Positions 1-64,000 of a DNA stretch of 64,000 nt are shown piece by piece. Every line of letters starts with the position of its first letter. Positions within the stretch are counted from its first letter, which is position 1. Both the position numbers and the translations under genes were made by a program. Source of the DNA: an uncultured Nitrososphaeraceae archaeon (GTDB lineage Archaea > Thermoproteota > Nitrososphaeria > Nitrososphaerales > Nitrososphaeraceae); the NCBI GenBank assembly GCA_963765895.1, contig CAVXZB010000088.1:122236-186235 (forward strand), in the 5' to 3' direction. The notes under the pieces were generated by a model. It did not search any database and was not told the DNA's origin. It saw only the letters and a list, made by a program, of their open reading frames with translations.

Positions 1-1
1 T

Positions 2-514
2 CATAAATCCGATGCGGGTGGAGTTAAAATTGGTCTAAAAAATGAAGATGAGGTAAGACAAGCATTCAGGACAATCATTAGTAATGCCAAAAAATACAAG
101 CAAGACGCGAAGATTGATGGCATACTTGTACAAGAAATGATAAAATCGGGTAAGGAGACAATCTTGGGTGCTAAATTTGATCCAATCCTGGGTCCGCTAA
201 TTATGTTTGGGCTTGGCGGAATTTATGTTGAGGTTCTAAAGGACGTAGTCTTTAGACTTGCTCCTCTAGATGAAAGAGAAGCTACAAGAATGATTGAATC
301 AGTAAAGACTATTAATTTGCTCAAAGGTGTTAGGGGAGAAAAACCACATGATCTTGGTGCCATAAGGGAATCCCTACAACGGCTATCTCAACTAATTACA
401 GATTTTCAAGAAATTGAAGAACTCGATGTGAATCCATTACTAGTATTAGAAGACGGTAAAGGAGTACGTGCTATAGATATCAGAATAAGCCTAAAAAAAA
501 ATAGTAATGGGTAG
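2..514 (+). CDS. ADP-forming acyl-CoA synthetase, C-terminal ATP-grasp part (5' end outside the window); possibly the 4-hydroxybutyryl-CoA or 3-hydroxypropionyl-CoA synthetase of the HP/HB cycle
   Basis: Frame is open from base 2: HKSDAGGVK...LVQEM...DPILGPLIMFGLGGIYVEVLKDV...ELDVNPL, typical of acetate-CoA ligase (ADP-forming) ATP-grasp domains. The substrate is an inference. Confidence 0.85.
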   Translation, partial: HKSDAGGVKIGLKNEDEVRQAFRTIISNAKKYKQDAKIDGILVQEMIKSGKETILGAKFDPILGPLIMFGLGGIYVEVLKDVVFRLAPLDEREATRMIESVKTINLLKGVRGEKPHDLGAIRESLQRLSQLITDFQEIEELDVNPLLVLEDGKGVRAIDIRISLKKNSNG

Positions 515-911
515 TATCGAAAGATTAAGTTACTTCAATTTCATTATCCTTGTTTTAATCACAGCATATTCGGCTGCTCCATGATTTTATATAATATGTC
601 TTTTCATTGCATCTTATTTTCGATGTCACTATCGCACTCGAATGTGCTAGGTATAGTGCTTTTAGCTTGACTACTCTCCATAATCTTAAATTAGGATATA
701 CAGTGCTCGCTTGATTGTATTCATCTTATCAGGCAGCAGAAAAAGTATCTTTTCATTACACGAATTGAATGATAGGGCATCCATAATATATCTAAATCCA
801 CTTAAGCCGTTACTGAATTCGGAGTTCTGACAAGTAACTCAATTTGGCTGATAGAATACAAGAAAAAGTACAGACAAAAGGAATGGGTAAAACGTATTGG
901 CTGTTACCTGA

Positions 912-2620
912 TTAATCCATATCCATACCGCCCATACCGCCCATACCGCCCATACCGCCCATACCGCCCATACCGCCCATACCGCCACCTGGAGGTCCAG
1001 CGGGCATCTTGGATTTGCTTGCAGCGATTACGTCATCAATTCTGAGGATCATACAAGCCGCTTCCGTAGCAGACTTCACGATCTGTTCCTTTATAGCTAG
1101 TGGCTCTAGAACATTTTGTTTAAACATATCAGTAACAGTAGTAGTTCTTACATTTACACCGGTCCATTTTGCACCCTTGTTTTGCTTAGCTTTTACTTCA
1201 GCCATCGTATCAATTGGATCCATGCCTGCGTTCTCTGCTAGAGCAAGTGGGATTGCATCAAGAGCATCAGCATACTTTTGTACCGCTAGCTGAGCACGCC
1301 CTTCCATATTACTTGCCCACTGTCTCAATTCGTTACTAACATATACTTCAGGAGCTCCACCCCCTGCGACGATCACAGGCTTCTCAAGAACATCTTTCAT
1401 TACATACAGAGCATCATGTACAGACCGATCCGCTTCGTCTACTACCCTCTGGGAGCCGCCCCGTACAAGTATAGTAACTGCCTTGGGATTTTTGCAACCT
1501 TCTATAAATACCCATTTATCAGTTTCGACCTTGCGTTCTTCTACGAGATCGGCTGATCCAAGATCCCTGTCTACTAGATCGTCAATATTGTTAACGATCC
1601 TGGCACCGGTAGCCTTCGCTAGCTTGAACATATCACTTTCCTTTATACGTCTGGCTGCAAGAATACCGTTCTTCGCTAGATAATGCTGCGCTATATCGTC
1701 GATTCCTTTCTGACACAAGACTACATTTGCGCCTGCTCCTGCTATCTTATCGACCATTGCTTTTAGCATTTTGTTCTCTTCTTCTAGAAACATTTGCATT
1801 TGCTCGGCTCACTTATGCGTATCTCAGCACTCATTTCAGTTTTCTCAATTTCAAGGGGAGAATTGAGTAAGGCAATCTTGGCTCTTTCAACTCTCTTTGG
1901 CATGCTTGTATGAACGACTTCCTTGTCAAGTACAATGCCCCTTATTAGCTGAGTATCATGCATAGATCCTCCAGCCTTTTTTTCGACTTTGATATTATCC
2001 AAATCTACCTTAAATCCATCCTTGTCGTCAATCTTTTCAGCAATTTGTTTTGTAGCATTGACAACAATCTCACTTAGAACTGGGCTATCTTCTGATACCA
2101 ATTTAGAGTCCATGCTAGTTCTTGCAATCTTTATCAATAGCTCCTTGTCGTTTGTATCAACTTTAACTCCAATCTTTTGTAGTAATTTCAATGCCTGATC
2201 AGCGGCCGAGTTATACCCATCTACAATCACGGATGGATGAACATCTTGGGCTGTCAATTCCTCGGCTTTTTCTAACAGAGCGGCTGCAAAAACTACGGAA
2301 GATGTTGTTCCATCTCCGACTTCATTATCTACAGACTTGGCGACTTCTACCATCATTTTGCCGGCTGGATGCTGGACATCAATTTCTTTCAGAATGGTTG
2401 CACCATCATTCGTAATAGTTACATCTCCCAATGAATCAACAAGCATCTTATCCATACCTCTTGGACCTAAACTAGTCTTTACAATATCTCCGATGATTTT
2501 AGCTGCGGTGATATTATTCTTTTGTGCGTCCCTTCCCTTATTTTCCCTAGTACCCTCTTTTAGGATAATTACTGGCATTCCACCAGCTGTAGTTTGAACT
2601 GCTGACACTCTCATTTTCAC
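912..2620 (-). CDS. ths: Thermosome (group II chaperonin) subunit, split by a 1-nt deletion near 1802
   Basis: [23 protein letters not shown] and GGGAPE motifs and a GGM tail. ORFs 1784-2620 and 912-1799 join as IRISEP(S/Q)QMQMFLEEE if one base is restored. Confidence 0.97.
924..986 (-). repeat. 7 x 9-bp perfect tandem repeat (cataccgcc) encoding the (GGM)7 chaperonin tail
   Basis: Read directly from the sequence. Confidence 0.95.
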
Positions 2621-2643
2621 CTAATAGAATAATACAGGAGTTA

Positions 2644-3084
2644 TCAAGCCTCTTTTATAGTTTTACCAAATGATCGTAGCATCATTTTGGATTTTTTTGA
2701 ATCAAATTTGGATTTAAACTTAGGTATATTGATTATGAACCTTTGATGTTTTCCTGATCCTATCTTTTCCAGATCATCAGATGCCTCGACATCAAACGTG
2801 ATCCGTCTACCATCTACTGAATATATCTTAGACCTGATCAGAACTTCGAAACCTATTGGTGTAGCTGCTAAATGTACAACGTTTACAAGAGTCCCGACTG
2901 AATCCCATTCCGCATTATTTAGGAATTGCTCCTTTAATAGGAGCCTACAAGTTTCTTCCATTTCTGCAATCATAGAAGGTGTAGACAAGACATTTTCTCC
3001 GTCCCAAAGAAACGATGTAGTTTGGTTTGAATTTGTTCTAACTCTCCTTTCCAGCCAAGCCCCAACCTTGACTTCTTGAATCAT
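2644..3084 (-). CDS. Hot-dog fold thioesterase, FlK (fluoroacetyl-CoA thioesterase)-like
   Basis: VLSTPSMIAEME, SVGTLVNVVHLAATPIG and G.H.R motifs, giving the Thr/Glu/His triad pattern. Confidence 0.85.
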   Translation of the reverse strand: MIQEVKVGAWLERRVRTNSNQTTSFLWDGENVLSTPSMIAEMEETCRLLLKEQFLNNAEWDSVGTLVNVVHLAATPIGFEVLIRSKIYSVDGRRITFDVEASDDLEKIGSGKHQRFIINIPKFKSKFDSKKSKMMLRSFGKTIKEA

Positions 3085-3347
3085 CTTTTTATTTAGAACA
3101 AACTCAGTCTTAGACTTTGCGACTACGGATTTAATCCGCCAAAATTGTGAGTATAAACACTAAGATATCACCAGTTCAATACTAAATCTAGATAATTTAA
3201 TTTGCATTTATTAGGTAATTCATTTAGGAATATAGAAATTAATTAGATAATCTGCAATATTATCTAATCATAAACCCTCATTATTATAAGATCTCCGTAC
3301 CAAAATATAATGCCAAAGTGAAAAAGAAAAAATTTTGGGAATTCACT

Positions 3348-3482
3348 TTACTTGGCCCGCCGTGCAGCAGATGCAATAACATAGGCGAGACCCACAGCCA
3401 GTCCGAAGGTCAATGGAATCCATACACCAAAGCTATCAACACTGAAAGGCACTATTTGCTGTAACATACTTTCGAATACCAT
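3348..3482 (-). CDS. 44-aa single-TM small protein, not in the ORF track
   Basis: Manual translation: MVFESMLQQIVPFSVDSFGVWIPLTFGLAVGLAYVIASAARRAK*. It is GC-richer than its flanks and is followed by a T-tract on the minus strand (3321-3332). Confidence 0.65.
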   Translation of the reverse strand: MVFESMLQQIVPFSVDSFGVWIPLTFGLAVGLAYVIASAARRAK

Positions 3483-3676
3483 TATTCATGAAATAGAGCA
3501 TTTAGTATATTAGATTTACTCAAAGGCCTGAGATTAGTACTACGGTGATTAATCTGCAGATACTTTATTTCTTTTCTAAAACACTTGGAAATTGCAATGA
3601 GTTGTGTCGGCAATAAATTTTACTTCAAGTGTCAGCGACGTTGTCCTTAAATTACGGCTAATCAGACAGTATATAT

Positions 3677-3956
3677 ATGAAAATGAAAAAGGAGTTAAAT
3701 AAATTTTGTCCTAAATGTAAGAAATTTACAGTTCAAGCTGTTGCAATTTATAAAAAGGGTAAAGATAGAAAAATGGCAGAAGGTGCGCGAAGACATGCAG
3801 AAGATAAAAAGGGTTATGGTGGACAAAAATTTCCAGAACTAAAACTGTACTGCGAAGACATCAAAGAAAATTACATTGCGTTATACTTGTAAGAGCTGTC
3901 AAAGAAAAACAATGAAGAATGGCATGAGAATACGCAAGTTGGAAATCCTTTCATAG
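3677..3956 (+). CDS. rpl44e: 50S ribosomal protein L44e, with one extra base near 3846
   Basis: FCPKC...YKKGK...KGYGGQKFP, then in the shifted frame RTAKTSKKITLRYTCKSC...MRIRKLEILS* ending at 3956. It lies directly upstream of rps27e. Confidence 0.95.
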
Positions 3957-3968
3957 GTGTAATGAAAT

Positions 3969-4166
3969 ATGCGTAGGAATAATATCATGGTTCCAAAACC
4001 ACATAGCAATTTTCTCTCAGTTCAGTGTTCAAACTGCGAAGAAAAGGTGGTTATTTTTAACTATAGTACAACGGATATTGAATGCAAGGCCTGTGGTCAA
4101 TTAGTTGCAAAAAAAACTGGCGGCAAAGCCAAGATTATGGGAAAAGTTTTGTCAGTGCTTGATTAG
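3969..4166 (+). CDS. rps27e: 30S ribosomal protein S27e
   Basis: PKPHSNFLSVQCSNC...CKACG...TGGKA Zn ribbon; conserved order after rpl44e. Confidence 0.96.
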   Translation: MRRNNIMVPKPHSNFLSVQCSNCEEKVVIFNYSTTDIECKACGQLVAKKTGGKAKIMGKVLSVLD

Positions 4167-4789
4167 TCCTTATGACATAACGACTCTGCAAGTTCAAGAT
4201 CTTTCATTGTATTTACATTAACCGCAATTTCTTTTTTATCCATTAGTACATAGGATTCCGACAATCTTTGGTTCATATCTTTGACTCCTAGAGAATCAAT
4301 AATTGTGATTCCAGAATGACAATAGTATATGTTATCTTTACATATTATTACACTTGGCTTGATACCTATGTTTTCTACAAACCTCTTTCGTAAAATCACG
4401 GAAATGCACGGGGCATCCCAAGCGCAGTTGTCAATTATTTTCTTTATTATTTTTGCGTTGATAAATGGAAGATCTGCCCCTAAGAGGAATAATTTGGAAG
4501 GCTTAAAATACTCGACAAGTTGCATCAAATCAAGCGAATAACCCAAACCGAGCGATTCAATAACCTCTATCTTATCAAAATTACGATAAATATTACGTAC
4601 AAATTTGCTTGTCATGGGGGTGTTGCGACTGGGCACTATCACTACTTTATCAAATATCGTGCAGGACGCCAAAGCGCTTACGACATACTCTATCAAGGTC
4701 TTCTCTCGTATCATCTGTAGAGGTTTCTCAATCACTGTAGAATCTACCATACGAGAACCTTTTCCTCCACACATTACCACCGCAATCAT
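4163..4789 (-). CDS. cobY: Adenosylcobinamide-phosphate guanylyltransferase (CobY)
   Basis: MCGGKGSRM, EKPL, ADLP and NVNT..DL NTP-transferase motifs; last gene of the cob operon. Confidence 0.85.
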   Translation of the reverse strand: MIAVVMCGGKGSRMVDSTVIEKPLQMIREKTLIEYVVSALASCTIFDKVVIVPSRNTPMTSKFVRNIYRNFDKIEVIESLGLGYSLDLMQLVEYFKPSKLFLLGADLPFINAKIIKKIIDNCAWDAPCISVILRKRFVENIGIKPSVIICKDNIYYCHSGITIIDSLGVKDMNQRLSESYVLMDKKEIAVNVNTMKDLELAESLCHKD

Positions 4790-4803
4790 ACTGACCTACT
4801 CCA

Positions 4804-5563
4804 CTAGATTGTTGCGATGCATGACAGGACAATTAGAGATGAAAGTCTAACAAGCTCGTTTGAAGCACCAAGAACGTCGCCGGATATTCCTCCGAAGCTT
4901 CTATTAGATTGGTATCCAATAATGGCAGCAATAACAACAGATATGCCTAGAGCTGCAAGGCTCCAATACCCCCCAAATAAAAATATTATTGTAAGAGTCA
5001 TAAATGTGGCAAGCAGAAATTTTCTCTTGTTCTTCATTGCACGTGTAAATGGCGAACTAAACCCGTCCCACGCAGACGATCCACAGTATGCGTGCAAGAC
5101 CATTGTATATTTAGCAAGTACCTCTGCTACAACAATGCTAGTGAACAGTCGTATTGAATGATACAGGCTAGATAGCGTAATCACCATTCCCAGAATATAC
5201 AAAATTAATGCAATAGCACCTGCAGAGCCGATTGCAGGATCGCGCATTGCCCTTTGTTTAACTTCAATCGGGCCCTTTGGCCAACCCATCAGCAAAATCG
5301 GCAAGTGCATCGGTATGGCTAGCGCCAGTTATAATAATAATACAAGTGCTTATTATTAGGCCTACGAGCTGAGATTGAAGATAAAAAGAAATTTCGTATG
5401 CCAGACATCCGATGACTATACCAATAACTGCACCCACTAATGGGAATAGATACATATTACTTGCGATGTAGTTCAAATCCAACATTTTTGTAGCCTCAGC
5501 TTTATGGTAAGAAGGAATAACAGTTAGGAAAGAAATTACAGCTCGCAAGGAGTTAAGGACCAA
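4804..5563 (-). CDS. cobS: Cobalamin synthase CobS, frameshifted near 5271
   Basis: ISFLTVIP, FPLVG, TGASHTDALADFADG, then after the shift AMRDPAIGSAG and FGGISGDVLGASNE. The probable TTG start at 5563 overlaps the cbiB stop. Confidence 0.92.
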
Positions 5564-6560
5564 ATAACAAATTCCACCATCCAAGAGTAAAGAGTACACT
5601 TATTAACGGAATAAAAATGAGAAAACAAGATAGGATCGCCGTTAATTTCATTATTGTAATTGCACATTTACACTTCTCGATCGATAGAGGATCATAAGGT
5701 TCACCCACAGAGTAGTGGCCGATCTTTTCAAGTTTTACGCGTAAGGAGCCAGCCATAGTAGAAATTGGATAGCCTGCGTTAAGACTCGATGTTTTATTAT
5801 GATCCTTTATCATCGTTCTTATCGAATTCTTCCAATCTGCTGAAATTATTAAGGCTGAGATTACAATTAACACCCCAGTTATTCTCGACGGAATAAAGTT
5901 AGCAATTGTATCCAGTTTTGCAGACATCCATCCGATATTCTCATAATATTTGTCTTTATAACCAATCATCGAATCTAGTGTATTAATTATTCTAAAAATA
6001 AAAGACCCTGTAGGTCCAAAAATGGAGTAAAAGAACATAGGTGAAACGACACCATCTACTGTACTCTCGCTGATGCACTCGATTGTTCCTGAGAGTATTT
6101 GCTCCTCATCCAAATTTTCGGTTTCTCTTCGCACAATCATGGAAAGAAAGAATCTCGCATTATCCAAGTCTCTCCGTTCTAATGCCTTGATTATTCTGAT
6201 ACTATGCACTTCCATTCCCTTTATTGCAATGGTAATGTTTAAGATTATTGCATAAACAGCTATTACAAGAATAGATCCAAACAAATTTGAATATATATAC
6301 AACCATAGTTGTAGAGTAAAACCAAATATTCCTAATAAACAGAACACGAAAATTGTTCCCTTTACTTTCTCATTCATCAAATGCCGAGTAACCTTAACAC
6401 CATGATGATCACTGCCAGTTTTGACCTTCAGTCTGGGAATGAATAAATCTAAGAAATTTCCTAACCATCTTACTGGATGGTATTTGTTTTTCGGATCACC
6501 TAATAACAAATCTAGTACAATCGCCAATATTAATGCGGCAACTAGTCTTTCTTCTATCAT
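5553..6560 (-). CDS. cbiB: Adenosylcobinamide-phosphate synthase CbiB
   Basis: DLLLGDP...HPV, SMIVRRET, ESTVDG, INTLDSMIGY, NFIPSR and S.NAGYP motifs. Confidence 0.93.
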   Translation of the reverse strand: MIEERLVAALILAIVLDLLLGDPKNKYHPVRWLGNFLDLFIPRLKVKTGSDHHGVKVTRHLMNEKVKGTIFVFCLLGIFGFTLQLWLYIYSNLFGSILVIAVYAIILNITIAIKGMEVHSIRIIKALERRDLDNARFFLSMIVRRETENLDEEQILSGTIECISESTVDGVVSPMFFYSIFGPTGSFIFRIINTLDSMIGYKDKYYENIGWMSAKLDTIANFIPSRITGVLIVISALIISADWKNSIRTMIKDHNKTSSLNAGYPISTMAGSLRVKLEKIGHYSVGEPYDPLSIEKCKCAITIMKLTAILSCFLIFIPLISVLFTLGWWNLLFGP

Positions 6561-7417
6561 AGCATATTTGGTCTTATAATGTCTCTAATTACCAGTGGAA
6601 TGTTAATTGTACCCCGAACTACGTCTGCTATAGAATCTATGTTTTTGTCCAAAGATTCTACTGAAATGGTATCAAGATTACATTTACTTCCATCTAGTGA
6701 ATCTTCATCAGGGATTTTCAAATCAATCTTAGGAATAACTCCTAATATTTCCGTGTTTAGCATTTCTCTAACTATTTCTATGGCTGGAAGCAGAAGTGCA
6801 GCGTCCCCCCTGAACTTGTTTATAATAAATCCCTTAACGAGGTTTTTGTGATGGCGAGGTAGCAACCTCATTGTACCTACGATGCTTGAAAAGCAACCTC
6901 CCCTTTCTATATCTGCAACAATCATTACAGGAGCCGAAACCTTTTCCGCAAGTAGCATATTTGCTATGTCATATTTTGAAATATTGATCTCGGCAGGAGA
7001 TCCTGCACCTTCTATGACTACAATATCATTTTCGTTTCTTAAGCTTTCCAAGGAATTCAGAACAAGCGGAAAACCATTTTGCATTACAAAATTTTCGTAG
7101 TAATCTTTCGAACTTATCGTTGAATTGAACCGGCCTGCCAAAATGAGATCACTCTTATAATCTCCTAGTGGTTTCAATAGTATAGGATTCATTCTTGAAT
7201 CTGGCAATTTTCTTGATGCCAGTGCCTGTACTGCTTGTGCCTGTGCTACAACATTAGCAGTTCCAGGTATGATATGAAGCTTGGAAGACATATTTTGTGC
7301 TTTGAATGGAGCTACATTATATCCTTCATCTGAGAGAATCCTGCAAATCGCAGTTGTAATAATGCTTTTTCCCGAACCAGAGGTAGTTCCTTGTATCATC
7401 AGCAATTTTGCCTTCAT
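6557..7417 (-). CDS. cbiP: Cobyric acid synthase CbiP/CobQ, synthetase domain only (286 aa)
   Basis: MIQGTTSGSGKS, PFKAQNMS, MNPILLKP, EGAGSPAEIN, DIERGG, INKFRGD and PDEDS motifs; no C-terminal glutamine amidotransferase domain. Confidence 0.93.
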   Translation of the reverse strand: MKAKLLMIQGTTSGSGKSIITTAICRILSDEGYNVAPFKAQNMSSKLHIIPGTANVVAQAQAVQALASRKLPDSRMNPILLKPLGDYKSDLILAGRFNSTISSKDYYENFVMQNGFPLVLNSLESLRNENDIVVIEGAGSPAEINISKYDIANMLLAEKVSAPVMIVADIERGGCFSSIVGTMRLLPRHHKNLVKGFIINKFRGDAALLLPAIEIVREMLNTEILGVIPKIDLKIPDEDSLDGSKCNLDTISVESLDKNIDSIADVVRGTINIPLVIRDIIRPNML

Positions 7418-8487
7418 AAGTTTATCGATTCCAAAGCTTGAAGAAGCAATGCATTGTCATCATGCTTCTTCACGGAAACTCTAACATATTCTCCGGATTC
7501 CAATCCATTGAAGGTAACGCAATCTCTAACAAGGATTCCATCTCGATTTAGAAGAAAATTTCTTAATTTGGTCGATTTAATGTTTTTAAGCCGTATTAAA
7601 AAATAGTTCACATTGGAGACGATAGGGACAAAAGATTTAGTCTTTCTTTTGATGTAGCTTTGCATAAATCTCCTCTCTTTTTCAATCAATGCTCTAGCCT
7701 TTGTCAAATGACGATAATCCTTTAAAGCACAAACTGCTGCACTCTGTGCGATCCCATTTACACTCCAAGGTATTTGATAAGAAGATAGTTTCTTGCCTAG
7801 CTTTGGATTACAGATGCTATATCCTACCCTGAGACCGGCAAGACCAAAGGATTTAGTTAGCGATCGAATGATTACTAAATTATCAAATTCCTGGATTTTT
7901 CCAACTAAGGAATCGGACATCCCTCCCTTGGAAACTAGTTCGATGAACGACTCATCCAGTAGAACGATAGTGGGATATGTAACAGATTCCAAGATTTTTT
8001 TAATACTATTCGATGAAAGCAGTCCAGTAGGGTTATTTGGATTGCACAGGTATATAGCGTCTGAGTCTTTAGCCCTTCTTATTATGGATTCCGCATCTAT
8101 ATTCAAATTCTTAAGTGGCACGAACGTAATTTGCGCATTCATTAGTTTAGATGCGAGTTCGTATTCGCAAAACGTGGGTGCTGGGATAACCACCTTATTA
8201 CGTACGAAGGCACGAGCAAAATTATGGATTATCTCCATTGCCCCATTTCCTACGCTTATCCAATCCTGGTCTAGATCCAATCGTAAATATTCCAATATTC
8301 CCTTTTTTAGTTCGCGACATTCTGGATCTGGATAAACTGAGGACAGCGAATCAATACTTTTATGGATAGTTTTTAAAACGACCGTCGAAATACCCAATGG
8401 ATTTACACTGGAGCTGAAATCGAATTTTACTAAGTCTGGATTTACAGAATAAATCCCTCCATGGATACAGCTATTAGGCATGTTCAC
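7414..8487 (-). CDS. cobD: L-threonine-O-3-phosphate decarboxylase (CobD, HisC-like PLP enzyme)
   Basis: HGG, DFSSSVNPLG, YPDP, CNPNNPTG, DESF and RSLTKSFGLAGLRVGY motifs; first gene of the cob operon. Confidence 0.85.
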   Translation of the reverse strand: MNMPNSCIHGGIYSVNPDLVKFDFSSSVNPLGISTVVLKTIHKSIDSLSSVYPDPECRELKKGILEYLRLDLDQDWISVGNGAMEIIHNFARAFVRNKVVIPAPTFCEYELASKLMNAQITFVPLKNLNIDAESIIRRAKDSDAIYLCNPNNPTGLLSSNSIKKILESVTYPTIVLLDESFIELVSKGGMSDSLVGKIQEFDNLVIIRSLTKSFGLAGLRVGYSICNPKLGKKLSSYQIPWSVNGIAQSAAVCALKDYRHLTKARALIEKERRFMQSYIKRKTKSFVPIVSNVNYFLIRLKNIKSTKLRNFLLNRDGILVRDCVTFNGLESGEYVRVSVKKHDDNALLLQALESINL

Positions 8488-8642
8488 TATGCATAAGGGG
8501 TTCAGATATCTTTATGTTTGTCATTAAATCTAATTAGGCAAAAGAGTGGGTGCCTATCATCAGCATCTCAAATCTTGATAATATAGAACTAAAAATGAGA
8601 TTTTGAAAACGATTATTAAATGTAAGTAGCTAAGGCGCATTT

Positions 8643-9719
8643 ATGCTAAGAACAGCTGTACTAGGAGCTACCGGCGCAGTAGGGCAAGAGTTTGTAATAT
8701 CTCTGAATAAACATCCTTGGTTTGAATTAACACAAATTGCATCATCCTCTAGATCCGCAGGTAAAAAATATGTAGATGCATTACGCGATCCTGCTTCTGG
8801 GATATTAAAGTGGCACAACTCTGAATCAGTGCCAGACTATGTACAGGATATGATTATTAGTAGAATAGAAGACATAAATCCAGATAAATTTGATCTAATA
8901 TTTACCGCTCTTAACTCTGATGACGCACAAACGATAGAACCTGATTTTGCACGGTCAGTACCGGTGATCAGCACTGCTGCGGCCTTTAGATATGAAAATG
9001 ACGTCCCTATTTTAATACCAGGTATTAACGATGAACACCTAGAATTGCTAAATGTTCAGAAAAAAATCAGAAAATGGAATGGATTTATAGCCCCCTTGCC
9101 AAATTGCACCACCACAGGCCTTGCAATTACATTAAAGCCAATTATAGATAAGTATGGAGTAAAGAGCGTGTTCATGACATCCTTGCAAGCCTTGTCAGGT
9201 GCTGGTCGATCTCCTGGTGTAATTGCTCTAGACATTATGGATAACGTTATCCCGTATATTCCGAAAGAGGAAGAAAAGGTCCAGATCGAAACAAGAAAAA
9301 TTCTCGGCAAGTTGAATCAAAAGTCAATTCTACCAAATAATATAAGAGTGAGCTGTACTTGCATGAGAGTTCCAGTTTCAGATGGCCATACAGAGTCTGT
9401 ATTTGTAGAGACCAAAGAATCTGTAGATCCAGACCTAATAAAAAAGGAAATGTTAAATTTCTCCAAAAATGTGTCAATTAAGGAGTTGCCTACTGCGCCA
9501 AAAGACTACATCCTCGTCCACGATGATCCTACCAGGCCACAGCCCCGTATTGATAGAGAAATTAATGATGGAATGACTACGGTAGTAGGAAGAATAAGAA
9601 AAGACACTGTTTTTGAAAATGGAATTAAGTATGTTCTACTTTCTCATAATGAAAAAATGGGCTCGGCAAAAGGAGCAGTTCTACTTGCGGAACTCCTAAA
9701 ACGCAAGAATATTATCTAG
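8643..9719 (+). CDS. asd: Aspartate-semialdehyde dehydrogenase (archaeal type)
   Basis: LGATGAVGQ, PNCTT catalytic Cys, QALSGAG, EEEK, RVPV.DGH and RPQPR motifs. Confidence 0.88.
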   Translation: MLRTAVLGATGAVGQEFVISLNKHPWFELTQIASSSRSAGKKYVDALRDPASGILKWHNSESVPDYVQDMIISRIEDINPDKFDLIFTALNSDDAQTIEPDFARSVPVISTAAAFRYENDVPILIPGINDEHLELLNVQKKIRKWNGFIAPLPNCTTTGLAITLKPIIDKYGVKSVFMTSLQALSGAGRSPGVIALDIMDNVIPYIPKEEEKVQIETRKILGKLNQKSILPNNIRVSCTCMRVPVSDGHTESVFVETKESVDPDLIKKEMLNFSKNVSIKELPTAPKDYILVHDDPTRPQPRIDREINDGMTTVVGRIRKDTVFENGIKYVLLSHNEKMGSAKGAVLLAELLKRKNII

Positions 9720-9802
9720 CCTCTTTTATTGTAAGAAATTAGATTAAATTTGAAATTAATAGGTTTATTAATCACTCAATTAAAGTTATAATGGTATAAT
9801 AT

Positions 9803-10267
9803 ATGGGAAGGATAGATGATTTAGATCTGAAGATTTTAAGCGAGCTTGCTAGAGATGCTAGCATATCAGTGCCAAAGCTTTCAAAAAAGATTAATGTCAA
9901 TGCTTCTGTCGTATATAGCAGGATAAAACGGCTGGCCAGAAGAGGACTAATCAAAAAATTTACCATTATGATTAATGACGAGGCATTAGGTTTCAATGTA
10001 AAGGCCCTTACTGGTGTTAACATGGATTCAAAAATGAGAGACAATGTCCTCAATGAGCTATTTAAGATATCTGAAGTAAGAGAAGTAGCAGAGGTTACCG
10101 GAAGATTTGACATTCTGGTAACCATGACCGCTCGGTCCCTAGATGAGATGCATCAATTGATATCTGAAAGGGTAGGTCGGATAGAAGGAGTTCAGAAAAC
10201 AGAAACCTTTATAGAAATGAGAAAAACAGTTCGCGAAATTCTCTATGCTGCGCCCATATCCAAATAG
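9803..10267 (+). CDS. Lrp/AsnC family transcriptional regulator
   Basis: DDLDLKILSEL..DA HTH, RIKRL...GLI and VTGRFD RAM domain. Confidence 0.93.
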   Translation: MGRIDDLDLKILSELARDASISVPKLSKKINVNASVVYSRIKRLARRGLIKKFTIMINDEALGFNVKALTGVNMDSKMRDNVLNELFKISEVREVAEVTGRFDILVTMTARSLDEMHQLISERVGRIEGVQKTETFIEMRKTVREILYAAPISK

Positions 10268-10343
10268 ATTGTTGTTTATCTTGGAAAGATCTATATAATT
10301 TATTAGGATAATGCCTTTTATAACAGACTAAAGAAGATCCTAT

Positions 10344-11240
10344 ATGGGTACTTTAATCCCTCAGTCATCTGTACACAATTTATTAAAAAATTATTATGAA
10401 CTAACTAAACCCAAGATTTGGTATCTATTAGTTTTTACTGCGTTCGGTTCAGCGCTTACGGCGTCCTTCTTATTTGATATCCCTGTTCAACCGCTAACTT
10501 GGATACTGCTCATCGCAGGTGTAGCTGCAGGTTCGGCTGCAGCTGATACCATAACAGGCTATAATGATCGTGACATAGACGCAATTATGGAAAGGACTAA
10601 ACAAAGACCGATTCCCTCAGGTAGAATTTCGCCCAGAAATGCACTCGTATTCGGACTGATTTTGACCGCAATTTCTTTGATATGTTCGTGGCTAATCAAT
10701 GTCTGGGTATTTGCTTTGATGATATTTGGATTATTTGATAATATCATAGTTTATAGCAAATGGCTGAAACGTACTAGCCAATCTAATATCATACTAGGTG
10801 GATTTTCTGGGGGTGCGCCAGCTATGATCGGTTACTTGGCAGTAACAACACAAAACCTTGAAGTTGGTCTGGTCATGGCTGGTCTTGTCTTTTTATGGAT
10901 CCCTACACACATTTGGAGTCTGGCTTTGCATGTTAAAAAAGACTACTTGAAAGCACAAGTTCCAATGCTACCGGTTGTCTCCTCCGAAAGATCTTCAGTC
11001 AGGATAATTGCTGGAACAACTCTCCTAATGGTTTTGTTTAGTATTATTCCGTTTTTCTTTGATCAATTTGGCCTGATTTATCTAGTTACTGCTTCTATAT
11101 TTGGGGCAATTATGATTTTCCTTTCGGTGCGGCTCTTGGTAAAACCCAGTGAAGAAGCATCCTGGCTGGTATTCAAATTTTCAAGTCCATATTTGATGGC
11201 ACTGTTCATAGCATTTATTGTTGATGCGTACTTTCACTAG
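10344..11240 (+). CDS. ctaB: Protoheme IX farnesyltransferase (heme O synthase)
   Basis: YYELTKPKI, DRDIDAIMERTKQRPIPSG, YSKWLKR, W.P.H.W.LA and DY..A.VPMLP motifs. Confidence 0.95.
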   Translation: MGTLIPQSSVHNLLKNYYELTKPKIWYLLVFTAFGSALTASFLFDIPVQPLTWILLIAGVAAGSAAADTITGYNDRDIDAIMERTKQRPIPSGRISPRNALVFGLILTAISLICSWLINVWVFALMIFGLFDNIIVYSKWLKRTSQSNIILGGFSGGAPAMIGYLAVTTQNLEVGLVMAGLVFLWIPTHIWSLALHVKKDYLKAQVPMLPVVSSERSSVRIIAGTTLLMVLFSIIPFFFDQFGLIYLVTASIFGAIMIFLSVRLLVKPSEEASWLVFKFSSPYLMALFIAFIVDAYFH

Positions 11241-11292
11241 TTGATATGAGCAAAAATCCATCGCTAATCTAGATAAATTATTGCAAACATGG

Positions 11293-12000
11293 TTACTGTA
11301 ATGAAAGTACTTTTTCACATTCGTAGAGTATTCTTGCAATAACCACGTGAGCTTCTAGACTGTAATTTCCTATTGAGTAAAAATAATCACAGAGCCTTTT
11401 CGTATTTTCGGTGAAATGGCCACTTGGAAAACCGCCTATTATGAAGACACACCGACAATTATCTTTGCTTATGTGTGTGGAAATAATATTTTCTGGAGGA
11501 CTTTGAACCCCAGTTCTAGAAAACCCTATCACCTTTAATGGCTTTATAGTGTCATTTATCAAGGAGTTTAGGGAAACATTATTTTGCAACTTCAGAAGAG
11601 TAGCATTTTTTCCTTCTTTTATATGATATTTTTTGAACAGATCGATCATTAAGCCCTGAAAACGAGGGTAAGATTTTGGTATCCTCAGGTTTTCACCAAT
11701 ATAGACTACTTGATTATTTATTGTTGATACATATACCTGTAGTAGGTTATTAAAGAATAGCGGAGTAGACAATGCTTCAATTAAGGCAAAATGTACTAGA
11801 TCAGGTCTACCACGTTTCCAGGCATATTCGAGTTTGGAACTCAGCATTGCCGCATGATGATAACTTCTGTCTAGTAATATTTCCGAGGGTCTCTTTCCCA
11901 ACTTCCTTGCGTGATTTGTAACCGACGGATGATCTATTATGTTAACTGGAATTTTTTCAAGCGCAGCTTCCGCAATCACTAGCGATATAGCTTTGGTCAT
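11293..12000 (-). CDS. nep1: 16S rRNA pseudouridine N1-methyltransferase Nep1/Emg1
   Basis: AEAALE, LLDRSYH, RGRPDLVH, RIPKSY.RF.GLM and IGGFP.GHF motifs. Confidence 0.93.
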   Translation of the reverse strand: MTKAISLVIAEAALEKIPVNIIDHPSVTNHARKLGKRPSEILLDRSYHHAAMLSSKLEYAWKRGRPDLVHFALIEALSTPLFFNNLLQVYVSTINNQVVYIGENLRIPKSYPRFQGLMIDLFKKYHIKEGKNATLLKLQNNVSLNSLINDTIKPLKVIGFSRTGVQSPPENIISTHISKDNCRCVFIIGGFPSGHFTENTKRLCDYFYSIGNYSLEAHVVIARILYECEKVLSLQ

Positions 12001-12101
12001 TTATTTCAATTATAACAACATGTGCTTCATAATCTTTCGTGTAAGACCTAAGGCTTCGTGTATATCATAATCGTGAATCAGACGCCTGTAGTCAGTCTAT
12101 T

Positions 12102-12488
12102 TTAATGTGTCTTTTTTCCATGTATTAGCTTCTTTAATTCCTCAATAGACGAAGTCAACTCTTGACGTGCATCTTTCTCATTTTCAATACTAATTAATAT
12201 TTCTCCCGGTCCAAATTTGGTTTTATTTATATTGATTGGTACTTCTAGGTGTAAAAGTTCAGATAAGAATTCAAAAAGGTTGGGACAAGCAATATTGTTA
12301 ATGTAAAAATAAGAAGTTGTTCCTTCGCTAACAATTCCTTCTTGCTCTATTGGAAACGTAAAAGAGGGTGAACTAAGAGCTTCAATAATTGAATTAGACA
12401 TTTTTACCAAAGCAGAGTTCATTCTATCGTGATGCTTTAAGTCAAAATACCTTTTTGCAGTATCTTCTAGTTCAGCGATTTTTTCCAT
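12102..12488 (-). CDS. Hypothetical protein
   Basis: 128-aa ORF with protein-like composition and an AT-rich upstream region; no motif recognised. Confidence 0.7.
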   Translation of the reverse strand: MEKIAELEDTAKRYFDLKHHDRMNSALVKMSNSIIEALSSPSFTFPIEQEGIVSEGTTSYFYINNIACPNLFEFLSELLHLEVPININKTKFGPGEILISIENEKDARQELTSSIEELKKLIHGKKTH

Positions 12489-13428
12489 CTGTTGGTAACC
12501 ACTTCACCCTGACTAATATAAACAGTTTTAATTAATTCTTCGGTGTCTTAAGATACCGCCAAGAGGATGAAATTTAGTGTTTAATGCATGACAGATTGTT
12601 ATCTAGGTGATTCTTGCAAGATTTACCTCGATACTTCGATATTGAAGTAGTTTGATCCAATCAATTAGGGAATCGCGTTATATCGTGCTTAATATTGATT
12701 GCTAAATCTACTGCTCCTCAGCTCAAACGAATCCAGTTCACAGCATCCAAGTGAGACTTGTAGGTTTGATTTAATTCTATCCATCCATCTTCCCTTGTCA
12801 TGTTAGGTTGAGGCAGTATTACGTACATTTCTGTAGGAGCGAAAAGAATTGCATCATAGATGAGGTGAGCTCTTCAGGTTGATGATATGAGTGACGAACA
12901 TCTTAAAACTCTTTTTTTAGTGCGATCGATCTTGTTTACAATATCTCTTAACAATCTCTATGTTAGAATTGGCCTGTATGTCGTTATTTTTTTGAATAGT
13001 AGCTTTGAAATGTGTACTAAAATTTACTGTCTACATGATAATTCATGAATCATTATTCACAGCTATAATGTTTTAGCTCATAATGAGCTAGTTATAATGA
13101 TAAATTTCATAGAAATACAAATAGATAATGGTGGATACCCAAAGTGTATTCCAAGTGAACAAGTGTAAGTCGAGGCGAAGTCACATATATCATAGATAGT
13201 TCAAAATTAAAGAATTCGCAGATACCGATGCCACAACAATATGTATCAATCAATCCGCAGAATGACTTCCGGCATTTGGCCTTCTCAAATGCTCTAGCAA
13301 GACTGTATACCGAATTACTGATTTCAAATCTATTCTCCGTACAGACTCTTAACCATTCGACTTGCATTCAAGACTGTTAACTAGCGGCAAAGGTTTTATT
13401 TCCTATTTCTATTACTCAGCCTATTCAT

Positions 13429-13740
13429 GTGAAGAAAAAACTCGCAAGAGAAATTGGGAGAGAAAGGATAGATATTGTGGTAGCTAATGCTTTAGACTAT
13501 TCTAGAATCAATGAAGATCTCGCAAACGCTCAAGCCCAACTAGCAAAAAAAATTGCAATGCGAGTTCGGTTAAAACTTGATTATGAAATTCGACAGTTGT
13601 ATTGTAAAAAATGCAAATATTTTATCATTCCTGGCAGAAACAGTAGAATCAGGGTTGGCAGATATAGGGTGAAAGGGATAAGAATTACTTGTTTAAGGTG
13701 TGGTCATGTATACAGAAAGATCATTAAACGTAGATTTTAA
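13429..13740 (+). CDS. rnp4: RNase P protein component 4 (Rpp21)
   Basis: RERI...YCKKC..FIIPG...R.R....ITCLRCG; upstream of rps19e as usual in archaea. Confidence 0.92.
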   Translation: MKKKLAREIGRERIDIVVANALDYSRINEDLANAQAQLAKKIAMRVRLKLDYEIRQLYCKKCKYFIIPGRNSRIRVGRYRVKGIRITCLRCGHVYRKIIKRRF

Positions 13741-13761
13741 GTACATTTCTATTTGATAAAA

Positions 13762-13775
13762 AAAGAGTTTATAAG
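13762..13775 (+). promoter_or_regulatory. Putative BRE/TATA box of rps19e
   Basis: Purine-rich AAAGAG followed by TTTATAAG, about 31-38 nt upstream of the ATG at 13806. Confidence 0.55.
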
Positions 13776-13805
13776 GGAAACGTAGAGTGATTAATCAGTA
13801 TCATT

Positions 13806-14258
13806 ATGGCTAAGGCTTACGATATACCAGCAAACCATCTAATTATACGGCTGGCCGACCAGTTAAAAAAAGATAAGAAAATTGAGCAACCCGGCTGGGC
13901 CGCGTTTGTAAAGACAGGATCACATGTAGAGAAGATTCCTCAGAATAAAGATTGGTGGTATATCAGATGTGCGTCTCTAGTCAGGAAGGTCTACATGCGT
14001 GGACCTGTAGGAGTTTCGGACCTAAAGAGCATGTACGGTGGTCGGAAACGCATAGGATATTATTTAGATCATCATAGGGACGCGGGTGGTGCAATTATTC
14101 GTAGGGCATTACAACAGCTGGAAATGTCTGGTTATATAGCTAAAAAAAATAATGGCAGAATCATCTCCAATGAAGGCATGAAAAAAGTTGACCGATTGGC
14201 AACAGAGATCTACAAGGATATCGCGGGTAGTCGTCCGGGATTGCAAAGATACGCCTGA
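13806..14258 (+). CDS. rps19e: 30S ribosomal protein S19e
   Basis: P.WAAFVKTG, DWWYIRCAS, YGGRK and IIRRALQQLE motifs. Confidence 0.97.
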   Translation: MAKAYDIPANHLIIRLADQLKKDKKIEQPGWAAFVKTGSHVEKIPQNKDWWYIRCASLVRKVYMRGPVGVSDLKSMYGGRKRIGYYLDHHRDAGGAIIRRALQQLEMSGYIAKKNNGRIISNEGMKKVDRLATEIYKDIAGSRPGLQRYA

Positions 14259-14285
14259 TAGAATCTGATAGGAAGGTGTCATCCT

Positions 14286-14574
14286 GTGTCTGTACCTCAA
14301 TCTCAGCCAAGTGATGAAGACTCGAAGAAGCGTGAGGCCGAAGCAGGCAGCTATGCGACAGCGCGTCTTGACGGTTCTTTTGGATCCCAATGCAAGACAG
14401 CGGTTAGCGAATATAAGAATAGTTAAACCGGAACTCGCTATGGCAGTTGAGAATTATTTAATTAATGCAGCTTCATCTGGAAGGCTAAATAGACCACTAA
14501 ATGATAGCGAGCTGAAGCAAGTTTTGCTCAGTCTGCAACAACCTAAAAAAGAATTCAGAATAGATAGACGATAG
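14286..14574 (+). CDS. PDCD5-like DNA-binding protein, with one extra G near 14346
   Basis: GTG start after GGAAGGTG gives MSVPQSQPSDEDSKKREAEA, then the shifted frame AAMRQRVLTVLLDPNARQRLANIRIVKPE. Conserved position after rps19e. Confidence 0.88.
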
Positions 14575-14680
14575 CAAGACTAATAGTGCCGTTATTTTCT
14601 GTCTCTGAAAGCACATTAAACTAAACGATCGTCGTTTGGGCGAGTTAACTATATTAAGTATAAGTTGCGCTTCAAAGTTC

Positions 14681-15730
14681 ATGAAGGCAGCCGTATTCAG
14701 GGAATATAATAAGGATCCGACAAACGTTGTTAAGATAGAAGCTATAGATATGCCGAAATTGAAGCCTAACGAAATCATGATTAAGGTAGAGGCAGCATCA
14801 TATAATTACAACGATTTATGGGCAATTTGGGGCGATCCCATCAAGACTCCACTCCCGCACATCTCTGGAAGTGATGTAGCAGGCACGGCAGTTGAAGTTG
14901 GTGAAGATGTGTTGCACATACGGGTTGGAGATAGAATAGTATCCCATTCGAACATGAGTTGCCGGGTATGCGAGATGTGTACATCTGGCAGAGAATATGA
15001 TTGTGCAGATAGAACAATTTGGGGTTTTCAAACAGGTCCGCTTTGGGGGGGCTTCGCTCAATATACACATTTGCCAGAAGTAAACGTAGCAAAAATCCCT
15101 GATAACGTTTCCTTTGAATCTGCTGCGGCGATTTCAATGGTAGGGATGACTTCATGGCACATGTTGGTTGGAAGAGCAAAAATAAGACCAGGCCAGGTGG
15201 TTTTGATAATGGGAGGGACTAGTGGCGTAGGCATGGCAGGAATCCAGATTGCAAAGCTATTTAATTGCCGTGTAATAGCCACGGCAGGTAATAAAGAAAA
15301 GATGGATAAATGCCTAGAAATTGGTGCAGATCATGTGGTAAATCATAGGGAGCAGGATTGGTATAAAAAGGTTAGAGAGATTACAAAAAAACAAGGGGTA
15401 GACGTAGTCTTCGAACATATTGGCAAAACGACGTTCCCATATGAAGTAGGACTTCTTAAGATTGGAGGGACACTTGTAGCAACGGGTGCAACCACAGGTT
15501 ATGATTCAACAATTGATTTACGATACCTTTTCTTCAAAGGCACGAATCTATTAGGATCGACCCAGGGAACAAAAGCTGAATTAGAGCAAGTCATATATTG
15601 GACTAGTGAAGAAAGAATAAAGCCAGTGATAGGCACAGTTTTGCCATTTGAGGATATGGTTAAAGGGCATGAAATGATGGCCAAGGCCGAACAAATAGGA
15701 AAGATAGTTACTACCCCACAAAAGCTATAA
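14681..15730 (+). CDS. Zn-dependent medium-chain dehydrogenase/reductase (ADH/quinone-oxidoreductase-like)
   Basis: Start MKAAVF; structural Zn motif CRVCEMC.SGREYDC; NYND and GSDVAG in place of the ADH catalytic C/GHE ligands; GGTSGVG nucleotide loop. Confidence 0.9.
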   Translation: MKAAVFREYNKDPTNVVKIEAIDMPKLKPNEIMIKVEAASYNYNDLWAIWGDPIKTPLPHISGSDVAGTAVEVGEDVLHIRVGDRIVSHSNMSCRVCEMCTSGREYDCADRTIWGFQTGPLWGGFAQYTHLPEVNVAKIPDNVSFESAAAISMVGMTSWHMLVGRAKIRPGQVVLIMGGTSGVGMAGIQIAKLFNCRVIATAGNKEKMDKCLEIGADHVVNHREQDWYKKVREITKKQGVDVVFEHIGKTTFPYEVGLLKIGGTLVATGATTGYDSTIDLRYLFFKGTNLLGSTQGTKAELEQVIYWTSEERIKPVIGTVLPFEDMVKGHEMMAKAEQIGKIVTTPQKL

Positions 15731-15746
15731 TTCCAGACGTGTTCCA

Positions 15747-16662
15747 ATGAATCGAACACTTATTTTTGTTCCTGGTAACAGTGCACGATTTATTAGTAGC
15801 GCCAAAAAATCAAATGCAGATATTGTATGTTTTGACTTAGAGGATTCAGTTACCTTGTCATGAGAAATCTTCTGCAAGAGAAATGATAGGAGAGGCTATC
15901 AGCCATACAGATGATTTCAAAAATACATTCAGTTTGTACGTAAGGACGAACTCATATGATTCTGGACTCCTATTCACAGACCTTACGGCAGTAATACAGA
16001 AAGGAATTACTGGTGTCGTCATACCAAAGGTCAACGATAATACAGAAATCAGCGAAATATCATCGTTTATTTCTAGACTTGAAATAGAGAGAAAAATCGG
16101 GCATGACGTTATAAAAGTGGTGCCATCTATAGAAACAGCCAAAGGAGTTGTAAATGCATATTCGATAGCAAAGTCAGATATTCGAGTGAATCTATTGGTT
16201 TTTGGCGTTTTCGATTTTCTTAATGATATGCATCTTGAGTATGTTGAAAATGGTGGAATCGAATATTCATATGCAAGGGCCAAAATTCCGGTGGATGCAA
16301 GGGCAGCTGGAGTTGCTGCGATTGATGCTATTTGGCAGAAGGTAGATGATATGAATGGTCTAATAAATGATACCATACTTGCGAAGAGATTGGGCTATGT
16401 AGGAAAGTGCATCATTCATCCTACTCAGATTGAACCAGTTCACAAGATATTTATTCCCAGTAAGAATGAAGTGGAATGGGCCAAGAAAATAATAGAGTCC
16501 CTAGGACCATCCATGGAAAAGGGGAGTAAAACCGGTGCAGTCAGGATTGATGGTAGAATGATAGATGCAGTACATTACAAACACGCAAAGACGATATTAA
16601 ATAACATTAATGAGGACTCGCAGACCGTACTCAGAACTTTAATTTTTCTCTATTATCCATAG
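15747..16662 (+). CDS. CitE/malyl-CoA lyase-like (HpcH/HpaI) CoA-ester lyase, frameshifted near 15850
   Basis: N-terminus MNRTLIFVPGN...FDLEDSV joins ORF 15883-16662 (VRTN, IPKV, IETAKG, G..GKCIIHPTQI, GRMIDA). Confidence 0.9.
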
Positions 16663-16730
16663 TTGAAACTCATTAAATATAAAGTGATATCTATTCATTG
16701 CATACAATGCACGAGATGAGGAGATGAGAT

Positions 16731-17339
16731 ATGTTTACTGGCATAATAGAAGGCACAGCTCGTATCAAGTCAATCACAAAGCTCGAAAATGGAAAGAGAG
16801 CGGCTGGGATGAAAATGACAGTCGATTTAGGCAGATTAGGAAATGGGATAAAAGTTGGCAATAGTATAAGCATTAATGGCACATGCTTGACCGTCACAAA
16901 AATTAACGATAAACATTATGCTGATTTTGAAATCGTAGGTGAAACTATAAGACGAACTGCCCTTGGGTCGTTAGGAGTAGATGAAAAGGTAAACATAGAG
17001 CGGTGTCTACGGTTCGGGGATAGGATAGAAGGTCATTTGGTCTTGGGTCATATTGACGGAACTGGTAGAATTGAGAAGGTTATTAACCTTTCAGATGAGA
17101 AAAAAATATGGATAAGATTAATGAATAGAAAGTTATTGCGTTACGTAGTCCCTAAAGGATCTGTAGCTATAGATGGGATAAGTTTGACGGTTGTTGATGT
17201 AAAGCACAATCGTTTCTCGGTGGCTGTAATTCCCCATACTGCGATTGTTACCACTCTTGGGAAGAAATCCAAAGGCGACGCAGTTAACATCGAAATAGAT
17301 GTTGTTAGCAGGTATGTCAATATTCTTCAACCAAAGTAG
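16731..17339 (+). CDS. ribE: Riboflavin synthase, bacterial/eukaryotic homotrimeric type
   Basis: MFTGIIE start, SISINGTCLTV, VNIER, GHLVLGHID, GSVAIDGISLTV and VNIEID. Confidence 0.95.
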   Translation: MFTGIIEGTARIKSITKLENGKRAAGMKMTVDLGRLGNGIKVGNSISINGTCLTVTKINDKHYADFEIVGETIRRTALGSLGVDEKVNIERCLRFGDRIEGHLVLGHIDGTGRIEKVINLSDEKKIWIRLMNRKLLRYVVPKGSVAIDGISLTVVDVKHNRFSVAVIPHTAIVTTLGKKSKGDAVNIEIDVVSRYVNILQPK

Positions 17340-17393
17340 TGGTAACAACTCCTTTTTTAGTAAACTATATAAAATCGTGAACATTTCATTGAA

Positions 17394-18092
17394 GTGTTGC
17401 ATTCAATAGAAGAAGCGATCGCAGCGTTAAGATGTGGTCAATTCATTCTCGTTCATGACGATAAAGGACGGGAGAACGAAGTTGATATGGTAATTCCTGC
17501 TGAATATGTTAAACCAGAACATATCTCAACTATGAGAATGGCTGCGGGCGGATTAATATGTCTAGCTGTATCAAATAGATACGCGATCAAATTAGGGCTT
17601 ACATACATGTATAGTATTATGGAGTTGATGGCAAAAATCAATCCTTTATATTCTAAATTGGCATCTGGCATATCTCCTTATGGAGACAGGCCATCGTTTT
17701 CGATTGCCGTCAACCACCGGGACACATTTACAGGCATTACTGATACCGATAGAGCACTTACCATTTCGAAAATGGCTGCGGTTTGTAACAATATTGATAC
17801 CACAGGAGTAGAAGAATTTGCCACATGTTTTCGTTCACCTGGTCATGTGCCAATATTGATTGCCTCAAGCGGGTTATTACGTGAAAGGATTGGACACACA
17901 GAATTGTGCATATACCTTGCCCAATTGGCCGGTCTGGTTCATGCTGTGACAATCTGTGAAATGCTAGATTCAGAAACATATAGATCATTATCCGTTACTA
18001 AAGCAGAGAAGTATGCTGAAGATAACAATCTATGTATTCTCGATGCAGAGCTATTAAAGAGATACAATGAGGTTTCAAAAGTTGAAAGCTAA
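17394..18092 (+). CDS. ribB: 3,4-dihydroxy-2-butanone-4-phosphate synthase (archaeal type)
   Basis: DDKGRENEVD, GLICL, TGITDTDRALT, FRSPGHV, R.GHTE and CEMLD motifs. Confidence 0.95.
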   Translation: MLHSIEEAIAALRCGQFILVHDDKGRENEVDMVIPAEYVKPEHISTMRMAAGGLICLAVSNRYAIKLGLTYMYSIMELMAKINPLYSKLASGISPYGDRPSFSIAVNHRDTFTGITDTDRALTISKMAAVCNNIDTTGVEEFATCFRSPGHVPILIASSGLLRERIGHTELCIYLAQLAGLVHAVTICEMLDSETYRSLSVTKAEKYAEDNNLCILDAELLKRYNEVSKVES

Positions 18093-18549
18093 GTTGGGCC
18101 TCGTTGTTTCTGAATTTAATAACGAAATCACATACAAAATGTTGGCTAGAGCAAAGCAATACATCAAGAGAGCAGATGCCTCAATACGATACGTTTGTTA
18201 CGTCCCGGGATCATTCGATATGCCACTTATGATTGGAGAATTACTGAAAAAAAAAGATGTTGATGCCGTGGTAACTCTGGGAGCAGTAATCAAAGGAGAA
18301 ACAGGTCATGATGAGATTATAGCAGGCAATGTTGCTAGACTAATTGCTGATTTATCCTTGCGATCTGGTAAGCCAGTTTCTCTGGGGGTTACAGGGCCGA
18401 GTATGACAATCGAACAGGCTATGGAAAGAATAGAAATTATTCCAATGCGTGCAGTCGATGCTGCTATAAAAATGGTATTTAGAATGAGAAAGATTAGGAA
18501 TGAGAAACTGAAGTCACATACTATGAATTCAGTGAGTATAATAAAATGA
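18067..18549 (+). CDS. ribH: 6,7-dimethyl-8-ribityllumazine synthase
   Basis: VVSEFN..IT, VPGSFDMP, LGAVIKGETGHD and KPVSLGV motifs. Confidence 0.95.
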   Translation: MRFQKLKAKLGLVVSEFNNEITYKMLARAKQYIKRADASIRYVCYVPGSFDMPLMIGELLKKKDVDAVVTLGAVIKGETGHDEIIAGNVARLIADLSLRSGKPVSLGVTGPSMTIEQAMERIEIIPMRAVDAAIKMVFRMRKIRNEKLKSHTMNSVSIIK

Positions 18550-19322
18550 CTGTCCAACTCAGTATCATCCGTATTGATGGATACGGTCTATGGACATCCA
18601 CACTGGGCACAGATAGAGAGTCTCAGCTACAGATGCTTCAAGCAAGGATATATTATGATATTCAACGACTATTTTCACAAAGGGATTGCATCGCATATAG
18701 TAATCGGTTCGACGAATATTTTGCCGTTACTACTTGTCTTTCAGTTCATGGTCATATACCCATCGATCTAGAACTTGCAAAGTCATATCCCAACCTGAAT
18801 ATGTCAATGGCGATTGGAAGTGGTGATACACCCTATAAAGCAAACTTGGATGCCTATGAAGTTAGAAGAAGTGGGATAATACAAGTCGATGGACATAAGA
18901 TATTTGCCAGAAATTTAAATGATGTACTGGACGCGAATTCAAAAGATAATCATGTGAAGATAATGCACATAGATATAGATGGATCATCTACGATTAGTAA
19001 TCAGCTATCGCCTTATGAAGTTACCTCACTTGTCATAAAGATATATTCAAGGTTATCTGACGAATTTCTTAAAATTGAATCGTTAACATTTTTTCTTGGA
19101 GGAGACAATTTCATGGTAATAACTAATGATGCAACTGATAATGAAATACAGCGAATTATTAATGATATCAGCACGGATCTTGGAGTTAAACTAAACTGCG
19201 GCATAGGGATAGGCAGGACAGGCAAAGGAGCGGCTGAAGCTTCGACGAGAGCATTGGACACCATTAGACACATGCGAAAAAGTGGAAAGGTTCAGCCAAT
19301 CTATGAAATACAATGTCTCTAG
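18546..19322 (+). CDS. gch3: GTP cyclohydrolase III (ArfA)
   Basis: I.IDGYG.WT..LG.DRE..LQ.LQ, RFD, HIDID, FLGGDNFM and GIGIG motifs. Confidence 0.9.
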   Translation: MTVQLSIIRIDGYGLWTSTLGTDRESQLQMLQARIYYDIQRLFSQRDCIAYSNRFDEYFAVTTCLSVHGHIPIDLELAKSYPNLNMSMAIGSGDTPYKANLDAYEVRRSGIIQVDGHKIFARNLNDVLDANSKDNHVKIMHIDIDGSSTISNQLSPYEVTSLVIKIYSRLSDEFLKIESLTFFLGGDNFMVITNDATDNEIQRIINDISTDLGVKLNCGIGIGRTGKGAAEASTRALDTIRHMRKSGKVQPIYEIQCL

Positions 19323-20599
19323 TCATAAAAAATGCGAGCTTATTACTTGGAAAAAACCTAGATCATATAGACATTGGGTTTATCGAAGTAGGCAAGAATG
19401 GAATAATTAAGAAGGCTAGCGCTGCAAAATATGAGAGTAATGATAATTATAAATTTTTAAACATTCTAGATGCTGAGGGTTATTTGATAGTACCTGGATT
19501 TATTAATGCCCATACTCACATAGGGGATTCTATCGGAAAGGACATGGCAACTGATCGTGGTCTAGAAGCGGTTCATCCTATGAGAGGAATAAAAAAGAAA
19601 ATACTTGAAAAAAGCAATTCACAACATTTGAGTACTTTGATGAGGGCATCGGCGATATCCATGATGAAGAATGGGATAACAACATTCGTAGATTTCAGGG
19701 AAGGTGGTACAGAAGGTGTAGCAATTCTTAGAAATGCAATTTTCGATCTCCCGATAAAGTGTTTAATACTTGGAAGAGTAGAATATTATTTTGATATAGA
19801 TCGGGATGGACAGCATGAAGACAAGAATGTGCAGCCAATAAAAAAAAGCAAACTCCCAGTTAAAGTGTTAGAGCTAGCAACTAATCTTTTGAATATTAGC
19901 CATGGATTCGGGATAAGTGGCGCAAATGAAAATACCGATTTATCATTAAGACAATACAACGAATTAATAAACAAACTCTCGAAATCAGATGGCCCTAAAA
20001 ATAGGACCAAAAATATTCAATTAGGAATTCATGCTGCAGAATCTAAAAGCACAGTAGAATTCTCTTTACGTAGAACTGGTAAGACTGAAGTTTATAGGAT
20101 AGTTAAACATCTGAAACCTAATTTTGTGGTTCATATGACTCAAGCAACCGATAAAGATATCTCGTTGATAGCCAAGAATGAAATAGGAATTGTAGTCTGT
20201 CCCCGTGCCAATGGAGTCCTAGGTTGCGGGATCCCACGGATTACACATATGTTAAAAAGTGGATGTAAAGTCGCAATCGGTACTGACAACATAATGATAA
20301 ATAGTCCTGATATGTTTCGAGAAATGGACTACATTTGGAAGACCTCCAGGTCAAGCGGAATAAATTTAGATGCAAAGAATGTGCTGAAAATGGCTACCAT
20401 CAATGCTTCTGATATACTCCACCTCAATTCAGGGTGCATCGAAGTCGGCAGATCTGCTGATTTCATATTTCTTGATAAGACTAGCATAGAATTGTATCCA
20501 GTACATGATCCATATGCCTCAATAGTCCACAGAGCAAACCAAAATTCGATCAAAGGTGTCATGATCTCTGGCAGATTCGTTGACGGATCGGATCTATAA
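19313..20599 (+). CDS. Metal-dependent amidohydrolase (deaminase-like) inside the riboflavin operon
   Basis: PGFINAHTHIGD, G.T.F.DFREGG, HAAE, VHMT, CPRAN and GTDN motifs. It overlaps gch3 by 10 nt and ends 3 nt before arfC. Confidence 0.9.
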   Translation: MSLVIKNASLLLGKNLDHIDIGFIEVGKNGIIKKASAAKYESNDNYKFLNILDAEGYLIVPGFINAHTHIGDSIGKDMATDRGLEAVHPMRGIKKKILEKSNSQHLSTLMRASAISMMKNGITTFVDFREGGTEGVAILRNAIFDLPIKCLILGRVEYYFDIDRDGQHEDKNVQPIKKSKLPVKVLELATNLLNISHGFGISGANENTDLSLRQYNELINKLSKSDGPKNRTKNIQLGIHAAESKSTVEFSLRRTGKTEVYRIVKHLKPNFVVHMTQATDKDISLIAKNEIGIVVCPRANGVLGCGIPRITHMLKSGCKVAIGTDNIMINSPDMFREMDYIWKTSRSSGINLDAKNVLKMATINASDILHLNSGCIEVGRSADFIFLDKTSIELYPVHDPYASIVHRANQNSIKGVMISGRFVDGSDL

Positions 20600-20602
20600 A
20601 GC

Positions 20603-21256
20603 ATGTATGTGATAATCAATTCGGCCATGACGGTTGACGGTAAAATTGCAACGATAATAGGAAATTCTACAGTGTCGTCGATGGAGGACCTACGAAGGGT
20701 TCATACGATAAGATCATCAGTAGACGGCATTATGGTAGGTATATCAACTGTTCTTATGGACAATCCAAGACTCACAGCTAGGCTTGACAAGGTACAGGGA
20801 GATAGAGGAGAACCTACCAGGATAATAATAGACAGTACAGCTAGAATACCACTGCAATCAAGGATTTTACAATCTGCTTATAAAGTCAGGACCATAATCG
20901 CTGTAACGAGAAGAGCGAAAAGTAATAGAATTAAGAAGATACGAAATACTGGCGCAATGGTCATGACTGCAGGAACAGAAGACGTCAATCTGAAAATGGT
21001 GTTTGCACGATTAAAAGAAATGGGATTCAAAAAAATTCTTGTCGAAGGAGGTGGCGAAATTAATTGGTCTGTTCTTAGATTGGGTATCGTCAACGAATTG
21101 ATTGTAACAATAGCACCAAGGATCGTAGGTGGCAGATCAGCTACTACCATCGTTGAAGGATACGGATATTCAAAAATGTCCGAGGGAATAAGGATGAAGT
21201 TAAAAAAGATTGTCAAACAAGACGGTGGTGAGATAGTCTTGTACTACATGTTATAA
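20603..21256 (+). CDS. arfC: 2,5-diamino-6-ribosylamino-4(3H)-pyrimidinone 5'-phosphate reductase (stand-alone RibD reductase domain)
   Basis: AMTVDGKIA, R...DGIMVG..TVL.DNP.LT, RIIIDS and VEGGG motifs; no N-terminal HAE/PCxxC deaminase domain. Confidence 0.92.
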   Translation: MYVIINSAMTVDGKIATIIGNSTVSSMEDLRRVHTIRSSVDGIMVGISTVLMDNPRLTARLDKVQGDRGEPTRIIIDSTARIPLQSRILQSAYKVRTIIAVTRRAKSNRIKKIRNTGAMVMTAGTEDVNLKMVFARLKEMGFKKILVEGGGEINWSVLRLGIVNELIVTIAPRIVGGRSATTIVEGYGYSKMSEGIRMKLKKIVKQDGGEIVLYYML

Positions 21257-21383
21257 AACTCATTATTATGAAAATTATTAATTACAGTGGTAGTGCTTTA
21301 TGAATTGGCTGATCAGTACGAGTTTAGCCTTCATACGATTGAGGGGTTTGACTACCTATGTCCAGAAAATTTAATCATATGGT

Positions 21384-21902
21384 CTATCTCCTTAATGATA
21401 CATCATTCGATATTTGTTGAATTTTGTATCTTAGAGCTTCTTTAATTTTGCTATTGTCTATCATGTTCAATGGTTCTTTACAATTGCTACATTTGAAGAA
21501 AACTTCCATAGCAGAATCGAACTTTACATAAGGACAATCTTTGTTACCACAGTGATAGAACTCTGAAGATTCTTCATATTCGAGACGTTTTTGTAATCTA
21601 TCTAGAATTTTTTTCTTCTGGTTGTCTATAAAATTATCGACCTGATCTCCTTTCGCACGCCATCTATATACAAACCAACCTTTCTTCTCATCCTTAACCC
21701 GTATACCGGTAATTAGCGCCTTTCCAAACATGTCGTACAAGACTTTCCTTATTACATTAATTCTAAGGCCTGTAGCTCCTGCAATTTCCTCATCAGTAGC
21801 GTCTTCCGTACTTAAGAGAGAGCGTGCAACTTTTAAGTATTCCTCCCCTCCGATTAAGTTAGCAATTTTAACAAAAGAATCATCCTGTTCAATATAGCGC
21901 AT
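21384..21902 (-). CDS. tfe: Transcription factor E (TFIIE-alpha homolog)
   Basis: TDEEIA...L.IN.IRK.LY winged helix, GWFVYRW and FYHC...C...F.C..C...L Zn ribbon. Confidence 0.95.
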   Translation of the reverse strand: MRYIEQDDSFVKIANLIGGEEYLKVARSLLSTEDATDEEIAGATGLRINVIRKVLYDMFGKALITGIRVKDEKKGWFVYRWRAKGDQVDNFIDNQKKKILDRLQKRLEYEESSEFYHCGNKDCPYVKFDSAMEVFFKCSNCKEPLNMIDNSKIKEALRYKIQQISNDVSLRR

Positions 21903-22192
21903 CTAATACATAATTCTTTTTTTCAGATATATATTTACCGATAGCAACGTTATTCCCTATGTCTATACCGGAATTAGTTCTTCCAGTATCGGCTGAGCAA
22001 TCTTAAACAAGCTGAAAGAACTTGGTTATATTGTCAAGGCTATCTGAAGCAATGTCACCCCACCCAATCTTTTAGAATTTCCTAACGGATCATATCGACA
22101 AGAGAACCTAGTAAATAATATCAGATTTCTTAAAAATTGAAGGTAAGAACAGTAACTCGAGCTATATGATAGGCAGTCAGCTACAAATTTAG

Positions 22193-23623
22193 TTAGAGGA
22201 CAGTCATTTTAAAGCCATATTCACCTGAAATGTGGGCATTATTGCTGTGTCTATTCTGATCTCTGCCGTATCTGCTACCGCCGCTACCATAACTTCGACT
22301 ACCGCCGCTACCATAACTTCGATTGCCATAGGATCTGTTTGTATTGTTACCATAGCCGCGCCTATACTGATCTCTACCGTATCTACTACCGCCGCTACCA
22401 TAACTTCGACTGCCATAGGATCTGTTTGTATTGTTACCATAGCCGCGCCTGTATTGAGGTCTACGATAAGAATTTTGTTGGGAAACTGGAATTTTGACGC
22501 CCATTTCATCGTTGAGTCTTCGGATGGGATGTTCAGTTTGGTTTAAAATCCTAGAAAAGTCATCAACTCTATCATGAGAGACCAAGGATATAGCTCTACC
22601 GGTTCCTCCCGCCCTAGCAGTTCTCCCTATTCTGTGGAAATATATCAAGGGATCTCCGGGAACGTCATAGTTGATTACATGACCTACTGCTGGAACATCT
22701 ATTCCCCTTGACGCTATGTCAGTGGCAACAAGGATATCATCAGTCCCTTTTTTGAATCGATACATTGCGTTATCTCTTTGTTTTTGCGAAAGATCTCCAT
22801 GAATCGTTACTGCGCTAAATCCATTGTGCTTCAATTCGCCGGCAAGTCTATGCGTCCTTTGTTTAGTCGCAGCAAAAACGATGGTCTGCTTCTTATCTCT
22901 ATTTCTAATGAAATCACACAAATGTTTGAATTTTTCCTTCTCATCCACAATAAGATATGATTGATCTATAGTTTCCAAACTCAGCTCCTCTTCGTTTAGC
23001 CTTATTTCCCGAACATCTTTCATATATTCTTGTGCTAGGCGCAAAATTTCTGGCGGCATAGTAGCAGAGAACAAGCATGTTTGTCTATCTTCGTTAACAT
23101 AAAAGAGTATGAATTTGATGTCATCGATAAATCCCATATCTAGCATTCTATCAGCTTCATCCAGAACAACAAACTTTACGTGGTCTAAGTGAATTGAGCC
23201 CCTCTTGACATGATCTATCAATCTTCCAGGGGTTGCTACTACTATTTGTACCCCTTTTCTCAATTGATCATGCTGTATGCCGATGCTCTGGCCACCATAG
23301 ACCGATACAGTTCTAACATGAACATATTTTGCGAATTTATTAATCTCATTCGTTACCTGCATTGCCAATTCCCTAGTTGGGACCAATATCAAAACTTGAA
23401 TCGGTCCATTGGGTTTTAACTTAGTCAATAATGGCAACGAAAACGCCGCTGTCTTACCTGTGCCTGTATGTGCCTGTCCGATGACATCTACACCTCTCAA
23501 AATATACGGTATAGCTTCTTCTTGGATCGGAAAGGGCATTTTAAATCCATTTTCTTCAAGTGCCTTTAGTATTTCAGCACTCATTCCTAATTCTTTGAAT
23601 GTTGGTGTCAACTTTTTATTCAC
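22193..23623 (-). CDS. DEAD-box RNA helicase with an R/G/Y/S-rich C-terminal tail
   Basis: Q motif, AHTGTGKT, PTRELA, TPGR, DEAD, SAT and HRIGRTAR motifs. Confidence 0.96.
   Translation of the reverse strand: MNKKLTPTFKELGMSAEILKALEENGFKMPFPIQEEAIPYILRGVDVIGQAHTGTGKTAAFSLPLLTKLKPNGPIQVLILVPTRELAMQVTNEINKFAKYVHVRTVSVYGGQSIGIQHDQLRKGVQIVVATPGRLIDHVKRGSIHLDHVKFVVLDEADRMLDMGFIDDIKFILFYVNEDRQTCLFSATMPPEILRLAQEYMKDVREIRLNEEELSLETIDQSYLIVDEKEKFKHLCDFIRNRDKKQTIVFAATKQRTHRLAGELKHNGFSAVTIHGDLSQKQRDNAMYRFKKGTDDILVATDIASRGIDVPAVGHVINYDVPGDPLIYFHRIGRTARAGGTGRAISLVSHDRVDDFSRILNQTEHPIRRLNDEMGVKIPVSQQNSYRRPQYRRGYGNNTNRSYGSRSYGSGGSRYGRDQYRRGYGNNTNRSYGNRSYGSGGSRSYGSGGSRYGRDQNRHSNNAHISGEYGFKMTVL
22256..22456 (-). 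repeat. Near-perfect duplication of about 87 bp plus an extra 21-bp unit in the helicase tail
   Basis: QYRRGYGNNTNRSYG(S/N)RSYGSGGS...RYGRD occurs twice, and RSYGSGGS three times. Confidence 0.9.
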
Positions 23624-24128
23624 TTTTAATATTACAAAAGTTACGGGAGAAATTAGCTCTTATTTTAAAATCTACCGTCAACCTCTTGCTTACATGTTGT
23701 ATTATACACACAGATATAAGGTATGCGATAAAAGATCGAGCTTCATCCTTTTTATTATTTTGACTGATATTTTTAAAATGTACAGCGCAATAACATCTAA
23801 AATACTAAATTTCTAGTGGTTTTTTTAATCTATATTAATGTTTTATTATTTTAATTGGCTTAATTTTGTGGTAATGACAAGGATTTAATCTGAAACTCCT
23901 TCGCCCTATCAGGTGGCAAGGATAAGCTTTATTTTCCTATCGTTCTTTTTCGGTCATATCAATCTAATATAAAAATAAACTTGATGCAGAGTCTTTGCTT
24001 TGAAGTCATGAATCATTCTAGGAATATATGATTCCTATTTGTTATGACAATGCAGTCATGTGCACGTGGGTAAGCTACTGTCCAAAACACTAATAGCAAC
24101 GATTAGTCAACTAATTAATAAATCGGTT

Positions 24129-24965
24129 ATGATTCGAGAAGACAAACTTCAAGAGAAGAAGCTAAGAGGTTCTGGCGGCTATGCAATAGCGAATGTCACG
24201 GATGAAGAACAGAGAAGTGGAAATCTAGGAGGACCAGAATTGTTTCTTGCAGGTGTTGGAAGGTTGCAAGAGGAGCGTTTCTCTAAATACTATTGCAATA
24301 AATGTGAAAAACAATATGATGGACCACCGAAGATTAGCTATGAAAATCCGAATGAGCAGCTTGGCGAAGGCGTAACCTTAATCGAGAAAGGAGAATACAA
24401 ATGTGGAGAATGCGATAGTACAATTGCACAATATCGAAAGTTCGGTAATGATTCGACTTCATCATCATCTCAAACAGGATCTGAATCGTCAAATCAAGAT
24501 TCAAGTGACAACTTATCTACTGCTAGGAATGAATCTACTACAATAGGAGCGAAACACAACCGCAATAATTCTCCAGACATTCCAACTAGATCATTGATTA
24601 GTCAAGGTGAATTCTTTCCTATCCAGTTACTGATTGGGATGCCTGCCTATGATAGTAGTGCAATGTTAATTGGAAATGTTCAGGAAGTCGGACTTCGAAG
24701 ATCGCGAAGTGGAAATATAAAAATAAATGTCAAAATCAGCGAAGTTAGTAATGAGAATCCACGTAACACCAATATCAATGCCATCGATGTATCTTGGGAT
24801 GATATTTCAAAAATAGGTGACATTATTCTAGTGAATACTGAAACACAACCGAATCCGACCAACCATGGTTCTGGTTCCAGTTCCAGTTCTATAAAGTGCA
24901 ATTCCTGCGGATACCAGAATAATTTGGGTGCGCTTTATTGCGAGGACTGCGGCTCAAAAATTTAG
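24129..24965 (+). CDS. Zn-ribbon / PRC-barrel-like / Zn-ribbon protein
   Basis: Likely start MIREDK. It has CNKC...CGEC, a Ser-rich linker, a PRC-like LIGMPAYDSSAMLIGNV...VSWDDISKIGDIILV segment, and C-terminal CNSC...CEDC. Confidence 0.8.
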   Translation: MIREDKLQEKKLRGSGGYAIANVTDEEQRSGNLGGPELFLAGVGRLQEERFSKYYCNKCEKQYDGPPKISYENPNEQLGEGVTLIEKGEYKCGECDSTIAQYRKFGNDSTSSSSQTGSESSNQDSSDNLSTARNESTTIGAKHNRNNSPDIPTRSLISQGEFFPIQLLIGMPAYDSSAMLIGNVQEVGLRRSRSGNIKINVKISEVSNENPRNTNINAIDVSWDDISKIGDIILVNTETQPNPTNHGSGSSSSSIKCNSCGYQNNLGALYCEDCGSKI

Positions 24966-26145
24966 GAAGATACAGTTATGATGTAATATTTTCGGTTATG
25001 CTAAAATAATGGTCGAGTTATAGTGGACCCCGATCATCGATGGTAATGGTGCGTAAATATTTCCAGACATAAATTAAATTACGGTTAGTAATTCAATTGG
25101 GACTATTTATTTACTAAATTTTTGGATAAGGATATCTTAACATGTTTTCGATTAGGTAACTGTAAAAACTATATGCGAACTGTAGACACAAGCTGGATTT
25201 ATGAACTATAGTGTAAACAATTATTGTATAGCACTGGAATGTTAGTGATAGTTCTTTGCATGGTTGTGCCTATCGACTGGTTCAATCTTCCGTGTTACGT
25301 CAACACCTGAGCAATCAGCATTAATCAAATCTTTTATAATAAATTTGAATATTTTAGCTGATCCGTCACCCTTAATGATTAATGAAAAATCTGACATAGT
25401 TTACAAGCTTTGTGGAGAATATAATTAGCAAAAAATGAGAGATGATAACAATTATTGAAATATGGATAATTAAATATTCATTCGCAATAAGGATTAATAG
25501 GGTAATGATTAATTCCCGCAGATAATAAATAATAGATGAAGAAAATCCTGTTTGAATTCTTTGCTACAAACCTGATTCCTTCTACCGCCCACTAGTATAC
25601 TACCTACATATAAATATTATAAGAAAGATTGAAGCAAATATGAAAATCCTGGCCACATACTTTCTGTTAATGATAAATGTTTAGGCATTGGCATATGGTT
25701 ACCGTAATGAGCACTGGTATTTTCTAGTGCTATAGCTGATTAGTTTTATGAGTAGAATTCTGTTTGAAAAAACGAAAATCGGTGCCGATTAGTATGCTAC
25801 TAGAAACATGGGTTATCGTGGTTCATATTTATGCATAATTTATTCTATCGGTACTGTATACTCTAACTATTTTACATTTATCTTTTAGAGATTCAAACAA
25901 CAATTACAACTAGGGTATAGAACATATCGTAAATTTTTTTAGAATTCTTAAATATATCTGATCTAATACTATAGGTACGTCATCAATCATTACAATAGAT
26001 ATACTGTATTATCTTGGGGACGAGTTAAAGATTGTCATCCTGTGGTAGTAGGCGACATGTGGGATTTATGATGTTAGATATCCTCGTTGAGGATACCATT
26101 TTTGTCTTCTCTATCCGTAATTTATTATTGAAGGGTCGAAAATAA

Positions 26146-26337
26146 ATGAGTTTTACTTCGATACAAGCAAGGAAAATATATCTAGGAATAACTAGCTATT
26201 CGTGTTCATATTGTGCTTCCCAAAATCATATATCACTACAAAGAATCCCGATTAATAATAGAATTTGTATCCAGAAAGTAAAGTGTCAGATCTGCAAATT
26301 TGAATGGACACAATCCTGGTCGCAGGTACATATTTAG
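26146..26337 (+). CDS. Small Zn-ribbon protein
   Basis: 63 aa with CSYC...CQIC..EW, in otherwise non-coding DNA. Confidence 0.55.
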   Translation: MSFTSIQARKIYLGITSYSCSYCASQNHISLQRIPINNRICIQKVKCQICKFEWTQSWSQVHI

Positions 26338-27565
26338 ACTACAAAAGATGGTTGACTATAATTGTAAAATCTTGTGTTTTAAGGATTCGAATAGTATAGA
26401 GCGCCTACCCCTACTTTCTGAATTTCGATTTAACCTGGAATACATATTTACACATTTATGGCTTTTAGTGCTGATGGTTTGCTATATCTTCGGTAAATCC
26501 GTCACTATTTAATTATTATATTATGATATATAGATAGAGCTCATTTCTGGGACACAATTTTGCCGCAGTGATCGAGTAATGCAAGATACCCAACAAAATT
26601 AGAATAGCTAAAAAGCTTTTCATAAATCTATCACTTATCGTCAGATATTTGATGTCATCTTCTAGATCGTTAGTTTATTTACAAAAAAATGTTCTCTTAA
26701 GTCCTGGTGGTAGGTTAAAGTTGAGTCTCATAACAGTAGTAGTTACAATAATCTAATTATGGAGATTTCAGATTTTATTAAGAATTTTAATACTAACAGT
26801 GGTGCTCTCCTTAGTTAATGCCGCAACCCGCTGACAATCTCTAGTAAATTTATCATAACTCCTATATTTGTGGCCAAGTTGAGTCCAAAGTGTTTGTTCC
26901 AAATTAAATATAAATTTATTAAATATCATATCTCGAACTATCAAATAATCTCAGTGATCTCATAATTAAGTTAGCATCTTTCATTGCGATTAAAATGTAA
27001 AAGTAAATGTAATGCTTAATACGGCATTATTCCAGCCTTGGCTCTATTTATTTGCGATTTGTGTATGTCAAAAGAAAGATTTTTCATTTTCTATTGTGTT
27101 CCAATTCATATTCCACTTTACATTGATCTGAGCAAAACTTGTCGTCTGAATTTCCTTCATTCCCTATTTGGTCACCACAATTTACGCAATTCATTTTTAC
27201 TCTATGTATATAATACATATGTTACTAAATCTTTCTGCCTTTTCACAAAGAAACGATCCTAAAAAGACTGTTTCGAGAGCATATAATGTCTAGATTAACT
27301 ATAACACAAAACAAGGAATTATCATTCAGATCTATGACCTACACTAGCGTGGAAAGTCATCTATATCCCAGAATAATAGTGTGAACAAAAAAAAGATTTA
27401 TAGAGTCTGTAAAACAGATATAATATACATTACGTTGGCAAAAAGAACGTACCTAAATGCTTAAGGCAATCTAAGGTCAACTAAAGATCCAGTCTTGCTT
27501 CTGAAGGGTTCATTATAGCGGACAATTATATTTTTATAACTAGAGTTTAAATAATATGTAGGTGA

Positions 27566-27976
27566 CTGTGGTTATCTAACTACATAATAGCTTACGATGC
27601 TGATTGTGTGCCTTGTTCTAGATTCAAACACATAGTCGATCTTCTTGATGTATATCAAATTATAGATTTCATATCACTGAAAGAGGCAGACAAAAGTGGA
27701 CTGCTTGACCAGGTCCCCCAGTCCATAAGGTTCAAGTCTTTTCATCTGTTAAATCCTAGCGGAGATATAAAAAGTGGACCAGACGCTCTTATTAATTTGA
27801 TAGCGATACTGCCTTTTGGATACGGGATTTCAAAGCTCATTATGTCAGTCCCTACGGGACAACAGATGCTCGAATATCTCTATTTGAAATTTTCGAGATT
27901 ACACGATAAAGGCTCATGTCATTTTGAGACAAAACATACTAGAAATAGCCCAAAAAATTGCAAAGATAGAATATAA
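27566..27976 (+). CDS. DCC1/DUF393-like thiol-disulfide oxidoreductase (start uncertain)
   Basis: The frame extends upstream of the tracked GTG: YIIAYDADCVPCSRF (DxxCxxC), then SFHL....G....G.DA. No canonical in-frame start follows the AGGTGA RBS, so there may be an indel. Confidence 0.8.
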   Translation: MWLSNYIIAYDADCVPCSRFKHIVDLLDVYQIIDFISLKEADKSGLLDQVPQSIRFKSFHLLNPSGDIKSGPDALINLIAILPFGYGISKLIMSVPTGQQMLEYLYLKFSRLHDKGSCHFETKHTRNSPKNCKDRI

Positions 27977-29029
27977 GGAATACTACATCCATTAAGATGA
28001 GACAGTGCGTAATACAGTTGTAGGCAAAATCGCCCGTAAATCTAGATTAGTATTGAATAATTAAGACATCAAGATACGTTAAGAATAATTATAATAATTA
28101 ATGTCATTAAGTGTAGTATGTCTGATACAGTACTGCAGATATTGCTCTCAATCCTCACCAGTATTACTTTGGCGTTCTAATTAGCAGTGATACGTCTTTC
28201 GAATGACTGTGTCGATTTAGAAAAATTAACCTGATGTAGAAACGCATTTCCTCTTAGCACTAATTTAATTTGCACTCATTCACGATAAATATTCTCAACT
28301 TCATTTATCTTAGACGAAAGTCCCTTCCGTGTCTGATGCAATTTACTCAGACATTTTCGAATTATTTCAATATGAAATACATGGATAGACTAGTAGCACC
28401 AATGATGGTAATGGACGTTAGTCCAGCTACAGCTATTCATCATTTTCACAGGGATAACATACTTGTTTCACTTAAAGAATAGGTGTATTCTTTCATTATA
28501 GCCGTTATGTCAACCGATATGCTAGATAGCCAGTCCTGTGTCCTCCAGTGGAATATGTCATGATTCTTATTTGATAGATCTGTCACATTTCGGCTATTGA
28601 TAAATAATATATTCTGTCATTCTAACACTTGTCTCTATATAGTTGAGTCTATCAATTTACAAGTTTGCTAAGAATGTTTATAGAAGTGATCGTTAGTGAA
28701 GTCGTGCGTTCACCTTGGTGTCACATCTCTCTCATAAATTGAATATAGGCATAAGATCCTTATTTTAAAACTAAGGCGGCAGACGATCCCCAAATAGGGA
28801 TTTGTTATAGTTGAGCGTATAATTTGCCTTAATCTAATTGCATACAGACCGCACATATGAAAGCTTGATTACTTTTCTTTAATATCTTAGATTACAATGA
28901 GACTTTTGTGGTCATGAACAGCTCCTCTAATTTGTCAAGTAAAGGTATTGCAAATAACCCTGGGGGTATCATGCTGATGTTAGATAGAGAAAATGAGCGA
29001 TAGTTGTAGTAATCATATATTAGATTACT

Positions 29030-30371
29030 TTAGGGGCTATTCAAAGAAGCAGGTATTACTTTGTAAACTGTTCCGCCATATCCCAGAATGTACAAATAAC
29101 CATCAGGACTGACCTGTATATCCGTAATTAGACCAAATCCCTTTCCCAATACTATTCCACCTTGCGCTGATTGCCCTTGACTATTTGCAATTCCACCCTC
29201 AGGGGCTCCACTTAATATCAATCCATTCCTCTGTGCATTTAGTTTAAAGTTATACAAATTACCTGTAAGAACGTCTCCCACAAACATAGTATTTTGATAT
29301 TGCTTGCCTATTTTATCAGAATTTAGGAATTTTAAGGCAGTTGGAGCTACAGGTGGAGTCCAAACAAATTTAGGATCACTATAAGTCCCTTTTCCACCAA
29401 GACTAACTAAATCTTTATTTGGGTCTGCCTTCCCAGCACGCTGATCCTTTGCAAAACCTTGAATCTTAACCCACCCACTATTGAACCCAGGCTTGACCAG
29501 GTTAATTTCATCACCAAAAGATGGACCATTCTCTGTATCCCATAGTGTTCCTGTAAGAGGATCAAAATCTATACCGAAGCCGTTGCGAATCCCATAAGCA
29601 TAATAAATATTTAAAGGCATTGTTGCTCCTAACGGTGGATTTGGTGCTATTTGTCCATCTCGTGTTATCCTCAATATGCCTCCGGTGCCATCGAAGGCTG
29701 GTCCACCTATAACATTTTGAGCTTGACCTCTATGATCACCAACATCACCAATTATCGCATATACATTATGATCGGGACCGATTACAAGTTTTCCGCCATT
29801 ATGATTTCCTTCCCCACCTGGCCCTGGATTTCCGGGTAAATCTAGCAGTAGCTTAGGATTGACTAGCCGTTGATTATCATTAGTTAATTCATATCTATAA
29901 ATTCTATTACCTGCTACAGTGCCGCCGTTGCCAGCCTCTGTATAATATAAAAATACGTAGGTAGGAGCAGGAATATTCGTATTCTTTTGTACAGCTAATC
30001 CTAACAGACCACGTTCAACTTGAGCATCTACGTTGACGTGGAGTAATGGTGTTTCGTGCATCTTGCCATTTACGATTCTAATAACGTTTCCGGTCTTCTT
30101 TTCCACAACCAAAAAATCATTAGGGCCCAAAAATGCCATGCTGGTTGGAATATGAAGTCCACTGAAAATAGTCTGGGCCTTTAAATTAGGATCATTAAAA
30201 GTTGGTCCGCCGGTTGCCTGTGTAGCTTTAACATATGGCAGCAGCAGCATGATCATGAAAAGTATATGAAAGAACGGAATTACTAAGTAGAAGAAATATT
30301 GTAGTTACTACCCCAACGATAAGTAATCCGTTATTATAATGGGGGAATAATGATAATCTTCTAATAATCAT
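29030..30371 (-). CDS. Secreted PQQ-dependent glucose/sorbosone dehydrogenase family beta-propeller; signal-peptide segment frameshifted near 30240
   Basis: GL..PTSMAF, ERGLLGLA, NHNGG, GD.G, YAYGIRNGFG.DFDP, ENGP..GDEIN and NSGW motifs. The upstream frame MIIRRLSLF...LLIVGVVTTIFLLLS looks like its signal/anchor. Confidence 0.88.
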
Positions 30372-31133
30372 TCCAAGATTACCGCATCATTGGATATAAA
30401 AATCTTTTTCGAAATTTTAATCGAAAGTAATCAAGCAATTAAACGCAATTGAACTCAATCTCCACCCTACGCATGTAGGTTCTTTTATTCACTTAGAATG
30501 AGCCCAGATATGATGTTATAACTATTAAAGTATACAAATAGCTTCCGTTTAAACCAAATTGCGAATTTATCTTCATCAAACTGTGTCATCAACATGAATT
30601 AATAAGTATTATTTGTTTAGCTACAACATTTGTTTTGCTCAATAATTATTTACGAGTATTCCTTAACTTAAAACATTAAGAGTACGATTATGACTGCCAC
30701 AAAACTGAACGGAACATGCTACTAAGAAAATATTTTTACACTCAGCTAAGAAGGCAGAAATTGCTTGATTTTACTCCTTACATTGTATGTCTTTTAGAAA
30801 AATTGATTTAGCCGATCTATTCATTAAATCCTTATTCAGGAACAGAAAGCGAAGAATATAAGATACCATAATCGATCTATCAAAATACCATGCTGCATTC
30901 GTAAGGTAAATTATATTTTATTAGAAAACATGATAAACTATTGTCAAAATAATTGATAGGAATATGACAATTTAGCTTGGTAGTTATTCTATAACGATTA
31001 GGATATAGAATTTAGGTAGAATTTAAATTGTATAAGTTTGAATGTTTCGCCATACACTTCACAATTGCTGTTGTAATAAGTCTGGAATATCCTTAGGCCT
31101 TAATATAAATAGGTCAATTGCTACCCTTATGAT

Positions 31134-31313
31134 GTGCCTATTATCGCCATTTCATTATATCCTGGCAGAACTAAAGATCAGAAAGATGCATTTGCTCTGG
31201 CTGTAACTGATGCAGCAGTACAAATACTAAAAAGTAAACCTGAACATATAATTATTACGTATGATGAAAGACCAAAAGAAAATTGGTACATGGTAGGATA
31301 TCCGTTAGGATAG
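31134..31313 (+). CDS. 4-oxalocrotonate tautomerase family protein (59 aa, not in the ORF track)
   Basis: GTG start: MPIIAISLYPGRTKDQKDAFALAVTDAAVQILKSKPEHIIITYDERPKENWYMVGYPLG*. It has Pro-1 and GRT.DQK, with a TATA-like TAATATAAAT at 31101-31110. Confidence 0.9.
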   Translation: MPIIAISLYPGRTKDQKDAFALAVTDAAVQILKSKPEHIIITYDERPKENWYMVGYPLG

Positions 31314-31751
31314 CCACCGAATAATAGAATACTAGAGGCCATGGTACTAACTCTTAGATAATTTCGTTAGTTGCACCACATTCATTTTTAGTCTTTATTT
31401 AGGATATTGAGCTATTGGATTAATCCGACAACAAAATGTTTGTATACAAATTTGCTAACCCCAAATTAGAGCGTAATAATAGATTAGTAGGAGGAATAAG
31501 ATAAAGTAAAAAGATACCGATAAAGGAGTTAGCTTTTAAAAGCTTGACCAATGTAATATAGCAGAAGTTTCCAGAAACGTGGCCATAAGAGAGAGTCTCA
31601 TCATGAATTTAGATCAGCAATCTTATCACTTATTCACAACATATTTTGGTATCAATCGGTAAAATTGATTCCAGTGGCTGAAAAATTTCCTCTACCTAGT
31701 GATTGTTGTGTAGGCTGATACCTAAGGTTTTTGAGATAACCTTAAATTAGA

Positions 31752-32828
31752 ATGTCTAGCAGGTGGGGGTGTTTGAAGATTGTAGCAGTCCTCTATCCAG
31801 GAGGAGAAAAAGCAACGAATAATCCAGACTTACTGGGCTGCGCTGAAAACGCCCTTGGGCTTAAAGACTTTCTTGGAAAGAATGGCCATGAGCTTGTAGT
31901 ACTTACTGACCAAGAGTATGAGCTTGACAAACATCTTCCCACTACAGATGTTGTTATCACTACTCCGTTTTGGCCGGCTTATATTACGAAAGAGAGACTC
32001 ACAAAGGCGCCAAAACTTCGGCTGATTCTGACTGCTGGCGTTGGTTCAGATCATATAGATTTGGCTGGAGCAGCTACCCATAATGTTACAGTAGCGGAGA
32101 TCACTGGTAGCAACGTCGTAAGTGTGGCCGAACAGGTGATAATGCATATCTTGGCTTTAGTTCGAAATTATATTCCTGCTTACAAACAAGTTCTAGATGG
32201 TAAATGGGATATTGCAGAAATTGCTGCAAACGCACACGACTTGGAAGGCAAAACTGTTGGAGTCATAGGAACAGGAAGGATTGGACAGAGGGTATGTACT
32301 AGGCTCAAGGGTTTCGATATTAGTTTGCTTTACTATAACAACTTTCGACTCAGCACCGTTGAAGAGTTTGTCCTGGGTATTCGATATACACCCTTAGAAA
32401 AATTAATCGAAAAATCAGATATTATTTCCATCAATACCCCTTTAACTCCAGAAACAGATGGAATGTTTAATCGAGATTTGCTGTTCAGAATGAAAAAGGG
32501 TGCGTACCTTGTCAATACGGCTCGAGGAAAAATTATCGACACACAAGCTCTTGTAGAAGCCTTAGAGAAAGGGCATCTAGCAGGATATGCAGGAGATGTA
32601 TGGTTCCCCGAGCCTGCCCCTGCAAACCATCCCTGGAGAAATATGCCGAATCATGGGATGGTGCATCATTACTCCGGTACAACTTTGGAGGCACAAAAAA
32701 GATACGCCGATGGAATAAAAAACTGTCTAGTAAAATTCCTAAATGGGCAGCCAATTGAGCGAGATTACCTAATAGTAGATGATGGTAAGGTAGTGAGTCC
32801 TAGTTATAGCTACGCTTTCAAAAAGTAA
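31752..32828 (+). CDS. fdh: Metal-independent NAD(P)+-dependent formate dehydrogenase (D-2-hydroxyacid dehydrogenase family); likely TTG start at 31773
   Basis: KIVAVLYPGG, LLGC.ENALGL, TPFWPAY, AGVGSDH, GSNVVSVAE, GTGRIG, NTARG, GDVWFP.PAP..HPWR and HYSGTTLEAQ.RYA are FDH-specific signatures. Confidence 0.93.
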   Translation: MSSRWGCLKIVAVLYPGGEKATNNPDLLGCAENALGLKDFLGKNGHELVVLTDQEYELDKHLPTTDVVITTPFWPAYITKERLTKAPKLRLILTAGVGSDHIDLAGAATHNVTVAEITGSNVVSVAEQVIMHILALVRNYIPAYKQVLDGKWDIAEIAANAHDLEGKTVGVIGTGRIGQRVCTRLKGFDISLLYYNNFRLSTVEEFVLGIRYTPLEKLIEKSDIISINTPLTPETDGMFNRDLLFRMKKGAYLVNTARGKIIDTQALVEALEKGHLAGYAGDVWFPEPAPANHPWRNMPNHGMVHHYSGTTLEAQKRYADGIKNCLVKFLNGQPIERDYLIVDDGKVVSPSYSYAFKK

Positions 32829-32937
32829 TCCTGCAATTCCCAATAACTGCAATGGTCAGTATTTTTATTAGTCGATTATTTATGTTAAAGCAATATAATC
32901 TATACATCCTATTATGGTCTACCACCAGTCAGTCAAT

Positions 32938-33135
32938 CTAGTTTTTTGTTTTGTTATAACAAATCATAAGACCTACACAGATAAACCCGATTACCTCTGG
33001 AACCACGAATAGCTTAAATCTCTCTTCACCAGAAGCATTAAAGTATACCAGGCTTGTAACGGGACCCCCTACTAATCCTCCAAATATGCCAGCTAGAATT
33101 GCTATAGTAATTAATTTATCTTTGTTCAATTTCAA
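32938..33135 (-). CDS. Small 2-TM membrane protein
   Basis: 65 aa with two hydrophobic segments. Confidence 0.55.
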   Translation of the reverse strand: MKLNKDKLITIAILAGIFGGLVGGPVTSLVYFNASGEERFKLFVVPEVIGFICVGLMICYNKTKN

Positions 33136-33470
33136 GGATTCAGTAGTGTCATCAAACCTTTCAGCATATTATAATTTCTCTTGCCTTGTCTATTCTATAC
33201 AGACGACTTGATTTTAGAGTATGTTTTCAACAAATTCATTGTGGCCTGTCACTTATTGCGAACAACATATTGAAAATCTTACTTGTGAATGCCATAAACT
33301 ATCGCTTAAGATCAGCGCATCAGAATTAGTTCCCTTTAACAATGTTTTATAGCAGGTAAGAATCTAATCTTCTATGCCTACTCAAAGACGGTAAAAAGAA
33401 AGAAAATAAAAGTTAATTTATTTTCGTTATTTTATCTAGCCTTTTAGATCATTTAGCGCCGTGAGTTGTT

Positions 33471-34080
33471 TTAGGAACCCATCATGCCAGGACTTCCCAT
33501 CATTCCCATACCATGACCTATCATGCCAGGACTTCCCATCATTCCCATACCATGACCTATCATGCCAGGACTTCCCATCATTCCCATTGAGGGGTGCATC
33601 TTTGCCATCATATCCATCAAACTCATGGATTCGACAGATAGCACCTTACCGTTTCCAGGATCCACTAATACTCGGTGGACATTGTTGCTAGGATCTAGGT
33701 ACAAAGACATCATAAACTAGGAATCCCCTCTCCGGATGAATAAATGCTGCTACAGCTGATGAATTTAAACCTCCTCCAATTGCTTTCAATGCGTCTGTGG
33801 TAGCATCATTTAGGGTTGTGTGAATTCTGGACTTAAATGCATCCATTATAGGACTGAATAGCGATATAGAGCTGGTCCAATTTGCAGAGTTCATTGTCAT
33901 AGAATTTGGACTATGATAAGTCGGGTTATTACTTGGGATCTGCGTCGCCGTTGTACCATTAACTGGGTTGGTTTGTTGCTGAGCCAAGGCAATGCTACTA
34001 TTTGGTAACATTACAAATGCTATGGCTACGGCAATGCCAGACAGAGCGACTAAATAGCCGGCCGCATGTTTTGTCTTCAT
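33471..34080 (-). CDS. Secreted PepSY-like protein with a Met/His/Gly-rich tail, frameshifted near 33697
   Basis: Signal peptide ending ALAQ. GFLVYDVFV joins LDPSNNVHRVLVDPGNGKVLS (PepSY Y.V...V.VD..NG.VL pattern) once one C is removed. Tail GMMGSPGMIGHGM repeats. Confidence 0.82.
33481..33587 (-). repeat. 39-bp tandem repeat (2.7 copies) encoding MGMMGSPGMIGHG
   Basis: atcatgccaggacttcccatcattcccataccatgacct occurs at 33481, 33520 and partially at 33559. Confidence 0.95.
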
Positions 34081-34438
34081 ATCCAGATAGACAAGAAACT
34101 TTTTCCTATAATAAGGTTTATAGTGGAGAATAATTCATGGTATAAAAAAATTTCAGCCTATCAGATGGGCTCTAACATTTTTAAATAGTTTGATAGATAC
34201 TCATTTTATTTCTTACTTGTTGGAATCCATCCAAGTTTCATAAAATATTGATCTGATATAGTTAATGCTAAGATTTTATATATTTATAGGAGAAGATTGA
34301 GCCTATCGGTATGGTACAAAATATCCTTATGTCAGACGCGATTGTTATAATGATGTTCTAACCCAAATATGCGAGCAAGTATATGAAACATACAATTCAT
34401 AAATCTACTTACAAATAGCAATAAAAAAGTTTAAAATG

Positions 34439-34569
34439 CTAAACATGCCACTAGAATTCGTGGCTTTTCTATCTTTGACATCATCAAAATTTAAATCACA
34501 ATAGTGGCATTTTGTCCATGATATTAATCTGAGATTATGGTACTCTATTTTTGTTCCTTGAATGTTCAT
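34439..34569 (-). pseudogene. Decayed C2H2-type zinc-finger gene
   Basis: ...WTKCHYCDLNFDDVKDRK, then in a shifted frame HEF*WHV*. This is CxxC-x~12-HxxxxH with both a frameshift and a stop. Confidence 0.5.
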
Positions 34570-35169
34570 GTCTTCTTACCTCTCCTCCCTAACATTTTTT
34601 GAATTTAATCGATAAACCGTATATGTATATATTGTATTGATCTAGTTTTCTAGATTCTTTTCTTATGGTCCTTTGTTGTAATGCTTTCGTATAGTTCAAC
34701 GAAATGACCAAGTATGCAGTTCCAACCCTTCTTAAAATCGTCAATATAATCAGATTCGCAATTCTGAGTATACCTTGTACTAGAATCTGGTTTTGCAGGA
34801 AATAACAATTTTTGACTATTGGTTTATTTAGTATTGTCAGCTCACGATAAACAAAAGATCAAATTCGTTTTCATACCTATTCTATCATAGCTCTATTTTT
34901 CGCTATTTTATTTCTTCTCCTTCATTATCGCTACTTGCAAATCCAAAGATTTTATGTTTAGTATCATCATCCTCATTGTTATACTATCGATATCATTCAT
35001 CCATTAAATATTCCAACCAATGATACTATTAATGAAACTGCAATTATAGCGGCTGCAACAATTATGAATTTTGAGTTATTGTTCATCTATTGTTATAGGT
35101 GGCGTGTCTTAAGAACATTTGGTATTTAGCCTATATTATTAAAGGTATTTCCGAATTTACCAGAACTTG

Positions 35170-36141
35170 TCATGCCCCCTTGATCCCTTGTGCAACAAAT
35201 ATAGAATAACAGCCAAGGCCACACTGCTCGCATATAGGTTTCAATCCCTTGTTGTCAGCACTTCCTATACAACATGGCTGCTTTATCCTTCCCATATGAT
35301 CCAATGAAAGTATAGCCCAGGAAGGACAATCTACTGGTGTTGTACCACGCCCTCCCCAATTGCCTTTCATTAACCTTAATTGTTTCTCTCCATTGATAAC
35401 AAATGATGGATATTTTTTCCTCAAATCAATAAGCTTATCTACCACATGATTTCGAATCTCTCCAAATGGCAACCACAATGGATCTCCCTTTATGAAGGGT
35501 GTATGGAACTGGAAGCCTATCTTGTTTATCTTACCACTCCACTCATTTACTAGGTCTTCAACACTAGAATAATTTAGGGTATTAATAGTCATAGTGATCC
35601 AAATGTCTTTCCATAGCGGCTTACCATTACGCTCTGGGCCTGATGAAATATAGTTTAGGATATTTTGTTTGGTTGTTGAATAAGATCCCTTTCCTCTAAT
35701 TTTATCGTGGATCTCTTCGGTACCATCTAGGGAAATCCAGTAGAAATATAATTTTTCAAATCGTCTTAGAGGGAATGTTCCATTTGTTACAACACATATT
35801 CTTCTTGGCATTTCCTCGCAGAAAGCCTCTATAATATCTGGACGCATAGTTGGCTCTCCTCCCACCAGTGTAACGACAAATATTTGTTGTTTTTTAAATG
35901 TATTTTTAATTATTATTCTCCAATCCTGTGCGCTTAGGTCTTCTGAATCATTTTTTCTATTCAACCACCAGTAGCAATGACTACAATGTAAATTACAGAC
36001 ATTGTTAACGTCTACCGAGCCGTAAATAGCCGGTTTTGCCTTAAACAATCTAATTGAAACATATTTTTTAAATAAACTAACATGATATGGTAATTCATGA
36101 ATAATGTCAGTTATGCCACGGCCATAAATAATGTCTACCAT
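35170..36141 (-). CDS. Radical SAM enzyme with a Cys-rich C-terminal auxiliary-cluster domain
   Basis: CNLHCSHC, GGEP, TNG and ISLDG...HD.IRG motifs; C-terminal CPSW...PCC...CEQCGLGC. Confidence 0.93.
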   Translation of the reverse strand: MVDIIYGRGITDIIHELPYHVSLFKKYVSIRLFKAKPAIYGSVDVNNVCNLHCSHCYWWLNRKNDSEDLSAQDWRIIIKNTFKKQQIFVVTLVGGEPTMRPDIIEAFCEEMPRRICVVTNGTFPLRRFEKLYFYWISLDGTEEIHDKIRGKGSYSTTKQNILNYISSGPERNGKPLWKDIWITMTINTLNYSSVEDLVNEWSGKINKIGFQFHTPFIKGDPLWLPFGEIRNHVVDKLIDLRKKYPSFVINGEKQLRLMKGNWGGRGTTPVDCPSWAILSLDHMGRIKQPCCIGSADNKGLKPICEQCGLGCYSIFVAQGIKGA

Positions 36142-36527
36142 GCCCCTGCCTCTACCTTTTGCCTCCTATCCACATATAGATAGAGGATAATATGCGCAAT
36201 AAATAAGCATTGATGTAAGGCAGTGTACTACCATATAGTCCTGCCAATGAAATAATGATCATAATTTAGCTGGCTTATCGAGTTAGGAAAATGACCTTGG
36301 CTAGACACAAGATGATAGACGTAAGGTATAGAAAAGTAATAACAGATTCTCGTACTTAGTATCTTATAAGAGTCCCTTTTACTGTAGCAATGACTGGGAT
36401 TGATTTTTATCATCTCCTTGAGGAATCGATTGCATCCATTATAACTTGGGTGGCATGCATGCCGAATCGTTCTTTGCAATAATTTTCATTTTTGAAATTA
36501 GAATCCAGTTTGTTTGTTCTTAATAAA

Positions 36528-36794
36528 TCAGAGAGCCGGTTTACTGGCAGCAAGACAATCCATCCCTGACTTCCAAGTTAGTATAATAGTGCATTTATCG
36601 CAAACGCTGCTTTTTGCATTGGTTGCATAAACTTCACAACAAAAGATACATTTGTTGTATACCATTGATTTACCAGATCTTGCAGCATTTATACCAAAAT
36701 GAACTGTATTAAAACAGCTTATGCACAGATGTCGGTCACATGTAGAACATTTATGATACTCTTCATTCTTCTTACATCTTTCGCAGAGTGTCAT
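36528..36794 (-). CDS. Small Cys-rich multi-Zn-finger protein
   Basis: CERC, CSTC, CISC, CIFC and CDKC in 88 aa. Confidence 0.75.
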   Translation of the reverse strand: MTLCERCKKNEEYHKCSTCDRHLCISCFNTVHFGINAARSGKSMVYNKCIFCCEVYATNAKSSVCDKCTIILTWKSGMDCLAASKPAL

Positions 36795-37608
36795 CTATTT
36801 CAGGAACATTACCCATAAGTTAGTATGTAAACAATATACGTCCACTGATAGATATCGATAACAAATGAGCTTATCCGTGTATACCAAGAACATATTTAAG
36901 TATACAGCCTTGCTATATCAATCGTTCGGTAGATTTGTTGTGTCATACTCTTTAGCGTTGTCGCATGTGTATTTCTCATCTACGCCCAGTTAATGAAAAG
37001 ATATTTACATCCATAATGTAATGCGTCTACGCTCTTGATCTTATCTTGCAGGAGCTTGACATAACTATGTTAGGCTTTGTCGTTACAATGCGTAGGATAG
37101 ACCAGGGAAATTTGAATAGTGGATATTCCAAATTGTTGTACAATTGACAAACAAGGATGGGCCAAATATAACTCATAAAAGTTTATTGGAGAGCACCTTA
37201 TGTCTAGATTAACTGGAATGCAACTTGGAATATGCCTAGGCTGACTAGTCTGATAATATTAATGCTATTTCTACTAGGCCAATATACCATAAAATATAAA
37301 AGAAGATTGATTTTGTATGTAATGAATTAGTTTGACTACATTGATGGTCAAATGAGTATAAAATAGTCCATGAATCACCAAGAAATGCAGTACCATAAAG
37401 CAAATCAGAGTGCATAACATATCATATAAGATACACGTATATCGAAGTCATCGTAATAATGGTTTAATATGTACAAATGCAATCTACTATTTGTTATAGT
37501 ATATGAGTGAAGAGAACACAAGTTGTAGGCTATTTTTAGATACGTACATTTTCTTTTGTCGAGACCCGAAAATACATCATCAATTGTTTCTTCATATATT
37601 CTTAATTA

Positions 37609-38922
37609 ATGTCAGACATAAGAGCTACTGATATGAGTTTTTCCTTTTTACAGACAGTACAACAATTATCCCAGCCGTTATTGTCCTTTGGTGATCAGCC
37701 ATTTTTTCATGTATCTGCGTCGTCTTCGCCAGATACCTTAATCCAGGACTTTGCAGCAATTATGATAGTTGCTGCCATAATGCTAGTGATAACCCACAGG
37801 TTAAAGCAACCTATGGTAATAGGCTACCTAGTTGCTGGGATGATAATTGGTCCTTATACACCTCCATTTAGATTGATACAGAATGTTAACTCATTGAACA
37901 CATTTGCGGAGCTAGGAATTATAATGCTACTCTTTGTTATCGGAACAGAATTCCCAATAGCTAAGCTCAAATCAGTAGGACGAACCTCAATCATAGTGGC
38001 ATTACCAGAAACGATAGTGACTCTATTAATCGTATTCTTCGCTGCTCAGACGCTTGGTTTTTCATTCTTTGACTCATTGTTCTTAGCATTAGCCATGTCG
38101 GTTACAAGTACGGTAATAACAATCCGAGTTCTAGAGGAAATAGGCATGATCAAGGATAAATCAACTGTTCTAATACTTGGAATTTCGATCGTAGAAGATA
38201 TTATTGCTATCACTGCTCTTGGCATCTTTCAATCTGTAGCCGCGAATGAGGGTAATGTATCTATCTTGCAGGTCTCTATTTCATTAGGAATAGTTATCGC
38301 ATTTATTGGGAGTACACTTTTCTTAGGTTCAAGATATATCCCTACTATTATAGATAGAATCGGCAAGACACAGGACTATGCACTGATTTTAATTGTGATT
38401 CTTGGATTGGCATTTGGTTTGTCATTTGCAGCTAAAGAACTTGGTTTGTCAGTTGCGACCGGTGCCTTTTTGGCCGGTGTGTTAGTTGCTGAATCAAAGA
38501 GTGCCAATGTTGCTAGGGTGATAACAACACCGTTAAGAGATATGTTTGCTGCTATATTTTTTATATCCATAGGAGCCCTGATTAACCTATCCCAGGTTCC
38601 CTTGCTCATTGTTCCAGCAATGTTATTGATTCTTACTTCATTTGCGTCAAAATTCTTAATAATTACAGCAATATTAACTAAGGCAAAGGGATATGATGAT
38701 ACTACAGCACTAAGAACAGGATTAGGAATGGCTTCAGCAAGGGGAGAGCTATCATTGATCATCGCTAAGGCTGGTCAGGATATTGGAGCAATTACTTCCA
38801 CAGTTTTTCCGATATTAGGTATAGTGACTATAGTAACTGCCTTTATGACCCCATATGTCATTAAATTTGGAAACATTCTAAGAATTTCACAATCTGTGAC
38901 TTCTCACAGATACTGCAACTAG
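37609..38922 (+). CDS. Cation:proton antiporter (CPA2/Kef-type)
   Basis: KQP.VIGYLVAG.IIGP, AELG..LLFVIG.EF, IVEDI, GAFLAG, PLRDMF.AIFF.SIG and RGE motifs. Confidence 0.93.
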   Translation: MSDIRATDMSFSFLQTVQQLSQPLLSFGDQPFFHVSASSSPDTLIQDFAAIMIVAAIMLVITHRLKQPMVIGYLVAGMIIGPYTPPFRLIQNVNSLNTFAELGIIMLLFVIGTEFPIAKLKSVGRTSIIVALPETIVTLLIVFFAAQTLGFSFFDSLFLALAMSVTSTVITIRVLEEIGMIKDKSTVLILGISIVEDIIAITALGIFQSVAANEGNVSILQVSISLGIVIAFIGSTLFLGSRYIPTIIDRIGKTQDYALILIVILGLAFGLSFAAKELGLSVATGAFLAGVLVAESKSANVARVITTPLRDMFAAIFFISIGALINLSQVPLLIVPAMLLILTSFASKFLIITAILTKAKGYDDTTALRTGLGMASARGELSLIIAKAGQDIGAITSTVFPILGIVTIVTAFMTPYVIKFGNILRISQSVTSHRYCN

Positions 38923-39005
38923 AGAAAAGACTAGAAAATTTAGATTTCATTTTAGATCATGATGCCGCTATACGGAGATTGGTATACGCAGGCTAACTTT
39001 ATTGA

Positions 39006-39401
39006 CTATATCTCTATGATATCCTCTACGGTTTCCCCAGTTCCGCTTCTACGATGGCCATATAATTGCTCGATACATATCGCGAATCCTACATGAGCAC
39101 AATCGCCCTCCTTACAATATTTACAATAGGGAATACCTTTGTTTATCTCGACGTCTATCTCTGCGCATAAATATGTGTCATATAGGATGGTATGCACATC
39201 ATTTACAAATTTCAGTAAAACTATTGGATTACTAGTAGAGGCTAATGATTTTTTATCATCTGAGTTTAACCAGTGCATAAAGGCAATTGTGCCTTCGTCT
39301 AGTGTTTCGCATTTGTTCACCTTAATTTCATGTTTATACTTGCCATGACTCTCTAAACCAGAGAGTTCGTTTGGTTGATCGTTGTTACGTTGTTGTTCCA
39401 T
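39006..39401 (-). CDS. Hypothetical protein with a SWIM-like CxxC-x4-CxH site
   Basis: PYCKYCKEGDCAHVGFA near the C-terminus. Confidence 0.7.
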   Translation of the reverse strand: MEQQRNNDQPNELSGLESHGKYKHEIKVNKCETLDEGTIAFMHWLNSDDKKSLASTSNPIVLLKFVNDVHTILYDTYLCAEIDVEINKGIPYCKYCKEGDCAHVGFAICIEQLYGHRRSGTGETVEDIIEI

Positions 39402-39860
39402 AAAGTTTGCCTTTTGAACTCACCTATATTGATGAGAATAACTATATTAACGTATTTACCATTCCTATAAGTTAGAATTCAATCTTCAATTTTAGATTTT
39501 CAACGTATGATCCTTTGCAGTGGCTTCGTCTTACACAAAATTCGCAATAGATATACATTTTTTACTAAAAAAATATATTTGATTTAAGTTTTTTAAAAGT
39601 ATTGCGATATTTGATAGTATTCTATTAAAATTAAGAACCCTTGGTATTTTAGTTCTAATTATATTTCGAAAATATTATAATTCTTATATAATATCTATTA
39701 GATATTAAGTTATTTCTTATGAAAGGTTGAGGAAAGGGATCAGAAATTTCAAATACTATAAATATATCAGTTCCTTATGAATTCTCCACCCATATACTCG
39801 TCAAATTTCACAAATTTAATGGTAGATTCAAATCTTAAATATGACAAATACAAATGATTA

Positions 39861-40916
39861 TTGTATATCGTAGTATTGGATGATGATAACGAAATAACGA
39901 GAGAACACATTAGGGGTGATCCTAAACCGCTCGTGAATACGGGATCTACAAATTCAACCTCTAGCTTGATAAACGAAGGGATCCTAGCAGGTCAGAGAAT
40001 CGCCAAAATTTCTGTTATCACATTAATAAGTATTGGTATAGTAGAACTCGCAGCTGGATATTTTAGCGGTAGTGCGGTTGCTACAGCAGATGGAACTGAT
40101 TCCATATCTGATGCAATGATATCTTTCATAGTATTGTTGGGTCTGAGAATCGCGCACCGACCAGCAGATAAAAGGTTTCATTTTGGATATCATAAAGTCG
40201 AAAGCTTTGCTGCACTAATGGCGGCAATAGGAATGATCGTAATAGGCGGTATCATATTTTATCATTCTTATGAAGCCTTAATCCAACCAAGAGAAATTCA
40301 ACAGCCGGTATTAACTATGATCGTTCTAGCAGTTGCAGGAGGCATTTCTCTATACAGGGCATTTCAAATGAGAACAATCGCAAACAAATATGACATACTC
40401 TCATTAAAAACAGATGCTAAAAACTCGATAAAAGATGGCTCTGCTTCAGTCATCGGTTTCCTTAGTGTACTCATAGCCTCTCAACTTGGATTCTTACAAG
40501 CTGATGCTATAGGAGGTATGATCATTGCTGGTTACATCTTTTCAGTCTCCTATATTTCACTTAAGCGCTCATCTCTTATACTTGTGGATTCGTGGCAAGA
40601 TCCCAAGGTTACAGAGATCGTGAAGAAGACTATCGAAGAGAAATTCAGCTATGAACAAATTAGAGTTAGGTCAGTACTGCTTCGTCCTACTGGTCTAGTA
40701 ACACAAGCTGAAGTACATATCGAAATTGATGGTAACAAATCGTTAACTGAAGTTGAGTCATTATCGATTGAGATAGAGACTGAGATGCGTTCTCAAATTC
40801 CAACTATGGATAGAATCTCAATTGTGCCTCATTCCTCCTCAATGGCAAAACCCTCATCAAAGAGATGGAGTGGAATATTTCGTAATCGCCGGAATACCCT
40901 TCGTGGTCAACAGTAG
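39861..40916 (+). CDS. Cation diffusion facilitator (CDF) metal transporter
   Basis: S.VA.ADG.DS.SD, RPAD..FHFGY.K.E, six TM segments and a C-terminal EVHIEID dimerisation domain. Confidence 0.92.
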   Translation: MYIVVLDDDNEITREHIRGDPKPLVNTGSTNSTSSLINEGILAGQRIAKISVITLISIGIVELAAGYFSGSAVATADGTDSISDAMISFIVLLGLRIAHRPADKRFHFGYHKVESFAALMAAIGMIVIGGIIFYHSYEALIQPREIQQPVLTMIVLAVAGGISLYRAFQMRTIANKYDILSLKTDAKNSIKDGSASVIGFLSVLIASQLGFLQADAIGGMIIAGYIFSVSYISLKRSSLILVDSWQDPKVTEIVKKTIEEKFSYEQIRVRSVLLRPTGLVTQAEVHIEIDGNKSLTEVESLSIEIETEMRSQIPTMDRISIVPHSSSMAKPSSKRWSGIFRNRRNTLRGQQ

Positions 40917-41955
40917 CGATGTGAGATAGCTATTACTTGTTTGGCCATTGCTCATCTAAATATTAGTTACAATTCAAATACGTAGTGGATTCATCAAGAC
41001 TTGCCCGATTCAGATCTGCCTTAATGGTGATTGAAGACATCCTGAGCTATCTATGAAAGAGACTCATTTTAGAGGATGCTAGCACATTTCTATAATGAGG
41101 TAATACAACCATTACGGCGTTGTCTTCATGAAATGAGTTATTTCCGGCGATGTCTAGTATGGTTTGAAGAAGTATGAACATCAAGTCTTATCTTCGAAAT
41201 CCTATGGTAGAATTTGTCAGCAATGCCACTAGCAGACCTAAGGAGCGTACACTCATTATCGCGAAATGCAGTACCGTAGGAAGCTCGTGGGCTACTCCGT
41301 CTTGTCTTCAGTATTATAGATTGCTGCAGTTCGGCTGAAACAGTTAAGGTGAGTCCGTCGCTATGAGAGAGTAAACATATATTGACCCATAACCTGTCAG
41401 TCCTCTCTAGAAGGGTCTTGGAAGAAGGAACCAACGATATATCCACGGCTATACATATTCCAAAAGATACGATGGGAAATTGAGTATGACTTAGACATGG
41501 TAGATCTTGACTCATATGTTCTTTAGTGTGGTCACATCACTGATAATGTAGCTGGATACTGAACCAGCAAATTGTGCAGCATAGCCTAAAATCGATAGTT
41601 TTTAAGAATTGGCCACATTGACTGGGGCAGTCCAAGGTTTTAATTACATATCTGAACTAACTTACAGAAAGAGCGGAGACGAAATGTTAGATATGTATCC
41701 TAACGAGACGCCAGAATTACCAGATCTGTCATCAAAGCCTGCCATGAAGTTCGCATATGCAAAATGTGTCATGAGGTCATCCTTAGGTTTATTTATATTT
41801 GTAACGAAAATCGAGCAAGGGAGTTGATGTAAATCCACATTAACGATAATCTGTGGTCGATCATTTTTGTATTAATTTAATCAGTAACAATTCATATATC
41901 GGTGTGCTTTGACTACTAGGATAAATTAATTTCGATTGGATAGTAGTACAGGTAC

Positions 41956-41984
41956 AGGTGGAGGGATGTAAACATTCTCCACCT
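41956..41984. terminator. Strong inverted repeat at the stop codon of the 41983-42762 gene
   Basis: AGGTGGAGGGATGT-AA-ACATTCTCCACCT forms a near-perfect stem. Confidence 0.5.
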
Positions 41985-42762
41985 ATTTGATCTTCAGAGT
42001 CTTTACAGTAGCGTCGATGACTGGAACGTACTTGCTTATATCAGGCCTCTGAATCGCAGTTGGTTGGGTAGATGAGAATAAAGGACTGCTAACTACTAAC
42101 ATTAGCCGGTAAGTTCTAGCCGGCGTTTTGTATTCATAGACCTTTGTCTGTCCTACTCCATTAATATTGAAATTCTTTGGTGGGATAGTGGAAGTATTGT
42201 TATTACCAAGGTTAGCGCTTGCTCCACTCTGATTATTTGTGGATACTCTTGAAAACAGCTTGGAGAAGGGGCATTCTATTGTATATACATGGAATGTCTT
42301 ACCATTTATGATTGATGTGGAGTTTGCTGCCAATTCTTTGCAGTTTTTAGAAATAGAAAAGTTAGGCAAGCTTAGCTTATTGATTATTGAATTATTCAGT
42401 GATTGTACCAGGATAGCGGGATTAATGACAGGATTTTCTCTATTTAACAAATTACGTAAATATTGACTTTCGTTTCCAGGGTGCATGTTTACAAGAAGCC
42501 CAAATTCTGTCTCAATTGCACGGCCATGCCATCCGCCAGGAAATGCCACATCGTCAATACCAAAAGTTGGGTTACTATAATGTCCACTAATATCTTTCCT
42601 TAATGAGTGTAAAAATTTGGGAACAATTGATTTAATGCCAAGGTTACTCTTACTACTGTTTAGATTATTTTGTGCGTGGACACCATGGAAGGATATAAGT
42701 GTCGATGGCACTGAGATGAGTAATGTCGATATGATACAGATCGATAAGATTCTTTGATTCAT
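41983..42762 (-). CDS. Secreted hypothetical protein
   Basis: Likely start MNQRILSICII...VHAQ (signal peptide); YSNP.FGI..V.FP.GW motif; two spaced Cys residues in the mature part. Confidence 0.75.
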   Translation of the reverse strand: MNQRILSICIISTLLISVPSTLISFHGVHAQNNLNSSKSNLGIKSIVPKFLHSLRKDISGHYSNPTFGIDDVAFPGGWHGRAIETEFGLLVNMHPGNESQYLRNLLNRENPVINPAILVQSLNNSIINKLSLPNFSISKNCKELAANSTSIINGKTFHVYTIECPFSKLFSRVSTNNQSGASANLGNNNTSTIPPKNFNINGVGQTKVYEYKTPARTYRLMLVVSSPLFSSTQPTAIQRPDISKYVPVIDATVKTLKIK

Positions 42763-43441
42763 TATTGCCTCTTCTAGAACTAACTTATATATATGTAACT
42801 TCATTGAGAATACTCACTTACATACGCGATAGTTAGACAAGTTCCTGCCGTCCAATATCTATTTACTTTGGAAACAACAATTACAAATATAGAAATCTGC
42901 TTAAAAGAATAATGATTTAATATTTGCAGACTACGGGATATTGAAAAACCATACCATCTCTAGGTGTATCGAATTTGCTTAAATCTTTTCAAATGAATCT
43001 AGATTGCAATGGCAAAGGCGCACGAGAAGATGGTAACGTACGACGATGACAAATCACACTTCTTTTAGAAGGTTTGTAACGATTACTATATCTGATCTTG
43101 ATATGCAGATTATTCTGAATATTTTATAGGACATTCCAGTTCTACATACTGGGGCAAGAAGGATTCAGAGAAAGTGGAGATTATCTTCTATTATTTCTGT
43201 CGGTTAATTTAGTCGCAAAATTGCAGAGTTGTCTTAGAATACGTAGTGGAGAAAGGCATGATGCTTCAAAGGATAGCTCCTGTTGCTAAGTGGTATTTTC
43301 TAGATGCCAATCTCCGGGATTATTTCTCCGCCTTCACGATGATACTAAAAATATCTTCGCCATGTTCACCGTTTTTTACTCTAGCTTTGACAAACGCCAC
43401 TATAGAACATAAGTGTGACAGTATTATTGGTATTACTACTA

Positions 43442-44025
43442 CTAATCTAACTCTGTAGATAATCTTTTGATTAAATATTCTCTTGTAACTGGCTTTTTGA
43501 TAAAACATCCATAACTTACTTTAGAATATACTTCTCTTAGAGCTTCAACATTTATTTCTAATGCAGACTTAAAACATACTCTATTGTTAACATCTGATTC
43601 TAATATCTTTTCACATAGCTAAAAGCCATTCATGTCTGGATATAAATATTAGATAGAAGAAGATCATAAGAATGTCGTTTGAATTGTGTTAATGCTAACA
43701 AGGGATCGTTATATGTATATACCTAAAATCTTTTCCTGTCACTGTGACAATAACCGTCTAGAATGACTTTAAAAGTTAACGTAAGGTCAGGATCATCATC
43801 TACAACAAGAATCTTTTTGATAAATGGTAATGGTCGTGTTGGCGATGGCGATTGTTCTTTTGTTTCTATTTCTAAGGCAGCAACAGAATCTGATTCCTGA
43901 TTTTGTAGGTAATTAGGATTGTAAGGAAAAGTAGAAAGAGAAAGAGAAGGCTCGAAAAGATAATGCAGATGCTGACGAGGATAATCGCTATGGACATTGT
44001 ATGAATGATAAAGAACTATTCTCAT
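43442..44025 (-). pseudogene. Response regulator receiver pseudogene
   Basis: KKILVVDDDPDLTLTFK...F*VYTYNDP.LAL..F....YDLLLSNI.../CEKILE.D...RVCF.SA...FIKKPV...L..RL..EL*. It has an in-frame TAG, a frameshift and Asn at the phospho-acceptor Asp position. Confidence 0.8.
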
Positions 44026-44216
44026 TTCTGGTCTTCCGATAAACTGTGCTCGTGAATCTTGAAATGCGGATAAACGCCAATTGGTATTCTGTTTGATAAC
44101 AACAGCGGGGGAAGAATTTCACCCTGGATCAATGTTTTATTGACCAGCCATCACTATCCAACCGACTGAAATTACAATAGCAAAAATTTGGAATTAGAAA
44201 TTGTATACTTATAATC

Positions 44217-44576
44217 TTAATAAATAGAATGGCCATATATCTTAATAAATATACCATTAAACAGAGATCCTAAGTGCGCAGAATATGCAAAATAGGGACT
44301 TGGAACCACCAAGAACCCACATCTCTGAAGCATTATTAGATGCTGTTGCTGCGAATGTATCTGAGGCCAAACTCGATAGTTGACCTTTTGCCCTAAAAGT
44401 ATCAATATTTGTGGCATTGATAATAGTAGTATTGCTTCCCCCACTTGTGTCTGAGCAAATGCTAGATTAAGATTGTTATTGTTATTGTTGGCTGTAGTTG
44501 TTAGAGCAGTTAGAGCGGTTACACTCGTTAAGAGTATGGCCATTATGGCAACAGAAAAGATGGCTATCCTGATCAT
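44217..44576 (-). CDS. Secreted-protein N-terminus, probably truncated or decayed
   Basis: Signal peptide, poly-Asn and AFAQ; the downstream part looks out of frame. Confidence 0.4.
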   Translation of the reverse strand: MIRIAIFSVAIMAILLTSVTALTALTTTANNNNNNLNLAFAQTQVGEAILLLSMPQILILLGQKVNYRVWPQIHSQQQHLIMLQRCGFLVVPSPYFAYSAHLGSLFNGIFIKIYGHSIY

Positions 44577-44742
44577 ATCAATAATTGAATATGTGATAGA
44601 GTGTCATGCTGCTATCATTGAAGTAAAATATGCGTAAAATATATTTCCAACTCCCTTTTGTAGAGTCCTGTATGAGAGTAACAATGTCCTTAAAGTTATA
44701 TCAATTTTATTTATATTAAAAGTCTTCTTTAGAGGAACTAAG

Positions 44743-44979
44743 ATGTTAACAAAAACTACCCTAACTATTGGAGTTGGAGTCTTACTGACTACCCTTGCAC
44801 TACTTGCAACCGCACCCGTAGTAAGCAATGAGGCATTTGCAGGCGGAGACCATCACAAAGATAAGGACCACAAAGACAAGCATCACAAGGACAAACATCA
44901 CAAGCATAAGCATCATCATCACAAGCATCACAAACACCATCATCATCACAAGCATCACAAATACCATCATCGTCATTAA
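44743..44979 (+). CDS. Secreted His/Lys-rich peptide
   Basis: 33-aa signal peptide ending AFA and a 45-aa mature part with 24 His and 12 Lys. TATA-like TTATATTAAAA at 44711-44721 and a T-tract after the stop. Confidence 0.85.
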   Translation: MLTKTTLTIGVGVLLTTLALLATAPVVSNEAFAGGDHHKDKDHKDKHHKDKHHKHKHHHHKHHKHHHHHKHHKYHHRH

Positions 44980-45153
44980 AAACCAGCAAAAGATTCCTTC
45001 CACTCTAGCCTAATTTTTTATTTGAATGTTTTAGGTTATGACCGCCTTAATCCTATTCAATCAGAAAAAATACATTGCAAAGATACATAAGTATAATTGA
45101 CTGAATACTGCAATTGGTTAATTAGATTTTATATATCTGAGGATAATTGATTA

Positions 45154-46957
45154 TTAATTACTTACCTGCAAACTAAAACTGAATGTAGCGCCTTTCCCAT
45201 CATTATTTTCTGCCCATATTCTACCCCCATGTGCTTCAACTATGTTCTTTGAAATATACAAACCCAACCCTATCCCATGTTCTGATTTCGTCGCAAATTT
45301 GGTAAATAATCTGGGTATTATCTCTGAATCTATTCCTTCACCTTCGTCCTTTATAGCTATGTTCCATTCCTTTGCATTTGCATTTTTTGTCTTTTCTAAC
45401 AGAGATAATGTAATTGAGCCATGTTTTGTAAAGTTTAATGCATTATCTAATAAATTCTGCACAACCTGAAGAATTCTTTGTCTGTCTCCAAAGACTAAAG
45501 CATTCTTGAATTTACAGTCAAATGATATTTCCCATCTCTTTGAAAGACTTTTACGATCATTTCTATAATCATCTAACAAATCGTTAATTGCGGCAACCAA
45601 ATCGAACACATTATTTCTTAGATCTAATGATTTAGATTCGATTTTTGATACATCTAAAATATCTTCAGTAAGAGATTTTAATCGACGTGCGTTTCTACTA
45701 ATAATAGATATGAATTCTTGATACTGTTCAATGTTGCCTTTCTTACTACCCAAGACATCGGCCAAGCCTAATATTGGTTGAAGAGGCGTTCGTAACTCGT
45801 GTGCAGCCATATTCATAAACTCTTTTTGTAAGGAATCGTGAGCTTCTAGTCGTTCAATTAGAAGTTGTTGTTGTTGTTTATTTGCTTTCTTCAATTGTCC
45901 GTAGAGATCGAGTCCACAATGATTCAAATATCGATACATAAGACAATACAGTAGATTTGCTATTAGAATATGAAGCCAATCCCATAGCTTTATCAGAAGT
46001 ATCTTTATTGTCATCCCTTAATTCTACAGCTAAAGAATATTTACTGTCAACAATTAGGATCGAGATCTTGGTTTGCAATTGAGGTTCGATTGGCCGAATT
46101 ATTAATTTAGCAACAGTGTTTGAACTATCGGCATGTCTATAGTTGTCGCCACTACAACTTTTATTGTCAAGACTTTCACTACTGTTGCCACCATTATTAC
46201 CATACTCCAATTTCAATTCTTCTACAAACCCCTTTACATTTTCATCAAACGGAGTAAGAATTCTAACTTTTAGACCTCGAAATGCCGTCTCAATTACTGA
46301 TTTTATACCTCCTGACCTTGTCTGACGATGAAATGCATTCGCAGTTGAAAATATTACAAGAATTTCTTCTTTTGCTTCTCCTATTAGATCAAATGCGAGT
46401 TTCTGCACTTTATGAGAGTCTCTGATTATCTCAATAAAATCTGTTTTTGCTCCATCTTCTATTTCTCTGATTTTTTGTTCGGCAGTTTCTGCTTTATTCC
46501 AGAGCATATCGAAGAAATATTGTTGTTGTTCTACGAATGAATTAATATTGCAATAAATAATTTCTGGAGCAATTTTTCCTTCATCAGCAACGACTGCAGG
46601 TGCAATATATTCTGATTCACTTAGCATAAAATTGCTCATGATACCCTCCAAATGTCTAAACTCATCTACAATTTCCATCAGTTCTCTGCAGCAGTCTATA
46701 TTGTCCTTAGTAATTTCAGCGAGGTATCTTATCTTGACACCTCTTCTTTTGGCATCGATAAATGATTTCTTTATTGGTTCTGTTCTAGCCGCTAATGGCG
46801 GGATAGTATAATTCATACAAGCATCTATTCTTCTTTTGGCATTAAAGAAAAAATGTAATTCTGTATCTACTACATTCTCAATACCGTAATCTGCCTCTGT
46901 CCTTTTAGCATCTCCTGCAACTGGAAAGGAATCAGAAGAATCCATATTTACCCGCAA
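45154..46957 (-). CDS. Cytoplasmic sensor histidine kinase, frameshifted near 45910
   Basis: N-terminal domains end in FESLW. The C-terminal ORF has AHELRTPLQPI (H box), NLLDNA (N), DEGEGI (G1), LFTKF and G.GLGL (G2). Confidence 0.9.
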
Positions 46958-47149
46958 TTCTAACAGATTCTGTAAATATATAAGTAGTATGTAGACAACA
47001 TAATAATTCGCAATATTAAACGTTATTTTTGATAAATTCTTGCACGACTAACTGACCAACAACGTATGTACTAGAAGACAAAATGAGAGGTTGAAAGTGG
47101 ATCATGTTGTTAAATAGTACTCATAACTAAGTCGATCTTCTCTTGAATG

Positions 47150-47666
47150 TATGGATCGTCTAAAAGATATCATACCTGAATTAGATGAGAGATTCAGTTA
47201 TGCAGTAGAAGTTAGTTAGAGACATATCGTGGTTTCAAGACTTGGCATATAGTTTTCTGCAAATAACAATATGTTTATGGTATGGTCTGGAGTCAACTTG
47301 CTGGTATAAGAACTCCACCTGTAGTTACAACAGATTTTTCTGTATATTAGATTTATTGGAGATAGGACCATACGAGAAAAGGTTTGGTAAGATATAAAAA
47401 GACATGGTCTGGAATTAAAAAGATGGGCCAGATTTCTCAAGAGAGCCAGAGAAGAACAAAGAGATAGACTAAACCTAGCAATTGTAGCAGCAAACAATCA
47501 TTATGCTAGCTTTGGTCCTGGAACTGCTAACACATTTAAGAAAATGTTGGGTTTATTAGAAGTGACTTGGAATGGTAAAGTGTCCTGGATAGAAGACACC
47601 CTACATGCTAAAGAAACACAAACAAGTCTATCCGATTTTCGAAATAAAGTATTAGTTGTTCATTGA
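47150..47666 (+). pseudogene. DUF72 (YecE-like) pseudogene, C-terminal half
   Basis: Fragments across frames: RFSYAVEV / R..SWF / TPPVVTTDFLYIRFIGDR / IVAANNHYASFGPGTAN.F..MLGL, with several frameshifts and stops. Confidence 0.75.
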
Positions 47667-47910
47667 TGTATGATATCCTTTCTTTTCAAGGGATTCCAAT
47701 CAACCGTCTTTATTATTCTCGTTTAAGAATATGTAATTCATTATTTACTTGCTTGACTATGAATTCATTATTGCAAACCTCTTTGCTATTAGGATTCCGT
47801 ATAGAAACAAGGGCTTTAGTTAAATCAGTACTAAAACAAAACGACGCAGACCACCATGAATCATCACCAGGTGATGTAAGTTGGCGTTCGCATTGAAACC
47901 AGTCATTATC

Positions 47911-48159
47911 TTAACAGAATGCATGAAAATAGTCTATAACTTCTAGTTCTTCTTCACATAGTTTGAGTCTATACTCCTTATCTACTATTCTACTCGAATT
48001 CATAACGTAAGAAACTCTGCTCCTTGTTGCTTTTGATTCGATTACGACCGATTCTACATTCTTGGATATCTCATCGCAAATATCAAGAGATTTGTGCAAA
48101 TGAGTCAATATGGTTGGTTCTCTTAGTTCATTAGATCTTTCTAATAAAAGATATGACAT
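47911..48159 (-). CDS. Hypothetical protein
   Basis: 82-aa ORF with a TATA-like element upstream; no motif recognised. Confidence 0.4.
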   Translation of the reverse strand: MSYLLLERSNELREPTILTHLHKSLDICDEISKNVESVVIESKATRSRVSYVMNSSRIVDKEYRLKLCEEELEVIDYFHAFC

Positions 48160-48752
48160 TTTTACTTTGAGATATTAATAGCCTGAACTATAGAGTGTTT
48201 TAAGACCAACTGAGAAACGAACAGGAGAACGGTGTTGTTTTATTACTTGTCTAATGACGACATACATATATATGTTAACACATAGTGTCCAACATTTTAT
48301 ATATATGGAACATCAATGCAAAAAGGTGAAGATAAGTCGATAATGAAATCCGGGCTTGTTTAATAAGTGCAAGTTCGTTTAATTATTCCGCCATAAAAAA
48401 AACGATATCGAATTGCTGGTTGGATTCAACTTAGATTTGAACACATTTAAGATATATCTGCAATTTTTAGTTCTCCTTCCAAAAGTGAATTTAGAAGATA
48501 TCGATGTAGTTAGGGGTTAAACGATGAAGCAGAAAGACGATGTACCAAAATGTATTGACACTTTAGATTCTACGATCTGCTAAAGCGACCATTTACAAAC
48601 AAATAAAGGTCGTAATGCCGACATCCTGAAGACAGATGATGGAATTCAGTTGTAGTTTGAATAAGTACACGGTGATGGTTGATGGTGACTACAAATATTC
48701 TATTTTTCATGCTGAATTGAAAAATGATAACAATAATTCGTGATGATAGACT

Positions 48753-49781
48753 ATGTGTAAAATTCAAAAAAGTGAATATTGTATTTCAGTTTCTAATCTT
48801 AGGAAGCGGTACGGTAAGGCTAATACTTATGCCATAAATGATATTACTTTTGACGTAAAGTATGGATCAGTCTTTGGGTTTCTTGGTCCAAACGGTGCGG
48901 GAAAAACTACCACAGTAAAAATTCTTACTACTCTACTTAGGGCAACGTCTGGGAGTATTTACATTTTTGGAAGACAGCTTTTAAAAAATCAATCAGAAAT
49001 TAAAAAAAGGGTAGGAGTAGTTTCTCAAAATCCTAGTTTTGAAACAAACCTAACAGTGGAAAGGGCACTTGATTTATATGGCATATTATGGGGGCTAAAG
49101 GACAAGCAACTCCGAAAAGAAAAAATAAATAAAATCCTCAATACTTTTGATCTAGAATCCATTAAAAGTATCAAAAATGATGAACTCTCCATAGGTCAGA
49201 GGAGGAGAGTTCAGGTTGCACGGGAGTTTATCCATGAAATGGATCTGCTTTTCCTAGATGAGCCAACGGTAGGTCTAGATCCTTCTGCAAGAAGACTGCT
49301 CTTAGATTATATAAAGTCTCAAGTCAAGTCTGGTCTGACTGTATTCTTTACTACACACATTATGGAAGAGGCAGAATATCTATGTGACCAAATAGCTATT
49401 ATGGACAAGGGAAAAATAATCGCCTTTGATACACCATCTGGGCTAAAGCAGAAATATGGGAAAGGAACCAAAACCATAGAACTAACATTTAATGACATAC
49501 CGAATAAACTCCTTATTGATCATCTTAAGAATATTGTTAATAAGAGACAAAGTAGAAAAGATCCAAATAGTACTAATTCATTTATTGGGTTCAACGGAGT
49601 ACATACAATTACAATTACAGCTGATAATGTAGAGGAGATCATTTCTGAGGTGTTGCAACTTATCTATAAAGATGGTCTGCAATTAGAAAACATTTCTATA
49701 ATTCCACCATCTCTAGAGGAGGTTTTCTTGTCAGTCGTCGATAAAAATGGTTATTCAAATGGTAGAGAAGTGGGGCGTTAA
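48753..49781 (+). CDS. ABC transporter ATP-binding protein (DrrA/NodI-like exporter)
   Basis: GPNGAGKTT, LSIGQRRR, LFLDEPTVGLDP, TTH.MEEAE and PSLEEVFL motifs. Confidence 0.95.
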   Translation: MCKIQKSEYCISVSNLRKRYGKANTYAINDITFDVKYGSVFGFLGPNGAGKTTTVKILTTLLRATSGSIYIFGRQLLKNQSEIKKRVGVVSQNPSFETNLTVERALDLYGILWGLKDKQLRKEKINKILNTFDLESIKSIKNDELSIGQRRRVQVAREFIHEMDLLFLDEPTVGLDPSARRLLLDYIKSQVKSGLTVFFTTHIMEEAEYLCDQIAIMDKGKIIAFDTPSGLKQKYGKGTKTIELTFNDIPNKLLIDHLKNIVNKRQSRKDPNSTNSFIGFNGVHTITITADNVEEIISEVLQLIYKDGLQLENISIIPPSLEEVFLSVVDKNGYSNGREVGR

Positions 49782-49787
49782 CTCATC

Positions 49788-50564
49788 TTGATGGTAAATA
49801 GTATACTATTATTAGTGTATAGAAATCTCGTCGCGGCTATTGACAAGTCTTTCTTAATTTGGATGGTAGCTTTTCCTGTCGTTTATATATTCATAGTGGG
49901 CTATGCATACTCTACATTAATAGGAAATCGAGAAATTAACATTGGATCCGTATCCGTTACCTATACTTCGTTTTTAACTTCAGGTGTGATTGGGTTTAAT
50001 GCTATGAATGGCAGCTCTGCGGTCGCTGGTGGCATTGTTTGGAATGATAAGAGAAATGGAATGCTTCAACAATTGCTGGTCATGCAATTCAGTAAGGTAC
50101 AATACATTATTGGCAATCTTATAACAATTATTCTAATTGGATTAGTCAGTGCTGCGCTAATAATGATTATTGGCCTGCCAACAATGTATAAGAATGCAAA
50201 TATAACATTATGGAGCGTACCGTATATCATATATGCCTTGGCTAGTGGTTCAGTATTTTTTGGTTCCTTCACTATAATATTGTCAACCAAAATTAAAAGT
50301 AGTGAAGCGCATAATGTAATAAGTAATGGTCTTTTCCTTTTTTTTACTTTCGTTAGTTCAGCGTTTTATCCTGCACAAGGATTACCAGGTCCATTAACTA
50401 TCGCCTTCTATCTAAATCCGTTAACATACATTGTGGATATTAGCAGAGCTGGGATATTTTCGCAGATAAGTGCATTTACTAATATTCAAGTCCTGATATT
50501 GGGTGCTCTTGCAGCAACAGTATTTGTGATTGCAATTAGATCAATGGTAAGTATGAAAGTCTGA
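49788..50564 (+). CDS. ABC-2 type exporter permease
   Basis: Six TM segments, S..FYP and NPLTY.VD..R motifs; adjacent to the ATPase gene. Confidence 0.92.
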   Translation: MMVNSILLLVYRNLVAAIDKSFLIWMVAFPVVYIFIVGYAYSTLIGNREINIGSVSVTYTSFLTSGVIGFNAMNGSSAVAGGIVWNDKRNGMLQQLLVMQFSKVQYIIGNLITIILIGLVSAALIMIIGLPTMYKNANITLWSVPYIIYALASGSVFFGSFTIILSTKIKSSEAHNVISNGLFLFFTFVSSAFYPAQGLPGPLTIAFYLNPLTYIVDISRAGIFSQISAFTNIQVLILGALAATVFVIAIRSMVSMKV

Positions 50565-51083
50565 TCAACGTTTTTATTATCCTCATATTCCTATTCTTAA
50601 AATCAGACGACGTATGTGGATCTCTTGTTTAGTTTTCGAAAATCAATTGCTTCTGTAAAGCTCATTTCTAGTATATTAAGCAGTCCGTTCTACATTCCAA
50701 CCAACCAATTGGACTTTAATTTTTATGTATACTTTTTATGTGGAGAGAATGATTTTGTTGCGAATCATCATCATTCTGGCCATAATTAACTCATAGACAT
50801 CACTATAGAATCAAATCAGTTCATGATCTTACAATCTGATCTACAATTCACTACCTAACAAGAATTCTAAATATGCTTCATCATGATCGTCAATTGCTTT
50901 AACAACACCACATCAAATTAAAAAGTAATATAACAATAATTTTGTCTGGCCAATAGTATCTATGTACTTAATAATTAAAATATAATAATGAAGTAATTTG
51001 AGATTATCATGTTCATATACTATCCATTCTAGGGGCTCTTCAAGTTTAAATTGCATACAGAGTATCAGAATTAGATAGTTATA

Positions 51084-51377
51084 ATGCCTGATCCCAACGC
51101 CAAACGTTTGTTATGGTTTCTCTTTGCTGGATCAAAGGGTGGGAATAATAGGATTAAAATAGTTCATTTATTAATGGAGCGTCCGTATAACATTAACCAA
51201 CTTGCTGAAGCATTAGGTCTTGATTATAAAGCAATACAACATCATATTACAGTCCTTGAAAAGAATAACCTGATTACCAGATTGGGAGAAAAATATGGGG
51301 TATTATATTTTATTTCCAACTATCTTGAGGCTAACGCAGACGCATTCAGGGATGTAATTTCAAAACTAAAAAAATGA
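51084..51377 (+). CDS. ArsR-like winged-helix regulator
   Basis: LLWFLFAGSKGG.NRIKI...L.ERP.N.NQLA..L.LDYK.IQHH..VL. Confidence 0.9.
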   Translation: MPDPNAKRLLWFLFAGSKGGNNRIKIVHLLMERPYNINQLAEALGLDYKAIQHHITVLEKNNLITRLGEKYGVLYFISNYLEANADAFRDVISKLKK

Positions 51378-52434
51378 TTCACTTTGGATAGCTAGAATAA
51401 ATATGGGCCTCGAAACCATCTGTTTGCTGAAAAAAAGCTGTGTAACGGTAATATACCATAGATCTGGTGAAAGAATCAAGATAGGCCAAATTCATAGGTA
51501 CAGTATTATCCGTAAGGAATGCCGGGATACCATTTTTTGTCCTGGTAAGAGTAATCACATTTTTACAATCTGGCAGCATCTGTCACTGCTTACTATCAAA
51601 CAGAAGGAGGATAAAGTTATAGTATATTTACTTAATGTTTGGTAAAAGCCCATTGTCTTTGGACGTTCATCAATATGTCTAGTAGAATACCTCCATTTCA
51701 CCACATTACAGAAATCTACAGATAGGATCGCAACAACCATTCTAGAAAGAATGATCTCTTCTTTTCGTCATCTTCTAATTAATGCCAAGCAGACATTCTA
51801 GGAATAGATTCGTCTAGATTCAAGTGAACATGTTCATCACCATACTCACTAGAAGTGCTAAACTAAGAAAAAGGAAAATGCTAAGCCGTCTATCAAAGCT
51901 GATGTAATAAGCATATAATATGTACCATCAAGATAAGGAGGGCTTTTACAAAAACATGACAATGTTGATTTTGAATTGATAATAATAATAATAATAATAA
52001 CATTAGACATTAAACCAATATCGATAGTAGTAGAGGAGAAGGGATATGACAGCGAAGTAAAAACACGTATTTGTAAAAGAAGGCATCAAAACATACTCCA
52101 TCATTCATTACCCTAGATAGTATCGTGTTCATATATTGAGAACAAAGTGTAGGTGTAGAAAACAAATCCAATGTTGCCATAGCAAACCAGTATATAATCA
52201 ACTAGTGTACATCAACGTAACAAGGACTGAACTACAATGTCTGTCAAAGAGGGTGTATTTGGAAGATATGTTACTTCAGGGCTAGTAAAACACAGAACAA
52301 GGAACCATCATTCAAATGCATAGCTTATAACATGCATAGGCGAACGGACCTTGTCGTTAATGCGATGATTTCTACATGGCCTAAATATGGAAAAAAGTAA
52401 ATAAGAGAATTCTAAGCGATATAAATCAGAGCCT

Positions 52435-52719
52435 ATGGAAACATTAATGACTATAAGTGCAATCGTAGGATTAGCAAACATTGGTATTCTAGTAGCATTG
52501 CTTTCTATCTACGCTAAAATCTACAATAATACCAAGGCAAGATTTACCATAGGTCTTATATTTTTTGTCGCATTATTGATGGTACAAAATATAATTGCAG
52601 TATACGCGTATTTTGCAATGAGCCCATTATATGCTATAGGATTACTTCCATATTTTGTAGGTATACATATAGCAGAATTGGCTGGATTATCCATACTCCT
52701 AAGGGTTACTCTGATGTGA
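52435..52719 (+). CDS. Small 3-TM membrane protein
   Basis: 94 aa; N...L..L...Y...Y...K..FT.GL..F...L..QN pattern. Confidence 0.8.
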   Translation: METLMTISAIVGLANIGILVALLSIYAKIYNNTKARFTIGLIFFVALLMVQNIIAVYAYFAMSPLYAIGLLPYFVGIHIAELAGLSILLRVTLM

Positions 52720-52800
52720 TTGGTGTAGAATAAAAGACTTGTAATACTTCGTGTTACCGAATTGGCGATGAATATGAATAAGTGTCAATATACTACCAAA

Positions 52801-53118
52801 TTAATCACAGGTCGCAGATATTTCTAGGTGTCTAATATCAAAATCAATGCCGATTTTTGTTAGTCTCGTTAAGTATATCATTTTTTTCAAAGGCCAAGAA
52901 TTTCTACTGCATTTCTGACCATAGCAACAATAGTCGTCTGACCTCGACATTCTTGCTACTATAAAATGGAATACTATTAGCGGCGTAAATACAATCGAGG
53001 TTATAACTGCAAGCATGTAGCTATGAAGATATAGAAGATACAGGGAAACCCCAACTCCAGTCAATATTTCTATCGACGTACACGTACATAACTGCAACGC
53101 CATTTCTCGAAGGTTCAT
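52801..53118 (-). CDS. Hypothetical membrane protein with Cys clusters
   Basis: LCTC, two TM segments, then YCC...C. Confidence 0.5.
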   Translation of the reverse strand: MNLREMALQLCTCTSIEILTGVGVSLYLLYLHSYMLAVITSIVFTPLIVFHFIVARMSRSDDYCCYGQKCSRNSWPLKKMIYLTRLTKIGIDFDIRHLEISATCD

Positions 53119-53837
53119 AAGAATAAGTTATTGGGTTGATTTTAAATACGTTTTTCCAAATTTAATCCAAATCTCCAAGAACTATGAACGAGCCGCGGTA
53201 AATGCTACCTCAATTTATTTCACTTTTTGGCAATTCTCGCTAGCCAAAGGCGACAAAACTCACTAAATTGTCCGATATAACGAAATCTATATAATGGAAT
53301 CCACTAGATAACCCACAAAATATGTTTGTAAGATAATATTTAAAGAAGTGTAATATCGCCTATGGTCATTTGACTGTAACCGATCGCCTCCAAAAACTAC
53401 TTACGAAATTTGTCTGCGTATTACCTGCTATTGCTCAATAGTTTTGTACTTAAGTCATGTGGGCAGGGTAGCAGTAGTTGTTATAGCAATTGCTATAATT
53501 ACTACTATATTAGTATCCAGAGTATCTAGAGTACTTGTTATCTATGCGTAAAACATAACAATACACCAGTAACAAACTATACTTCTATAACGGTGCCGTC
53601 AATAGCAGAGATGAACTCAATTACAATTTTTAATGCTATAAATGCTAAAATTAAACTAATCTGAGACGAAATCGCATTTCGCAACGTGTTTAATGACGCC
53701 CATTTGATGCTTAGTAAGATTGACATTCGTAACATAATGTGTCTCTCAATGTGGAGGCGGACATAATCAACTCGATTTTACCTAAAAAAGTTATCTGTTC
53801 CAAGCCAATAAATAATACTGAAAAGCCGTAAAGAAAT

Positions 53838-54023
53838 ATGCCTGTTATACAAATAACGATTAGCCAAGGCAGATCGGTAGAGCAAAAAAGAGAACTTATT
53901 AAAGTATTGACAAAGGAAACGGCAAGGATCATGAAAACTCAAGAGGAAAAGATAAGAATTTTGATTTACGAAGTTTCAAAAGAAAACTGGGGGAACGCAG
54001 GAGTTTTAGGTACAGATATGTAG
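53838..54023 (+). CDS. 4-oxalocrotonate tautomerase family protein
   Basis: MPVIQITISQGRSVEQKRELI...IRILIYEV.KENWG.AG, with Pro-1, Arg-11 and Arg-39. Confidence 0.93.
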   Translation: MPVIQITISQGRSVEQKRELIKVLTKETARIMKTQEEKIRILIYEVSKENWGNAGVLGTDM

Positions 54024-54714
54024 GCACTGCAGAGAAATAAAACAACTGCTTCAGATTGACCTGCTACAAATAATTCAATAATCTAACTGTGTGCTCATAT
54101 TGCCCATAAATAGTTGCTAGATGGTATTGAGATATTCCCTGTTAGCTAAACTCGTGACCATTAATACTATTGTAGGATAATTAACGAACTTCCTTTAAAT
54201 AGAATAGTTCACCCATGCGTTTATGATAGTAGTAAACTACCAGACAGATCATACTATCTTACGGGAGTCGACATATTTCGAAATTCCTTACTGTGCATAG
54301 ATCTGCTATTTGTTATCAAGTTGTTAATCAATCCGCTTCAGCGTCTTCACTTTGTCGATTTTAAGATTAGAATTAATCCTTAAAAGAATCGGATCGATCG
54401 ATCGTAGAAATCCCACAAAATGCGAATAAGGAATTTAGTAGCTTATCAATATAATAATATATTGGCTCGCCGGATTATGGCTAATCTGCACAATCTATAA
54501 CAGACAATATTTTGGAATCTTAATGTTACTTTATTATACATTTTCGATTCTTAGAGGCGCACATGACGTTACTAGATGTTATAATCATAAATACCAATTG
54601 CTATCTGAGAGATTGGGACAAAATCGATGTAATTGGCTATGCAAAAAATTAATTTTGAATAAATCATTTATCAATTAGTGAATATAGTTATCTTATTAAC
54701 CGGTCCTATTTATT

Positions 54715-55207
54715 ATGATAGTTATGAAGAAAGAGGGACATAAGAACCCAATTCCTACTGTAGATGTCATCATACAAATGGCTTCTCGTATTTTATTAGT
54801 TAAAAGAAAGAATGAACCATTTAGAGAATATTTGGCAATCCCAGGGGGTTTTGTAAATGAAGGAGAAACAGTAGAAGATGCGGCAAAACGCGAAGTAAAC
54901 GAAGAAACATCGTTGGATATTGAACTAATTGATATTCTCGGCGTGTATTCGGATCCTAAAAGAGATCCTAGGGGACACAATATGTCTACGGTATTTATAG
55001 GAAAAATTCCTACTAGTAGAAATGGGAAAGTTAAAGCAGCTGCAGCTGCCTGATGATGCCTTGGAACTATATTGGATAAATTTAGAGGATATACCAGATG
55101 AAAAATTTGCATTTGATCATAAAAATATTCTAGAAGATTATATGAAATGGAAAAAATTAGGTGGGACGTTCTGGTCATCCAAAACCATGGGGACAAGGAT
55201 CTCTTGA
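54715..55207 (+). CDS. NUDIX hydrolase (ADP-ribose pyrophosphatase-like), frameshifted near 55050
   Basis: PGGFV..GETVEDAAKREVNEET Nudix box and YSDP.RDPR.H; continues as DDA...W...AFDH..IL.DY. Confidence 0.9.
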
Positions 55208-56149
55208 ACGTTCACTCATAGGAGAAGGAGAAGGAGAAAGAAATATGAGTCCAATTTTCGATATCTGTTATAAGGAAAAGATCACCATAAAGTATATCGA
55301 GATCACATGGATTGAAAATCGATATATATGAAGTGCATACTACTCATTTTTGATACCCAAAAAGAGGCGAGTTTTTTCTATACATGCTACAGTTATTGGT
55401 ATAAGCAGATCGTAAATGTTGTATTAAATCATCTTCGGTTAAGTACGTTTACCAAAGATGATCTCTAGATAATAATGCATAGTAAATTCGGCCCCATAAT
55501 TTACCATATCGACTGAAATTAAAATTAAGTCTACATGGCTAATACCTGAACTTAGCAATGCACTGGGCGTTGTTACGGAAGTTACCACAAAATCAATAAT
55601 CAAGTAGAGACAGGAATTGACAATATTTTAACCAGTAATACCTACAAACATATTGCTTCAATGGATTGATTCTTGATTTTTAGAGAGAGGTAGATTTAAC
55701 ATAGTCTAAATTACCAGAGATCTTGTAATAGTAGAGGTCTCATTGATGCTGAAAAACGACCCAAACGTACAGATCGAATCCTGGATATTAATGCCTGACC
55801 AAGGCATGATTTCTCCGCTCATTTATACCTTCAACTATTCCTGTTAAGAACTACGACCCGATCAATAATTAACAATATACCCCCTGTATGTGGATTGTGT
55901 CGATCCATATCCATTGACTTAAATTCGTTAAATCATTCAGCCCACCTATTGTCTGGTTAAATGCTTTCATAGTTACTTGGAATTACTTTAGGCGATAGTC
56001 CATTGAAAAAACCATTCGATATGAAAATTTAATAGAGTAATCAACGTAAGTATATTATTGTAACTGAAAATTGGTATTCTGAAATATCTAGAACACAAAA
56101 TCTAGCCTCACCACCAGCATTACACAACAGTACCTTACTTGAAAGACTG

Positions 56150-56998
56150 TTGTATCGAGCAGCCAGAAAGTGGGTCTCGGGTATGACTTCTAAGGAGGCA
56201 TTATCAGCAGCCAGAAATTCCAATAAGAGAGGAATCTCTGCAATTTTGAATTTTCTAGGCGAAGATAATACCAATAACAAGAGTATTGAACAGACAGTAA
56301 AAGAATATTGCTTACTATTAGATTTTGTGAGTAAGGATGGAATAGACGGTAGTATTTCTGTGAAACCAACTCAAGTCGGATTAAAGAGAGGGTATGAAGA
56401 ATGTTTAAATAATCTTAGGCAAATTTCTAAAAAAGCTAAAAGCCTAGGCAAATTTATGTGGATCGACATTGAATCCTTTGAATATGTCCAAAATACAATT
56501 TCTATCTACCTTGATCTTTTTAAGGAGAATTCGTTGATAGGGGTGGCTCTACAATCCTATCTTAGGAGGAGCGCAAGTGACTTGCTGCATTTGTTAGAAG
56601 AAGGAGCAAATGTTAGAATAGTAAAAGGTGCATACAGACAATGTGAAGAGAACGCCTTTCAATCAATGAGCGAAATCAATTCGAATTTTTCCAAATTGAC
56701 AAAAATGTTATTTGAGGACAAGAACAGAAATAATATTTTTGCCATCGCAACGCATGATCCCAAACTGATTGTTAACGCGATCTCGTTATCAGAAAAGTTT
56801 GGTACCGATAGAAAGAAATTCGAATTTCAGCTACTTATGGGTATTCATAATGAGTTAAAAGAAATACTTGTAAAACGAAAGCTTAAGACGTCTGAATATA
56901 TACCGTATGGTAATCAATGGCTTCCATACTCCATACGTCGGATTAGAGAGAGAAAGAGAAACATCCTATTACTAGCAAGGTCTATTCTTCAGCCATAA
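56150..56998 (+). CDS. putB: Monofunctional proline dehydrogenase (start may lie further upstream)
   Basis: WVSG, LNFLGE, SVKPTQ.G, WIDIE, LQSYL.R, R.VKGAY, IATHD, FQ.L.G and YIPYG..W.PY..RR..ER motifs. Confidence 0.92.
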   Translation: MYRAARKWVSGMTSKEALSAARNSNKRGISAILNFLGEDNTNNKSIEQTVKEYCLLLDFVSKDGIDGSISVKPTQVGLKRGYEECLNNLRQISKKAKSLGKFMWIDIESFEYVQNTISIYLDLFKENSLIGVALQSYLRRSASDLLHLLEEGANVRIVKGAYRQCEENAFQSMSEINSNFSKLTKMLFEDKNRNNIFAIATHDPKLIVNAISLSEKFGTDRKKFEFQLLMGIHNELKEILVKRKLKTSEYIPYGNQWLPYSIRRIRERKRNILLLARSILQP

Positions 56999-57190
56999 TA
57001 CGGCAGATGCAATTACTGTTATAAGTATTGTCAAAAGTTTCTTTTTTAACAATTACATTATTAAAGCCTTAGAAAAATGGTGCACGCAAAATAATCTTAC
57101 TAAATTGAGATTAAGATGGTGTTACTCTATGTTACTGTAGTATATATTCAAAAGTAGTATCGCACTAGTCTTTCTAAAAAGAGCCTTGGA

Positions 57191-58763
57191 TTAGGTAACA
57201 ACAGTCTGGCTCTGCTCTCTTAGAAATTGAGTCAAATAGTACGGTCCTCCTGATCCTTTGCCCGTCGTACCAGAATCTTTCCAACCACCAAATGGTTGAG
57301 AACCTACCATGGCTCCGGTTGTAGCACTAGCAGTCCTATTAACGTATACTACTCCAGATTTTGAGTTATCAAGAAACCTGTCGATTTCTTCATTTTTCTT
57401 GCTATAAATGCCCGACGTCAGTCCGTATTCTGACTCATTGCATAGTTTTAATGCTTCATCAAAATCTTTGTATGCGGCTACACACAGAATCGGTACAAAT
57501 AACTCTTCCTTAAATAACATATGACTTTTGGGCAGATCCTCAACAATAGTCGGTTCTACGTAATAACCATGCTTCAAACTACCTTGTCGTTTTACAGCTC
57601 CACCGAATATTACCCTACCATCTCTGGAGGCGATTTTTGCGAATTTTTGATAATTTGTATATGCATTCAGATTAATTAATGGACCCATAAATATATCTTG
57701 GTCTAGAGGATTTCCAATATAGAGATTCCTTGTCTTCTCCACTAGTTTTTGCATCAATAATTCCTTTACGTTTTTCTGAACATAAACTCTGGAACATGCG
57801 CTACATTTTTGACCAGAATAACCAAATGCAGCTTTTATGATCCCCTCTGCAGCCTTATTAATATCTGCATTTTCGGTAACTATTACCGGATTCTTGCCCC
57901 CAAGTTCTGCGATAACTGGCCTGGGTATAACTTTGCCGGAATCTTCCATAATTCTGTGTCCTACCATTTTGGAACCTGTAAACACAATACCCGCAACATC
58001 ACGACTTGCAACAATTACCTTTCCGATCTTTGATCCAGACCCTGTCACAAGGTTTAGTACTCCATCAGGTAAGCCTGCTTCTTTCAAAATTTCTGCAAAT
58101 AGACTTCCGATAATAGGAGTATCACTTGCAGGTTTTAGAACTACTGCGTTGCCAGTAACAATTACCGCGATACTCATTCCCGCTAAGATGGCAAAAGGAA
58201 AATTGAATGGGCTGATTACAGCCCAAACACCGTATGGCTTCATCAAACTCTTGCTTACTTCATTTGAATTTGCATTCTTAGTTAGGACTACGAAGCCCTT
58301 ATTTCTTTCCATCTCTTTAGAATAGTATCTGATGAAATCAATTGCTTCATCTACGTCAGCAATGGCCTCGTACCTATTTTTACCATTTTCATAAGAAATC
58401 CATGCGGCTAATTCAAATTTACGCTCAGATATTATATCTGCTGCAGCATAGCAGATGACAATACGAGATTTATAATTGACTTTCCCCCATTTCTCAAATG
58501 CGGTCTTGGCTCGCTTTGACTGCCGTTCTCACATGTTTTTTAGTAGCCAAAGGGAAATAACCTAGTCTTATTCTTTTGTCTATTGGCGAAGTGTCAGTAA
58601 ATGTCTTTGAAGAATTATAATGCTTGCCATTAATGATCATTGAGTATTTTTTACCGAAACGAGATTTGATATCTTTTACTGCTTTCTCATAGTTCTCATG
58701 AAATACCCTCTCATCATTTGATTTCAGGAAGTTTTTGAGAGTATATTCATTTTCAAATCCCAT
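57191..58763 (-). CDS. putC: 1-pyrroline-5-carboxylate dehydrogenase (ALDH family), frameshifted near 58511
   Basis: MGFENE, E.GK...EA..DV.EAIDF.RYY, ISPFNFP, FTGS, ELGGKN, GQKCSA, EELF.P and GA.V..QPFGG motifs; convergent with the proline dehydrogenase gene. Confidence 0.88.
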
Positions 58764-59654
58764 TCGAACTAGATCCTCTAGTGTTTTCTTATCGGTCGTC
58801 CTCGTATATTTCTTATCCCAAGCAATAATTTAGTGAGTGACGCCAGATGATTTCCTCGCTAAACCTTTTGAAATTAGTGAAGATAGGAGGCGGCCGACTG
58901 ATAATCGCGATGTTGAGTCATATTTTACATTGTCACATTATCTTCATAACTAACATGACTCTTCTGAAACTTGCAACTTTGCTTATTATTATTTTTTCTG
59001 GATCATGCATTCGAATTGAAAAAGTTGTGGTAACATCAGATAAAGGTTCAATTACTAAATATCGGGCTTTTCTGGACCATTTTCGCGTTAATAGTTATAG
59101 CCTGACTGCCAAGTCCATAATAGTCTATACGAGCAAGATCGTACATGGCGTTTCAACTCTTTAAATGAATGAAGAATTAAGAGTTGTATAATTGACGTCG
59201 GTATGCAGCCCGACTACACCTGTAACGATAATATCCGTGATCTAGATAGGTTCCACTACAGGAGGAAAGAGTAGAAAAGCTGTGTAGACATACTCCCCAA
59301 AGGCAACATTCACACTAAAAAATTTTTTTAAATGAAGCTAAACATCCAAAATTTGATAATACCCATTCTCGGCGTCGCACGAGAAAAAGGGCCCCCAACC
59401 TTAATGCAAGCCCACTCTTGGTGGCCTTAATGCATTACGCTTGCTGTTAGATAGATAACAACCGTCGAAGTAGGATAATCTCACGTGGATGTAGATAAAA
59501 TTTTCTTTCGCATGAGAAAAGCCCCTTGAGTAATTTTAAATCTTAGAGAAGAACCGCCAAAAATATTCTAATCAATATATAATCTGTAAGTATGGTCTCT
59601 CCCTCTCTTATTGGTGTCACATGAATTATTAGCAAATCTTGCAGATTAAGGCCA

Positions 59655-60047
59655 ATGTCAACAACAATACCTGCGGAAGCATCAAAACCGCCAAAAAAGA
59701 TGCAAGAATGTAACAGATGCAAGGCAGCTGGATATCCGAACCAACTAATTGGCTTCGATAAGGTAGGTGACGATCCTGAGACTGGAAAAACAAGATGGAA
59801 GCTAATTGATGAAAATGGCATTGAACATACACACAAATTCGTGCAGACCTCCTTACCGCAACAGGCACAGGTCCAAATCAGTAACAACAACAAACCAATT
59901 TTTAGACGAAGGAGAGTGACAGATATTGCTACTATAACAAATGTAGATGAAGCAAGAACCCTCTTTGCGTCAGGCTGGGAATTTTACTCTTCGTATCCAG
60001 CGACTATTGCAAATATACCACACTATGTACTTGTAAAAAGAGAGTAG
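59655..60047 (+). CDS. Hypothetical protein with a CxxC...HxH Zn site
   Basis: ECNRCKAAGYPNQLIGF...WKL.DENG.EHTHK, a Gln-rich linker and a short C-terminal GWE domain. Confidence 0.8.
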   Translation: MSTTIPAEASKPPKKMQECNRCKAAGYPNQLIGFDKVGDDPETGKTRWKLIDENGIEHTHKFVQTSLPQQAQVQISNNNKPIFRRRRVTDIATITNVDEARTLFASGWEFYSSYPATIANIPHYVLVKRE

Positions 60048-60263
60048 TCTTGAAATACAAGATAAGATATAGATCCTCGCCCGTCGTACATTCCACAATT
60101 TATGTGAACAAAACCTAACTGTCAAATCGACAACGGATGATCAGATCTCTCTGATCGATCATTCGTTATACGAGTGAAGATCGTCTTCTTTTATTTTATT
60201 ACCCCAACGGCAATAGTTCTTGAATATTCACTATCTAGTATCTATTAATGCCGGTATAGGTAT

Positions 60264-60680
60264 TTATTTTGGACGTTCTATAAATTTTATAAAAATAAGA
60301 GCATTATAGCCCAGACGCAATGGGTCGCCTTGTGATGGGATAATACCAAGGACTGTTCCGATATTCGAAAATAGCTCTATCGTAGGATTACAGCTTCCAT
60401 CATTTTTATATTTGATAATGAGTAGGTTGCCTAATGGTCTGTTATTTGCTATGTAGCCATAATTAAAACACTCTGATTTTATTGGATTTGGACTGTTGGG
60501 TGATAGGTTAGACAGTGCAGAAAAAGGGACCAAATTGTCTCCGATGGTGACCCTGTTCTCAGCAGCATTAGTAGTTGATTTGAAAATCGACTGGGCTGGT
60601 GTCGATATACTTGTGTAGCCTATGAGACCAATTAGCGTTATCGGTACTATTATCAAAATGGTAGTAGTTAGAAGAATCAA
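60264..60680 (-). CDS. Hypothetical secreted or anchored protein
   Basis: N-terminal hydrophobic helix and two Cys residues. Confidence 0.55.
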   Translation of the reverse strand: MILLTTTILIIVPITLIGLIGYTSISTPAQSIFKSTTNAAENRVTIGDNLVPFSALSNLSPNSPNPIKSECFNYGYIANNRPLGNLLIIKYKNDGSCNPTIELFSNIGTVLGIIPSQGDPLRLGYNALIFIKFIERPK

Positions 60681-61053
60681 TATTCTATTTATTCAAGTAT
60701 GTTCATTTTAACTTGTCGATTGAATTTTTCGCCATCGAAATTAATGAGGATTTCCACTTGTCTGTATAATTAAGAATCTACGTCAATAACGCTTAGCACT
60801 TACTTTTTCAGAATCAGATCTTGTTCTAATTTCTAATCCAAATGGCTAGATTTTTACATACATCGCAACACCCGGAAAAACAGTATTGCAGTTGCACTTG
60901 AATTGGAGATGAGGGAATGTGAGGCAGCATTATCAGCAAGTTGTCATAAATTAAATTGATATTGAATTTCATAAATGAAATTCGTAGAATCATTTTTTAA
61001 TATGGATAGCCGCTATAAAATAGTCTTTTGAATAGTGGTGAATTGACGTAATT

Positions 61054-61365
61054 ATGCTACAGCCCCAATATTATAATCTTATCGATGCATTAGTTTATTT
61101 TATCGCTGCCACAATTCCAATATATTTTATATTAAAATTAAGAAACGCCAACCACAGTAGCACAAAACATCTCACTCACATAATAATATTGCTTCTAAGT
61201 TTTATCCTAATTCAAGGAATATATCATGTTGCTGGAGTAGTAGGTTTTGGGCTCTTAGCAAAAGGTATTTTGGAACCGCTGTCAATCATAGCATTGCTTT
61301 CATTTGCAGGAATATATCTTCTATATGCATCAACAAAAAGGAAAATGACTGAACTCAGAACATGA
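61054..61365 (+). CDS. Small 3-TM membrane protein
   Basis: Three TM segments with QG.YH and LEP motifs; ATGA overlap with the next gene. Confidence 0.75.
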   Translation: MLQPQYYNLIDALVYFIAATIPIYFILKLRNANHSSTKHLTHIIILLLSFILIQGIYHVAGVVGFGLLAKGILEPLSIIALLSFAGIYLLYASTKRKMTELRT

Positions 61366-61727
61366 TAACTGACGCATTTGTAAGTGAATTTAACAATAAT
61401 TCTGCTCTTTTACATTCCGTAGGAGATATAACATCAATCCTGACCTTGGTCCCATTAATCATTTTTGTATGGCTGTCGATAAGATCTAAAAGTTTTAAGG
61501 GCTTTCAATTCCAAATATCAATATTTATTGTGCTTTACATTATAGGACAAATAATAGAGAACAATACTAACAGAATCTCAGCGTTTTCAGTTTTGCCCGA
61601 GGATATTGGATCTCAAATACATGTCATTGCTGCGATATTTTTTGCAATAATGGTATGGTTTAGATTCTATTATGTTGAGGTAAGCGGAAAGAAAATGATT
61701 GAAAGTCCAGAAAGTGACAATATTTAG
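61362..61727 (+). CDS. Small 3-TM membrane protein
   Basis: SFKGFQFQISIF and QIH motifs; translationally coupled to the previous gene. Confidence 0.75.
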   Translation: MITDAFVSEFNNNSALLHSVGDITSILTLVPLIIFVWLSIRSKSFKGFQFQISIFIVLYIIGQIIENNTNRISAFSVLPEDIGSQIHVIAAIFFAIMVWFRFYYVEVSGKKMIESPESDNI

Positions 61728-62278
61728 ATCATACCATAATAGTCAATCAAGTAATACCAGCAACTTTTTACAAAGTTGACCCATTTTGACTTGTTCTGGA
61801 TAATATATCGCTAGCTTCACATTTGATATTGATAATATAGATTGAGTTGTGGAATAATCAAATTATTTAGTATGATTCGAATACTCCTGGAAAAAGTCCA
61901 GTTTTAGTATTCTGTCCATTTTGAGTGATATCTGAAGTGCACATGAAGAGGATTAGTTATGGAATTCACAGTACATGACAAGTTACTTATCGAAATATCC
62001 CCAAGGATTGATTCATAATACTTGCTTTATTTAATTAAGTGAACTCAATATATTTTTCATTAATTGGATGGTCTACATAAAATATTTTGTGAAGAGAGAA
62101 TAAACAAGAGTTTATTAGTTGGGGCGATTGTTATTTGGCAGAAATAGTACTTTACCAACATAAGTGATTTTTGACTGATGCCACTTTATGCATAAGGACG
62201 ATTTCCTAATCTGAAATTCAGAGATGAAATTCGTCTCCCACTTTATATGAAAATAGAATAAAGAAGAAGGTACCTAAA

Positions 62279-62925
62279 ATGAATCTGAAACAAAATAAAT
62301 TAAGACGAACAAACTCAATTGCTGTTGTAATCGTAGCCGTAATAGTATCAACACTGATGTGCGGATTTATAAGCCAGAATCAACATAATGCGATGGCAAT
62401 TGCTAACCAGCCCACATCAAAGAATACACAACCATCTCCTGTATCTAAAGATACCTCAACAAAAGTAGTTAGCCCTAGCAGATCAACAGATAAAGAGTTC
62501 TGGATAAACACCGTACACCTCGACGGAATGACAAATATACATGCTGCGATGAAATGTGACACGTGTCCTCAAAACATTCCATTACATCCTGCAGAACAGC
62601 CGCCTGCAAATTCATCTGTACCCGCTGGAGGAGGATTCAGGATAACAGAGCCAAATAAGGTAGGAGCATGGGATTTTAGATCATTTACTTTCGTACCAGA
62701 CCAAATAGTTGTGAATCAGGGAGACAAAGTTACCTCCATTTTGTAGGAGTTCAAGGCGTACATCATGTCATTACCGTGGATTCGATTGGAACTTTTCCGC
62801 TCATGAGAGGACAAATTCACACGATATCTTTCATAGCTAAAAGCCCAGGGATTATAAACTATACCTGTCACATACATGTTCCAAACATGGTCGGCCAAAT
62901 ATTGATACTACCTAAATTAACATAA
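62279..62925 (+). CDS. Secreted cupredoxin (type-1 copper) protein, frameshifted near 62734
   Basis: Signal peptide; F.PDQIVVNQGDKVT continues, after one C is restored, as LHFVGVQGVHHVI...PGIINYTCHIHVPNMVGQILILP (His...Cys-x2-His-x3-Met). Confidence 0.88.
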
Positions 62926-63166
62926 GTTCAATAAAAATAGATTGGAAACGAAATCATACGTGCTCAGTTTGATATTAAGTCGAAATCCCCTCATTACTTT
63001 TTTTACTATCAATCCATTTGTCAATTGTAGGACATCAAGAAGTCCTTGGTAAGTTAGTTACGAAACATATTCACGATTCATTATTCCATAATCCCGATAC
63101 TATGTGTTTAAATTGCAAGTTAAATTACAAGTCCAAGAAGGATAAATATTTTAAAAAATGGGGTAT

Positions 63167-63340
63167 CTAACGAGATTTCATTCTGCCATAAAACCAAAAA
63201 CCTACTCCGATGATTAGTGCAATAACTACGATTCCTAAGAGTATTGGCGCAACTATCTTTACAAGAAATACGATGATTGCTATTATTACTATTAGTGCAA
63301 GTATACCAACTATAATTTGTGTAAAAATTTACGTGCTCAC
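63167..63340 (-). pseudogene. Small 2-TM membrane protein with a stop at codon 4
   Basis: MST*IFTQIIVGILALIVIIAIIVFLVKIVAPILLGIVVIALIIGVGFWFYGRMKSR*. Confidence 0.55.
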
Positions 63341-64000
63341 TTCCTATATAGAATGATTATATAAATTATTTATGAATTTAAGGTTGAATGTCCAGAACAA
63401 TCATAGCAAAATTATATGGCATTATCTAGCAGTGCCTGGAGTCTAAGCTTGAGTTTATAAACAGAATAATGTGCAAGTTGGGTTATACAAGACTCGCTGC
63501 GACACTGGGCTCTTTTACACAGTTAGGTAAGCCCCAATGACAAAATTCTTTATTCCTGGATGCACAACAATTTTTTATTCCCATGTCCAATATAACGTTT
63601 ATCCTAATACTGCTTAATGATAAATTAGGTCATCGCATAATAAGCAAGTCCAAACTTAAGTGCGAATTGGTCATAAGAAATATAATGACTACTACAAAAC
63701 ATATTGCCTCGATTCTCAAAAGTGCTCATTAGTAGTTCAAGATCTTGGTAAATATACTATGCACGGATGTACTTTCCATTGCCGGGGTTATCGGTCTACC
63801 TACATTTGCTCGACTTTAGTGGCATTGTTTTTAATTAAACATGGATTTAAGTTATATTGTAATTTTTTTATCTTTCATTTTAATAATATTATAAAACTGG
63901 GGGTTAAATTGGCCTGGTGAATCTTAGGTCATTTTATTTGGGATGTGTTAATTTTAGTCAGGTTGCTAGCATCTAAGCCTTAGTTGCGTTAGACTTGGAA

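Follow-up and report, generated by a model that had tools for sequence, protein, structure and literature searches.

A riboflavin-operon amidohydrolase of a Nitrososphaeraceae archaeon as a candidate RibD-independent pyrimidine deaminase

The operon and the pathway genes of the genome

The window analyzed here, a 64,000-nucleotide stretch of DNA from an uncultured Nitrososphaeraceae archaeon, carries a six-gene operon (ribE, ribB, ribH, arfA, an amidohydrolase gene, and arfC) that is bounded at its 3′ end by the convergent tfe gene (Table 1). A gap of 54 nt separates ribE from ribB, and the subsequent genes are closely packed: ribB and ribH overlap by 26 nt, provided that ribH begins with the ATG at 18067, ribH and arfA overlap by 4 nt, arfA and the amidohydrolase gene overlap by 10 nt, and a 3-nt spacer precedes arfC. 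This gene order, including the tight junctions from ribB onward, was described in the original prediction and is borne out by the coordinates and the family matches.

Table 1. Genes of the riboflavin operon and the adjoining convergent gene.
Gene	Position in window	Strand	Product and family matches
ribE	16731-17339	+	Bacterial-type riboflavin synthase, two lumazine-binding domains; PF00677 E 9.7e-45; NF006767 209.8 bits (cut-off 155)
ribB	17394-18092	+	PF00926 E 1.8e-52; TIGR00506 203.4 bits (cut-off 177.45)
ribH	18067-18549	+	6,7-dimethyl-8-ribityllumazine synthase; PF00885 E 1.2e-35; TIGR00114 130.1 bits (cut-off 84.6)
arfA	18546-19322	+	GTP cyclohydrolase III (GCH III); PF05165 174.1 bits, E 4.2e-51
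Amidohydrolase gene	19313-20599	+	MJ0699/NF005552 family ("PyrD"); PF01979 E 5.9e-44; NF005552 326.6 bits (cut-off 294)
arfC	20603-21256	+	Reductase only, 217 aa; PF01872 only; TIGR01508 207.6 bits (cut-off 186.45)
tfe	21384-21902	-	Convergent gene

The arfC product is, by family match, a 2,5-diamino-6-ribosylamino-4(3H)-pyrimidinone 5′-phosphate reductase. As had been predicted, a domain search of its translation found no deaminase domain, and the match of the RibD model TIGR00326 to this protein is confined to positions 142-333. The arfA gene of the operon is the sole GCH III match in the genome, in which no GCH II was found. A RibD-type deaminase encoded elsewhere in the genome, which the original prediction had named, together with a lack of conserved rib linkage, as evidence against itself, was looked for and none was found; the sole gene of the cytidine-deaminase fold (PF00383) in this genome encodes a 180-aa dCMP-deaminase/ComEB-like protein. 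Furthermore, the RibD model was not reached at its cut-off in any of 151 sampled genomes, approximately 59 of which have a reductase-only match. The cluster was also correctly described as devoid of a creatininase-type arfB; two creatininase-family genes are located elsewhere in the genome (C84 and C23).

The RbkR operator consensus for Thaumarchaeota is given as TTAC-N10-GTAA in the available text of PMC5397151. Three exact matches occur in the window, against a chance expectation of 1.17, and all lie away from the operon; when two mismatches are allowed, 429 matches are found versus 412 expected, and none lies in 16663-16730. A regulatory site for RbkR is not claimed, and the absence of the published consensus 5′ of ribE was counted against a deaminase function of the amidohydrolase. 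Metatranscriptome contigs from four soil or rhizosphere runs, 95-99% identical to the window, cover 16600-21400, and one contig of 8510 nt spans all six operon genes; they were not counted as evidence because such contigs establish neither transcription nor a single transcript.

Family, catalytic residues, and predicted fold of the amidohydrolase

The amidohydrolase (428 aa) is a member of the NF005552 family, the next-best families in a profile scan all falling far under their own cut-offs, and its gene is the sole NF005552-like gene of the genome. The family is known under the names MJ0699, HVO_2483, "PyrD," the SEED label "Pyrimidine deaminase archaeal predicted (EC 3.5.4.26)," and PRK07213 "chlorohydrolase." Its methanococcal member MJ0699 (Q58110) scores 589 bits on NF005552, and its alignment with the window protein spans 361 residues at 36% identity (E 6e-61). 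A protein atlas yielded nothing but amidohydrolase clusters without names. The window protein resembles the MJ0699/HVO_2483 proteins in this score, in sequence, in the invariant residues, and in linkage to rib genes; it is approximately 48 residues longer than MJ0699, mainly owing to a low-confidence insert at approximately 160-185. The function of the whole MJ0699 family, including that of the window protein, is a predicted one.

All the motifs named in the original prediction are present in the translation, i.e., HxH (H67-T-H69), HAAE (H240-A-A-E243), a further histidine (H274), and GTD (G323-T324-D325), and the predicted set of metal-ligand residues is in place. Across 16 diverse members of the family, H67, H69, D72, K94, E130, H240, E243, H274, R298, N300, G323, D325, and N326 are invariant, and R407, like K94 and R298, is conserved in the family. 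It may be guessed that K94, R298, and R407 bind the ribityl phosphate of the substrate. In the AlphaFold2 model (pLDDT 91.2), the catalytic residues fall on or beside the predicted strands 63-68, 236-241, 271-274, and 320-322, and their placement follows the (β/α)8-barrel layout, with HxH after strand 1, the histidine of HxxE on strand 5, the further histidine on strand 6, and the aspartate after strand 8.

Comparison of the predicted model with the PDB yielded a Foldseek probability of 1.00 to HxxE-type deaminases, and the best neighbors, deaminases of the HxxE type and dechlorinases, have TM-scores of 0.73-0.84 and comprise AtzA/TrzN, TM0936, and deaminases of methylthioadenosine/adenosine, isocytosine, and guanine. 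On chemical grounds, isocytosine and guanine have a 2-amino-4-oxo ring edge identical to that of the substrate proposed below. Chlorohydrolases and imidazolonepropionase, which are not deaminases, also belong to this structural group, and this was counted against a deaminase function. HxxE deaminases of known structure include the isocytosine deaminase Vcz (7WW2/8IS4), guanine deaminases (6OHB, 2I9U, 2UZ9), TM0936 (1P1M/1J6P), and the Pseudomonas aeruginosa adenosine deaminase with methylthio-coformycin (4GBD/4DYK). The window protein resembles these enzymes in its predicted fold, in the HxH/HxxE/His/Asp set, and, by analogy, probably in its mechanism, with 15-22% identity over the structural alignments. 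Unlike these relatives, it carries the family-specific residues D72, K94, E130, R298, N300, and R407, and its proposed substrate, a phosphorylated ribitylamino-pyrimidine, differs from those of the solved enzymes.

The structural neighbors also favor a quite unlikely alternative, in which the protein has no part in the pathway and deaminates a nucleobase or nucleoside (5′-deoxyadenosine, SAH/MTA, guanine, or cytosine), its gene simply traveling with the rib genes. Automatic names of the family ("cytosine/adenosine deaminase-related hydrolase" and "chlorohydrolase") point in the same direction, and a part of the homologues have no rib linkage. By contrast, the models of the characterized enzymes score far below their cut-offs: 111.8 bits versus 522 for the 5′-deoxyadenosine deaminase DadD (NF005557), 79.3 versus 779 for MTA/SAH deaminase (NF012037), and 78 versus 375 for guanine deaminase. 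Linkage to arfA or arfC is retained over very distant lineages, down to approximately 21-27% identity, and the single NF005552-like gene of the genome lies in the rib operon. The protein matches neither PF00383, the zinc domain of RibD and Rib2, nor the creatininase domain PF02633, and it does not belong to the ArfB family (PF02633/NF033501).

Linkage with arfA, arfC, and the F420 genes

Related loci were collected with an alignment of eight sequences, and the best 80 loci are all from Nitrososphaeria. In this set, at 42-88% identity, the gene immediately upstream of the amidohydrolase gene is arfA in every one of the 74 assessable loci, the gene immediately downstream is arfC in 74 of 76, and all six operon genes were found in 64 of the 80; with such counts, the arrangement is not attributable to chance. 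The order ribB-ribH-arfA-amidohydrolase-arfC was read in all 20 sampled genomes of one coded family (f2). Two loci were counted against the deaminase function, one without arfC within 1.7 kb after the amidohydrolase gene (L014) and one with arfC 1.1 kb farther on (L026). Clustering with riboflavin genes, on which the published "PyrD" prediction was based, is thus found at the window locus and in its relatives.

Outside Nitrososphaeria, linkage was read at 21-37% identity in coded genomes (G) and families (f) of the 151-genome sample, and seven or more further families of Thermoproteota have the amidohydrolase family in their rib clusters. In f19, arfA adjoins the amidohydrolase gene in five of five genomes, with ribH-arfA-amidohydrolase read in three and coordinates only in two. 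G117 has arfA-amidohydrolase; G045 has the amidohydrolase gene divergent to ribB-ribC-ribH-arfA; G021 has arfC-arfA-ribB-ribC-ribH-amidohydrolase with a convergent creatininase (ArfB-type) gene alongside; and G119, G087, and G147 have an amidohydrolase-arfC pair. The conservation of linkage with gch3 (arfA) and arfC, proposed as a check in the original prediction, is hence observed in Nitrososphaeria and beyond. Counted against the deaminase function were f11, f13, and f23, which hold 19 of the 50 arfA-positive sampled genomes: their best homologues score only approximately 50-130 bits on NF005552, and a rib gene was found within approximately 7 kb in none of the five genomes examined, although these homologues retain the signature residues. 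Some match to NF005552 at E ≤ 0.001 is present in 108 of the 151 genomes, many of the matches being longer paralogues whose genomes contain neither arfA nor arfC; physical linkage is therefore reported here, instead of presence or absence relative to these genes. Gene-context counts cover Thermoproteota, and euryarchaeal members were recognized by names and accessions.

The linkage extends to F420 biosynthesis. Two genomes of family f3 (G002 and G028) have the order amidohydrolase-arfC-cofG-cofH, the module of G028 scoring 231 bits on TIGR01508 (cut-off 186), 463 on TIGR03550 (213), and 517 on TIGR03551 (374); in the f3 genome G116, only the amidohydrolase gene and arfC were read. The substrate of CofH is the deaminated product of the pathway. 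Searches of f3, G087, and G147 yielded no GCH III, GCH II, or lumazine synthase, yet the amidohydrolase-arfC pair is kept. This, too, was counted against the deaminase function: the pair could act on another compound in these archaea. We nevertheless consider it fairly likely that the family is the deaminase of archaeal riboflavin and F420 biosynthesis, an amidohydrolase-fold analogue of separate origin from RibD/Rib2, and, in addition, constitutes with ArfC a two-gene module that feeds CofG/CofH in the lineages in which these searches were negative. Such a module would imply that the diaminopyrimidine of these lineages comes from a source yet to be found.

The creatininase genes bear on the second function offered in the original prediction, in which the amidohydrolase, as a replacement of ArfB, deformylates the GCH III product. 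Amide hydrolysis is possible for amidohydrolases, the operon lacks a creatininase gene, and neither creatininase of the genome reaches the cut-off of the ArfB model (best 45.2 bits versus 180). However, the genome does hold these two genes, a creatininase-family gene is present in all 50 arfA-positive genomes of the sample and adjoins arfA in G119, and the rib cluster of G021 contains both a creatininase gene and the amidohydrolase gene. Furthermore, the amidohydrolase gene still adjoins arfC in G087 and in two of the three f3 genomes (G002 and G116), all of which yielded no match for GCH III or for a creatininase, and this argues against deformylation. HxxE is the hallmark of deaminases within this amidohydrolase group, consistent with the structural neighbors. 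A deformylase is accordingly very unlikely. An enzyme performing both deformylation and deamination would account for the cluster without arfB, with nothing else specific in its favor; it faces the same evidence, has a single active site with a single catalytic set, and is the most improbable of the readings considered. This part of the original prediction has found no support.

Proposed reaction and relation to known enzymes

The part that proposed a C2 deaminase of the amidohydrolase fold, not homologous to RibD, is supported by the rib and F420 linkage, the lack of a RibD-type deaminase, and the intact HxxE residues. Judging from sequence and structural model, the protein is probably the C2 deaminase of 2,5-diamino-6-ribitylamino-4(3H)-pyrimidinone 5′-phosphate, a predicted mononuclear-metal enzyme of the amidohydrolase superfamily of the HxH/HxxE/H/D type. 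The data above show its family, its intact catalytic residues, its predicted fold, and its conserved linkage; from these we infer which compound it deaminates, whether that compound is phosphorylated, and at which point of the pathway the reaction falls. In the proposed pathway, ArfA would open GTP, a creatininase-type ArfB encoded outside the operon would take off the formyl group, ArfC would reduce the ribosyl side chain, and the amidohydrolase would hydrolyze the C2 amino group to yield 5-amino-6-ribitylamino-2,4-pyrimidinedione 5′-phosphate and ammonia, and the product, once dephosphorylated, would enter lumazine synthase for riboflavin and CofH/CofG for the F420 head group. If the mechanism follows that of relatives with known structures, H67, H69, H240, and D325 would hold a metal-bound hydroxide, and E243 and H274 would pass protons on to the ring nitrogen and the departing ammonia.

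It is unlikely, though conceivable, that the enzyme deaminates another intermediate of the riboflavin pathway, either the ribosyl form before ArfC, as in the bacterial order, or the dephosphorylated ribityl compound. Step order is not readable from gene context, the two candidate substrates have an identical 2-amino-4-oxopyrimidine ring, and amidohydrolase-arfC-cofG-cofH places the enzyme only somewhere before CofH. Nevertheless, reduction before deamination is reported for Methanocaldococcus jannaschii in the accessible portions of PMC5397151 and PMC8256712, and the conserved basic residues K94, R298, and R407 would, as a guess, suit a phosphorylated substrate.

The assignment to the ribityl phosphate places the window protein beside the N-terminal domain of RibD in bacteria and plants and fungal Rib2, with which it would share the type of reaction, a hydrolytic deamination of the diaminopyrimidine intermediate at C2; Rib2 deaminates after reduction, according to the available text of PMC8256712. 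RibD and Rib2 have the cytidine-deaminase fold, whereas the window protein is a predicted TIM-barrel amidohydrolase of an unrelated family and, if its function is assigned correctly, a non-homologous replacement of RibD/Rib2, such that two unrelated folds would serve one pathway step. ArfB (MJ0116 type, creatininase fold, PF02633), the other hydrolase of the archaeal pathway, belongs to a different family again, and is encoded apart from the amidohydrolase in the window genome and beside it in the rib cluster of G021.

Whether the family had already been characterized was left open in the original prediction. It was proposed for the deaminase step from genome context by Osterman-Overbeek-Rodionov (2010), as cited in the available text of PMC5397151, and the "PyrD" proposal was taken up again in Rodionova 2017 and in Pfeiffer 2021, in the accessible parts of PMC5397151 and PMC8305020; a literature search found no biochemical characterization, enzyme assay, or mutant for any member. 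As an independent prediction, the published proposal was counted in favor of the deaminase function. The deaminase idea is therefore sound but already in print, and the present analysis adds comparative support to a published idea and is not a discovery. The deaminase is among the last enzymes without an assigned gene in the archaeal route to riboflavin and the F420 head group, and bench proof would close a gap dating from the Methanocaldococcus jannaschii pathway work. Nearly all databases name such genes "amidohydrolase," "chlorohydrolase," or "cytosine deaminase," and one ecology paper, in the portion available (PMC7848895), takes such a label together with a creatininase as creatinine degradation in Thaumarchaeota; correct gene naming would alter such metabolic readings. 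The label "Pyrimidine deaminase archaeal predicted" is carried by the member from Methanocaldococcus lauensis.

Operon structure and catalytic residues of the amidohydrolase

The six-gene rib operon of the original prediction, with an amidohydrolase gene inside it, is confirmed by coordinates and by Pfam and NCBIfam matches; its junctions comprise, in gene order, a 54-nt gap, overlaps of 26, 4, and 10 nt, and a 3-nt spacer. The convergent tfe gene follows arfC, and the names of close homologues place the host within Nitrososphaeraceae. ArfC indeed lacks a deaminase domain: it is reductase-only, scoring 207.6 bits against TIGR01508 (NCBIfam cut-off, 186.45) and matching the RibD model at positions 142-333 only.

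Coordinates of features in the window and, where a genome contig or locus is named, elsewhere
Feature	Position	Strand	Basis
citE-like HpcH/HpaI aldolase	15883-16662	+	
ribE	16731-17339	+	Pfam + NCBIfam
ribB	17394-18092	+	Pfam + NCBIfam
ribH	18067-18549	+	Pfam + NCBIfam
arfA (GTP cyclohydrolase III)	18546-19322	+	Pfam + NCBIfam
Amidohydrolase	19313-20599	+	Pfam + NCBIfam
arfC	20603-21256	+	Pfam + NCBIfam
DEAD-box helicase-like ORF	22193-23623	-	
Creatininase-family gene, ArfB candidate	G000:C23:59431-60099 (L002 1483-2190)		
Creatininase-family gene, ArfB candidate	G000:C84:398315-399013 (L001 1447-2253)		
Second amidohydrolase	G000:C24:4834-5822		PF01979
Family f3 module loci	L119 8463-13709; L120 8744-13031		
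RibC-type riboflavin synthase	L122 6583-7047; L124 8492-8962; L125 7601-8068		weak DMRL_synthase match

Outside the operon, the aldolase gene is immediately 5′ of ribE, and homologues precede ribE in many (uncounted) of 80 related loci; the family-profile match of the window ORF starts only at about position 51-53, and its start may be miscalled or its N-terminus short. The C-terminal tail of the helicase-like ORF is built from Gly/Tyr/Arg/Ser-rich repeats: RRGYGNNTNRSYG... occurs two times and is followed by copies of SYGSGGSR.

The best family of the amidohydrolase is NCBIfam NF005552 (PRK07213, "chlorohydrolase"; 326.6 bits, cut-off 294), and every other deaminase or chlorohydrolase NCBIfam model is far under its own cut-off. 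No close solved structure was found by sequence, the top PDB match (E 9e-23) covering the C-terminal half only. The AlphaFold2 model, for which 23 family sequences were used, has high confidence (pLDDT 91.2, pTM 0.92), and its Foldseek neighbours (TM-score 0.73-0.84) include methylthioadenosine/adenosine deaminases, AtzA, TrzN, isocytosine deaminase, TM0936, and guanine deaminases. The predicted motifs HxH, HAAE, a further His, and GTD correspond to H67-x-H69, H240-A-A-E243, H274, and G323-T-D325. Across 16 diverse members, H67, H69, D72, K94, E130, H240, E243, H274, R298, N300, G323, D325, and N326 are invariant and T324, E337, and R407 nearly so; a 23-member alignment gives the same catalytic set. 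Because of this conservation, the HxxE-deaminase machinery is, as judged from sequence, intact and accompanied by charged residues specific to this family.

If the protein works like its structurally solved relatives, H67, H69, H240, and D325 would bind one metal with hydroxide, E243 and H274 would move protons, and the hydroxide would attack C2 of the 2-amino-4-oxopyrimidine ring with loss of ammonia; guanine and isocytosine deaminases attack this same ring edge. Binding of the ribityl phosphate by K94, R298, and R407 is a guess. The precise form of the substrate and the step order are adopted from the Methanocaldococcus jannaschii literature.

Linkage to riboflavin genes

The 80 best loci from a scan of the genome collection come without exception from Nitrososphaeria, and their proteins share 42-88% identity with the window amidohydrolase. 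Linkage with arfA (gch3) and arfC is conserved: arfA is immediately 5′ in 74/74 loci with sufficient upstream sequence, arfC is immediately 3′ in 74 of the 76 with sufficient downstream sequence, and the six-gene set is complete in 64/80. At one exceptional locus (L026) arfC lies 1.1 kb further downstream; at the other (L014) it was not found within 1.7 kb downstream.

Among 151 sampled Thermoproteota genomes, NF005552 exceeds its cut-off in 23 and GCH III is found in 50. The order ribB-ribH-arfA-amidohydrolase-arfC occurs in all 20 genomes of family f2, and the amidohydrolase adjoins arfA in 5/5 genomes of f19 (three read as ribH-arfA-amidohydrolase, two from coordinates only). Single genomes have arfA-amidohydrolase (G117), an amidohydrolase divergent to ribB-ribC-ribH-arfA (G045), or arfC-arfA-ribB-ribC-ribH-amidohydrolase with a convergent creatininase gene next to the amidohydrolase (G021); G119, G087, and G147 have amidohydrolase-arfC. 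The best homologues in families f11, f13, and f23 retain the signature residues, and in the 5/5 genomes examined no rib gene lies within about 7 kb, which counts against phylum-wide linkage.

The non-thaumarchaeal rib clusters encode an archaeal RibC-type riboflavin synthase, seen adjoining true ribH, and the window and other Nitrososphaeria encode RibE of the bacterial type. The candidate deaminase thus accompanies synthases of both types.

Deamination or deformylation

As an alternative, the original prediction had the amidohydrolase supply the deformylase step, or both steps, a reading left unsupported here. Two creatininase-family genes lie elsewhere in the host genome, that on C23 directly 3′ of a gene for a purU-like formyltetrahydrofolate deformylase. 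Both score below the cut-off of the curated ArfB model (best 45.2 bits vs 180), so they are only putative thaumarchaeal deformylases. Creatininase-family genes, common overall (117/151), occur in 50/50 arfA-positive genomes of the sample, adjoining arfA in G119 and sharing one rib cluster with the amidohydrolase in G021.

The most telling evidence comes from f3 (G002, G116, and G028; 97-100% complete, G002 100%). G002 and G028 both have arfC, cofG, and cofH in turn after the amidohydrolase, the G028 genes exceeding NCBIfam cut-offs; in G116, amidohydrolase and arfC only were read. Searches of these three genomes and of G087 and G147 for GCH III (family and protein query), GCH II, and lumazine synthase found no match, nor did a creatininase search of G002, G116, and G087. 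A deformylase would lack its substrate in such genomes; retention beside arfC-cofG-cofH fits a deaminase making the ring used by CofH. The f3 genomes look like riboflavin auxotrophs still making the F420 head group, and their diaminopyrimidine may come from a GTP cyclohydrolase of another kind or from a salvage route.

No competing deaminase emerged: the sole CDA-fold gene of the host genome (88% complete, which qualifies absences) is dCMP-deaminase-like, and 0/151 genomes attain the RibD cut-off, about 59 having a reductase-only match. Linkage, intact HxxE residues, fold, and this lack of a rival support deamination, and the amidohydrolase is probably the riboflavin-pathway deaminase of 2,5-diamino-6-ribitylamino-pyrimidinone 5'-phosphate; that it deaminates a neighbouring intermediate instead is unlikely.

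The second host amidohydrolase comprises two consecutive matches with TGA between and may be frameshifted or interrupted.

Relation to the published PyrD prediction

The deaminase hypothesis is in print, and some annotations carry it; the original prediction is a rederivation. Rodionova et al. (2017, PMC5397151) describe RibD-type deaminase orthologues as apparently absent from Archaea and restate the PyrD prediction of Osterman, Overbeek and Rodionov (2010), and Pfeiffer and Dyall-Smith (2021, PMC8305020), who leave three pathway gaps with candidates for two, list HVO_2483 (Table 6) between arfC and the phosphatase gap as a prediction, 34% identical to MJ0699 (Q58110) and "also predicted for MJ0699". 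By exact look-up, MJ0699 (Q58110/AAB98692.1) is an amidohydrolase of 380 aa named "atrazine chlorohydrolase isolog"; one homologue search with a Methanotorris query returned it and a Methanocaldococcus lauensis relative named "Pyrimidine deaminase archaeal predicted" (59-64% identical to the query). MJ0699 scores 589 bits against NF005552, and its alignment with the window protein gives 36% identity (E 6e-61); from this alignment and the NF005552 match, the window gene is, at sequence level, a PyrD member. No experimental characterisation of PyrD was found in open-licence full text (PubMed Central, bioRxiv), where a subscription-journal report could be missed, and the available portion of a 2026 riboflavin review (PMC13028884) leaves the archaeal deaminase unnamed.

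PMC7848895 assigns "cytosine deaminase (COG0402)" and creatinine amidohydrolase of Thaumarchaeota to creatinine degradation. This reading may be an annotation artefact, since the sole NF005552-type gene of the host genome is in the riboflavin operon and the creatininase homologues are ArfB candidates.
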